Position numbers and translations under genes: made by a program. Below the pieces are notes generated by a model. The model made no database searches, was not told where the DNA came from, and saw nothing but the letters and a program-made list of their open reading frames with translations. A stretch of 63,706 nt of DNA, counting the filler, from Rhabdomonas costata (Eukaryota): assembly GCA_019059605.1 (NCBI GenBank). It is 49 parts of 49 records of this genome, joined end to end, with 100 filler letters (N's around TTAATTAATTAA, not from the genome) between each part and the next. Parts side by side here need not be neighbours in the genome. Positions count along the whole stretch, not along the records: positions 49,485 to 50,686 come from JAHMHO010023794.1; 48 more parts are not named here. One strand, written 5' to 3'. The first letter of the stretch is position 1. Every line of letters starts with the position of its first letter. Shown here piece by piece: positions 1 through 63,706 of the stretch.

Positions 1-713
1 TCACGATGACGCATCTCTCTCTGTACTGATTAAAAGCACCACGTACAGAGAGAGATGCGTCATCGTGGTTGAGGCAGCACTTGCCACTGGGTGTGGAGAG
101 AGAAAAGTTGGGCTTAAAAAAGTTGGGTTTCAAGCAGTCCGAAGAATACCACAGCACTCGGCAGAGCCGCACGCCAGGGAGGAGCACATCGTGCTCACGT
201 TGAGAACGAAGTTCTGGGGACAAGTGACGTTGCCTTGGCCACACAAGGGGTTCGCTATAACGAAATGAAAGTGGAGAGTGCATGAAGAGACGAACCAACA
301 GGAAGCTCAAACTCCGCTGGCAAACGGCGACCCATTACGCAGATCACAGGCGCAGTGTGCCTGGGTTTGTCGAGCTATGCCGTGCTACGTATGAACGGAT
401 CGGCTGGGAAACCCACCATCCCGAGCGAATTCTCGGGTATACATCCATGTGCACATCAGTGTTGCTGTGCCACAAGCAAAATCACGGAGAAAAGACCACA
501 AAAGAACCTTAGAGCTCAGCCATTATTTTTCGAAAATGGAATACTGTCAGAGCGTCTTTTTTGATGTTCTCAACTTCGAGAAGAAAAATATACTGGCGAG
601 ATCACTGTAACTGTCACGATAAGTAATGCCTTGTGCAGCTACACTCAGCTTGTGCCTTTGTTACCATGAGCACCGCGTACTTTTTTCAAGGAAAACCAGG
701 GGCGAAAAAGAAC

Positions 714-884
714 CTTCGCAGCGTCCACTTGAGGCCCATGTCCCATTCATGGTACATGACAAAATGCCTCCGCCAGAGAAGCCTGCTTGGCAACCGAAGG
801 TGCAGGTCTGCCCATAGGTCGTACCCCAGGCGCAGGCAGCGGCACTCGCGTTGGCGGGAAGACTTGGCAAGCCGCACTCAACAG
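714..884 (-). CDS. Internal exon encoding one sushi/CCP domain
   Basis: Bounded by polypyrimidine-CAG and GT; 171 nt, phase 1-1. VECGLPSLPANA...CAWGTTYGQTCTFGCQAGFSGGGILSCTMNGTWASSGRCE has the CCP Cys/Gly/Trp pattern. Confidence 0.8.
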
Positions 885-1203
885 CTGAGATGAAAGAAAG
901 ACAACCTCTCACATTCAGCACAACAGGCAGTTTGCAGTGTATTCGCTCAGGGGAAGACACACATTACCAAGTAGACATTACGGCATGAGGCAAACGCAAG
1001 ACCGCAGTATAGGAAGACCCTAAGGCTGCCCGGATGCGTTCAACCCAGTGCACCACAGCCAAGAGTTCCGGACGTCGATCGATCAGTTCGACCAAAGGGC
1101 CGGAATACACAAAAATGAAAGGAAGGGCTGATGTCAGGTGAGGAAGGGGAAGAAAGTAGCAGAGGACGCAGAGGAATAGGTGCACGAAACAGTAACCACA
1201 AAC

Positions 1204-1303
1204 NNNNNNNNNNNNNNNNNNNNNNNNNNNNNNNNNNNNNNNNNNNNTTAATTAATTAANNNNNNNNNNNNNNNNNNNNNNNNNNNNNNNNNNNNNNNNN
1301 NNN
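1204..1303. other. Artificial contig linker N44-TTAATTAATTAA-N44 (first of 48, recurring about every 1,302 nt)
   Basis: The same 100-nt block separates all 49 contigs. TTAATTAATTAA puts stop codons in all six frames. Confidence 0.98.
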
Positions 1304-3020
1304 CCCCCCCGAGCAGTCATCGCCACCATGTATTGCCGTTTGGGTTGCCCCAGGATGGCTTTCTCTCTCTTTCACCACTTGCCTTGGCGTGGGGCACTCT
1401 TTGCTGCGAAACGCCCGCCCGCATTGCCGTTGCGTTGGCAGTGTGGGTGCGAACACGGTGGTGTGTGCTGGGCGCCCTCCAAGTGATGAAGAAATTGTTT
1501 TTAGAAGGACCAATGTACCTTTTTTCTAGTTCGGCGGTGGGTTTATGATCTCTCATCCTTTTGTTGAGCCCCTGCTCTGGTTCCACAAATGGTACTACTT
1601 CTGTCTGGTGCCTCACGTGATTTAGCTGAGGGCAGCAGAGCCAGTAGATGAGTAAAACCCGGCCGGCTCAAGGGGCCCTGGTGGGTTGCCCAAATTTACC
1701 TTTTGCGAATAGGGAGGCGGCCAAACAAGATGATTGAGAATTTTCCCCCAGACAAAAAGGGCGTGCGCACAGAGAATGAGAAAACATGGCCAGCGAAAGA
1801 CGCAAAAACCAAAGACGCACCAAGGCAACCGAAAAGGCTAATGGGTCGACAGTTGTGTCTGTGTGTGTGGCCCGCCGTGCCCGACGCACGACGCACGCGT
1901 GATGGCGGGGTGCCGGTTGCGAATATGTTAACGCAGTGCTGTCATGAGCACCTGGGTGTTGATGATCCCCTGGTCCGTCAGCCCTTATTTAGTGGGGCAT
2001 CCCACAACACTATTGGGGCGGTTCCCCGCCTTCCTTGTCGCTTGGTCTTTTCCGGAATGTCCCATGCCCCGCGTTTGGCCCCGCGTTTGGCTGCTTTCGC
2101 CGTCTGTTTTTCTCACTAAAACTTTCTGCCCAATCTGGCTTTTTCTAAAAAAACGTTTCTATCGACGTTTCCCGCGGGGCCACCCCCCATAGCGCGGAAC
2201 TTGAAAGGGCCATGGCCTGTGCCCGTCGTGCCCTCACGTTTCTGGCCGTGCCCTCACGTTCGTGGCCGTGGTATTTTTACCGATAAATTCCCCTCCCGGA
2301 AAAACAGTGGTATCGAGCTTCAAAAGGCCTTTTCTTTTGGCCCTGTGTAGGCCGGGGCTGTGTGCCCAAGGCATTCTCCGCGCTGAGGACCCCGAGCCGA
2401 AGGTAGGGAGCCGGAAGGGATGGCGGATTCGTCACCTTTCGAGTGTTTCGGGTCAAAGCTAAGGCGGTCAAGTCCCCGTCGAGGTGAGGCATCCACCACC
2501 CCACCNNNNNNNNNNNNNNNNNNNNNNNNNNNNNNNNNNNNNNNNNNNNTTAATTAATTAANNNNNNNNNNNNNNNNNNNNNNNNNNNNNNNNNNNNNNN
2601 NNNNNGTTTTTGGTGGTCGAGGTCATGGAGGTTAGGTACTTTCTATATATACTATATATCTATCATATCTCAGCAGAGGACAGAAGAAACGAAGAAATAA
2701 GTGCTACGGTGCCCCACAAAGGGAACTACACACAGAACAATCCAGGCAAGCCCACAAGGGCAAACCTGAGTGCTTTGCGTGCATGAATCGATCGCACGAT
2801 TTGGGCAAGCGCTCCTGAATTTCTTCGCCCGGTGCAGCCCCCGGTGACACACCGGGCAAGGCGCGAGAACCTCAGCAGAATGTAACGAGAACCTCGGAGC
2901 CGGAGCCGGAGCCGGAGTGCTTCCATCGTCGTCCTCGACCTCCCACAGCATTGGCAAGGATTCGACCAATCCAATAATCGCAGCTCCCGTTGCAGGCATC
3001 TCCCCGACCCCTGGCCGCCC

Positions 3021-3179
3021 CTATGCCGCAGCCGCGGGCGAAGCGGGGGGTGAGAGAGGCCTAGGGGTGAGCTCGGCCTGTCTCTGTTCGTACAGCCGCC
3101 GCAGGTTGGCGCCTTCCTGCCAGCCCTGTCGCCCGGCCTGCTCCCACAGCTGTTCCAGCTCCGGCAACGACTCCGCCAA
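3021..3179 (-). CDS. Probable terminal exon, unknown protein
   Basis: ttcctcccttcag acceptor followed by a GC-rich frame LAESLPELEQLWEQ...PASPAAAA-stop. Confidence 0.4.
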   Translation of the reverse strand: MAESLPELEQLWEQAGRQGWQEGANLRRLYEQRQAELTPRPLSPPASPAAAA

Positions 3180-5993
3180 CTGAAGGGAGGAAGATGGCGG
3201 GGTGTGTGGGTGAGTGCGGAAGGTTCTAGCGGCGCTCCGTTCCGGGGAACAAGGCGAACTGAGATGGGGGAAATTCACTTCTGAGGGCCATAATTTACCA
3301 TATGGTATCCCATAACATGCTGCACCGGTGCTGTAACGTGGCACAACATAAGCGGACGCCCAATCGTAATCGTAAATGTTAAAAGATTAGATGACAAACA
3401 CAGAATATGCACACTCACGAAGGGAGGGGGTGTAATATCCCCCCAGGCGGCGCGCGTCCTGACCGGGACACCTTTCCTTTTCTTCCCCTTTTCTTTTCCC
3501 TTTTACCCATCTCTCGTCCTCCATCTTTTTCTTCCGCGCACAATACAGACACAAAATTATACAAATATTTTCACTGTCTCAGCCAAAGAAGTGGGGGTGT
3601 AGTGCAGCTGTGTGCACCTTCATCCGAGCGTAGTGTCGCCAGAAAATCTGCAGGCCGTGGTCTTTTGTGTCGCAGTCCGTCCTCTGGCACAGCGTCACCG
3701 TGCGTTGCTGCTCCCCGCGTAGCGCCGGAAAAAGGGAAATCCCTGCCCACCGCTCAATGGTCTCCAGTGACGTCTGCATCGCCCCCCCCCCCCAAACACA
3801 CCCACCACNNNNNNNNNNNNNNNNNNNNNNNNNNNNNNNNNNNNNNNNNNNNTTAATTAATTAANNNNNNNNNNNNNNNNNNNNNNNNNNNNNNNNNNNN
3901 NNNNNNNNCGGCCTGAAGAAAGGTGGCGATGTCTCCCTGGAGCCAGATCACGCTGTGGGTGGAGAGGCCATCCACCAGGAAGGAGCGGAGGATTAAGCTT
4001 TCTTCCGGAGGAGCTTAGGGCCTGAGGAAGGGCCGCTGCAGGGATGCAGGCGGTGATTCTCAAGGTTCGCTGCCACAGGATGGCGCCACGGGTGGCGAGG
4101 GAGGACACGTCCACGAGGCGGCGGGAAGGAGGCAGCATGGCGCTCAGCATCCAAAAATGGCGCGGGTGCCCCCCATTTGCCGTGGAGGCCCAGTCAAAAG
4201 CCCAGCGCTCATACAACTCCAGGGCGAGCAACACAGCGTCAGCGGCTGCGAGGAGGTACCGGGGCCGGGCCTTGGAAGAAGCGGTGGAGGCAGAGGTGTC
4301 CACAAGGAGGGTGATGTGGACGGCGGCGTACGAGCAGAAGGCGTATGCCTTCCGCACTAGGATGAGGTTCTCCTGCAGTGAGGTGGAGGAGCCGGGGACT
4401 GCAGGAGGGAGCCGGCAAGGCATTGGCAGTGGGAGCCTCGCTGGGACTGGTGGACTGGTGGCTAGGGCGCTGCGGTGGAGGCCGGGCGCTGCAGTATCAC
4501 GAGGAAGATACTGTGTGGAAAAGTAGTGATCTGGGTGAGCTTCTCGATGGAAGGGAGGGAGTGGGGTAGGAATAATACCACGTCGACGTTAACAGCCAAA
4601 TCTGCCGGCCGGAGTGACAGAGGAACGGGATCTGCGGCAGTGGCGGAGCTGGGGCCCCGCTGAGCCCCAAACTTGGGGCAGTTGCCGTGCTCCGCGTGGA
4701 TCGCCCGTTTCCTGGCTTTCCGGGTTGGAGACCATCTGCTGCCGGGTGGATGAGCGGAAGAGGAAGAGAAATAGCGGTTGGGACGTGGACCGAGGAAACC
4801 CGGTTTCCGATCTGAAGTGGTAGGGCGCTATTATCCGGCATGCCTGTATGAAACCGGCCGCTATCCACCTCTGCGCGTGGAGGCAGGGAGCCATGATTTT
4901 ATTTACACAGACTAATGCCCTTCATTCCCATCATCAAACTTACGAAGTTACTTTGACATCAACCTCCCTCTAGTCACCATGGCTTCACCCATTTTGACAT
5001 CATCTACATCCTTCACGCAAACACTTTATAACTCGTCTTTTCAACTCCAACTGTACCTCCAGACCATTCGCGGCAACACCGATTACCTGTGCTTCGGCTC
5101 ACACACCCCCANNNNNNNNNNNNNNNNNNNNNNNNNNNNNNNNNNNNNNNNNNNNTTAATTAATTAANNNNNNNNNNNNNNNNNNNNNNNNNNNNNNNNN
5201 NNNNNNNNNNNGTGGGGTTGGTCATCCCAGCATCATCTCTACGCTTCAACCCAACGATGGAGTGAGACAGAACGCACTGACCCACCGAGTCGAAGGGATG
5301 AAGCGTAGAGATGATGCTGGGATGACCAACCCTAACCCTTCAACCCAACGTAAGCCTAAACCTAAGGGGTGTATTCCTCTACGGCTACGCCAAGGACGGA
5401 CCGAGCGTACCGATGTGAGTCGGGGAGCGAGGGAAGTGACACGTATAGGTGAGTTGGAGTGGGAGGGACTGAGCGAACCATCCCTATGGTGGGTAGCGAA
5501 GGACCGACAGAGGGTTAAAGGCATACTCAACGGGGAATGAAGGCCTTGAGGGGTTAATGGCTGGTCGTATGCTCAGTGCCTTCGCATACTCCCTACGTAT
5601 GGTGGTTCGTGCATTCCAGCGAATTGACCAACTTTTTGACCAATTTTTAAGTGTCAGCTGTTCTTGAGCCCAACTCGAGAACCCGAGATTTTAGAAGACC
5701 ACAGTAGAAAAGGACTTCAGACAACTTCAGCAAAGCAGAACCTGCCCTTGTTTCTTTCTTTTGTATGCGTTATGCTTTGCAATGGGTGGTAGATTAAATC
5801 GCTTTTGATTTACTCGAATATCTTTTTGATTTTTATTTGAATCAACTGTGATCGATTTATTACAAGGAAAGTAAAGTTGCTGTTGTGAACTAATTCCGAA
5901 TTCGCACAAATAACCAGGAAAGCATCACTTTCCGCAAAATCTCGGTAAAAACACGCAGCACCCCAGTTTCTAATGCTGTGGTGTCTTGGACAG

Positions 5994-6174
5994 GTGTGTC
6001 TCCATCAAGAATTATTTACGCGAATCCTTGCAAGACTCCCGCCTACATCGCCAGAGCTTCGGCACTTGGGGTCTGCCGCATGACTTTTGATAACGAGTTT
6101 GAGATTGACAAGATGCGTGAGAACCATCCCAACGCTGAACTGGTGCTTCGACTAGCCGTATCTGGGAGGTCTGC
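5994..6174 (+). CDS. ODC: Ornithine decarboxylase exon (PLP-dependent group IV decarboxylase); 3' boundary approximate
   Basis: CAG acceptor at 5991-5993. GVSPSRIIYANPCKTPAYIARA...MTFDNEFEIDKMRENHPNAELVLRLA matches the ODC motifs RIIYANPCK and MTFD..E..K...LVLR. Several GT donors are possible between 6158 and 6182. Confidence 0.9.
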
Positions 6175-6514
6175 GTATGAAGTCAAGGGGTGCTTTTTGC
6201 TTTGCTTCCGTGGCTGTTGTTGTTTGCTGAAGGCAACTGCCCGACCTATTGCTCCATGCAAATGACCATTTGGCTTGTCCTTCATTTGCCGTCAAAAAAT
6301 GTCAGAGTATCATGTCTAAGTCAAAGTCCCCAAGCCTAGGGTGTTGTCTGGGCGTAGTTGTTCCACCAACCGGTCTAAATCCCACTCTTCTACATGAGGC
6401 ACAACCACACCCACNNNNNNNNNNNNNNNNNNNNNNNNNNNNNNNNNNNNNNNNNNNNTTAATTAATTAANNNNNNNNNNNNNNNNNNNNNNNNNNNNNN
6501 NNNNNNNNNNNNNN

Positions 6515-7200
6515 CTAGACGCTGCTCGCCGCATCATCACGGCATTTTCTACATGCGCTCTCATCTGTGTTTACCTGGACTTGGAGCTTGTCTTGCTCTA
6601 TCATCCTCACCCTCCTATATCTTCCATTCTTATTCTTCATCTTCTACTTTGACTAAACCAACCAAAATGCACAACGAAGCAAAATCAATCTCTGCTCTTC
6701 AGCATTATGGTTTTGCAGGTGCCACCGCTTCGCAGAATCACCGCCAATGGAGGCCACAGAGCCCGGCACAAGAAATAGAACAGAGAAGCTCTCCCTACCG
6801 TGATCGCGAGAGAATTCGTAGTTCGCAGCGCTACAGTAGCAGCTAATCACCACGTAGAACCTAATAGCGTGATGGAGACCTTGACAGGAGTGACAGGATC
6901 CGCGACTGGGAACGCGACAGCAATAGCGACCGATACTTGGAGCGAGAGCGTGATAGAGTCAGATACAGAAGTAAAACGCCACCAAGCAGAGACGCCGACA
7001 GAAGCCCACCACGTGAAGATTCTTACTACAGCTCTAACCCGAGACCATCGTATTATTTTCGAGACCGCCTAGAAGGTTTGCTTAATTCACAATGTCCACC
7101 AAAAGAACTCCGAACCCCTAACACAGCCAGCGCAAAAGAGTACATGCCGCCTATGTGGTAAGGTAGACCATTTTATCAAGAAATGTCCAGAGCGAAGGAG
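6515..7200 (+). mobile_element. Decayed gag-like region: RS/RD-rich tract followed by a CCHC zinc knuckle
   Basis: 7145-7186 reads CRLCGKVDHFIKKC (CX2CX4HX4C). The upstream RD/RS-rich frame has stops and a frameshift, and no splice signals are evident. Confidence 0.55.
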
Positions 7201-8640
7201 GTATGCGCCGAGAAGAGTTAAGGAACGTGGAGGGTTGGTGGGTGGTGATTGTAGGAGGCCAGTTTTGAGAGATTAAACGTGGCAGGAGATGAGACTGGTG
7301 CCTTTCCCACGAGTATTGTGCGAGCCCCACGCCAACTGTGATGTCGGAGCGTGTAGTTGTATAAACATGGGAGAGTAAAACACAACGTATAGTACCAGCA
7401 CCAGTTCAAGTAACGGAGATGTTTCAGTGTTTAGCAAGTCATCAGTAGTACACCTACTGTCATCGTCTAACGATAAGCCGCCTTCAACAATCTTTCTGCT
7501 TCCTTGCGTGTGTTGAGTCGTCAGGTGAATCACCAGGTGTAATTCGGAATGTGATTGAAACCGACCAGAACTGTCATAAACGTGCAGTACTCCAATTACA
7601 GAAAATTCGGAAGTTTCAACTCATAAATTAACCTTATCACCCTCATAAGCCCCCAGACTAACTTGAGTTGCGTAGCTGTGGGAACACCTCCGTAATTCCA
7701 GCCGGAGTCTCTGCCGCNNNNNNNNNNNNNNNNNNNNNNNNNNNNNNNNNNNNNNNNNNNNTTAATTAATTAANNNNNNNNNNNNNNNNNNNNNNNNNNN
7801 NNNNNNNNNNNNNNNNNTGTGGGGTGGTTTAAACTCGGCCAGGACGGTTGTTGTGCCCGTGTGTGCACGTGTGTGCTTGAAGGGGGGGGGGGTGAATGAT
7901 ACTGGTGGCGGTGCAGTATATGTGTGCATGTTTGTGCGGGCGGTGCTGGAGACATCAGATGTGTAGAGTGATGGTGGAGGACCGTTTGTCATTTCCCGAG
8001 ATGATGTCGTTGGATGACCGGCGATGTCAAAGGAACCTGAGTCTGGTGGATCTATATGCTTGGTTGGTGGGGTGGTGTTCCCGCGAAAAGGGCACATCCG
8101 AGCGGGAAAAAGTGTTTCTTATCGGTTTTGAAACATGCCCGTGCCTGTGGAATCGGTTTCCGGTGTTAGCGTGATTTTTTTGTTCAATTCGAGTTTTCTG
8201 CCTGGAGCGGGGTGAACCCACGGAGGCTGACAATAGCCCTCTGTTGTGCAACGTGCTTACCCACTCAGCTATGCGCGTGAGCCTGAAAGTGTCCTGGCTG
8301 GAGCCGGTATGGAGCCGGCTTTAAAAAGTTCAGGATTTCACGTAATGAGAATACAAACTTCGTCATTCAGACAGCGAACCAGGGCCCCTTCCCCAGTCCG
8401 CCGGGATAAAAGCGCGCCCAACGGCGTGTGCGCAACAAAGAAAGAGTAAAGCAACCCCACCCATAGCGTTCTCAAGAAAAGACACGGCGACACAGGAACT
8501 TCGAAATGCCAAAATGCACTGAGCAGATGCAGCTTTGGCCGAGGACGGCCCCCATCCCACGGCACCACCGCAACACACCCGCACTGAACACAAGGAACAA
8601 CAAATGGAGATGTGTGCGGAAATATGGAAGATACAAAAAC

Positions 8641-8821
8641 CTGCGTGCAGGCATTGAAGAAGGACACTGTCTCTGTGGCAAGGGGGTAGCCCGCATCCAG
8701 CGGGGGCGACGTGGTGCACTTCCGGAGGAAGTAGTAAGGGTGGCAATCTATGGGCGCGGAGGCCCACGGGATTAGCCCCGTGAGCATCTCAATCACGACG
8801 CAGCCCATGGCCCAGATATCC
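8641..8821 (-). CDS. Ser/Thr protein kinase exon (subdomains IX-XI, MAP3K/STE-like)
   Basis: AG/GT bounded. DIWAMGCVVIEMLTGLIPW...FFNACTQ. Confidence 0.88.
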
Positions 8822-9885
8822 CTGGGCTCGGAAGGAATTGCCCCTACAAAACAACCATACAGCTGCCATGGAAAGAAGTCAGGCTCGAAGCCTCATAGCA
8901 CCCATTCTTCACGGCAGAAGTAGCAGCAGCACACCTCTCACAAAAGAGAAGAGACTGGAAGTCTGGTAACTGAACCAGGAAATGACTTCAATTTCAACAA
9001 CTACAACCTCCGAAGAAAATNNNNNNNNNNNNNNNNNNNNNNNNNNNNNNNNNNNNNNNNNNNNTTAATTAATTAANNNNNNNNNNNNNNNNNNNNNNNN
9101 NNNNNNNNNNNNNNNNNNNNCCCTTGGATTGCCACCTTGCTTTCTCGGGAGGTGTTTGGGCCATGATTGGGGAGGGTCCCTGAATCTGGGCCTTACTCCC
9201 GATGGGCCACCTTTCGAGCTTTGCGGGGGTGTACGCTTTTTTAGTGGCACTTCGGTCGGACCTTCAAACAGTGCTTTTTTGTGCAGTATGCGTTTTGCTG
9301 ATTTGAGCTTAGTGAGTCAGGGTCGAGGCTTAATAGTTTTTGAGCACCGTTTCCAATAAACATAGTAAAAAATGATCCTATTCCCTGAAGGAGTTGTGGG
9401 TCACAAAACAGCAATGGTTGGCGCCACGGATGCAGAAAAATTACAGCCGGAGGTTATGCCGTTTTTGATTACTTTCCTGTTTCAATCTCTCTCTCTCTCT
9501 CGTGTGGCGTTGAGAATAAGCGAGGGCGGGTGTTTCGGACACGCCAACTGCACATAGGTGCTTTGGGTTAAATCAGCATATCTTAGTGTATCTCGCAGTC
9601 GCTGTCCTGGAGGTGTTGAAAAGGCTTTTAACACCCTGCTGAGCTGGCAGAAGGTGAACCGTGTCAATCGGCACACTTTTTCGAGCGTGTTTCCTTCCTG
9701 GAAGACATTTTTATCTTCCCGAGGTTCACTGCTCTCGTTCGCTTACCGACAGCTCGTTTGGTTCGACCTCCTCCCCACCGCACTCCGCTTTTTTTCCCAC
9801 TCTCATTCTCACGCACCGCGCGTCGCGCTCTGCAACCCTCACGCATGTCTTCCGTCCCTCCGCACACCGGGCCCTACACCCGCAG

Positions 9886-10287
9886 GCGCCCCAGCACCCT
9901 CGCCGCACCACGTCCCACTGAGTACGGTCCAGAGCCTCACTCTACCCCTGTGGCCACGGTGGTGAGCAACATCTTCGGCAACGCCGCAATGGCGCTGCTG
10001 CTGAGGGCCTCTGCCCCTGCTCCCAGGACGACGCCCACCCTTGGCCCTGTCGCCACCCCAGGGGCTCTCAGCATCCACGGCTCTGCCTCACGTGGGCTTG
10101 CAGTGGAGTGGCCCGCCTCGCCATCCTCGAAGTACGGTTCGTACTTCCCTCGGCTGACGCCTACCGCCCACCCGCCCTTGTCGCTGACGGCCTTCAGCCC
10201 TGCAGGCAAGGGCATTACAAGCAAGGGCCACGCTCCTGCAGGCCATTCCACTCAGGGGCTGTGGCCCAGGCTCACACCAGTGAGGAC
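9886..10287 (+). CDS. Possible exon, Pro/Ala/Ser-rich unknown protein
   Basis: cccgcag acceptor, an open GC-rich frame, and candidate GT donors near 10280-10288. No family recognised. Confidence 0.3.
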
Positions 10288-10423
10288 GTAACCCTTCTCC
10301 TTCACTGACCTTCACACACCCCCNNNNNNNNNNNNNNNNNNNNNNNNNNNNNNNNNNNNNNNNNNNNTTAATTAATTAANNNNNNNNNNNNNNNNNNNNN
10401 NNNNNNNNNNNNNNNNNNNNNNN

Positions 10424-10440
10424 GTGGTGGGTGTGTTTGG
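10424..10440 (+). other. Amplification-primer remnant GTGGTGGGTGTGTTTGG at a contig end
   Basis: The same 17-mer is at 27359-27375, and its reverse complement at 3792-3808 and 42865-42881, always flush with a contig end. Confidence 0.85.
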
Positions 10441-11007
10441 GGGTGGTTGGTGTGAAGGGGTTGATTATTCGAGCTGGTTTCGCCGCTATCTTATCTGTGC
10501 ATCCTTACAGGCACACTTACAACGGCAGAAGGCTTCGCCAGTAGGAATTAGCTGCTACGCATTACATATACAGAACGGTGACCAGTGATAGCCCTGAAAA
10601 CTTTATATGAGAGGATAAGGTCTACTGTGCCTCTTAATGATGTTGTTTCAGAGAAGAGGGTTAGTTAGACTCTGCCAAACTCTGTCCTAGCTCTGCTATC
10701 TCAATCACTCTGTTGCTAGCTTTGGATGGGGCGGGTTCCTTAGATAATAAACCTCAATCAAATAGTGACATGGTCCGAGGTGAAAAAGCCACAAACGTTT
10801 ACCCCTTGCCCAAGGTCAAAGGCTACATGATGCACAAACCAGTCGCACGCTAACGCCAGGGGTTAAACATCATGCTGGCTTTGCGGTTGCCGAGCCAGGG
10901 AATTCTCGCAGCGGAGCACACTCCGTCCTATGTATACATAACAAGAGGCTTCCGCTCCGCTTACATCGCTGCAATTGCACACGGAAATCCACACTGTGTG
11001 CCGGCAG

Positions 11008-11583
11008 TGAACTGCGTCGATGTGAACGCGGCCGTTCTGCTCACCATGGTGGCGATGCCGATGACTCTGATGGGGGTACATTACGCCTCCTCTGTCTCAC
11101 CGCCCACCCTTAAGCGGTACTTTGGATACTGGCTCACCCTTGCTGCAGTGTTGATCCCCATCAAGGTACGTTTTTTTTGCCATTTCGATTTCCTTGACCT
11201 CGTTTTCTTCGTTTCTTTTTCATGTCGCCGTTGTCTTGGTTTGCTTTGCTTTGCTGTGTTTTGCATTTTGCTTCTCGAACAAAAACCCGAACAATGACCC
11301 CGCATTACTGAAACAAGTGCTCGCTTTGTTGGGGTGTTAAATTTATCGCACGCCACGACAACGGTGACTTTAAATTGGAAAGGCACGGATATGTGGATAG
11401 CATATGAAGATTTAACTCAACCTGATGACTCCTCCCGATTGGCGAGTTGTTCTGTTATCTTCCTTGGATCAAAGGTAATGCTTCCCACGCTGCTTGAAAG
11501 TCATGCTCTTCTGACCTCTGCTCACACCCCGGGATTCTACGCAACAGTCGGGGGCATCGGGACCCTCTCGGGGTTCCTGTCAG
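11008..11583 (+). CDS. TauE/SafE-family membrane transporter, two exons (11008-11165, 11475-11583)
   Basis: The GT-AG intron 11166-11474 joins in frame. VDVNAAVLL...SPPTLKRYFGYWL followed by GIGTLSGFLSG are typical TauE repeat motifs. Confidence 0.72.
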
Positions 11584-13034
11584 GTGCTCTCTCGTTTTCT
11601 CTGCCTCTCATTCGTTCACACCAACCNNNNNNNNNNNNNNNNNNNNNNNNNNNNNNNNNNNNNNNNNNNNTTAATTAATTAANNNNNNNNNNNNNNNNNN
11701 NNNNNNNNNNNNNNNNNNNNNNNNNNGGTTGTTTTTTTTGTGATTGGTGTTTTCAGCGCTTCTCTCTTTTTGTTCAAAATTGCGTTCTGAGGCCCTGTGT
11801 TCCCACCCTCCTCCTCCTCCCGAGCCCACGAGGAACCTCTGTCCGCGTCCATTCGCATGGCAACGGCGGACATGAAAGTTTTTATTTACTACTTTCCGTG
11901 CTACGGTGTGGCGCCTTCCTCCTTCGATGTGCAGCGCAAACCCTGGGAGTCTGGCCTATATCCGTTACCTTTCCCTCTGACTGTGAGTAGGGTAAGTCCT
12001 GTGGGTGTCTGTTGAAGAGTCAGCGGGCGAGCGAGGTGCTGTTCATAATTCTGCTACCCGTCCGTGCCCCGGTCCTGTGGTAACCTGCTCCTTCGACACC
12101 TCTACAGGTTAGTGGGGGTGGGTGAGGTCATGTCTAGCAACGTGCAGCTGGTTTTTCTTGCTTCCGTTTTTCTGTTGTCCGTAAAGAACTTTTCTTTCAC
12201 CTTGCTGGAGTCTCGGTTTGTTTTCTTCTTTGGGGAGGCACAAACTTACTGTTGGTCTTGAAGTGGAGGCACAAACTTAGTTCTTGGTGTCGTTGCCGTT
12301 CAGACACCACGGACAAACGCGGGCCCCTGCGGTTGTCCTGTGCGCGTGTCGTGTATGTGCTTCTGCACCCCTTTCGTTCCAACCGATTGTGCTTCGGAGA
12401 GGTGCTCGTTCTCTCTTGGCTTGGTTTTTTCTTTCTTTGCTTCAGTAGTACTGGGGGCCTAGGTCTGGCAAAAAGGCAAAGAACTCAAGAAGACACAACA
12501 GAAGCAGCGTTCACACCAAAACTGACACCTCCGGAAAAAGGGTCAGTCCACTTGCCGCTCTCTGCATTTGCATGACTTGCGTTTAGTCTACTTTTGTTTC
12601 GTCTCCTTTGGGAAAAGGGCCTGATGTCCAATGCAGGAAAAAGATGCTGCCAGCGACCCGGCTGAGGCTGTTTTCATATAGTGCGCAGCAGCCGATCACT
12701 CTAAGTTTGTGCCCGCCTGCATTTGAACTGATCCCCGCCCCCTGGGCTAAAATCTTGCGTTGCATTTCTTCTCTCCCTCTCTTGTGGCGTTGTTTGAGAC
12801 ATGCCGTTTTATTTGGCCGACGACCCTTCCAATCCCAAACTGTCTCTGCACGCACTCCCGTCCGTTGCCTACCTCCCATTCCAGAGCTTTGTCTCCGTAA
12901 AGCACGACTCTTCTCTGCCTGCGCCCGTANNNNNNNNNNNNNNNNNNNNNNNNNNNNNNNNNNNNNNNNNNNNTTAATTAATTAANNNNNNNNNNNNNNN
13001 NNNNNNNNNNNNNNNNNNNNNNNNNNNNNGGGGG

Positions 13035-13072
13035 TGGTTGTGGTTGTGGTTGTGGTTGTGGTTGTGGTTGTG
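13035..13072. repeat. (GGTTGT)n hexamer microsatellite
   Basis: About 6 copies at the contig start. Confidence 0.9.
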
Positions 13073-13424
13073 GCTGTGAATGAAGGCCGGCAGAGCAAAC
13101 GCCAATCTGAGAATGAAAATCAGCCGACACCCCCGGAGACCCTCCAAGGTCTAAGACGAGTGAAGTGGAGGTAAGGCAACACTGAACAGCAGCAAAGGAA
13201 GGAGGAGGTTTCACGCAACTTGCGCCAGTTTACGCAAGTTCAATTGAAAACGATGTCAACTTTCCGGAAAGCGGGTGCACTCCCCTGAGACTCAGGGAGC
13301 ACGTGCACCGCCTTGAACCTCAAACCTTGTCTCCCTCCTTCACATCGGCGTGCCGCATGCCGCTCTCTCTGTCTCTCTTGGGGTTGACCACACCCTTAGG
13401 CCGGCAGCGTGCGTAGGCAACATC

Positions 13425-13481
13425 CACAACCACAACCACAACCACAACCACAACCACAACCACAACCACAACCACAACCAC
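13425..13481. repeat. (CACAAC)n hexamer microsatellite
   Basis: About 9.5 perfect copies. Confidence 0.95.
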
Positions 13482-13694
13482 AAAAATAAACAACGAGCGT
13501 ATGTGAGATACGTGCCGGTAGACGTGCCGGTAGACCGGGCACCTACGCTGATCAGCTCGTAGGCGACAGGATATGCACTCAGCACACACACACACACACA
13601 CACAGAGCAAAATTATGCTTGACACCAAGGAGTATCCAACACCAGCGAAGAAGCAAACACCCCTCCAACAGGCGCACGCGGAGTGAGGGCATAC

Positions 13695-13834
13695 GTCTTT
13701 CCAGAGCCCGTCACGGCGATGCCGATGAGGTCGCGGCCCTTCAGCGCGATGGGGATGGCCACGGACTGGATCAGCGTGGGCGTGCTGAACTTCGCGCGGT
13801 CGATCTCGTCCATGACCCACCCCGGGAAACCAGC
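13695..13834 (-). CDS. DEAD-box RNA helicase exon (Q motif and motif I; DDX5/DBP2-like)
   Basis: cag|AGFPGWVMDEIDRAKFSTPTLIQSVAIPIALKGRDLIGIAVTGSGKT|gtatgc. Confidence 0.92.
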
Positions 13835-14912
13835 CTGTCCGATTTGGGCGCGAGCGATTCGCGAGAGAATCCGGAACGAAAAACAAACTCGGAGGGGCAG
13901 ATCGGAAGCGGAGGATTACAGGTGGCAACAGGCAGCTGAGGCACATAAGAAAGAACGGAGGCATCTGTCGAAGCAGAAGGGCATTCTGCATCATGTTGGA
14001 TACGGGCGGAGAATTCCAGGGATCAGCTGGTGTAAGTGCCCAGCCGCCGAATTCCAAGCATAAAGCAATAGATCGTTTTTGGGGCCAAACTGCGATTCGA
14101 GTTTTTTGGTCCAATGTACTTGAGGGCCACAAGAAAATGAAGTGGATCCCAAAGACCCACTTCAGCTCAACGTTCCGTTCGACCCTTCGACCCAGCTCTG
14201 AAGTCCGAAATGCTTTCCCTCAAGTACATTGGANNNNNNNNNNNNNNNNNNNNNNNNNNNNNNNNNNNNNNNNNNNNTTAATTAATTAANNNNNNNNNNN
14301 NNNNNNNNNNNNNNNNNNNNNNNNNNNNNNNNNGGGGGGTGTGTGTGAGCGTACTAATCGCATCTATGGGATGTCCTTGTGGTCGTACCTCTATCCGCGG
14401 TATCATTGTCTGCAATTCGAGCACTAACACAACGTGCCAGCGTTCTTGTTGCTATCGAGTCCCTTCGTCGTCTGTTGTCTGCAAGTTTTTCGCCACTGGA
14501 AACGGAGGCAACTGGACCGAAATCCCGAAAGGTGACCATTCTTGTCCACTTTTTTCTCCCTGCAACGCTTGCAAATGTCGTTATCGTTTTTTTGTTGTTT
14601 GGCAAGCGATCACTTTGTTGCCAGCCAGGGGGGGTCCGCCGTCGGTCGATCTTTGATTCCAATGACGGCCCTAAACCCATGCCTCCCGTTTCATTCAGTT
14701 GCCCGCGCTCCAGGTTTTTTTGTGGCCTGCGGCCGCGCTGGTTTTCTTCGTCTTCCAAAGGGCGATAGAGGTTTAGAAAATTGGACAATAGGTCTTTATT
14801 GCAAAATTGAAAAAGAGAGCAATTAAGCCATTAGACCTAGGCAACTGTGCACCAGCCAGCGTGCCGCGCCGCATCACACACACACATGCCCTTTTTCTTT
14901 TCCCACACTCAG

Positions 14913-15040
14913 AGCACCTCCTGCAGACTGCCATGGAGTCTGTGGAAAGGCTCCCCCCGCCCACCCTGGACCGTGTGTTCAACTTGCTTCAGTGCACCTC
15001 GGGCGGAGACTCTCGCTTGGGCAAGCTTCGTGCCGTAAAG
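14913..15040 (+). CDS. Probable internal exon, unknown protein
   Basis: Polypyrimidine-CAG acceptor, HLLQTAMESVERLPPPTLDRVFNLLQ...RAVK, then an AAG|GT donor. Confidence 0.45.
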
Positions 15041-15636
15041 GTGGCCTTCTTTCTCCCGCCGCCTCCTTCCTCTGGTCTTCATTCTTTTAGGCTGTGAGGT
15101 GCTTGTTGTGGGACACGTTACCAATTAAAGTCTCCAGCCACTTGAAGAAGGGGTGGGGTCAGAGAACGGGATGGCTTCTCCCCTTTGAATTTGCATCGTA
15201 AACACGCACAGCTTCGGAAATGGCATATAACTGCTTCGTGAGCAAATCAGAATCACAACTGCCTCTCTACGAGTGTCCGAGCGACACTTGCCAGCAGACG
15301 GCATCACGCACGATTGTGATCTGTGGACCGGAACAGCACTCCACATCAGCCAGTGCTTCAAGCAGTTCAATGTACACACACACACACACACTCACTCACT
15401 TCTCCCCACACTTGAGCAAAGGGCAAAGAACAGCTCTTTATAATCATGAGGTCGTGAGGTCCTACCGTGCCTTGAGCGATTGGTGAGAGGCAGGGCCGCA
15501 GCAGCATAGATCTAGTTCGTTTGCATACAAACAAAANNNNNNNNNNNNNNNNNNNNNNNNNNNNNNNNNNNNNNNNNNNNTTAATTAATTAANNNNNNNN
15601 NNNNNNNNNNNNNNNNNNNNNNNNNNNNNNNNNNNN

Positions 15637-16400
15637 ATATCATGCTCTCTGTTACGCGTTGATGGTGTCCTGGTGTAGTGCAGTGTTAGTGCTTCTGGTG
15701 TCATGCTGTGTGTTTATGCTCCTTCTGTAGTACTTGTATCGTGTGGTGTTGATGTTGCTGCGTAGATTGGGCTGTTTGCTGATGCGTTGGTTGTTGATGC
15801 GTAGTGTTGTGTTAGTGCATGTTATGTTCTTGCTTTAGAGGTTCGAGGGATGTTGGAATGTGGCTCGCTGGTGATGTGATGATTTCTAGCGCTGGTGTAG
15901 TGGTATGTCATGCTTTCTGTTCCCTAATGCGTATATGTAGTGCTATGATGATATTCTTGTCTCTCCTACCAGGTTTGTCTCTCTCTTTGTGTAGTGCTGT
16001 CTCAGTGTAATGATGTTGCTGATGTGTTTTTACCGCTTCATGAGTGCTTTACGTGTTTCTGTCTCATGCTCTGTCTCAATGGCTTCATGTTGTTGGATGT
16101 GTGAGTGGCATTGTGATGTCCTGTTGTGTGTACCGCTGTTTCATGGCTATGGGTGTGTGATGGATGTTGTGATGAGTTCATGTCGTAGTTCTTGTTTAGT
16201 GTAATGGTGATGGGTGTAAGTGTTTCGTGCTGTGTTTCAATGGCTTTACGTGTCAGAGGGTGTCTTGATATTGGTAGTGCTTGTATCGTGTAATGGATGT
16301 TGGTGATGTGTTATGTCTTGTGAGAGAGTAATGTGTCTCCTAGTCGAGGATGTTAGTGAGTTGAGTGTATTGGTATCGGCATTCCTACAAGGTTTCTTTC
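15637..16400. repeat. Degenerate tandem repeat with extreme G+T strand skew
   Basis: 15661-15720 is 46/60 G+T. Internal near-repeats include 16060-16089 vs 16221-16250 (24/30 identical) and 16006-16029 vs 16288-16312. Confidence 0.6.
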
Positions 16401-17934
16401 TTCTATCATACTCCGCTACGCTTCGTTCCTTCCTATTACTACGGCATGCCATTCGACCATGCCTTCGTTGATGCCGTTAGTGAACCCTTCAGTGAGGGTA
16501 TTCGCTGTGGCTACGCCAGGACGTATTTCACGTTGAGTGAGAGAAGTGTCATTTATATAATATGAAAGGGTGGAGTGGCTCGAAGAACTGAGAGACCCGA
16601 CAGAGAGATTTCATAAAACTACGGCATGGCTTAGTACCTCAGCCATGCATTCGTGTGAAGGTATGAGTGATTTGAGAGAGCGTACCAAATTATGTCAGGG
16701 AGCGAAGTGGATGTCATACTACTACGGCATGCCTTCATTATTCAGCCACGCCTTCGTGTATTCTTTCTTTCGATCACGGTTTACATTCGTTCTCGTCACT
16801 GCGTTCCTCGTACTCATGTTCACTGTGCCACACCCCACCNNNNNNNNNNNNNNNNNNNNNNNNNNNNNNNNNNNNNNNNNNNNTTAATTAATTAANNNNN
16901 NNNNNNNNNNNNNNNNNNNNNNNNNNNNNNNNNNNNNNNAGGGTTGGTGATGGGAGTGCCATCGGCCTGGAAAAGGGTGCCTGCAAAAAAAAATAGCAGC
17001 AAGACGGCAACGTATCCTGCATTCCGAGTTCCGAAGGACCAGGTTGTAAAGCAGGCATAGGGTGGTTGCATGCACGAGGGCTAAGGCTGTGTTCAGGGTG
17101 CTGGCGCAAAACCGCGAATAGTTGAAGGGATGAGTGGTGTCATTAATCGGGGGTGGTGCATGGCGTTTGTCTCATTGGATTCTGCTGGGCCAGCCTGCAC
17201 GACTGGGCGCCGGACAATCTCTGTTTAATGCTTTGCGACTTGGGTTCTCGGATCAGGTGGCGTCGATCGACTTGTCGGGAGTCCCTTCTTCGCCAGGTTT
17301 CACCTTTTTAACGTCCCCAGCGACGCCTTGCGTCGCCTCCAGTACTCTGTTTCACTCGCACGTCTCTCCATCTTCTTGACGTCGCCGTGCTCGACGTTGA
17401 CCATCACTGTTCACACTCTACTCTGCTGTCCCTCAGACTCGCTTCTTCCCCTCATCTCGTCCACATATCTCGGCCACTAAGAGAGAGAGTCGCACCCACA
17501 CCCTTTACTTTCCTATTTCTTTCTGCCAGTACACCTGAAACCTATGGCAGAAACCTATGGCAGCCTCTTGGGTTCCCAATATGCACCTAAGATACAGTAC
17601 CTAACTCTCAGCCTGAGATGGAATAAAATATCATTCTACTATTCGCTATTTGCATCCCAAAACAGTGCCACACCAGTTCGGAAGAACACGGGCATTCGCG
17701 AATATCCAGGCAACCGTGGGGAAAGCACACAAGCATTTGAAAAAGGAACCAATCGAAAGCCACCACCGTTCCCTCACCATCGCAAGCCCAGAGGCATCTA
17801 CTCCCCTTGCCGAGGATTCCTTCGCTGTAAGCACACCCAGAGCCATCCTTTCATCTCTATTCAGAAAGTAAACAAACAGTTCATGCAGAACACAGCTTTT
17901 CTTGAATTCAAATTGCACAAGGAACATCAACCAC

Positions 17935-18141
17935 CTCTCCTCTCCAGCCATTTTCCACAGTGGTATTGTAGGTGAACCCATCCCCAGTGAAGTTCTCCGA
18001 ATGGCTCTGGTACACCAAAGTCGTGTTCGCAAGGACAATCGTCCCGTTGGAACTCACCACGAAACCTCCGGCGGTGAGGGTGCCCTGAGTGGGCAACACA
18101 GTCACATTCATGTCGAAAGCCATCGTGACGTCCACCACACA
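17935..18141 (-). CDS. Exon fragment encoding a cadherin-like/bacterial Ig-like domain
   Basis: VTVLPTQGTLTAGG...LVYQSHSENFTGDGFTYNTT resembles the LPxxGTL...LVYxP..NFxG.DSFTY pattern. Candidate GAG|GT donor near 17934. Confidence 0.5.
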
Positions 18142-19143
18142 NNNNNNNNNNNNNNNNNNNNNNNNNNNNNNNNNNNNNNNNNNNNTTAATTAATTAANNN
18201 NNNNNNNNNNNNNNNNNNNNNNNNNNNNNNNNNNNNNNNNNGTGGTTTAGTCCTCTCCAAGGGGTTGTTCTTGTTGTGCTTTGTTCGGAACGATAGCTCC
18301 ACTGTCCAACACATAGAAGGTTGATCCCATTTCCGTCTGAAACCGCACTGCTTGTCATAGGCAGGTTAAATGACTCCCACGTTGATTTTGGATTTGTAAC
18401 TATCTGTGGCTTTGCTTTTACTGGTCCCGGAGGTAAACTATAACTCCATCTATGATTAGCTCCGCTTGTTGAGTAACGTGTTTGAGCCTTCGGGTTACTT
18501 TGTACTCTGCCACTAACTTTGTGCTCTAACTTTGAATTCTGTCACTCGGTTGGATTTAGGGTCTGATAGGTTGTGTGTCGAGGATGGTGGGATCGATCGA
18601 TCGCTCCAAGCGTACCAAATCCTTCTGATGAAGCCCTGTGTGAGCTTCGGAAGATCACTGAGGGCCCCTCCCGAGCGTTTCGGTGACGCTGAGTCCCGAC
18701 CAGCACGTCCCGGGCATTACTGCAGAAGAGCGGGCGGAACTGTCGGTTTTTGTGTTGCACCTTGCGTGACCAGGATTTTTCAGCTCCTCCGCCGGTCTCG
18801 CATTGGCTTATTGGGTCTGATCGAAGTACCCTCCCGGGGTGGGGTTTCTTCACAACAAGGACACGTTGATGAGTGGGCCGTTTTATTCAGGGCATTGCAA
18901 TGACGGAGAAATACGGTAATGACCGAAGTGCTCTGGAAGCGGACATCCATTAAAAGAAAAGCCATCTGTCGAAGTGCTTCGCAGTTTGGGTGGCGACGGT
19001 TTTGAATCAGGCTTAGTTGGCACTACTTTCTGGTCTGTTTTGGATCCTTAGAGCTGCTTGGATCGGCGTTTTCGTGTCTGTGTCTGTGTCCTCTGTCTGT
19101 CTGTCCTACCGCTGTACATCATTTATTTGCTCTCACGAAAGTA

Positions 19144-19359
19144 ATGGCCCTTCGGCTTGCCACCCAGCTGCTGCGCAAGACCTCGGGGAGGCTGATGGGA
19201 AAGCTCACTGGTGCCGGCTCGGGACTTCACTCGAAGCCCGCCGAGGCCATGGAGATCAGCACCGCGGTCGCCCCAAGCTTGGGAGCACCTAGCTCCTCAG
19301 CGACGGTGTCGTACCACGCCGTGCCGGAAGAGAATGTCTCACCCACCATCTCGGCAGAG
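19144..19359 (+). CDS. First coding exon with a mitochondrial-presequence-like N-terminus
   Basis: MALRLATQLLRKTSGRLMGKL... is basic and has no acidic residues for over 30 aa. An AG lies 2 nt before the ATG, and there is a GAG|GT donor. Confidence 0.55.
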
Positions 19360-20032
19360 GTCTTCCATCTATGCGCGAGCGGGATAGTGGCTTGCGGGTC
19401 GTATGCGAATCGCGTGTTCGTGTTCGTCGAAGTCCAACAAAACNNNNNNNNNNNNNNNNNNNNNNNNNNNNNNNNNNNNNNNNNNNNTTAATTAATTAAN
19501 NNNNNNNNNNNNNNNNNNNNNNNNNNNNNNNNNNNNNNNNNNNTGTTGGTTGTTTCAATGATGCCATGGGCGTTTTCCCTCTATCCTTCGATGGAGCATT
19601 GTGAGCCAGCGACCTGTGCATCTACTAAATGAATTGTTGAACATCCCTGTAGTTTATACGATTGTATGGAGGCAAGCTTCCGCAGATACTCTCACTCGCC
19701 GCCCACAGTGTGTGCAATCAATTGAATGTTGGTTGCGCATCTTCCCTCTGCTGTGTGCCGCAATGCAGTGGCGATGGACTCGTAGGCCCCTGCTTCTTCT
19801 CTGGCTCATCAGACGCGCCTCGCACTCCCCCCCCCCCTTTCCCTGCTCCGTGACCTGGACCCGTGCTTAGCGATTTCTCGGCACCTCAATGTCTGGGCAG
19901 GTAGCTTCGCGTTTCATGCCCCAGCGAATCCTGTACGCCATTGAGCGTGAAGGAAGATCTCCATGAGAGGTAATGTTTCATGTACTTCAGCGCAAAGTAT
20001 TTGCATCCACTGTACTCCCTTGGTGTCAAAAG

Positions 20033-20388
20033 CGAACCCATCGCCGGCCGACCTGCGGATGGAAATCGCTCTTTCCCTCACCGCGCTTGCTGGGAACGGG
20101 CCGACCAGCCTGTTTCTGGGCCTACCCCACGGTGAACTCTTCGGGGTGGACGTGGAGACGGACACGGGCAACATGTACTGGGACGTCAGCAACAACATGA
20201 CGGGCTACCACGCCGGAAGCTTCCCCGCGGCCGCGATAACGCCTGCCAACTGCACCAGCACCAATACGGGCAGCGGGGTCACCGTCAGCAAGGCGTGCCG
20301 GCCTCGGGTGCTGTGGAAGGAATCGCAGTGGACGGCCCGGTACGGGGAGCTCGGCTTGGGATCCTCGGCGTACAACGCCTCTGCTCGC
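20033..20388 (+). CDS. Exon of a Cache-like extracellular sensor domain (receptor)
   Basis: SLFLGLPHGELFGV...YNASAR|gtatga. The end matches the first half of the dCache motif YDPRxRPWY. Several N-glycosylation sequons are present. Confidence 0.55.
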
Positions 20389-22145
20389 GTATGACCCCCC
20401 AGGGCACCCTTCCGCCCGCTACGCCATGCCTCCTTTCATGGTTTCGAGCTTCCCACTCTTGTGATGCCGAGCTTAGCTTTGCAGGCAGTGGTATCTCGGG
20501 AAAACGCCAGGCCACTGCCTGATTTGCATTGACAGACCGCAGCCCCTCACTGAACTGAACTGTAACTTCGCCAGCGTATCCATTGCATTGTGACTGGTGC
20601 AAGCTGTGAAAAGCATTGCATTGGGCAAGCCAGAGAATGAAAGAATTCGAGTCCACACACCTCGCCCCGACTCTGTTTCTGTCAGGACTTAGGCCACGTA
20701 TACCCTGGACAAACCCGAGATTCTGCCTTGGACCCCCAACCACNNNNNNNNNNNNNNNNNNNNNNNNNNNNNNNNNNNNNNNNNNNNTTAATTAATTAAN
20801 NNNNNNNNNNNNNNNNNNNNNNNNNNNNNNNNNNNNNNNNNNNGGTTGGTGTTTATTTTAGAAAACGAGTAATGAATGGATTCTGCGGTTAATTTGCATA
20901 CGGTTAGTAGCCAGTGTCTCCGAGTCACTGACTACTAACCGTATGCAAATTAACCGCAGAATCCATTCATTACTCGTTTTCTAAAATAAACACTGACTCC
21001 TAACAACATGCAAACGCAATGCCATAATTCCAACATAAATTGCATTGCATCCTAACTCGAGGTGAGTTTCTGAGTGGAGCCCCCCACACACCCCACAGTA
21101 CTCGCTTTCTCCTATGATAATATCCTCACAACCACCTGTAAAGTCAAACCACGAATTATATCGCAGAGGAAATTTCCACTAATTTGAGTATCCAAAATGG
21201 TCTCCACATCCGTCGAGGTGGGTGATGGTGGATTGATTGTGTATACACTGCATTCACATTTTTCTGCATAATCACAATCATACATGCTCAATGCATCGTC
21301 GCAACATCTACCAAAAAGCACCAACGGCTATTTTAATCAACACGATCCCAGTCTGTGCCTGAAATACTATAAACCTTCCTTTACCTGCCGACATCTGACA
21401 CACCTAACATCGCGATGCATAATACAGCATAAATTGTTACGCTTTTAGAGATCACCGTACCCCATAGTGACTTCCTGGCGTCTACAGAAAATAATGTATC
21501 ATATAGAGTAGGTCCATGGCTTCGTGTAGTCTGCTGTACTTAGCTATAGTGTCGCGGTTTACAACATCTATAAATCGAAAAAATCTAATTAAGGGGCGAT
21601 ACGATAGGAATATTCGATCTTTTAGTGAGGAATGTCGATCGATAACTCATTAAACTGTCATCTATAATTTGATCCACACGCACGCCTTCTATCAGTTTTA
21701 CCAAAATGTTACTCATCCTTCCAATTTATCTAAACTCCGGAAAATTCAGCTGTATTTTACTGTCGACTGCACTGATATAGCATCTTTGATATTGCTGTGT
21801 CTTTTCGACGCGGACTGGTAACCAACAGATTATAGCACATTGCTCAATTTTTACCTTATCCGAACCTAATATTTTAACTACAACATGTCCATTTACCTTA
21901 TGCAACAAAACTTCACAGTTTGTACCTATCTTGTTCAAAACAACAAGATCGAATATTCCTATCGTATCGCCCCTTAATTAGATTTTTTCGATTGATAGGT
22001 GTTGTAAACCGCGACACTATAGCTAAGTACAGCAGACCACACAACNNNNNNNNNNNNNNNNNNNNNNNNNNNNNNNNNNNNNNNNNNNNTTAATTAATTA
22101 ANNNNNNNNNNNNNNNNNNNNNNNNNNNNNNNNNNNNNNNNNNNN

Positions 22146-23139
22146 TGTTGGGGTTGGTCGTGGTGCCCTGCTTGCCGAGCTGGCGCAGAATGTCCTCCTG
22201 AAGCTGGACCACCGGGATTTCCAGCACAAGGGAGACGTTCAGGTAGGGCATCGACCAGCTCGCCGCCAACACTGCGCCGTATCCCCCTGAGCCCACAACG
22301 TTCAGAGACGTCCCATTCCCACTGCTTACCGCGGCCTCGGCCGCGGGGTCGAAGGTGCACAGCGATCCCTGGCAGAGTGGCATCGGCGCAGTCATGAGAA
22401 CTCCAGGGCTCGCGGGCTGTACCAGCGCGATGCTCGAGTCATCAGAAGGGTCATTGAAGAGAGCCGTGTTGACCACGTTGGCCGCCGTGATGACATACTT
22501 CTGAAATGTGGACTGGTCCGATACGAAGGGTAGAATATAAAGCACGCCCAAACCGCCTCCACCACAAGCTGTCAAGATGCGGGATGCCATAAACGCGCTG
22601 GCCATGTTATAGGACTGCCCCAGAAAGCTCCCCCCGGACGAGGTCAGCGACATCGCCATGGCGGCGCGGAAGTCGTCGGTATAATTGGAGCACCCAGGGT
22701 TTGGGCTGTGGCCCATGCAGTTCCGCAGTGGGGTCAGCGGAGAAGGAGCGCCACTGAAATCAGAACGCATGAAAGAAAAAGACGTTCGAGTGATCCACCC
22801 ATCAAACGCCGAAAGCCCGCAAACATACGTCGCGTTGCTAACCAGAATCGCTTCAAAACCGGCAGGATACTGCTCCACATTCGTTCGATTCATAACAGCC
22901 ACCAACGCATCGAGGTCCATCAGTCCCATCTGGCACTGCACCGTGAAGGTGTTCGCAAGAACACGGACTCGAGACAGCGCACGGTCCTTGGCCACGGAGA
23001 GGAACATGTTGTCCGTGAGCATCGCCGCGATTCGGGTGGCACCAAGGGCCCGCTGGGTGCTAGTGGCCACGTTGGCGTCGTAGCCCACGCCCTGCACCAC
23101 GTCGGCGAGCATTTCCGCTGTGGCCAGCTGGCTGGTCAG
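22146..23139 (-). CDS. Large exon (about 330 aa, truncated by the contig end) of an extracellular Cache-like repeat receptor
   Basis: Long stop-free frame after a tttcag acceptor. GYGAVLAASWSMPYLNVSLVLEIP resembles Cache C-terminal strands. Confidence 0.65.
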
Positions 23140-23448
23140 CTGAAACATAGATGCGAAGAATGAAAAAAGGAAGAGAAGAAAAAAGGCCGGCTGAAGGTGG
23201 TGGTGGACTTCGGGTCGGGGTTCAGCGTCATCAGAAGATACGCATCGTTGGGTACGTGGGGACAGGATTCATAAGCTCTCTTGTCCGAGGTGAACCACAC
23301 TCTGCACATCCGATGACTTTTAGTGTCCCATGTGGTGTACAAAACCACNNNNNNNNNNNNNNNNNNNNNNNNNNNNNNNNNNNNNNNNNNNNTTAATTAA
23401 TTAANNNNNNNNNNNNNNNNNNNNNNNNNNNNNNNNNNNNNNNNNNNN

Positions 23449-24353
23449 GTACTTCATCTTCGCCACGATCATGGCCACGGTGCTTGTGCACTTCCTGCGG
23501 AGGATGCATGAGAAGAGGGCGAAGAAGGCGAAGCCCGCGCCCGCCGCCCCCGCGGCCTGCGGGTATGGAATTGGCTTAGCGACGTGGCAATTTTGGCCTT
23601 CTCTGGGATTAGTTGAACTTGTGGCGGGGAGGGGATTGCAATCGTTACTAATTGTTCATGTCCCAAATGAAATCTGAAAAGTGACTGGCTATTTCTATTT
23701 CTGGAGCTATGTCTCCCGATCATTTTTATGTGGACTTTTGGAGAGATGAGCATGCCAATGCAGCTTGCTGGGTCGGTTCTAGAACTTATCGTCGGTTATG
23801 TTCGGATCTCGTCGGTTAAGGGGCGGAAGCAAACGCTGCGGCGGGTGGCTGAGGTGGGGACGTAGCCTGGAGGGTCTGCAATAGGGGCGTTCGTTGCATG
23901 GATGGGCATGGAATACCGTCATTTTTGGTGACCTCGGTGACCAAAGTCCCCAAATTCTGCAGACATGCATGCAAATGAATCCAAATTTTACACCATCGTA
24001 ATGTAAAGGGTGATGTGGCCGATGAGACGCCCAGCGTGCGCTTGGGTTTTCGCGAGAAATTGTTGGGGCATTTGCCATCGAATGGGGGCGTGATGTGCGG
24101 AGCAGACCGCAAAGTGCCCCTTGTCCCCACATCTTTCAGGCCGTCCCCACAGTGCCAGCTCTCTGGGTTTGGCTGCTCCTATGTCAGTGTGCAATGTGAG
24201 CCCAGCCCCAAGCCCGGCCCGCGTGAGCCCAAAGTGAAGCCCTTTCCCCCGCTGTGGGAGACGATGGACTACTTCTTCGCGTGCTTCCTCAACACCTCCT
24301 ACTTCATTGTGATTATCGTCTTCTTTTCCGTCACGGCGTCCACGGCGAGCTAA
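23449..24353 (+). CDS. C-terminal two exons (23449-23562, 24140-24353) of a membrane protein; possibly pentameric ligand-gated ion channel M3-loop-M4
   Basis: The GT-AG intron joins in frame (GG|G). A TM helix YFIFATIMATVLVHFLRR is followed by a Pro/Lys loop and a final TM LWETMDYFFACFLNTSYFIVIIVFF, then a stop. Confidence 0.55.
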
Positions 24354-26054
24354 GCCCTCCTTCCCGCCACAGCGCAGTTACTCTTCCCGTGGACGTGGTT
24401 TTCAGCTCCCTTGGCGCCGCTCAAAACAAGATTATACGATGGTTTCCACTGGGTCGACTTTCATAATGCGGGCGGTTATTCGCAATTTTGTTGCCCTTCC
24501 TCGCCTTGCCCATGCCATGAGTTCTTATTTTTCCGTTTCCTCGATTGCTCGACACAACGGAGCCGAAGCGTCTGCCCGCCTGTCAAGCAATCGAGGAAAG
24601 GGAAAAATAAGAACTCATGGCATGGGCAAGGCGAGGAAGGGCAACACAACCNNNNNNNNNNNNNNNNNNNNNNNNNNNNNNNNNNNNNNNNNNNNTTAAT
24701 TAATTAANNNNNNNNNNNNNNNNNNNNNNNNNNNNNNNNNNNNNNNNNNNNGGGTGGGTGGGGAGCTGCCTTTGTGCCCGACCCCGAAGGAAAATTCCCA
24801 AGCAATGCAGTGTGCAAAGGTCGAAGGAGGGAAAAGAAGGAAAAGCACGGGGACCCGAAAGTGAAAGAGGGATCGGGCACAAAGGCAGCTCCCTACCCCA
24901 TCCTGCATACCATCGGGCGAGAAACAGCAGTAAACGGCATTCACGCCACCAAACACCCGAGGCGGAGCTCTTCTCCGCAGCTCATCCGGCGGCGGCGAAA
25001 GCGACCCACGGGAATGGGCTCTCGGGCCCAGCGCACTGTAGCACACCCTGCAGCACCTCTTTGGCGCACAGCTGCGCGAGCAATATACCCCAAAGGTCGT
25101 CGGGGAGCCCCTTGCACACCGCAGCCATGCCTCTCTCCTTCCTTTCGCGCATTTCGGATCGTTGCTCTTCCCTGTAAAGTTCCTCGGAATAGTTTGCAAA
25201 AGCAACGGAGCAGAACGAACGCTGAGCAAAAAGAACGCAGAGCGCTGCAACCGGTGCAGTGAGGGTTCACCCTCTCCTACTCCCAAAAGTCCAGAGCGAG
25301 CATAAGATATCACCTGTGCAGGGAATCGGCAAAAAAAAGGCTGATGGGTGGCAACTGTTACCAGTGGTAACAATTTACCTACATAATTTTTCTACATAAT
25401 GCATGTCAAAAAAGCATCCCTCCCCCCCAGGTCACGATCTTGCCCCAGCCACGCGCTCCGGCCAACGCGGACTGGCCTCAATAATCCACAAGCCACAAGT
25501 CAGTCTTTAGCCAGCACCAAATTTGACGAGCAAGCCAAGAGTACTCATCTAGGGAACAGTGGCACAGGCGAGCCCACCCCCCAAAGAACAAGACATTTCG
25601 CTTGCACCAGCAACCTGACCTTTTGCAAGTTAAAAAAGAACAATTTTCCAGTTAGCATTAATTAACGTAACCAGTGGTTACCGAAACCACTCCCTTTAAT
25701 TCGAATGTCGGGCTCACAGGAAACCATCCTAGAGACTCTCCTAATTAGCCTACAGGGACTCGAATCAAAAGTGAATCCGGTTACAAGCAGCAGTAAAATT
25801 GCAACCAGAATATTATCGGTTCCGCTCAACTCACAACAAAAGTCGCGTCGCCCCAACGAAGCTAGGTGGCCGTAGCGCTCCTCTTCACTGGGCACTGCAA
25901 GACAAAGCCTGAACCTCCCAAATCACAGCACCACACAGCATCGGCCAAAACAAANNNNNNNNNNNNNNNNNNNNNNNNNNNNNNNNNNNNNNNNNNNNTT
26001 AATTAATTAANNNNNNNNNNNNNNNNNNNNNNNNNNNNNNNNNNNNNNNNNNNN

Positions 26055-27258
26055 TGGTGTGCTTCCGGGTGGCTTTCCGGGTTTGGTGCTGTCTTCTGCT
26101 TCCTTGGACCTTATTGTGCATGATACGTTGTCGCTCACTTTCATATGGTGCTTTCGTTAGGGGCTGTGTTTGGACTGTTTGTTGCGTTGTGGGGTATGCC
26201 TGGGTTCTTGTTTGGTGTGTCGATCTGTGATGGTGCTGCTGTGCTTCAAGCGTTTCTGTTGACTTGTGGTGCTTGTCTGGTGTTCGGTCCTATGCACGCT
26301 CTAGGGGTTGTGGGTATGTCGCGTCGTGTTCCTGAGTTCTCGGATGTCTAGCTGCCGTTGTGTCCCTGGGTTCCTTGGGTTCCTTGTTGTTGTTGCCATC
26401 TGCCTTCCTTGTCTTGCGTCTCCTCTCCGGTGCTGCGTTGAGTATATCGTCTTCTGTGTCTGCTGTGGGGCCTCTGCGGAACTTTCGTCTACTTCCTATC
26501 CGGCTTTGCACTCCCAAGTTAGCATCCAGGATTTGTATTCGTATCCGTATCCGTTTGCGTATGTTCTATGGTAATGTGGGTAGTAGGCTGTGGGGTAACG
26601 GTGTACTGTGTGACCGATGGTGGTTCATGCTGTGTGCTCACTCCCATGGTTGAGCTGCTACTTGTTGGGGCTCTGGTGGTGGAGTTACGAGTGCTGTGGA
26701 CCCAAGGCCATGGTGTGAGTGCTGGTGCTGTCAGCCTTTGCAGTGAGTGGGTAGTGGTGCTAGGGGACCGGTGGGTGTTGTGGCCGTTGGTGGTACATGG
26801 CATCTACTCCATCCTGGTGGCTGCATCTGTTCATGGTGAGTACGCTGGTAGTGGTGACGAGGGGTGTTGGTGTACCGGTTGGGCATGCCATTCCTTGATC
26901 TGCTATCCGTGGGAGGGCGTTACGGTGTGGCTGGAGGGATCGGTGCTTACCCTACACTCAACCTCTTGTACATGCCTTGGCTTCCCCTCTCACGTGCGTA
27001 TCATTCTACTATTGTGTACCTTGTGTAGTGTTGTGCTACAGAGTGTATCGGTAGTAGGGTGTTGACATCCTAGCGTAGGGCATGTTGGCATCTCCTCTCC
27101 AACCTAGGCGTGGTTTACCCTAGTAGTAGAGCGTTGTGTGTCACCGTGACTATGTTATGGTGGTGGTGTGGGTCCGGCGTGGAGTGGTGGTGTCGACCTC
27201 AGCATGGCATCTGCGTCACAACAGTATCAGCCCATGGTGTGTTTTGCTGTCATCCTTC
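26055..27258. repeat. Whole contig with strong G+T skew; probable decayed repeat or retroelement
   Basis: 26161-26220 is 52/60 G+T. No clean exon or splice signals. Confidence 0.4.
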
Positions 27259-28199
27259 NNNNNNNNNNNNNNNNNNNNNNNNNNNNNNNNNNNNNNNNNN
27301 NNTTAATTAATTAANNNNNNNNNNNNNNNNNNNNNNNNNNNNNNNNNNNNNNNNNNNNGTGGTGGGTGTGTTTGGGGTTGTGGGGGTGGACCTGATTTCA
27401 GGTGGGGAATAAAGATGGAAACGATGAAAACGATAAAGTAAACGAACAAAAATTCAGAAACAGAACGAAAGAGGAGGCTACGGCAGTTATATAGAAGTAT
27501 TCGGGCCAGCTCCAGTACTACAATATGAAGTACCTTTGAGCTCTACGCTAAGGTAAGCTTAGGTTAGCTAAGCAGTTCCGGCAAAAAGTTTGCATTCAGT
27601 ATGTAGGTCTGAAAATGAAAAAAGTGCACCTCCCCGCCAACGTGAAGGAATGAACGTGAAGGAAAAGGCGCCTCAAAAAAGTCCCCTACATCGAGCCTTC
27701 AAGATGGTAGAACGAAGGGTTGAAATGCCGCCCAGGGCCACGCACGCACACGTGCACGCAGACACATACATACACCGCCTGCACAAGGAACCAAGACACC
27801 TCTTCAGTTCACTCTCACCAGCACCCCATTGAGCTCGCCCTGTGCAAGCTCCTAACGCGACCAGCCAGCTCCCGATCAACTCCAGTCCACAACCGGCTCT
27901 CCTTCAACTTGTGTCCAATGGTATATGAAATAAAAAATGGTTGCGCTGTGCCGTGCGATCCTCTGGTGCCTGGCTAAAACATGTGAGCAGGAGCACAAGA
28001 GGTCTACGCAAACAACAATGCAACGCAGCCCCATCGTCGCCAAGGCGTCATAACATGAAAGCAGCACATAACCTCGATAATCTCCTCATCTCCAAGGCTA
28101 CCGGGGTATTGCAAGATTCACACGCCGGAAAAAAAGGCGCCATTCGCAACATACCCCATCCCAAAGAGCTTCCACATGTATTCTCAAAAAACTGCACAC

Positions 28200-28413
28200 C
28201 ATCCCGGGCCAGAACATGCCCACCATGACCTCATACACGCAGAACGCGGCCATCATCGCGGCTTTGTTGTGGGTCAGCACGGGCACCGCCATCGTCCCCG
28301 CAGAGATTGCAAACACGTACCCCATAAACTTCTCTGGCTTCGCCCGCGTCACCATGGCGCTGAACACGGAGCCCCCGATGGAGCAGCAGATCATGAACGT
28401 CGAGAAGATAAGC
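28200..28413 (-). CDS. MFS transporter exon, MFSD5/MOT2 molybdate-anion-transporter-like
   Basis: cag|LIFSTFMICCSIGGSVFS...AAFCVYEVMVGMFWPGM|gt matches the family motifs IFxxFM..MLGS and F..FE..VG.FWP. Confidence 0.78.
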
Positions 28414-28986
28414 CTGCACACGGACCCACAACCAGATCACATCTCTCTGGTCCTTTCCGAGAAACAGGAAAAGGTCCACGAAAATCACAAGAGGACCAAC
28501 GTACATTGGGGCGCAACCTGCAAAGGAAGCCACGCCCGCGGATTCGGTCTGCCCAAACCCCNNNNNNNNNNNNNNNNNNNNNNNNNNNNNNNNNNNNNNN
28601 NNNNNTTAATTAATTAANNNNNNNNNNNNNNNNNNNNNNNNNNNNNNNNNNNNNNNNNNNNGTTTTTGTGTGACCCTGACTATTGTCCCGCCCACATCTC
28701 AAGCCCCGAGGAAATCTGGAAGAGGACTGAACTGAATTCCACAGAGAAGAGAGAGAAGAGAGTGCAAGCTGAAAAGGCTGATATGGGGATTGAAATTGAG
28801 GATGATGAGGGCAGGTGTACAAAGCGGGAACGGACAACTTTTGACCTTCGCTGAGGTGCTCTTTTCGACTGTTTTAGGCACCGATGGACTCCCCAAGTTG
28901 GTGTTTTCTTTTTGTAATGCCGAAACATGAGGGGAAGGGATGCAGTTATTCAATTGGAAAACCAGTCTTGCGTTTTTTCCGGTCAG

Positions 28987-29742
28987 GTGGCCAAGCGGTA
29001 CCGGCACAAGTACGGCTTCCTGGAAGAGTGGCGCAGCCTCCGCATGGGGGCCTCGCTTGCTGAGAAGTTCAACGCGGAGCTTTGCCGCAACCCCCCGCCC
29101 CCCGCTATAACCGGGGGCCTGGAGTGCAAGGTGAGCTTCTTGGCCTGGGACCGCATCTTGGACTACGCTGGAGACCTCTACACCGTGGAGTCGTTCTTGG
29201 AGGGTTTCTTTCTCCCCGTCCCGTGGAGTGAAGTCGTTGTCCTACGTGCAGTTGTTATTGATTGTGTTTTGAATCTAAAAAATGAAACGCCTTCAAATCC
29301 TGTGACGGCTGTGACAGTATGTCCACCCAAAAAACAAATCGTCGAACCGTGCGTCACGCGCATGGGAAACTTTTTGTACGTTACACAGACGCGGGACGGA
29401 ACTCCAAATGAGACTCCTAGCGCCTCTGCCGCGAAATTAGGGGACTCTGAGAAAACGCAATAGGAAATCGAACATCTTCGCTGACCTTCACTGGACAGAC
29501 AAACGTATACACGCACTCGGTTTGGTGGTCACCCAACTCCCTTCCAAGGGAACTTCTGCAAGTACAACAACATCTTCGGGGGAGAGGAGATGATCCCTCA
29601 CGGCCCTGCGGAGCAGCTGTGCTGCTACCTCGCTGGGGCGTACTCCCACTTCACTTTTGTGCAGTCGGGGCACCGCTACATGATCCTGGACGTTCAGGGC
29701 GTGGGGGCCACGTTCACAGACGTCGCCGTGGTCAGCCTGAAG
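28987..29742 (+). CDS. Alpha-kinase (eEF2K/MHCK family), two exons (28987-29203, 29549-29742)
   Basis: The 345-nt GT-AG intron joins in frame: VAKRY...LAEKFN...VESFLEG|NFCKYNN...AYSHFTFVQSGHRYMILDVQGVG. Confidence 0.9.
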
Positions 29743-30410
29743 GTTGCTTTATGTGCAGCTGTGGGGCATTGTCGTAATTTCAAAACGTCAAAAGGTGGTC
29801 AGGGTCAGGTCACGTCAGGTCAGGGTTACGTCTAATTTTGAAATTACGACAATGCCCCACAACANNNNNNNNNNNNNNNNNNNNNNNNNNNNNNNNNNNN
29901 NNNNNNNNTTAATTAATTAANNNNNNNNNNNNNNNNNNNNNNNNNNNNNNNNNNNNNNNNNNNNTTGTGTGTTGGAGGTTGGGGCGTTGGTTGATGTTGG
30001 CGTGGGAGCTTGGGTCTTTAGGGTCTGGGTGTCTGTGGGATTGGCGTTGGGGGTTGGAGCCACGGATGCCATGATGGGAGTAGATCCATGCCTGAGGGGC
30101 TGACCTTACGCAAAGGCTAACCCTACGCATGATGCAAACTAAAACGGATGATGCTACCTGCGGTGCCAATCCAACCTCCTACACCGGTCATGCCTCGTAC
30201 CTCGACATGCCCTCATGCCCCTAAGCTGATGAATCCCAATGGTACAGTGTGCTGAAGTGGAGCCCGCAGGAGGGCGACTGAGAGCAGCAGCAGAAGAAGG
30301 GTGAGGGCCCCGCTAAGATGAAGATAGAAGATGTAAGAAAAGAAAGAAGAAAAGAGAAGAAGAGAAGAAGAGAAGATGCCCTCCGGGCCACGCTCTCGCT
30401 AGGCTCGTCA

Positions 30411-30467
30411 TCGCTGCGCTCTTCCTCGCTGCGCTCTTCCTCGCTGCGCTCTTCCTCGCTGCGCTCG
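30411..30467. repeat. 15-bp tandem repeat (TCGCTGCGCTCTTCC), about 3.7 copies
   Basis: Read directly from the sequence. Confidence 0.9.
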
Positions 30468-31969
30468 TAATGTGTTGATGAAGAAAGGAAGAAAGAATGC
30501 TGATACCTACTCCGCATTTGCCTCGATGCCCAATGCTACAGCGCACGTCAAACAGAATAAAGGTGAGTCCAACCAACAAACATGAATGCCAGGAACTGCA
30601 CTGCCACGCTGGAGTAGAATCCGCTCTGGTTGCTCATGTCGATGTGGTAGTACACGCTGCCCAGCAGGATGGCCACCACGGCGACCAGCAGAATCCGAGT
30701 GAAGTTGTACCTGCGGGGTGTGTGGTCACTGATCCGAGGACACCCGTGGTGGATTGACGGATTGTCAATTCGCCTTCTCGAACCTCACATAAGCCGATGA
30801 AACTCCCCATACGAATCCCAAGAAAGTTTCTTTTCCAGCTTCCCACCAATGCTCATATGATTTGTTCGCTCTCAGGGAAAAGAAAAAGTCACACAGGCAG
30901 CATGTGAGAAAACAGCAGTAGTAGAGATGACCTATCACTCCTTCCACCTTCCCTGCTCATCCAAGCAAAAAAAATCTGACAAACAGCACACGGTTGAGCA
31001 GGGCTAGAGATGACCTATTGAATCACTCCAAAATCAAAATTCAAGGCAGCTTTCTGCGGGTGCTTCGCCCAACCTCGTGAAACCATTCGGCAAAAGTTAT
31101 CTATTCCAAGTTCAACTAGACACACAAAATAAGCATGAAAACGATGGGAGGCAAAGCAGCAANNNNNNNNNNNNNNNNNNNNNNNNNNNNNNNNNNNNNN
31201 NNNNNNTTAATTAATTAANNNNNNNNNNNNNNNNNNNNNNNNNNNNNNNNNNNNNNNNNNNNAGAATTTGGAAGATGCCAAGCGGAACCAGTGGCTGAGC
31301 TGAGCAGGAGTGGTTCCGAGCTGCACAATGGTGGCGGCACTCACATTCGAAGCAATGAGTGCCAAGTGCAATCAGTGGTGAGTGCGCGGAGGAGGTGATT
31401 AAGTGCGGCTGCAGTGGGCACAGAGTGAGATCCGAAGTGAGCTTTGATGAAGAGAAGTCACTTGGAAATAGCGTTGCGTGGCGCCAACACACGACCAGGT
31501 CACGCTTTGAGGCTCGAAAGTCAGCAATGTAGCGTCCATGGAGGACGAAATGATGGAGCATGATTTGCTGAACCGAAGAAATTAAACAAACGACTGGAGC
31601 GATAGACAGTAGAACCAGTAATCGAAGGCAGACGCATAGAGGTTCGAAGTAAAAATTTTCTGCAAGAAGAACCCTAAACTTTGACTTGAGTGGGTTTTGG
31701 GGGATACGTCCATCCATCAGGAGCGGGTCAGCGAGGGGAATGCTGCGTATTTGTGAAGGCAAAATTCAGAGCAAGAAGAAAAGTGGGCGAGGTACATGGG
31801 CGTGGGTGGTTGGAGCAGTGCACAAGGTAGAGGTTTGTCTCTGTCTCGAGGTCCAGGACCCTAACCCTTATGCTCAGAGATGCTGAATCTGATGGCATCC
31901 GGGAATCAAAATGTCACTGCTGTCTTCAGTATTCTTGTGTTTGCGCGGCGAGAAGCTTTGAGACCAAAG

Positions 31970-32263
31970 ATGTCTTACCTGTACCTACTGAACGACAACA
32001 TTACCTACCACATCCTGCAGTACATGGAAACCATGGACCATGGACTTATCAATCTTCTATATTCAGGATACAGACCCTCCGGCCGCGTATACCTGGACAT
32101 TGTTGGAATCTCCGACTTTGCAGACACCGACGACACTAATGACGATATCGATGTACTTCCCCAAGAACTCGATCAAGGTAAACATTTCCTCATGTCTCCA
32201 AACCACACAGTTTTCAAATTGAACGCAAATACTACCCTGCTATACCTAACCACAAAACACTAA
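31970..32263 (+). CDS. Intronless 97-aa ORF with an F-box-like N-terminus and atypical (A/C-rich) composition
   Basis: MSYLYLLNDNITYHILQYM resembles the F-box start LxxLPDEILxxIxxYL. The ORF is complete from ATG to TAA. Confidence 0.3.
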   Translation: MSYLYLLNDNITYHILQYMETMDHGLINLLYSGYRPSGRVYLDIVGISDFADTDDTNDDIDVLPQELDQGKHFLMSPNHTVFKLNANTTLLYLTTKH

Positions 32264-33101
32264 ACCCTTCCACGCACAAGGCGATGCCACCTTACCCCGA
32301 ATTTGCCCTGACCTCTTGTAACCCTTATATACCTATTAAGCTAAAGGTACATGATACCCTAACCATAATCCCGGGAGAAGTAGACAAGCGCTCCGGACTT
32401 CGGGTTTTTTTCTATGCAAACTAGGACCAAGTCCCCTTAACCCTTACCTATGATCCCCCCCACACNNNNNNNNNNNNNNNNNNNNNNNNNNNNNNNNNNN
32501 NNNNNNNNNTTAATTAATTAANNNNNNNNNNNNNNNNNNNNNNNNNNNNNNNNNNNNNNNNNNNNCATTGTGTGGTGATCACAAGGGCACAGTGCTTGGT
32601 GTGCTTTGTGTATCAGTGTACGTCCGCGTGCTGAAGTCTGAAAAGGGTGACGACCACTTTGGATCACTTCTTTACCTTTCATTCTCCATTATGACTCTTT
32701 TTCAGTCTTTACTCTACCGTGCAAATTGTTCCATTGCTTCACCCGAACAATGGGCACTCTTTGGCTGCTGGTATAAAATCCCAAGAATCCCAAGAATCCC
32801 AATCCCAAGAAAGATTATGGCAGAACCAGAATTGAGGAGCACAACGAGCTGTCCCAATATGCAACTCCATTCTTTCTGTCGTTTGCAAGGAAAGGTGCTT
32901 GTGTACCCCATCATGTGGACGTCAGCAAAATGGAAGTCCGCAAGCCAGAGATTCCATCTTGCATCTTCTGTCGCCGCGGCTGTTCCTCCCTCCTTCGATG
33001 CTAACTTTTCTCACATTCCCAACCACGGCATGGGGCCTGTAGTCAACCAAGAGCACAAGGCCGCGTCCGAACGAGAATAGGGGTGGCGGTGGGCCGCGTA
33101 C

Positions 33102-33260
33102 TTGGAGCTGGGCACGGGACAGTTGGGCTGCAGGGCGTGGGTCAAGGCGGCGAGGTGGGCGTTGCGTAGACTGACCAGGCTGTCGTGTAGCCGGCAGAAC
33201 TCGGAGTACCGTCGGGGCACCACCCACCGAAGCACCCCCAGCGTGCACACAACGTTGTAC
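33102..33260 (-). CDS. PX (phox homology) domain exon
   Basis: cag|YNVVCTLGVLRWVVPRRYSEFCRLHDSL...|gtacgc contains the RRYSEF signature. Confidence 0.85.
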
Positions 33261-33912
33261 CTGAGCACCCGCGATACGAACCCTAAAGCACTTGACTACC
33301 TTCTTGGTCGATGTCTTTGAGAGTTGTACACCGTCTTCAGCATTTGGGAGGTACTTCACCGGCGCATTAGAACCGCAATTCGAGGGCACCCAACTGTCTA
33401 CGCTCTCCCATCGTTATCTTTTTGCGTGTCCTTTGCATCTTGCGCTGCTTATCATCACACAGTCGCACAAGCTCTCTTGCGCATTTGGGCAGGGTGAATT
33501 TTTCTGGTGAAAGCCCTCCTCTGGATTCACTCGCACCCCCCTTTTCTGTCCCCACCATGCCTATCCGTGTGCTATGCCGCGTTCTCAGGGGGCTGACCCA
33601 CCCTCCACACACTCGAACCTGTCAGCCAATGGCCCACAGCGCACATGGCGGGACGGTATTCATACAGACCCAGATAGAAACGCCCACCTCAAATCACACA
33701 ACATGGCAAGAGCAAACAAAGCAGAGGATCTGTCCGCACGACAGCAACCCTCAGCTTGTGAAAACAANNNNNNNNNNNNNNNNNNNNNNNNNNNNNNNNN
33801 NNNNNNNNNNNTTAATTAATTAANNNNNNNNNNNNNNNNNNNNNNNNNNNNNNNNNNNNNNNNNNNNGGGTTTTTGTGTGGGAAGTTCGGGCGAGGGGCG
33901 GTTGGCTTGTAG

Positions 33913-34470
33913 GCACCAAGGTGGAGCTTGGGCCGGAGCGGTTCACGTGCTGTGAGGCGCTGTTCAACCCCTCTGTGATTGGGGTGGAGAAGACCAAAGG
34001 GGTTCACGCCACGGCGATCGACTCCATTCGCAAGTGCGACGCCGATATCAGTACGTCAGTTGTGAAGAGGATGGGATGCTGCACTTCTGGAATTATAATG
34101 CTGGACCACGACTGGGTTGTGAATCAGCGTCTTATTTGCGGCGTGCTCCTTGATGTTCATTTTGAATGACCATACATTTGGGTTTCCCGGAACGGTCCAT
34201 TGATGCTTTTTGACCACCAGTTAGCGGATCTTTTGCCGTTGGGGGTCTGCATTATCCTTCTTTCCTTCTCTGAATGTCCGCAGGGAATCTTGAAAGGCCT
34301 GACTAGAGCTCTTTCCATTACCCCTTTCATTTCACGCCCAGTGCCCCACCTGTACGGCAACGTTGTGCTGGCCGGGGGCACGACGATGTTCTCGGGAATG
34401 CCCGAGCGCCTGCACAAGGAGATGGCCGACCTGGCGCCTGCGGAGAAGGTGAAGGTCTTCGCCGCCACAG
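33913..34470 (+). CDS. Actin-like/actin-related protein, two exons (33913-34050, 34342-34470)
   Basis: The 291-nt GT-AG intron joins in frame: [17 protein letters not shown]...[36 protein letters not shown]. Too divergent for conventional actin. Confidence 0.92.
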
Positions 34471-36277
34471 GTGCGGGACGCTCTCTGTGTGTGTATCGGT
34501 CTGCTTACTCAACTTTCTTGGATCAGTTTTGCTCACGCTTTTCTTTTCTCACCTGAAAGCTTTAGGTGCCCCTGGGACCTTGCGGCATGGTTTTTGATGA
34601 TAGCTTCGTAGCTGGGGGTCTTTCTTTTTTAGTAAAACATCCCGTTTTTCCCGTTGACTTTCCATTTCGCGCAAGCGAGGAGTATGGGTAGTTCTCCAAA
34701 AAGTCAAAGCCATTGCGCAGTTTCTCCTGGGAAAAATGGAGTGGAGTTGTATGGAGGTTCTTTTGAAGGAGCGATTGACGGTGACACATGGAAAGGCGAG
34801 CGGGAGTAGCAGTTGCGGGGCCTACAGGACGGCCTTTCTCGAGGAAATTATGTCAGCTCTATCCTCATTTCAATTTGGCCAGAAACTCACTTAGTTTGTG
34901 ACTATTACAATGCACAGCGCTGACAACGAGGCCCTCGGTCAGGCTTTAATCGTCGAAGAAGCAAAAATAAGGAAAAGTTGGAAAAGATCCCAATGTCTGT
35001 TTTGGCTTATCCCTCAACTGACCCAAAAATGCAAACTCCTCCGCCCCACACGTCGCTCAACAACCCACNNNNNNNNNNNNNNNNNNNNNNNNNNNNNNNN
35101 NNNNNNNNNNNNTTAATTAATTAANNNNNNNNNNNNNNNNNNNNNNNNNNNNNNNNNNNNNNNNNNNNGACCGGCCGAGAGGGGACAGTTCAGGACATCC
35201 CCATTCCCGGAACGGGACCAGCCTGTACAATCCTTGAGAAATTGCTCAGCGTCAGCCGAAGGTTCTATTTCCCACCACGGCTGAGAACCCTATCCGCAAC
35301 TGCGCAAACCTCATAGCATCACACGCAGCAAGCAAAAACAGAAAAATTATACCGTTCTCCTGGGCCACATGATTTACCAACATAAGTCAATGTTGCATCT
35401 TGGTGTGTGTTTCGAAATTAAGAAAAAGCAGACGGAGACGTTTGGCACAGTACACTACCTCCTGTTTTTTTTGTTCATTTTAAAATCCTGAAAATGTCAT
35501 CTCAATATCTCACTTCCTTTTTGCAATAAAAAACGCACACTCTCTTTATTTTTAAAGTTGCAAATTAAGCTTGTATGTTACTATTTGTCCTCTTCAGTAA
35601 TAATTATTTTTTCAGTCCCTCTGGAACAACACACACTGCAACAACAGTGGGGAAGGTTTGTTTTTCTTTACGTGGCGGAGGACCGTCCCCCACGGCTTGG
35701 AAAGTTGCCTGGGGTGGGGGCGAGGCGAAGGTTAGTAGTCGCAGCGGTTGTGCTGCAGAGTTTTGGTGGTGAAATTTTTGTGGCACGTGGGGGGGAGGGG
35801 CAATATGACCAAATAATCCGGAAATCGAAATGCGTTTACTTTGTCGAAGCGAGTAGTGAATCGGAGTCAGTTCTTCCCGAGATGCAAGTGTTTTAGTTTG
35901 TAGGTGGGATTGATACTGATGTTTTGCCGCTGTCCTGTTGGTCACTTCACAGACCACAATATAAACTTATGCTCACACTACCCCCGCAAAACACGTTTTT
36001 GCGGTCAAGAAACGCCGCCCCAGCGCCCAAACTGTGCTGTACGATGACCGAGTGTAAGTTTTTGTCTTCTTCTGTTGCGAAGTAAACAGTAAAAATTTTT
36101 GTTACGCTAATACCAACCCCCCCACACACACACACACACCCAAAGCACCTTCAACTTGCTCTCAACCTTATTCTGTTTCCCGTCGTTGCTCTGCAATTCT
36201 TTCGCTCACTGTTTCGTTGGACGCTCGGCTTTGTTTGGTTCGTGCTGATACTCGTGCCGCGCGATCCACATGTGCAG

Positions 36278-36362
36278 ATATATGAAGTTCCCAAGGCGAT
36301 CCCCGCGGAACTATCCGGGGTGCCCTTCCGGCGGTTCTGCCTGGACGTGTACCGCAAGACCC
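36278..36362 (+). CDS. Exon fragment, possibly the RCK region of a BK/Slo-type K+ channel
   Basis: gtgcag|IYEVPKAIPAELSGVPFRRFCLDVYRKT resembles the ExY...L...F.G..F......Y.K segment. Short and truncated. Confidence 0.4.
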
Positions 36363-37320
36363 ACCACACTGNNNNNNNNNNNNNNNNNNNNNNNNNNNNN
36401 NNNNNNNNNNNNNNNTTAATTAATTAANNNNNNNNNNNNNNNNNNNNNNNNNNNNNNNNNNNNNNNNNNNNGTGTGTGGGGGAATGGAGGAGGGGTGCAG
36501 CATCGGCGAGTACATGGCCATCTTTCAGCGGCAAAGAAAGAGAAGTCAACCTGTGCAAAGGTGTCCATGGTATGGGAGAATGGGATTTTTTTTGGGAGGG
36601 GGGGGGGCGTTAAACGTTTTGGAATAACATCATTTGAGGGGCGGCCGGAGCGGCCAGATGAGATGGGAGATGCCATGGGAGGCGGACGCGCAACGGAGTT
36701 AATCGTTTAACGCCTTCCCCCCGCCTCTCGCCCATCAGCCCCAGAATTCGGGGTTCAGCCGCATGCACGGTTATAGGCGCCGGTATGAAGTTTACACTGC
36801 TGGACCTCAACTATTCAACATTTTAAGCTGATAACCCGTCCCACACTGTTCCCACCCTACAGCGCTTACATGGCGACCTCCAAAGTCATTGAAATCCACT
36901 CTGCTTCGGCGGCCCAGCGCGCGAGCACAGCAGAAAACGAGCACGGGAAGGATCGGAGGCAGCAATAGCATGGGAGAAAAAGGGGAGCTGGGGGTGTAGG
37001 AATGGGGACAGAGGCACCGCAGGGCAGGGCCCGGAGATAAAGAGAGAGAGAGAAAGAGCAGCAGGAGGCAGAAGCACACACGCAGCCCAACAGCTCACAC
37101 ACGTCCCCCCGCCGAAGTACGTACCTTCGCCGCAAAGCCTTTGCCGGGGCTAGAGTTAAGGGCGACCTGAAGGCGCCATTACTGGTGTCGACCCTTAATT
37201 TCTCCACACTCTTTCCCACAGCGATCCTGGGGAGCCTTAGGCGATGCACAGGGCCCCAGGTTTGGCGAAAGGGCAGAGGGAGACAAAGAGCCCGTCCAAA
37301 AAGAGGAGCAGGGGGGAGGA

Positions 37321-37398
37321 TTACACACGCACTGCGGCGGTGTTGTGCTCCACTACCCTCCGGAAGCCCTCCACCCAGGTGTCGTAGTCCCGCTGGTT
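37321..37398 (-). CDS. Terminal exon, PH-domain C-terminal helix-like
   Basis: ccgcag|NQRDYDTWVEGFRRVVEHNTAAVRV-stop, with a conserved-looking Trp in the helix. Confidence 0.45.
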   Translation of the reverse strand, partial: NQRDYDTWVEGFRRVVEHNTAAVRV

Positions 37399-37773
37399 CT
37401 GCGGTGGAATGAAATACTCATTGTGTGTGTCCGTGTGCCCGACGGCGATGATGTTTGTCCCGCTTCCTTGCATTTTCTGGGCAGACAGGACTAGAATGGC
37501 GCGAACGGTAGAAGCAACCTTTGCTTCAGCAGACGCGGACACAGTCGATTTTAACACCCTCCCCCCCTCACACACAAGATGCCAGCACCATTGGTGTCCT
37601 GGTCCCACAACATTCCCGAGAGCAGGCATTGAAACCCATGAATCAGCTATCGCGCATCACGAGTGAAGGGGATNNNNNNNNNNNNNNNNNNNNNNNNNNN
37701 NNNNNNNNNNNNNNNNNTTAATTAATTAANNNNNNNNNNNNNNNNNNNNNNNNNNNNNNNNNNNNNNNNNNNN

Positions 37774-38342
37774 GGTGTTTGGGCCAACGCATGGAGACCG
37801 CGTGGAAGAGGAAGGCGTGCACGCCACCTTCCTGCAGAGATTCGTGTTTTCGGAGTTTATCAAAGGAATAAGGATGCATCCCCAGCGCTTTCAACAGTTT
37901 TCAAAGGTGAAAGACACGGGGAGGCCGAGATATCAGAGGATTTTCACAGACAAGGCCTCCGGGAATGCAGGCGGAGAGGACGGACAGCGTGGTGTGTTAC
38001 ACAGCGGCCGTTTGAAAGGCGATTGTCCCCTAAATTGTCTAGGATTTCAATTTTTACGCTCGGTGTTGTCGAATTCAAAAACGTAGTCATGTCTTTTGTT
38101 ATCCAGAGTGCTTTTGTCGTTCTTCTCGCCTTTTGTTGTTACACGGGTGCCCTTAAAGAATCACAGCAGAGCCTTAGTCCAGAGCCCAGCGTAGACCAGG
38201 AGGGCACTGCAGAGTGTACAGCGGGTGGTAGAGTTTCAGAAAGTGTGTGGGTGGGAGCGGCGCAGCTTTACACAGGACAAGATCGTGGAAAGGTATAAGC
38301 GGCGAGAACCGCCCAGCGGAATCCCCAACAACAACCCAGAAG
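37774..38342 (+). CDS. Two probable exons (37774-37906, 38276-38342), unknown protein
   Basis: AAG|GTGA and CAG boundaries give an in-frame join ...RFQQFSK|DKIVERYKRR.... Confidence 0.45.
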
Positions 38343-39482
38343 GTGTGAGCCCTAAAGCCCGACAAATTGACCCCACTTGTGTTCACAGAAGCCTCCCAGA
38401 GCACACGCGCATTTCCCCCCTTCCCCCTCATTTGCAGAAGCTGTGGCAGCAAAGGTTTCCAGACTCCAAACTGGCTTGGTGAAGGCAAATGGTCGGCACC
38501 CCACATTTCAGAAAGACGACGCTCCAGTAAAGCATCTCCACAGTGACCCCTGGAAGTGAAGAATTGAAGCCACGGTCTAGGTGCAAGTCAACTAGGTAAG
38601 TCGATGCACACACATTGTGCAAGCAAGGTCCTGACACAGTCCAACGCGAGCAGGATCAAGAGGCATCACCACCTCCAGATGTAGGAGCCACTAAATAGTT
38701 CAGAAAATCGTTGGAGTGTGACAGTGAATAAAAAAGATAAAGAATCTGTTGGTGTATGTAGTCGTCAAAACGTTTCGAAGTCGTTTTATGCCCTCGAGCG
38801 AGACAGTGAGAGAAAGGATTGGGAAGGAAAGTGGAAAAGACGAAAAGCAGGAAGGCACGGCAAGCGAAAGGCACAGGAGAAAGGAGAGCAGCCAACAAGC
38901 AGAGAGTAGAACAGATAAAGCGCACCCGAGATATAAGAAGAGAGGCTGGAAAGGCTTGAGGCAAGACAACACCACCNNNNNNNNNNNNNNNNNNNNNNNN
39001 NNNNNNNNNNNNNNNNNNNNTTAATTAATTAANNNNNNNNNNNNNNNNNNNNNNNNNNNNNNNNNNNNNNNNNNNNTGTTGTTTGGAAGGCAGCGGTTGC
39101 CAGGGCTACTTGGTGGCGCAGAGACATTCTCGTCTCTCATTCTCATCCCGTCTAAACTTTATGCTAATATAGTTGAGTTTTCGCCGACAGCTTCAGTTCA
39201 CACGGGGACAGGTGACAGCAAAAACCCTTTGGGGGCGTCCCCCTTTCTGACAAAAGTGTAGATCAAATAGAGGCGGAAAAGTTTACATCTCTTATTGAGG
39301 CGCGCTTTGCAAATGGATCTCGCAGGACCATAAAAAAAGTGATACGGAATAACTGTGCCACCAAATTCGGGCAAGACGCTAAGTCTGAAAAAGAAACGCT
39401 TGTCTCAGGCAAAGCGATTGGTGAATTGTTTACATATTTTGACTGAACCGAACGTCCCGTGATAAAACCGATCCTTCCCCAC

Positions 39483-40001
39483 CCAACTGACGAGCTTCAT
39501 TCCCGTTGAGAGAGGGCGAGTCGTGGCGCTGCTTCTGACCCGCATCGACGACGACCCAATCACGGGCCACGTGCCTTGCACCCACTCCTGCCAGGCATTG
39601 GGGAACTCCTCGAACTCCGCCAGCTCAGCCTGAGCCCCCATCCCCAGCGCAAACTGCATTGCCACCACGGCAGCCCACTTTCGGGCATGCGGCAGCGGGG
39701 AGCCCAAACGGTGCTGCACCCCCGCCACTATGGGTCCAATCAATGACCACCCCGAGGTATTCTCCGCGGTTGACCCAACACCACCGGAAAGCTCAGCGGT
39801 GGGAACGTGGCGGAGCAAGAGCATCACGGCATGGCCGTTGGCGTGGTGCTCAGACTCCGAGCCGAGCAGGACGAAGGTGGGGTCCCCCCACCGCTCCAGA
39901 GCGGCCCGGGTGGGAGCGGAGCGAAGGGAGGTGAGTTCGGAAGGGGATGCCGCGGAGAAGAGCATTTCCACGGCGAGTTCAAGGGCTTCCCGAGGAAGAA
40001 C
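39483..40001 (-). CDS. TEL2: TEL2/TELO2 (TTT complex, PIKK co-chaperone) exon; 3' boundary approximate
   Basis: tttttcag acceptor. LERWGDPTFV...HAVMLLLRH...IVAGVQHRLGSPLPHARKWAAVVAMQF matches the Tel2 motif GVxxRLxSxxxxxRxxGMxVA. Confidence 0.75.
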
Positions 40002-42392
40002 CTGAAAAAAAAACCGGGGCGTCCCAAACTACAGGGGGGGGCCAACCTGCCGACCCGAAAGCGGTAAAAAAAAAATGAGAGCACAAGTAGAACCCCCCCC
40101 CCAAAAAAAATGCACTTGAAGCCAACAATGAATAACGATATTACAGAGTGTTCACAGCTAGGGTAAAAAAAATAGGCAAAACCGCAGCCGCAGGTTGGGC
40201 AAAGAAGCGAAGAGAAGGCTGAAGCAAGTGGTATGGATTCCACGTTTCGGTTAAATCGCGCTTGATCTCTTACCACAANNNNNNNNNNNNNNNNNNNNNN
40301 NNNNNNNNNNNNNNNNNNNNNNTTAATTAATTAANNNNNNNNNNNNNNNNNNNNNNNNNNNNNNNNNNNNNNNNNNNNTGTCTTCCCCCCGCCCCCTTTG
40401 AGTCGGTATTGGTTTCAGCTTCGTTGCTAGTCCCTGCTCGAATTGACCTATTATATTGTATCAGAGCGCTGAATTGTATTGGAGCTGTACGCACAGGCGC
40501 AAGAGGTTGCCACGCCTCCTTCGACTTTTTCGCGAGGAAGGCAAGAACCTCCAGTGTTTCTCCAAAGTTGGGTATGGAGAGGATCGGATGGTTTTTTTTA
40601 CCGGTTTCCCGTTTTCGCGGGCTGCTGGAGTACTTTCAGGGGTTGCGTGTCATTGTGAGTGAGTTTTTGCCGGTTCTCGAGCGAACTGCTGGTCGGCTGC
40701 GAGTGCTCAATGACACGGTGGGTGATTGAGGTTGAGGATGGGGCTTTTTGCGTGCAATTAATGCCCATCCGCCCCCGCTGACAGAACCTTCGCCGGTAGC
40801 TGTCACACTCGCCGCACGTCAATACCACTGGTCCCTGAGCCTTTCTCCCTTCCTGGTTCTTTCTGGATTGGTTTTTCTCTTTTCTCTCCGCTGTCGGATG
40901 TGTCATCCCCCCCCTCTACCGGACCACCTTCATTCCCCGCCGGTTCAGCTGTGCACGTGCAACCTCAGAGCGCTGGTATCCCAAACGATGCTTTCGTCCT
41001 CCACAAACCCGGCCCTTAGCAAGAAGCTTTTTTCGGGCTTCCTCTGGTGGGGTTGTGGGTCTGGTTCTTGCTCAGCTGAAGCCTGTGTGTCCACGTGTGT
41101 CCTGCGTTTTCGGCAGCCACCGTATTCTTTTCTCTGCACCATTGCTTCTCCTCTTCCTTTGTCCACTGCAACACTCGTAGGTGTTCTTTCGAAAGGTTTG
41201 TTCGTTTGAGAAAAATAGTGACGAAGGGAGGGCAGCTAGTTTTCAACTTGGGGCGTTAGCGAGAGTCGCAGTTTGGGGGTGGGGAGTGGTAACCTATATT
41301 CCTCTCCAAACACCCCATGCTTTTAGGTGCATCTCAGACAATGCTTTTTTGCTTAACTTTATTTGTTGTCAGAACCCGGCTCCAGCCTTCCTTCTCTCAG
41401 CTGATTCTGAGCTTAATCCTCAATGGGGTGGAACGATTTTCTGCATCTACACGGCTGTCTGCGTACGTTGGGTTCATGGGTCCTACGCCGTCTTCCCGCA
41501 CTTTTTCTTCTGTGGGTGTGGCGTCAATAAAAAAGTGCTCGGCACTGGCAGCTCCGTGATTCTAACGGTAAAAAAAAAANNNNNNNNNNNNNNNNNNNNN
41601 NNNNNNNNNNNNNNNNNNNNNNNTTAATTAATTAANNNNNNNNNNNNNNNNNNNNNNNNNNNNNNNNNNNNNNNNNNNNGTGTGGGTGTGTTTGGTGTTT
41701 TTGTGTATGTCTAATATACCTGTTTACGTAATGTGCTTGTGACGGTCACAGTCACCGGTAATTTCATTGGGTTTTGGTAAACTTTGCACCGCATGTTCAG
41801 CTCCTTTCAAATGAAGTTGTCTAGTTGCAGTCCTTTTCTTATGGCAAGCATGGATCACCCTATCCACTCGTGCACTGGGCAATCGATCGACCGCGAGTAC
41901 CCCACCCAGTGCTCAAAACGGCCGATTACGCTATGCCCGCAAAGGGCAGACCCACACAAAGACAAGGCTTCTTTCTCTCATGCTTTCTGTGCTCCATGCT
42001 TTTACTGTGGTGATTGGCTCTTTCGCTTCACCTGAAACACAGAGCAGAAGGGGGCGTCTTCAGTGGAAACAAAACCTGCGATGTGTCACGTGCGGCTGGT
42101 TCACAAAAATTGTACAAGACAATGAGGTCACCCCTTTCTCACCAAGCGGCCTTTCAAAATCCGTATACCACTCACAGTACTCAAGGCGGGAGCTTCTACT
42201 CAGGTCCCCCGCCTTTGGCGGATGCTGGGTCGCGTACAGCTCTTTCTCTTTGTTTGCGGATCAGTTTTGTGTCCTTGGCTGTGGGTTTACTTTCCACTGT
42301 GTGCAACTTTCACCCCCCTCCCTCCTGTTTTTTTCGGGCGTACGCAACCCCAACCCCTGCGTCAGACACCGTATTTCGGTGGGAACAAGTAT

Positions 42393-42501
42393 ATGCCTAA
42401 GAAAGGTAAGGAGGGAAAGGGGAAGCGGACGGCATCCAAACCGAAGCCCAAGGCCAAGCCCAAGGCTGCCGCCAAACCTGCAGCTTTAACTCCCGACTCT
42501 G
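42393..42501 (+). CDS. Probable first exon, Lys/Ala/Pro-rich N-terminus
   Basis: MPKKGKEGKGKRTASKPKPKAKPKAAAKPAALTPDS followed by G|gtatgc. Confidence 0.55.
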
Positions 42502-43740
42502 GTATGCCCCCTCCTCTTCTCCCTTTTTCTCTTTTTCTCTTTCTCTGATTAGTAGTAGGTTTTTTCCCGAACGTTTCAAATGTTCGTGGAGGGGGTCCGT
42601 CCTGTACGTTGAGCAATTGTCAAAATATGTCTCTGCTGCTCTGCGCCGAGCTTTCGCGGGGGTGGTTTATGCACCCTGTCTTGCTTTCTGCCTTGGGTCG
42701 TCACACCCTCAGTTGGAGCATTCGGTCATGCTTGCAGCCTTGCAGCCTCCCACGGTGTCCCTGCCAACATTGCCGGTCCAATTCCCAACGTCGATCGCCA
42801 CCAGAGCCACTCTGAAACCAGCAGCGTAAAAATTCCTGGGGAAGGATGCGTGAAACCAACAAAACCAAACACACCCACCACNNNNNNNNNNNNNNNNNNN
42901 NNNNNNNNNNNNNNNNNNNNNNNNNTTAATTAATTAANNNNNNNNNNNNNNNNNNNNNNNNNNNNNNNNNNNNNNNNNNNNGAACACTCGAGACAATAGA
43001 GATTTCATCTTGGGATTCGCAGAGGAGGGGTGGGGGAAGGGAACCTTGATGGGGCTGGAGTTCTCCTTCCCTTCGAAGGTCGAGCGCGACAAGGGCTTTG
43101 TAGGAGGATTGGTCTTGTACGAAAGCAGGGCAGCATCCGCCCCAGTCAGCCGCGATGAAGCTGCTGACTTTCCAGAAGACATCTCTTCCTTTTCTTCCTT
43201 TCAACCCAGAGAAAAACTCGATAAAAATCGGGAGGGAAAAGGTCACCTGAGGTTACAACGACCCAATAAGGAAGATCGGCCCCGTTCTAAGTTCCCGCCA
43301 TGACCGCAAGTAAAGCAAGTAAAGTGCTAACGGCCTTCGAGCAAAACGCCAGAAACGGGTTAACCAGGGACCATTGATGTCAGACAATGGCGGGAAAATG
43401 GCGAAACCACCACGCATTTTCATTAGGCTATAGCATGAAGCAAATGGAGTTTAGCCGGGACAATTTAGTTTTTGTGCGTCTGTCCAGGGAGAGTTAAATG
43501 TTTGACGATCTTAACCGTTTGGAACCGTTGGGAGCCAGTGCGGACGGCGGCTGAGGAGGATATGTTACAAGATCCAAGATGGAAAACACCAATTTCGTAT
43601 TCAATGATTAACACCATGAACACGTTCAACAGAGTTGTGCGGTCCAAACTTGACTTGGCAATTTTTTTGAGCGGTTAGGTAAACTGTGCTAGCAGATTTG
43701 TACGATGTTTGACAGGTTTTTTTTTGGTGTATGTATATAT

Positions 43741-44182
43741 GGCATTACTTTAGAATTGTACCCACGGCCAGGAACCCTAACCCTAACCCTAACCGTATCC
43801 CTAACCTTAACGCTAACCCTATACCTAACCCTAAACCTAACCGTAATCCTAACCCCCAAAGGTACTGACGAAACCGTGCTGACCATGAAGCTACACTTGC
43901 AGAAGAGTGGCCAAGCATGTTTTCAGCACGGACACCGCTGCAGTCGTGGGCCCACAAGTAAGCAAGCATGAGAAACTCTTTTTCAGAAAGGTTAGACCCT
44001 TCCAAAAGGCCATCACAGACAGCAGATACCCTCTTGCGGCACTTCGTGTTGGAACATCGCATCCCAGACTTAACCCTATGGGTATCACGCAACATTGAAG
44101 TTCCGCACGCGGGGCAAAGCCTGCAGCCGACAATAATCTTGTACTTTTCCATCCATTTTCTTCGCTTCTTGTCATCCCCAAC
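43741..44182 (-). mobile_element. Merlin (IS1595/ISXO2-related) DNA transposon fragment: N-terminal Zn-ribbon/HTH of the transposase, DDE domain missing
   Basis: CPACGTSM...MRCSNTKCRKRVSAVCDGLLEGSNLSEKEFLMLAYLWA...MLGHSSASVASWSARFRQ matches the Merlin N-terminus. The GG-initiated end at 43741 is only a TIR candidate. Confidence 0.75.
43773..43856. repeat. Degenerate telomere-like (CCCTAA)n array, about 14 units
   Basis: aaccctaaccctaaccctaaccgtatccctaaccttaacgctaaccctata... keeps a 6-nt period. Confidence 0.9.
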
Positions 44183-44539
44183 ANNNNNNNNNNNNNNNNN
44201 NNNNNNNNNNNNNNNNNNNNNNNNNNNTTAATTAATTAANNNNNNNNNNNNNNNNNNNNNNNNNNNNNNNNNNNNNNNNNNNNTTTTGCACCGCTACACC
44301 CCCCACCCCAACGCTCAGGCTCAAAAGTGGGAAAAGAAAACTGCTCAACTGGAACACAGCACAGGCTTTGTCTCTTTACTCTCGTTTTTCTGGTTCATCT
44401 CAGGAGGGCTTCGCAGAAGCAGCAACAGTAGTTTTGAGGGGGAGGGAAGGGGGGCGATTGGAAGGAACGGAAACCCGCTGGGGTGCCAAGCACCAAGTGT
44501 CACCATCCAACCTCCCGCACCCATGGATCTGCCTTGAAC

Positions 44540-45475
44540 CTGCCATTCCCCCATCGCAAAAGCAAGGAGGCCCATCAGCAGGCCTACCCACACAAAGAAC
44601 AGCACGGTGAGGCGGCGGGCCGGGGTCCACCGAGGGTGCCTCCAGGGCAGCCCCAGGAGGAGGTGGTGGGACATCACCACGGCAAGGAGCCCAGGGCGGT
44701 GGAAGAAGGGCACGGGAAGCCGCCCACCTTGCAGCAGAGTTTGGCGGTCCATTCGCTCCCGAAGCCTGAAAAGAGAAAAAGGTTGAGCACATCACCGAAT
44801 ACAGGGAATGGATGAAAGTGAGCTGTATGGGCCGGGACATGCCGTCACCAACTTTCTGAAGATGATCCTGAAAAGTCAGTCATTCCCATCGGATTTCAAC
44901 CCGCCGACGACCAATCAGGTAATGTTCAGAGGGGGGGATGGGGTGTAAAGAAGGGGCATCAGTGGATGCGTCAGTGGTTGAAGTACCTTCCCACCTCATC
45001 CCAGTACCCACCGCCACCGCCACCACTACTACTACCATGCTGCATTAAAAAACGTCATATTCAGATGCTCCAAAAACGAAAAGCGTAAAACAGTGAAAAA
45101 CTGGCGAAATGGCAAGACGCTCTTAACGCTAGGCCGGTCACATCAAAGTAACCTTATTCGAGAAAGAGAGAGGGAGGGAGGGTGACAGGGAGAGCGTGAG
45201 CTAGAGCGTGCGTGAGTGAGAACCAACGCAAAAAAATGCCCCCCCACAAGGGACGCGCCCCGCTTTGGTGGACAGAAATAAGAGAGAGTCATCGGCATCC
45301 ACACGGCAACCCTGATCCGTACCAGTTGAAGCCTTGGCATTATGCAGAACAGACTAAAATTACATGCCGCCGCGAGAGAAGCCAAGCAAAAAAAAAAGGC
45401 TGGACAGGAAGACCATTCTAGCCCCACCGCGGCGGCCAGAGCGAGCAGGTACGTCCCCCAGCTGCCCACCACGAC
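44540..45475 (-). CDS. Membrane protein, two exons (45414-about 45475, 44540-44765); polycystin-1/REJ-family-like TM region
   Basis: The GT-AG intron joins in frame (TG|G): VVGSWGTYLLALAAAVGLEWLRERMD...HHLLLGLPWRHPRWTPARRLTVLFFVW, resembling the H.WLS...FTRxQRxT motif. Confidence 0.55.
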
Positions 45476-46026
45476 ACACCACACANNNNNNNNNNNNNNN
45501 NNNNNNNNNNNNNNNNNNNNNNNNNNNNNTTAATTAATTAANNNNNNNNNNNNNNNNNNNNNNNNNNNNNNNNNNNNNNNNNNNNTGTTGGTGTGCGTGG
45601 CCTACTGCATGGGGTGATCGGATAGCTTTGGCCACTTCGAAAGTTAGTCAGGCTGCCGCTGTGCTCTGATGCGCACGCTCGTTTCTCTCTAATCATAAAC
45701 GGACAGGGGCAGCGGGAAGTTCGCACGCAGGTAACTGAGTGCAATCATCTTGGAAGGCGAACTCGTCTCCTTGGATTTGATGAGCTGCATTGCAGAATGA
45801 GACTTTGTTCGGCAGAACGCCACAGATCTAAAATCATGGAGATCTTCCCAACGGCATTCAGGAAATCGGAGCCGCTGTTTTGGGCAGTCCTTCGAACTGC
45901 AATTTGGCCTGAATCCAGTGAGCTCTTCACCAAATGATGCATTGCACGCCTTGGCCTTCGCACCAGCAAACCGATAATTCGGACGAAGGAGACATGAACG
46001 GGAATGAGAGAGGAGGCCGGGCATGC

Positions 46027-46787
46027 CCGGATCACGCTCATCAGGAAGGCGGAGAGGTTGCGCACGGAGCGGAGGTCCACGGTCGCCAGCCCAAGCAGCT
46101 GGAAGACAGAAATGCACGCATAGAACGGGAGCCAGAATATCTGCCGATGCAATGCATAGAGGAATCCACAGGTATCCAGTCCCCGCGTCGCAGTCACGGT
46201 GATAAACCACTTGACAGGGTTGAGAAACACACAGCATTCGGGGAACCAACCTGAAACATTGACCCATGCTGAGTGAAGTGAACTATTACGGTGCTTAACT
46301 AAACTACATAAAACCAACATTATCAACCGCTGGGACGCCCAACAACGGCAATCTCAAGCAGGCGATATGGTCCACCAAAAACCAAAAGCTGTGAAAGCGC
46401 AGCTCGTCCGGAGCCAAAGGGAGGGGAAGCATGCCCTGTATCATGGCCAAAGACAAGGTGCACACTGGTGCAAAAAGAGGGTGCCCCCCCCAGAAAAAAT
46501 CTCTGCGTAAATGTGGTGGGTATGTGGGAATGCTGAAGAGTGGTGGAGCGGGAGTTCGGGGCACCACTCCTGACGGTCATGCAATATGCATTTTTGTTTC
46601 AGGTATTCTCAACTCGTAGCCTCTGGAAGCTTCCCAACACAAAAAATCACACACACATACACACCAGCTGCTCCTGGAAGGGAGGGGGCTTCTGGACAAG
46701 CGCGGCGCGCACCGCGGGGTCGATCTCGGCCTCGCGGACGCCCCACACCCGCCACAGCACCTCCCATCCCACGGTGCTGCCCTCGCG
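46027..46787 (-). CDS. hnRNP Q/R N-terminal (NURR/acidic) domain-like protein, two exons (46665-46787, 46027-46098)
   Basis: The in-frame splice gives VREAEIDPAVRAALVQKPPPFQEQL|LLGLATVDLRSVRNLSAFLMSVIR, matching LDERA.EAL...DLSHVQNKSAFL.GV. Confidence 0.7.
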
Positions 46788-48189
46788 NNNNNNNNNNNNN
46801 NNNNNNNNNNNNNNNNNNNNNNNNNNNNNNNTTAATTAATTAANNNNNNNNNNNNNNNNNNNNNNNNNNNNNNNNNNNNNNNNNNNNGTGGTGTGGTCGT
46901 TTCGTGGTTCAACTGACGTGTGCCGAGGCATGGGGTGTTTGCACAGTGCGAAAACCGGATTTGTGTGAATGCCGAGGTTCGTTTCATTCATCAAAGAGCG
47001 CGGCCTGCAACTGCAGTGATTACACCGACCTTTGAGATGACGTTTCTGGAAGCAAGCCACTACTTCGATATCAAAGTGAACCCCCAACCCAACACACAAC
47101 GCAAAAAAGGGGACCTGGAAGGCATGGGAGGCAGCGCTGCAGAACGCTGCTGGAAAGGGCAGGAGACGGGGTAGGGCACGCGGGCTTTTGCGGGTGCCGG
47201 GGCAGCGCCCGGAGGGTAGGCCCCGGCAGGCGGCGGAGCTGCGCCCTGGTACACTTGGCTGGAGTGGGAGAAGAACCGACGCGGGAAGGAGACAGGGGGA
47301 GTGTTGGTAAAACAAACACGTGGAGCATGGAGCGAATGCAGCGCGGCAATGAGCAAACCGCAAACACGTCGATCTCACTACGAGGCAGGGCAGGACAACT
47401 GGAGGGGAAGGGGGGTGTCCCAGACATCACATCGGCAAACGCCCTCCCCACGTCTGGACCTTCTTGAGCACTGACTTCTTCTCCGGCGCCACTCAGGTTC
47501 CAGTTTAAATCCCGACAACCGAATAAGGTGAGGATACGCCGCCAAGAGCAAAATCGGACAATCCGCGACGGACACACGCCCCGGGGTATCCGTAGGTCGG
47601 GCTGGACCCGCGATCAGGTATTCCTCCCGAGAGACGAGAGACGCCTCCCAATACCACACATCATTCGCTTGTAACAGTGACTTGCTCACATCATCACATC
47701 GCCACAGACTGCTGGTCAAATCACCCCTTCCCCACGAGATTCAAACTGACCGAACCTCACTTTTGCGAAAGTATAACACAATACATCGTTAACAAACGAC
47801 AGCTGCTGCCACATCAGGATAAGCGCGTCAACGAAAACGGAGCTGGGCAAAGAGAGAGCGCCAACCTGAAGGCAGAGGTTGACTTCATCTGAGGAGAGGA
47901 AGTCCCTGCCGCGGCCGAGTGAGTCACTGTCCCGTCCGCCTGAAGCAAGGGGTACGATAGCGTTTGGACCTGAGAGAGAAGGAAAGAAGGGTAGTTTGTT
48001 CCAAAACGATAGCCACCGCTTCCACTCACGAAGGATGGGTCTGGCAGTGGTTGCGTTATAGAGGAACAACTCGTATATCCACACCCCCCNNNNNNNNNNN
48101 NNNNNNNNNNNNNNNNNNNNNNNNNNNNNNNNNTTAATTAATTAANNNNNNNNNNNNNNNNNNNNNNNNNNNNNNNNNNNNNNNNNNNN

Positions 48190-48765
48190 GGGCGAGAAAC
48201 AACAGATGGCACGGCACCCTCTGCCTTGTACAGTTAGATTTTCGTAATGCCTTCAACTGCTTGGCGAGAGAGCATTTCCTCCCTGAAGTGCGGACACGAG
48301 CCCCGATGTTGGGCCCATATGGGCAGTTTGGTACTATGCCTCCCCGACACCGACTGGACGTACCCCACCACCCTCCTTTCCGAGCCCGATGAGGCGAGCG
48401 CCCGCCCAGAAGAAAGAGAGCTCTGCCGGGACCTGGCCATTAGCCAGTAAATTAACGACCTTTGCTGACGCAAAAAGAAGAGCTTCTTGAGAGAACATGG
48501 TGCCGCAGAGCAACAGCTGGGGCGGAAACCGGAGGGTCCCGCTCCAGAGCCCGGGGCAAAGGACAGGGCGGCCTCCCGGACCGCATCTGAGGTGAAGACG
48601 GCCTCCACCGGGTAAGGAACCCATAACCACCTTCGGGAAGGCCAGGACAAGGAAGCTGGTGAACGGGGATGGAGCACGGACGAAGGCATCCAAAGCAGCG
48701 GTGAAGGCCTCCGCACAAGCCACTCGCACCCCTTTTGGAACACCGGTGACTAACGCCCCGACCCA
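48190..48765. mobile_element. Decayed and rearranged CRE/SLACS-like non-LTR retrotransposon reverse transcriptase
   Basis: Minus strand: SFAPGSGAGPSGFRP (frameshift) ...VVNLLANGQVP...GARLIGLGKEGGGVRPVGVGE. Plus strand 48192-48330: LVQLDFRNAFNCLAREHFLPEVRTRAP. Confidence 0.8.
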
Positions 48766-49484
48766 CTTACCTCTTTACAGGACAAAGCTGTAAACATCGT
48801 ATCTTCGCTTTCTCAATGAACATACGCACAGCTGGGCTGCCTCCCCACGCGCACGATAGAAACGCTGTGGGCATTGGTTGCTTCCTTCATGGTTGCTTCC
48901 TTTTTGCACTCGCAAAATACAAACGCCATGCTGTGCAAACAAAAAACCTTCCAACACATTGGTTATAACCAACCAGGTTTTTTGCGCCCTGCACAGCCCA
49001 GTCCCAGCCTAATAAGGCGTTTTTCCGAACCCCAAAATCATCAAGCTGGGTCGATTTCCGGAGGTCGATTTTTTCACCCTGAAAACCCCATATTCGACCC
49101 TTTGCAAGAGCCTGGTAGTGCTCAAAAAGGCCATTTTAAAGGCAAAAAATAAGCTAAAAACCGCAGCAAACGATCTCAAAAACGGCTCAAATCGGCCTAA
49201 AAACGCGTTTTTCCGAACCCAGCAAGGGAAATCACTACAAAGCGTCATTCGAACAAAAAAAATTCAGTAGCATCCCATATAGTGGCCCTGTTTCCTCGCA
49301 AAGAGGTCCCAATACCTGGGTATCATTTCCAGGCAGAACAAAGGCAAGCCTCTCCGAAACCACACCCCAACCACACCCACCACANNNNNNNNNNNNNNNN
49401 NNNNNNNNNNNNNNNNNNNNNNNNNNNNTTAATTAATTAANNNNNNNNNNNNNNNNNNNNNNNNNNNNNNNNNNNNNNNNNNNN

Positions 49485-49756
49485 TCCACGACAAACTGGT
49501 GGTCCAGAAGTCTAACGTTGGTGGGGTTGACGTAGCTCCAGGTGTAGATCTCCTTCATGTACTCAGGAACTCCGGTGGTCCACTTGCTGTCCAGCCGCTC
49601 CGGGCCTCGAACAATGTTTTCCACGCTGATCGCTGCAGCTTCCTGCAGGTCAGGGCGCTTGCTGGTGAGCGTCCGGCGGGCGGCAAAGGAAAGCCGGGGG
49701 CCAGCGGCTCGGCGAGCGGCCTGGCCGACCAGGGAGCGGATCGAAGAGGCAGACAT
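49485..49756 (-). CDS. rquA: Rhodoquinone biosynthesis protein RquA, N-terminal 90 aa with mitochondrial-type presequence (truncated by the contig end)
   Basis: GVPEYMKEIYTWSYVNPTNVRLLDHQFVV matches the RquA N-terminal motif PxYxxxxYxWAYxxPxxVxxxxxxxxV. It is preceded by Arg/Ala/Ser-rich MSASSIRSLVGQAARRAAGPRLSFAARRTLTS. Confidence 0.82.
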
Positions 49757-50788
49757 CGGTGCAAAGAAAACAGCAGCGAGCGTAAGCCTCTCTGGTGGAG
49801 TTGTGAGGAGGAAGGGAAGCATGAAATTTCGTTCGCTGGGGTGATTTGGAACCCTAGCTCGCGTGTCCAACCCGGTCCCGGCTCCTCTGTCCGGGAGTCT
49901 TCTTGTGGAAATCCCAAGTGTAAAAAACTCTAGAATAGTGAAACTGTGTGTGCAGAGGGGCTCTGCTGTGAATTTGGCTGCGTGCGGCTGCAGTCACTTT
50001 GATATGAAGGTTAAAATAAGTACACTGTCACTTTTAATTAAAGGTGGAGTGAAAAAAAGCTTGCTTGTGTCCAAAAAAATACTCCAGACCTTACAGATAG
50101 ATATGGTTCTGCATTTTCAAGATTACAACCGCTGAGAAGACTCGCTTGAATAAATAGACAGCATTGGACCCTTCCACGCCCTCGTCGGTCGTTGGATCCG
50201 AGCAACGTGGCTGAATATCATGTATCATTTATCATTTATCATATTTAGTTTCTTCTGCAAAGTTCACAGCAGAAGATTTTTCAACGTATGGGGTTCGGCA
50301 TTTTCAAAAGAAAAATTGCTCATACAGCTCTTTTCTTCAAAATCGAAGCACAGCACTGCAACCAAGGCTCACGAGTTCTTGTTGCATAAATAGATAATTT
50401 GATACAAAATGCTGAACAGAAAATCAGAAAAGAGAAGCATCAAAAGAATTGAGATTTTGAGATCCCCCCTGCCACACAAACAAAAAGTGTTTCAAGAATG
50501 AAGTAGGTGGAAAAAGAGGAGTAAACAAAACCTGCGTTTTCAATAACGTTTTTCCTTTAAGGATGGTCTCCCCGTAAGGGAGGTAGAGGTCAATCCGCTC
50601 AACCCTCGCAAGACAACTTCGTTGACCCGTTGCTGGAGGTGTACACTAACACACCCCTCCTTGGCCTTAACTTTGCACAAACAAACNNNNNNNNNNNNNN
50701 NNNNNNNNNNNNNNNNNNNNNNNNNNNNNNTTAATTAATTAANNNNNNNNNNNNNNNNNNNNNNNNNNNNNNNNNNNNNNNNNNNNTT

Positions 50789-50930
50789 GTGTGGGGGATG
50801 GTGTAAGGTATAATCGGCCAGAGAAGGGTGCGAGAGACGGGTTACAGGGAGAACTGCGAATAGGAGGCAGCGTTCGGCATTGGGAAAGAGTGACGAGAGT
50901 GTGGGAGATGGTGTAAGGTATAATCGGCCA
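50789..50930. repeat. Two 32-bp direct repeats 110 nt apart (1 mismatch)
   Basis: GTGTGGG(G/A)GATGGTGTAAGGTATAATCGGCCA at 50789-50820 and 50899-50930. Confidence 0.85.
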
Positions 50931-53190
50931 CAACGACAAGCACAACGCAGAGTCGCAAGCGGTAAATAAATAAAAGAAAAGCTGAACGAGAGGGACGAAA
51001 AGGGTCGCATCGCTGAGGGTAAAATGCACACAGGACGTGAAGTGAAGAGGATGTAGACGAAGTACCGGGGTAGACACAGCAGAAACGGAAACGTCAAAAA
51101 CGCGGCAATACAAAAAACCCGAGAGAACAGAGGGGGGGGGGAGGCAAGAAGTCGAGGTCCTCACAAGGTCACAAGGACGTGGATTGCTGATTAAGACCAC
51201 TCCAGGTTGGGTTTGCAGCCTCTGGCTGCGTCTTTACGCCCGGTCATGTCGGCTTGAAGAGTCCATGTCGGCCTTCAGCTTTCCACATTGTCTCATCTCC
51301 ACATTTCCTTGGTGCATTTTTTGCGCCCCTTTTTGGGAGCCTTGTTGGGCCTTTGCAGGCTTAAACGGAGCCTAAACTTTTTCGGCTCCGACTGCTGGCC
51401 ATGCCTACGGATAAAGCCAGGAGTGCTGCATGCTGGCCACGGACTCGGCAGTACTCCGATTTGTTGCCCTTTAGGTCTCAGAGCCCATTTACATCCAACA
51501 GCACCCTCGAAATAACCTTGTATTATATTTTTGACTTATTATTGTTTAGTCTAAGAGATTAGATAAATGGGCCAGTGCTTCCGAGATGATTGGTTTCGCT
51601 GATTGGCTCAAAATTACTGCTGGTTATGGACTGTTGTGCCCTCTAGGGAGCGTTTTCGATCTTGCTGGCCTGAAAAAAAAGGGGGACCGGCAGCGACCCC
51701 AAGGGCGTCAACACCACACTGTGTGCATGCAATTGTAGTTGTGTTGTGTGAAGAGTTCCTTGAAAGGGTTTCCTGGGCCAGGCCTGCGCTGCTGCTGCTG
51801 GGCCCGGCGGGCGTGCTGCCGGTAGAGCTCCTCGTAGTTCGCGGACGAGGACGAGGAGAACGGGCCCCCTGTGCCCGACCCTGAGAGGCAGGGCACACGC
51901 TAGCACATTCTGGGTGCGGAACACCGAAGTTCTAGACCAAATAGATTGTCATGGACACGTCAGTTTGAATAAACAGAAACCAAAAACNNNNNNNNNNNNN
52001 NNNNNNNNNNNNNNNNNNNNNNNNNNNNNNNTTAATTAATTAANNNNNNNNNNNNNNNNNNNNNNNNNNNNNNNNNNNNNNNNNNNNAGCTTCTACCCAT
52101 TCCGAGCAGGTGGATAGTCGCCAACTCCGTCACTGCCTCTATTCAGTTCGGCGATTCACTGCGTGCGCTGCAGTGCGGCTTCCTGTGCAACTGGCCGCTG
52201 CGTCCTGTTCTGCTTTCTACAATGCTTTCGTGGAGTGCGATTCAACAAAACCAAGACTGTAAGGTTGCTTCATAGATGGGGCTGTCTATCTGTGAGTTTG
52301 CAGTACCACCATGCTCCCATTCTAGGTTGTCGGTCCCTTGGTTACCAGATAGGTTCCGCCCGGTAAGGTGCTTTGCGATGCAATTTGTAATAGTATGGAG
52401 CTCGTATCGCTGGGCTGGGCTTGGGGCGTTCCGCCTCTTCGAGATCATGGTATGCCGTGCATCGCTCTGGGGCTTAACGTGGGGCACCCCTCAAGAGTCA
52501 CCAAGCACACTGAAGTGTAGTCACGTAAGGTTTGCCACCATCAAGGACCAAAAAGCTTTGATGGACTAACATGCATTTCCCCCTAACTTGGGCAGGAACT
52601 CTCTCAAAATGAAACTGAATATTCACACTGGCCAGGCTTGCACCGCCAAAAGTGGCGGGTCCCATTCTTCGTGACGTTCACGTCAAGGAAGGCATATGTA
52701 TCCCTCCCTTTTTCTGTATTGCGGCAACCCTCACAAGGGAGGCCGGCGTCCCCCACCAGCAGTTCTCTGCGGATGAAAATCTGTCCGAAAATCTGCCAAG
52801 CAGAGGCCACCAGTGGTAGCAGTCAAAGCTGACGAATTCCACGGCGTACCGAAACCTGGGAAGGGGCCCCCATCTGACTCAGTCACCCATTCACTAAATT
52901 CGCTCCGACCGAAAAACACACCACACACACTGGCTCCAAATCAAGACGGCTACAGGGTGTAATCTAAACCTAAATCGAAGTGGAGTAATACTATCAGCGG
53001 CAGCATCGAACCCCTTTTGTCACCAAACCTGTCCAATAATAGACCCCTTCTCCACGCTATTTTATCACCCCTGGGCCGCTCTGCGGTAAGACACTGTGGA
53101 CCTTCAAAACAATCACTGCTCCTAAAATAACGAGTCCCAAGGTTAGTTGGACATGACGGGGACATAGGAGGAGAAGGCTAAAGGGCAGAC

Positions 53191-53289
53191 CTTCTCCTTC
53201 CCAAACGCGGATAGCGCGCTGATGGCCCGGGCCCGGCTGAGGCCGCTGCGCAGTGGGTTCACCATGAACAGCGTCCCGTTGGCGGCGTT
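53191..53289 (-). CDS. Exon fragment, unknown protein
   Basis: GC-rich frame NAANGTLFMVNPLRSGLSRARAISALSAFGKEK ending in AAG|GT. Confidence 0.4.
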
Positions 53290-56200
53290 NNNNNNNNNNN
53301 NNNNNNNNNNNNNNNNNNNNNNNNNNNNNNNNNTTAATTAATTAANNNNNNNNNNNNNNNNNNNNNNNNNNNNNNNNNNNNNNNNNNNNTGTGGGTTGTG
53401 ACTTTATAATCCTCGTAGGATTTTGATGTGCTTGCTTTGCCTGAAGTGGGCTTTGACTTTGCTGTCTGTTTGTTTGTGTGTGTGTGCGGGTGCACGGGTT
53501 TGTGTGTCTCTGTTCGTTTGTCATTGGACCTGTGTGCGATTTCTCTTGATTGATGCTAATCACTCTGCTCGGCCTTGAACTATTACAGGGCCCGAATAAG
53601 AACAGCAAAGGGATTGCGATAGGTTTGTGGCTGGGACATAGCAAGGCGCCAACACTGCAAACTCGGTCTCTGTGTGCTGTCGTCTTTCGGTCTGCGTGAG
53701 CTCGTCTTTCAGGAGATCATATCGTCTCTCCTTGCACCGAAGTTGTCCTGAGGGTATTCGAGCTCGAGCTTAACATATTCGAGCATAACAATCCCGTCTT
53801 GACTTTGCGGGGTCAATTCGGAGCCATGTTCCCGGGAAGCGGGAGCTCTTCTAAGTTAAGCCTGCTGCAGTGGAGCCCGGACGTCTTTTGGAAAGCTTTT
53901 GTTGGCGCCGATCAGGTGGACAGCATTGGCTCTATGGTGTGCAACATGTGTGGTGGAAGGCAGTGCGTTTTTGCCGTGATAGGCCTGGTTCGAGGCTGTG
54001 GGGTTCCGAAGGGTGTCGAAAATCCACCGGATAGAAGAGTTGGATCGCTTGAATTGCTGACGAGACCATCCCCTATTCACCTCTCCCCCATCCTACCGGT
54101 TAGGACGAAATGATGTTTTTATCGGAAAGTCGTGGAAACCGGCTAATTTCGGTTAAATGTTTTTGAGGACGGGTCCTTCCCAGAGTTACGCGGTCCGCGA
54201 TCCACCCTTCTATTACGTTCCCGAAATAGTAATCACTGCTGTTCTCCGGCGCTCATACGAAAGGCTTTTGGTTCATGCCAATAATTCATACGCTTACAAG
54301 TCATGCCCCTAACCCGTCCACCTCCATAAAATTGGGTCAGATAACGGCTGCAATTTTCTCGGGGTGAACGAGGCCTGCCACTCGAAGATGAACAGCTGGT
54401 GTAAGTTGACACGACATTTACCAAAAATGCCAAGTTTGCTTTATATTTGCATCAGATCAATGAGAAATGAAACTGGCAGCTGAGGGTGCTTTTGAGCCTT
54501 GATCTAGGGCCCGATATTTCTAGGGGAATGCGTTCTTTCAACGTAGGAGAGATTCTCTCCTACGTTGAAAGAACGCATTCCCCACAAACCNNNNNNNNNN
54601 NNNNNNNNNNNNNNNNNNNNNNNNNNNNNNNNNNTTAATTAATTAANNNNNNNNNNNNNNNNNNNNNNNNNNNNNNNNNNNNNNNNNNNNGGTGTTTTGA
54701 AGAGCAATAATTCGATTGATTCGACAGGTTATGTTTTCCTGTTGTTGTGAAGCATTTAACAGTTTACGGCATTTTCTGTTTTAGGTATCTGGTTATCCAA
54801 GTAAACGTGTCCATGGCGATTTTCAGCGTCATACAGATAAGAGCTGCCTGCACACACACAGGGCGCCTTGGCGCGGTGTGCTGTGGTGTGTCCTTGTGCT
54901 GCTTGTTCTGCACACCTGTTGGTTTTTTGGCGCGTTCACACACACACACACACACAGACACAGTTTGTGCCATGAAAACCCGCTGTGCTCTGGGGTCGCG
55001 GAACCCCAACTGCAGGTCCAGGGCATCTGAAGGAGTGTTTTCCCACAACTGGCAGAAACTGTTGATGTTATATTACCCTGTCAACTTTGTCCCAAACAAT
55101 CAGGAGCAGGAAGCTAAACCAAGACTCTGCGCACACGTAACTCACACGTACGTGGGCACCCACGTCTGTGCCAAGTTACCATGTCAAGGCAACAGCACAA
55201 TAGAGCAACATTGAAAAACGGAGGGGAAGCACAGAGCAAGAACGAAGGGAAGAGCAGAGTCCCATTTACAAATTTACAGCTGCCCAAACGCAGTGTGGTG
55301 CCGAGGTGCCGCAACACGGCAGCCAAAGAGAGAAGGTCCTCACTAATCTACAGGACCCCCCGCCCTGAAGGCAAGAAAAAATCAGAGAGGAGATAGGATG
55401 ACAACCTGGGCCGGGTAGCCCAGAGACTCATCACTGCAAAGAATTTCAGCAAAAAAAAGAAGAACAGAGGCAGCAGCAGCATCCGCAAAACACGGAAACG
55501 CCAACAACCACTGATCAAGTGCAACGAAAGGGAACCCATATATTATTAGATTAATTATATTATCGAAAAGACGGTTAACCCCATGTTTCCTTTTTCTTTT
55601 AACTGTAAATACACACCCCAAAAAACTTCTGAACCCCTGGACTAGCTCATTTGGGAGCAACAACTTTACGCCAGTTCCACCAAAGCAGCTTCTGAACCTG
55701 TGGTTATTTGTACGGTGTCAGAGGAAGCCATATATATGATATGTCCCAGTGCGGGGCCTGCCCTTCACTCCCCTTAAGTTTAACGACGTGCCCTGCCCTC
55801 CCCGCCCCTTTAATGCACTGATCAATGTAACAACCCAACCGAAACCTCCCACCTCTTCCTCAACGAAATGTCTGAAGCAGCAGAAACAACACNNNNNNNN
55901 NNNNNNNNNNNNNNNNNNNNNNNNNNNNNNNNNNNNTTAATTAATTAANNNNNNNNNNNNNNNNNNNNNNNNNNNNNNNNNNNNNNNNNNNNGGGTTTGT
56001 TTCAAAACGAGCAATACTAACTACCGCGTAAATCACAAAAGGTTTTTCCGAGGAATGCTTTTTTTCCCGTAACGAAACGTAGTGTAGATAGTGCCTGCTT
56101 TAAACAAATGTTGGCCCCTTCGTTGAGGTAGGTGACTCCCTTCCGGGCCTTTTGTTTTTGTCACCAGGTCTGTGCCACAGGTCTGTGCCGGTAGCCAGAA

Positions 56201-57570
56201 GAGGGAGAGGCGCTGCTCCGGCCGAGGCCACAATGGGAACCTCCCGTGTCTGCCAGACCTGCTCTGAGCTTCGTGTCCGTTGGACTTTGTACGGACACCC
56301 GTTTTTTACAGCTTCTTTCCTTGCTGCATACTTTTAGCTTTTGGTTTTTAGTTTTTTGTCCACTTCCGTGTGCCCCCGGTGCACCCTGCTGAAGCGTATG
56401 TGCTTGTTTCGTTTCTGCAAAGTCATTAATTTTCAACAGATTTTAGTACGCAGCCCCAAGCACTTGAAACGCTACTATCTGACTGCTGATCCCAAACTGG
56501 AACCCTATAAGGCAGAAAAAAAGGCAGTGGGAAAAGGTCTTTTGTTGGAGTGGTGGTTGCTCTCAAGTTTCAACTCAAACGCGGGCGGGGTACTGATGTA
56601 ATGGTAGCCGTTCGATTCAACGTGGCCTGCCTGCACAGTAAGGAAATACGTCACAGCACCATAAGCCGTAAAACGACCAGCTTCTGTTTCTGTCCATGTT
56701 GACCATTCATTAAACGCTGGACATCGTCAGCGGAGGACTGCTGCCATGGACGTATTTGCTGCGAGCTCTTCCTGGTATTTCACGACATAAACTCCGCAAA
56801 AGTCCAATTATGGCCTCGTTGTGTTCGCCAAGGTTTGTCAGTGTGCGGTGGCAAATCCCCATGCTGTTGAGCACAAATATATCGCAGATTGCCACAAATT
56901 ACGCTCCACCGCCTTGAGGATGGTGGGGTAAGGGGAGGGGAGGTGACTTCTCCACCTCGCGAAAGCCGAGACTGAGTTGTGCACAATGGGGTCGCTAGTT
57001 GGGAGCTGAATTATGGCTATGAAGAGCTGTGGTGTGAGTGAGGTATGCGGAGGGGGGCACGGACCGTCGAATTGAGTGGGTAGTTGAATGTTAGGCATCC
57101 CTTCCGGCAAATCCGGCTGACAGCATGGGCATCGGCCTGGGCAGGCCCAGAGGGTGAGGGAATGCAGGGTGTGCGCTCCCGCCTCCAACCCAACNNNNNN
57201 NNNNNNNNNNNNNNNNNNNNNNNNNNNNNNNNNNNNNNTTAATTAATTAANNNNNNNNNNNNNNNNNNNNNNNNNNNNNNNNNNNNNNNNNNNNGTTGTT
57301 GGGGCCGTCCTATTTTGGGGGCCGTGGTTTGGCTGGGGCGGAACAGGCTGCCGTTTTGCGTTGGAATGGCATCTCGAAAGCGATTGGTGGTTTCCTTCGG
57401 ATCCGTTTCCGTGGCACAAAGCAGCTTCGGTTTCCGCCTGCTTAATATCAAGCCTGAGTAATATGAGCAAAGTGCTTTCAGGTGCATTAATCAGCTTGGT
57501 TGTGCTCTGAGAGCGGGAGGAGGAGGAGTGGCAGAGCGGATATGATTTATTTTTTACCGGGTCATTACAG

Positions 57571-58261
57571 GGTGGAGCCACAGTTTGTGGTGGATGATCT
57601 AATGCTTCACCACACAATCGTGTTAACGCCGTTTTCCCCGCTGCACTTCCGGCCGACCAAGCGGAGCTACCTCGAGATCTGTGGGATGGGATACGACATC
57701 CGCTTTGTGAGAGACCGGGACGACCTGAGGCCGCTCATCATCATCGACCCTGGGTGGGCAACTTTACATCACCTCATGCCCTTCTCTTCGCACATCCACG
57801 CGCGACAGCGCAGTACCAACGGTCACACTGGGATCCGTGTTACTCGTTCGAGATGCGAATCAGCCCCCTTTCGCGATTGACTTTCTTAGGGATCGAGGAT
57901 CTGTAGGTCGAACCTATGTATCGTACACGTGGCGCATTTGCATGTTTTTGTTGTCTCGAGAAGTTGAGGGAAGGCGTTGCCGGAAGGCACGGTTACATGG
58001 TGCCAGGATGTGTCTTTGAGTCGCGCTGTTCCTAGGATGACCGTTCGCATCGTGGAGACCACGCTGCACCTCCCCAGTGAGAGGGCTGTGCTGATGGACT
58101 TTGTGGTGCTTGGGGAAGGTTCCTGCGTGGTGGCGGAGCCCGCCCGGGTGGTGGCCACGCCCAGCAGGGCTGGCCTTTCCCCAGCGGAGAAGCACCATGC
58201 CGCCTCGCTGCTTCCGCTGCTTCCCTCGCCTGCGGCTGCAAAGCTGTTTCCAACGAGACAG
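57571..58261 (+). CDS. VPS13-like lipid-transfer protein, two exons (57571-57753, 58036-58261)
   Basis: The 282-nt GT-AG intron joins in frame: IVLTPFSPLHF...EICGMGYDIRF...PLIIIDPG|MTVRIVETTL...FVVLGEGSCVVAEP, resembling a segment of plant/protist VPS13 (YDGxG...PIIIVG.GK.LRF...L...S). Confidence 0.6.
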
Positions 58262-59183
58262 GTGTGCAGGATGTTCTCCTCCCCCATCGTATTTCTGGTA
58301 TTTTTGCTTTAAATTCCAGATCCTATCAAATCTAGCCCTCCCCAGCCCGACTATTGACTTCTCTCAGACTCCCAGCGACAGTTCACAGTAAAACTATGCG
58401 CCAGACAGGCATGCTGTTTACTCCGCCGCATGGATGATTTTCAGAACCACCATTTGCCATTACGGTCTGCCATATATCCCTTCTCTACAACCCACCNNNN
58501 NNNNNNNNNNNNNNNNNNNNNNNNNNNNNNNNNNNNNNNNTTAATTAATTAANNNNNNNNNNNNNNNNNNNNNNNNNNNNNNNNNNNNNNNNNNNNTGGG
58601 GGAGGGGCGGCCGCTGGGGGGCTCCTGGTGCATCCTGTGCGGCCCTCTGCCGTGGGCTTGGCAGTGACTCCGGCAGCGATGGTGTGTGGGTGAATTCACA
58701 TTGTCACACACAGGCATCTGGTTATATCTGCCCAAGAAATGGTGAAGGCCGATGAAGCAATGAAGGGTTTGGTGGCGTTTCTGGGCGATGCCCGAGGAGC
58801 AGCTGCCCGGGCTCGAACTTCTCCTCGTCCTTCCTGTTTTATGGGTATTTTCCGGGTGTCTACCTTCTTTCTTTTTTTTTATTTTTTGGCTGCCTTCTTC
58901 TTTTTGCCCACTATTCGCAACCCCGTGAGAGCGTTTTCAGCACGAAATACTCTCAATATGTCACTGGAGAGGGTCCCGATAGACCATAGGTGCACTGCAA
59001 GAGGTTGAGGGGCTCACAAAATGACGGATGCATGCCTTGCCTTGCTCTTTTGGCTCTTTTGTGTTTGAGCAAATTGTCCAGTCACACAGCAGCTTTCACC
59101 AGGGGAACCATGCCCGTTGCGATGTGGGTTGCCATGATTGTTTTTTCTTCACTTCAACGATTCAAATTGGGGCAGTGTTCCAG

Positions 59184-59461
59184 GCTTGCTCGCTGGTGTG
59201 CCGGGTGTCCAGGAAGTTCTGATCACCGATTCCTTGGGGCGCTGGCTGTCCTACCTCGACCCCGGGACTCACGTCGCGAACCTCGCAGCGGTGAGCCTGG
59301 TGGACCCCAACCTGCTGACCGCCGTGTCCACCCCTGTGCCCCTGCTGGGCACCCTCTCCGCCACCACCGTCAACGGCCGAGCAACCTTCGCAGATCTGAG
59401 GCTGGTCTCTCCCAAGGCAGGGACCTACCTATTCACGTTCGGCACGAAGGAGGGTTTCCAG
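59184..59461 (+). CDS. Exon encoding a bacterial-type Ig-like repeat of a surface protein
   Basis: AG/GT bounded. LLGTLSATTVNGRATFADLRLVSPKAGTYLFTF matches the GTxxxxxVNGxATFxDLxxxxxGxYxLxF pattern. Confidence 0.7.
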
Positions 59462-59898
59462 GTGTGGCCCCGCTTGCTGCTTTTCCATGGCCGTTCCTCT
59501 CTATGCCGTAGCTGCCAACCGCCCAAAATCCAGCTACGGTTTTGGATCCCCTCTCCCCGCTCGTGGGTGTGAGTGGCTAGTGGCTAAGAAGCAGTTCTCT
59601 CCCCCCCCCTATCACTGTCGTTGAAGGATTGAAGAAATCGCAATTTCCCGTCAACCCAGCATCAGCGCCAAACAACCATGACGCTGGAGGTGGGAAGTCA
59701 ACTCGACAGAAGCACGACTTTTTTTTTGCGTGCGTTGTTCTCTTACTCTCTCACTTCTCGGGGTGTTCCCTCATGAGATTTATTCAGTGAACCCGAAANN
59801 NNNNNNNNNNNNNNNNNNNNNNNNNNNNNNNNNNNNNNNNNNTTAATTAATTAANNNNNNNNNNNNNNNNNNNNNNNNNNNNNNNNNNNNNNNNNNNN

Positions 59899-61023
59899 CA
59901 TGCCCTCCGGGCTACTACTGCGACGGGGTGGCCAATGTGAACGGCCCCACGGGGCTCTGCCTTGGCGGGTTCTTCTGCCCCGGCCGCGTGGCCGTGGACC
60001 GACCCCTGGAGTACCTCTGCCCCACGGGGTACCAGTGCCCCGCGGGCTCCATCCAGCCTGTGCAGTGCCAGTCGGGAACCTTCCAGAACCAGTCCGGCCA
60101 GGCCAGGTCAGTGGGTGGCGTTGGCTTCTCATCATTTTCAGATCGGCAACCCCAGCGCACCAGTCCCGTCCCCTCCCTCCGCCAACTCCGACACCCATAT
60201 GCACGCCACCCATATGCTGGGGCAGGGGTTTTAGAACGGTCGTTGGGTTTTGGTTTGGTTGTACGTTGTGCCTCTGTAATTTATTAATGAATCACTCTCT
60301 TCGTTTAATACGGTTTTGTTATTTAAACGCGCCGAAGAAAACTAATATGCACGTATGATTGTGTGAAAATTGGGAGCTTTGTGTGTGCCAGTGTTACTGA
60401 ATCGCGCGCACTGAATGATATGATCTCCTTTTTTTTCTGCTTTCTAGCTGCTTGCCTTGCCCCCCGGGATACTACTGCGACCTGCAAAACCCGTGCGCCT
60501 CGTTCACGGTGAAGTTCTATGGCAACTTCACCTACACCTACGGCAACTTCACTCAGCCCCTTCCCTGGTACCGCGATGTTGAATGCAGAATAAAGCATGA
60601 TGGATGGATGGATTGGGATCTGATGTTTGGGCATCGTCTGCTTTTCGTTTTCTTCATCGCCCATCGCTCGTCTGGGTGCTGATTGTTTATTAACCTTTTT
60701 CTTTTTGAGAATCTAACGAAATTCAGAGAAGGGCAAACCCTCGAAGTGCCAGCCATATGGAAAGTATGGCAAGTTCCATGGACAAAGTAGTCATTGCCAT
60801 ATGTCACGGTTTTCCCTGTTTACGCGCTGGTCGTTTCCTTCTCGCGTTTCGTACAGCCCGGTGGGTTACTACTGCCCTGCGGGGACCCGCTTCTCCGAGG
60901 AGTTCCCCTGCCCCATTGGCACCTACAGCATCCTCACCCAGCTACCTTCCGTCACGCGCTGCACCTCCTGCCCGCCCGGGATGTACTGCGCCTCTCCTGC
61001 AATCACGGCGCCGACGGGCTACT
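59899..61023 (+). CDS. Cys-rich repeat (GCC2/GCC3, ephrin-receptor-like) surface protein, three exons (59899-60106, 60448-60567, 60857-61023)
   Basis: Two GT-AG introns join in frame. Repeated CPxGYYCPxG, CQSGTFQN and CPPGMYC motifs. Confidence 0.9.
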
Positions 61024-61509
61024 GTATGTCTTGGGGGAGAGTGGAGATCTCGGTGTTCTGATGTTGCTGTCCTTTCTTGGCTTTTCAAAAGTAAAACCAA
61101 NNNNNNNNNNNNNNNNNNNNNNNNNNNNNNNNNNNNNNNNNNNNTTAATTAATTAANNNNNNNNNNNNNNNNNNNNNNNNNNNNNNNNNNNNNNNNNNNN
61201 GGTGTGGGCGCGAAGGAATGCAAAGGCCCCGAGAGATAGCAGCAGCCTTTGCCAATTGTAACCAGGGTTGGAGCAAACGGAGTTTTGAGGTTGAGGTTTG
61301 TGTTGAGGGCAGTGGGGCAACGGTGAGTCAATGAATAAATATTAGGACGGGAGGGACGAACTCGGGAAGTGTGCGAGGTGGAGGCATGTAAAACAAAACA
61401 GGCCAAGAGATGACAGCGATTTGATTTGTAGCGTAATAGTCGTCTTGTCTGATTTTGTGTTGCCACTCCCACAAAAAAGAACGAATGCGCCCCCCCCCCC
61501 CATTGTCTC

Positions 61510-62008
61510 ATACTGAGAGCTGCTGTCAAGAGGATCAGCAGTGGTGTACATGGTGCACACAGCGGCCTCCACGATATCCCGCACGGGCTGATCCCTGTGC
61601 AAAAAAATCGATAGCACAGTGGACGATATGGGCATGTACGCCATTGCCATATCGCACGAAATACCTGTATCAAGCACCTGCTCGATTTGAAGTGCTTCAA
61701 ACAGAGTATGTGGCATCAAAAAGCGGTCCACAGAAAGATGTAGTCATAAAAAGAGATGTAGTCATAAATAACACACCAACACCAAAACCACCAAAACCAC
61801 CGCTGACGAATCAGCGAGTGTATGACGTTCTACCCGAACTTAAAGTCCTTAAAGCAACTGAAGACGCAATCAGCGAGGATGGCATCGTCAAATACCTGCA
61901 GTGGCTCATGTGACAAAGCTCGGCGCGGCAGGAGTCTACGATGGCCTTTGAGACGTCAAGGTAGGTCCGACCTTCCTTGCGGTCGACCCGAAGCACCTGA
62001 ACTGGGAA
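61510..62008 (-). pseudogene. Divergent eIF2-alpha-like sequence (end of the S1 domain, possibly later domains), frame-disrupted
   Basis: cacag|FPVQVLRVDRKEGRTYLDVSKAIVDSCRAELC resembles eIF2-alpha VxVxRVDKEKGYIDLSKRRV...C. The downstream out-of-frame segment VLSIFLHRDQPVRDIVEAAV is only weakly similar. Confidence 0.5.
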
Positions 62009-62322
62009 CTGTGAGCACAAACCAAGGTGCACGGAAACGCTGTGGAGGGGTTTCCAATTGCCAACATCACAAATTGATTCAAAGTTGAAAATGAACCCAC
62101 TCAGCTTTCAGTTCGGTTGGATTACAGCCGTTGGTTGATTACAGTCGCTTTTCGATCTACTGAATGCAATGCAGCCGAAAAACGAAAAAACATCTATGGC
62201 ACTGGATCAATATCGTATAGTTAGGAATGTCGTCCCAGCCTGCCTCACATCGCACACTGAGTTAGGTGTAAAGGGTAAATATTGATACGGATATTTCAGG
62301 CACCGAAGTCGGCACACACATA

Positions 62323-62397
62323 CACACGCACACGCACGCGCACACGCACACGCACACGCACACGCACACGCACACGCACACGCACACGCACACGCAC
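62323..62397. repeat. (CACGCA)n hexamer microsatellite
   Basis: About 12 near-perfect copies. Confidence 0.95.
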
Positions 62398-62513
62398 CCC
62401 CACCNNNNNNNNNNNNNNNNNNNNNNNNNNNNNNNNNNNNNNNNNNNNTTAATTAATTAANNNNNNNNNNNNNNNNNNNNNNNNNNNNNNNNNNNNNNNN
62501 NNNNGGGTGCTAT

Positions 62514-63602
62514 GTGCTCAGCGCCAGCCCCAATGCCCCCGCCATCCTCAGCACTACCCAGGCCTTCTCTGTGCAAGTGCTGAGCCCTACGACCATTCTA
62601 CAGCCCTCATTGCAGCTCACCAGCACGGGCAGCGCACTGCCGCGGTACGCCTTCAGCACGGTGTTGGAGCTTTGGGTAAGTGTGCGGGGCCAGCCCTCTC
62701 TGGGGACGTTCCGGGCTACGCTTCAGCTCAGTGGAAACGTCACCAACCCAGCGTACATCACGGCGACGGCGTTTGCGTTGAGTGCGCTGGAATGGGGCAG
62801 CCCGACGGGCAGCCTTGGGGACGCCCAGCTCAATGTGCCGGCGCTTGGGGTTGGGGACTGGATGATTGTGGGGATTCCGCTTCCCGCTGGGCTTTTGGCG
62901 GCCTCTGGGGACGCCAACCTCACCGTGAGCACCACGGGGCAGACGATCGCGCTTGTGAAGGCCAACGTGATCACTGCCCCTGCGGCCTTTCGGCTTCGGC
63001 TGCTGAGCAGCGCGGAGCTGGGGTCGCTTGGAGTTCAGTTTGGGTTCGCGTTCATCCCCGCCGCTCTGCTGCTCAGTGGTCCGATGACCGTCACGGTGCA
63101 CGTCACGCCTGCCTTGGCATGGGCCAGTGGGCGCCGCCCTGGGCACCCCAACTCTTCACGCCGCCATGTTGTGCTCTCCCCGCAGTCCGAGGGTACGGTG
63201 GTTCAGCTGCGCGATGGCAGCTACCAGGTCGCGATGCAGATCGTTGTGACGACGGAGGGCTCCGTGTTCAGCAGTGCAGCGGCGAGCCCCAGCTCCCCCT
63301 CCTCCCCTTCCTCCACCACGACGACCACGTCCTCGCGGTCCTCGTCCACGTCCTCGTGGGTGGTACCCTTGGCGGCCTCCCTAGGAGCGGTTGCGGGGCT
63401 TGCCCTTATCGCCGCGGGAATCTGGCTTGTGGTTCGCCATGGGCGAGGTGGACAGCGAGGTCACTACCGACCAGGCAGCGCGTGCTCGACGACCCCGCCA
63501 GCCGAGGCTCCGTCCTTTCCTGGTGTTCCCTTCCCAAAGGCTGTGGCTGTGCCTGTCCGGTCCGAATCTCATCCCCAGGGTGTGGAGAGAACGACGGTTT
63601 AA
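62514..63602 (+). CDS. Terminal exon of a type I membrane protein (beta-rich ectodomain, Ser/Thr stalk, TM, short tail)
   Basis: 362-codon open frame. An SSPSSPSSTTTTTSS stalk is followed by WVVPLAASLGAVAGLALIAAGIWLVV and a basic stop-transfer sequence. Confidence 0.75.
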   Translation: MLSASPNAPAILSTTQAFSVQVLSPTTILQPSLQLTSTGSALPRYAFSTVLELWVSVRGQPSLGTFRATLQLSGNVTNPAYITATAFALSALEWGSPTGSLGDAQLNVPALGVGDWMIVGIPLPAGLLAASGDANLTVSTTGQTIALVKANVITAPAAFRLRLLSSAELGSLGVQFGFAFIPAALLLSGPMTVTVHVTPALAWASGRRPGHPNSSRRHVVLSPQSEGTVVQLRDGSYQVAMQIVVTTEGSVFSSAAASPSSPSSPSSTTTTTSSRSSSTSSWVVPLAASLGAVAGLALIAAGIWLVVRHGRGGQRGHYRPGSACSTTPPAEAPSFPGVPFPKAVAVPVRSESHPQGVERTTV

Positions 63603-63706
63603 GTTGAAGAAGGAGATGGTGGGGCCCCAGCTTAACTGTTGTCGTGCAAGACTTGCCCCCCCCCCCCGCATCCAATCGAAGAACGAAGGAAGTTTGCTCA
63701 TCCATT

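Follow-up and report, generated by a model that had tools for sequence, protein, structure and literature searches.

The stretch of DNA analysed here (the window), 63,706 nucleotides of the Rhabdomonas costata assembly GCA_019059605.1, very probably carries the 5′ end of a working rquA gene from the nuclear genome of a euglenid. On sequence evidence, the fragment is orthologous to full-length RquA. The finding, which had been predicted from the DNA alone as a mitochondrion-targeted RquA, is real and correctly named, and it is already known.

The rquA Fragment and Its Contig

The window consists of 49 unrelated contigs of about 1.2 kb each, joined by 100-base linkers, from an assembly of 97 Mb in 104,289 contigs. 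Because unlinked contigs are concatenated in it, no gene-neighbourhood argument can be made for rquA, and an analysis of its neighbourhood was dropped. One of the contigs, C23794, carries 90 stop-free codons on the minus strand (window 49756-49487), whose translation ends in the RquA signature stretch; the contig breaks off mid-codon inside the gene. The features of this region are as follows.

49385..49484, no strand: artificial 100-base linker (N, TTAATTAATTAA, N); the contig past the linker is unrelated
49485..50686, no strand: rquA-bearing contig (G000:C23794), 1202 bases, with 930 bases upstream of the gene
49485..49486, minus strand: last two bases, GA, before the assembly break; they fit the Asp codon that comes next in 8 of 8 full-length relatives aligned
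49487..49756, minus strand: first 90 codons of rquA, truncated by the contig end; these probably make up the greater part of exon 1
49487..49570, minus strand: RquA core, residues 63-90, matching positions 1-28 of NF038261 (E = 3.4e-8)
49571..49651, minus strand: linker, residues 36-62, conserved in the closest relatives by alignment and outside the RquA model
49652..49756, minus strand: predicted mitochondrial presequence, residues 1-35, judged by composition (no Asp or Glu; rich in Arg, Ala, and Ser)
49757..49791, minus strand: predicted 35-nt 5′ untranslated region, as implied by the candidate acceptor
49792..49819, minus strand: candidate trans-splicing acceptor, a C-rich tract (21 of 25 pyrimidines, 14 C) followed by CAG
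49820..49822, minus strand: ATG in frame with the gene, 22 codons ahead of its start; probably in the outron and unused

The GC content is 62.5% in the coding part of rquA (76% at third codon positions, GC3) and 43.5% in the upstream DNA. The 930 upstream bases gave no coding match, and no intron is visible on the contig.

Many contigs of the window have peculiar ends. The first 8 bases consist only of G and T in 27 of the 49 contigs, and the last 8 only of C and A in 35 of the 49, with about 0.2 expected in each case. These are presumably relics of whole-genome-amplification primers, and contig ends in the window are unreliable as genomic sequence. No primer-like relic of this kind is present at the break within rquA.

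Elsewhere in the window, a Pfam scan of 120 of the 206 frames of at least 95 residues gave three matches, all to exons on the plus strand: an actin-related protein (34170-34553), a PLP-dependent Orn/Arg-type decarboxylase (5894-6262), and an alpha-kinase (29485-29832). An open frame of 374 codons on the minus strand (22147-23268) fills nearly an entire contig and has a protein-like composition, with no match in Pfam.

Identity of the Encoded Protein

The 90-residue fragment matched a single one of 18,950 NCBIfam models at E ≤ 1, namely NF038261 (RquA), with residues 63-90 aligned to positions 1-28 of 218 (E = 3.4e-8, 33.5 bits). The curated cut-off of this model, 175 bits, is a whole-protein score, which a fragment covering only 28 of 218 positions cannot reach. 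These 28 positions form an N-terminal RquA block that is absent from the UbiE/Coq5 models. No UbiE/MenG model matched the fragment in the NCBIfam scan at E ≤ 1, and Pfam gave no significant match for it.

A search of longer proteins with the fragment returned four matches among 485 candidates, the best of which is 84% identical across all 90 residues (E = 3.1e-38). P0006 (291 residues), a member of the same cluster as this best match, is 92% identical to the fragment, leader included, and P0002 is 84-88% identical. On NF038261, the four matches score 244-263 bits and seven more relatives 244-286 bits (P0006, 259 bits), so all 11 full-length relatives scanned exceed the cut-off of 175 bits. The same four proteins reach at most 35 bits on the UbiE/MenG models (NF001240, NF001243, and TIGR02752), whose cut-offs are 235-420 bits. 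The RquA identity given in the original prediction is thus borne out by two of the checks it had named, the profile and the protein search, and the protein groups with RquA rather than with UbiE/MenG/Coq5.

The continuation that had been expected beyond the break, L(L/W)FGN, needs a small correction: the closest relatives read D-A-I-L-F-F-N, and the GN form is found in other relatives. Among the 43 proteins matched by the search expression out of 183, 22 have (I/L)LFFN, the form of the closest relatives, and 19 have (I/L)L(W/F)GN.

Two further family features were found in the relatives at sites that lie beyond the contig end in the gene of the window. An altered SAM-binding motif I, QV(G/A)HxxG, is present in 14 of 14 relatives, and two Asp residues lie exactly 25 residues apart in 13 of the 14, the exception being P0169, which has a short insertion. 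Judged by this spacing rather than by alignment, the two Asp residues may be equivalent to D118 and D143 of the Rhodospirillum rubrum enzyme. The contig holds 28 of 218 core positions and ends before the SAM-binding residues of the organism's own gene. A PDB search with P0006 matched no solved structure by sequence at E ≤ 0.01.

A quinone methyltransferase of the UbiE/Coq5 type whose N-terminus resembles that of RquA would account for the name that JGI gives to several relatives ("ubiquinone/menaquinone biosynthesis C-methylase UbiE") and for the Pfam results, which comprise generic methyltransferase matches only. Against the contrast in scores between the RquA and UbiE/MenG models, and a motif I that lacks the canonical glycine-rich form in the relatives, this explanation is hardly credible, and the JGI label is an automatic misnomer.

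Leader and Predicted Mitochondrial Targeting

The first 30 residues comprise six Arg, seven Ala, and five Ser, with no Asp or Glu. Acidic residues begin at position 36, and residues 36-90 hold eight of them in 55 positions, which leaves a leader of residues 1-35 that is acid-free and net basic. The layout proposed earlier, a 30-residue leader followed by the RquA signature, therefore needs revision: the acid-free, Arg/Ala/Ser-rich character stands, but the leader is 35 residues long and a 27-residue linker intervenes. Acid-free first 30 residues are common to nine of nine relatives tested. The helical hydrophobic moment of the leader was not above that of shuffled sequences (p = 0.55).

From its composition and its homologues, the leader is predicted to be a mitochondrial presequence; targeting is the softest step of the mechanism proposed below. 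It was reported that every full-length eukaryotic RquA homologue has a predicted mitochondrial targeting signal, and that the mitochondrial location of RquA was confirmed by microscopy in Pygsuia (Stairs 2018, PMC5953543). In the paper on the mitochondrial proteome of Euglena gracilis, the term "rquA" is absent from the main text, supplements aside (PMC7403612).

Start Codon, 5′ End, and Origin of the Contig

A C-rich tract followed by CAG, as found upstream of the start codon, is the outron pattern reported for E. gracilis (PMC11170887). In the relative transcript L005, 35 nt separate the spliced-leader-like end from the ATG. The in-frame upstream ATG, which sits at the start of the pyrimidine tract, was rejected as a start because the relatives P0002 and P0006 begin at the second Met; it is probably removed with the outron. 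The candidate acceptor, the non-coding upstream DNA, and the placement in the tree favour a euglenid origin of the gene.

A contig derived from another organism in the sample, either a second eukaryote or a bacterium, would be silent on the mitochondrion of the main genome. Such an origin is conceivable in that rquA is described as moving laterally between eukaryotes (PMC5953543; bioRxiv 10.64898/2026.04.08.717022), and in that two intron-free stretches of pyruvate:ferredoxin oxidoreductase (PFO) in the assembly, on C969 (60-61% GC) and C61426 (43% GC), may be bacterial. However, the gene has a basic N-terminal extension that its bacterial relatives lack, is preceded by 930 non-coding bases with a euglenid-type candidate acceptor, and groups with a transcript bearing a spliced-leader-like end. 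The GC content of the whole contig, 48%, lies inside the range of the window contigs (39-60%), and the nearest named bacterial RquA is only 47% identical to P0006. A foreign source of the contig is thus considered very improbable.

Missing Remainder of the Gene

Residues 91-290, or about 200 codons, were not recovered in the organism's own genome by searches with the family model NF038261, the proteins P0002 and P0010, two conserved-motif patterns (0 matches each), and the DNA of the relative L004. Only C23794 itself and an 18-codon piece on another contig, C75156, were returned as RquA-like, and the recovery of the rest of the gene that had been suggested with the original prediction yielded nothing beyond this short piece. 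A further candidate on C17578 (L003) was rejected as a chance match (E = 0.088, 29% identity).

Missing exons are usual in this assembly. Cytochrome c1 is represented by one match over 74 of 219 positions and WS/DGAT by 36 of 263 positions, and the genome search is prone to miss short exons. With other genes equally incomplete and short exons missed, the missing remainder counts only weakly against a functional gene. An intron as the cause of the break was rejected, since proteins called from genomic fragments of relatives, P0074 and P0131, continue for about 35 more residues before they drop out of the alignment; they suggest that exon 1 extends about 35 residues past the break here as well. 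The best explanation is that the gene stops at the contig edge through an assembly break and not through damage to the gene.

The piece could instead be a 5′ fragment or a recent pseudogene of rquA, the working copy being elsewhere or absent. This would fit the failure to recover residues 91-290 and the other RquA-like piece, on C75156, which after 18 codons diverges from the family in a normally conserved part of RquA. On the other hand, the 90 codons contain no stop or frameshift; the start codon, leader, and candidate acceptor are intact; and other genes are as incomplete in this assembly. Over 29 core codons, moreover, synonymous and replacement differences number 13 and 3 against L005 and 9 and 2 against L004. 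Such mostly synonymous differences indicate that the fragment evolved under constraint, a pattern with which a very recent loss would still be compatible. On balance, a degenerate copy is quite improbable, and a functional gene cut by the assembly is preferred.

Phylogenetic Placement

A tree was built from 62 rows chosen from 183 proteins (near full length, plus the fragment as P0001) in a quick version with SH-aLRT values and without bootstrap; it had no UbiE outgroup and, except for one bacterial protein, no named group A or B references. The fragment, which fills 29% of the tree columns, pairs with P0006 (SH-aLRT 87) inside a nine-row clade (SH-aLRT 100). Another member of this clade is P0003; the T-run and CG at the start of its transcript L005 resemble the euglenid spliced-leader end as printed (PMC8219788).

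Around this nine-row clade lies a 17-row clade (SH-aLRT 96), whose other subclade holds P0166 and P0169 with GDACxMEN, the peptide hand-translated from the forward primer used in RNAi of E. gracilis rquA (PMC6587861). The subclade of the window's gene has GDAS where this sister subclade has GDAC. The peptide of the reverse primer, DAELRKQF, had no exact match among the 183 proteins, and 12 of them fit a looser form. By this placement, the gene of the window belongs to the euglenid RquA type.

Within the euglenid-type clade, P0167, P0015, and P0171 group closely together (SH-aLRT 99). The source of P0171 is an ENA contig of 603 kb, and both P0171 and P0015 drop out of the alignment at one and the same Arg codon, as would be expected at an intron. 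These three may be the sponge genes of a 2026 preprint.

Host and Its Probable Anaerobic Metabolism

The host was assessed from its own genome. Paraflagellar rod searches gave nine matches in exon-sized (intron-split) pieces, against none in 14 control genomes. The best match of the cytochrome c1 exon was PDB 8IUF, which we take to be the E. gracilis supercomplex (88 bits vs. 68 for the next). Searching with TIGR02176 returned 20 PFO matches, including exon-sized, intron-split pieces on C21069, C5236, C58101, C39191, and C5174, and one PFO piece has a long N-terminal extension before POR_N. The last frame on C5174 ends in what is presumably the start motif of a flavodoxin domain, which would make this PFO a PNO; the last exon of the corresponding locus (L022) gave no Pfam match for such a PFO-flavodoxin fusion. 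One WS/DGAT (wax-synthase) exon passes its cut-off. These matches support a euglenid host that has complex III together with parts of the routes for anaerobic pyruvate oxidation and wax-ester formation. On the whole, the facultatively anaerobic mitochondrion that had been deduced from rquA is supported.

Several PFO pieces overlap on different contigs (L016-L022, on C50220, C53844, C21069, C58101, C39191, C5236, and C5174); for example, model positions 517-739 are covered on C53844 and 625-767 on C39191. The overlaps point to more than one PFO/PNO gene in the assembly. There are also long intron-free PFO matches on C969 (L011, L014, and L015; 60-61% GC), C61426 (L012; 43%), and C19919 (L013; 53%), and it is possible that these represent bacterial contigs or processed copies.

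Proposed Function

For the missing two thirds of the gene, and for the targeting, activity, and physiology of its product, the following scheme is what we infer. The pre-mRNA would be trans-spliced at the CAG located 35 nt before the ATG. The resulting protein of about 290 residues would enter the mitochondrion by means of its basic presequence of 35 residues, as composition and homologues suggest. By orthology, a class I SAM-methyltransferase fold would bind SAM through the two aspartates, and RquA with Mn2+ would replace a methoxy group of ubiquinone by the SAM amino group, yielding rhodoquinone (RQ). At low oxygen, rhodoquinol would pass electrons from complex I to complex II working as a fumarate reductase. 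It may also feed ETF and acyl-CoA dehydrogenase for wax-ester fermentation, as in E. gracilis.

The chemistry is known from R. rubrum RquA, which was reported to convert ubiquinone to rhodoquinone in vitro with SAM as the amino donor and Mn2+, and without PLP (Neupane 2022, PMC9814641). Joint replacement of D118 and D143 abolishes RQ synthesis by this enzyme (PMC9814641). With regard to physiology, RQ9 fell from 51.6 to 1.10 pmol per million cells upon RNAi against rquA in E. gracilis (Nakazawa 2018, PMC6587861). Silencing also cut anaerobic wax esters to one third, and the authors proposed a route from complex I through RQ to ETF/acyl-CoA dehydrogenase (PMC6587861). The role first assigned to RQ, fumarate reduction, is therefore retained but was too narrow, as RQ in E. 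gracilis is described as also feeding ETF/acyl-CoA dehydrogenase (PMC6587861).

A Second RquA-like Piece

On the contig C75156 (L002, 21-118), 18 codons with the same protein sequence as euglenid RquA are followed by 11 diverged codons and then by a GTAAG donor. The 18-codon piece is identical to L004 and L005 at 48-49 of 54 bases. The 11 diverged codons stay weakly in register, with Pro-Phe at the right place and the nearly invariant Glu of the LEPF motif replaced by Ala. In post hoc comparisons, their BLOSUM62 score against P0006 is 9; of the 82,456 stop-free 11-mers in the window, 0.5% attain this value. At the DNA level, 17 of 33 bases match L004 (null fraction 0.1%) and 14 of 33 match L005 (null fraction 2.6%), again post hoc. 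The diverged stretch occurs in none of the 183 retrieved proteins. A DNA search with L002:19-330 found only itself in the assembly, by which a repeat, or a join with another assembled contig, was rejected.

One possible reading of this piece is an exon of the same rquA gene that ends at the GT at L002:68. At this point P0015 and P0171, and perhaps P0170, likewise drop out of the alignment; P0014, which is 95% identical to P0006, reads through it unbroken and thus argues against such an exon. An amplification chimera is also possible. That the euglenid has a second, diverged RquA-like gene (a paralogue) on this contig appears unlikely from the sequence. If the diverged stretch is exonic, it would mark a paralogue whose helix has been remodelled and which may act on a different quinone or in regulation; a true second rquA paralogue would be new. 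Multiple rquA genes were reported in the ciliate Spirostomum (PMC7813818). No title on RquA paralogues in euglenids turned up in our literature search, a result that speaks only weakly for their absence.

Relation to Known Systems and Significance

That the pathway is already described, as the original prediction had conceded, holds true: euglenid rquA is part of the 2018 survey (PMC5953543), and its function and physiology are in print (PMC6587861, PMC8219788). A close precedent is the report on the heterotrophic euglenid Rhabdomonas costata, which arrived at the same inference of a facultatively anaerobic mitochondrion (Soukal 2021, PMC8219788). Its predicted mitochondrial proteome lists a rhodoquinone "methyltransferase", PNO, ETF, fumarate reductase, and WS/DGAT (PMC8219788). 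That report is a transcriptome annotation whose sequence lies outside the main text (PMC8219788).

RquA of E. gracilis is likewise the product of a euglenid nuclear gene (PMC6587861), and proteins with its primer peptide fall in the 17-row clade of the window's protein. They form the sister subclade and are about 68% identical to P0006; their link to E. gracilis is the primer peptide. Group A RquA was described as uniting euglenids with Blastocystis, Proteromonas, and neoparamoebids and as having an altered motif I; membership of the window's RquA in this group is taken from that survey and not from the tree (Stairs 2018, PMC5953543). As for R. rubrum RquA (PMC9814641), the same model, NF038261, is matched, and 13 of 14 relatives keep two Asp residues at the D118/D143 spacing. 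In contrast, the R. rubrum enzyme is bacterial and has no presequence, and the contig of the window covers 28 model positions only.

RquA of freshwater sponges was reported to be nested among euglenozoan RquA and to have a mitochondrial presequence (bioRxiv 10.64898/2026.04.08.717022). The sponge is an animal recipient, whereas the genome of the window, with its paraflagellar rod genes and Euglena-like cytochrome c1, is on the donor side of this transfer.

Overall, rquA soundly marks this euglenid as probably able to make rhodoquinone and to keep its mitochondrion working in the absence of oxygen, which is the expected state. What the gene of the window adds is small and evolutionary. This RquA type comprises two sister subclades, and the gene belongs to the one without the E. 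gracilis-like motif. Further sequences of this kind would help to identify the euglenozoan lineage that donated rquA to freshwater sponges.
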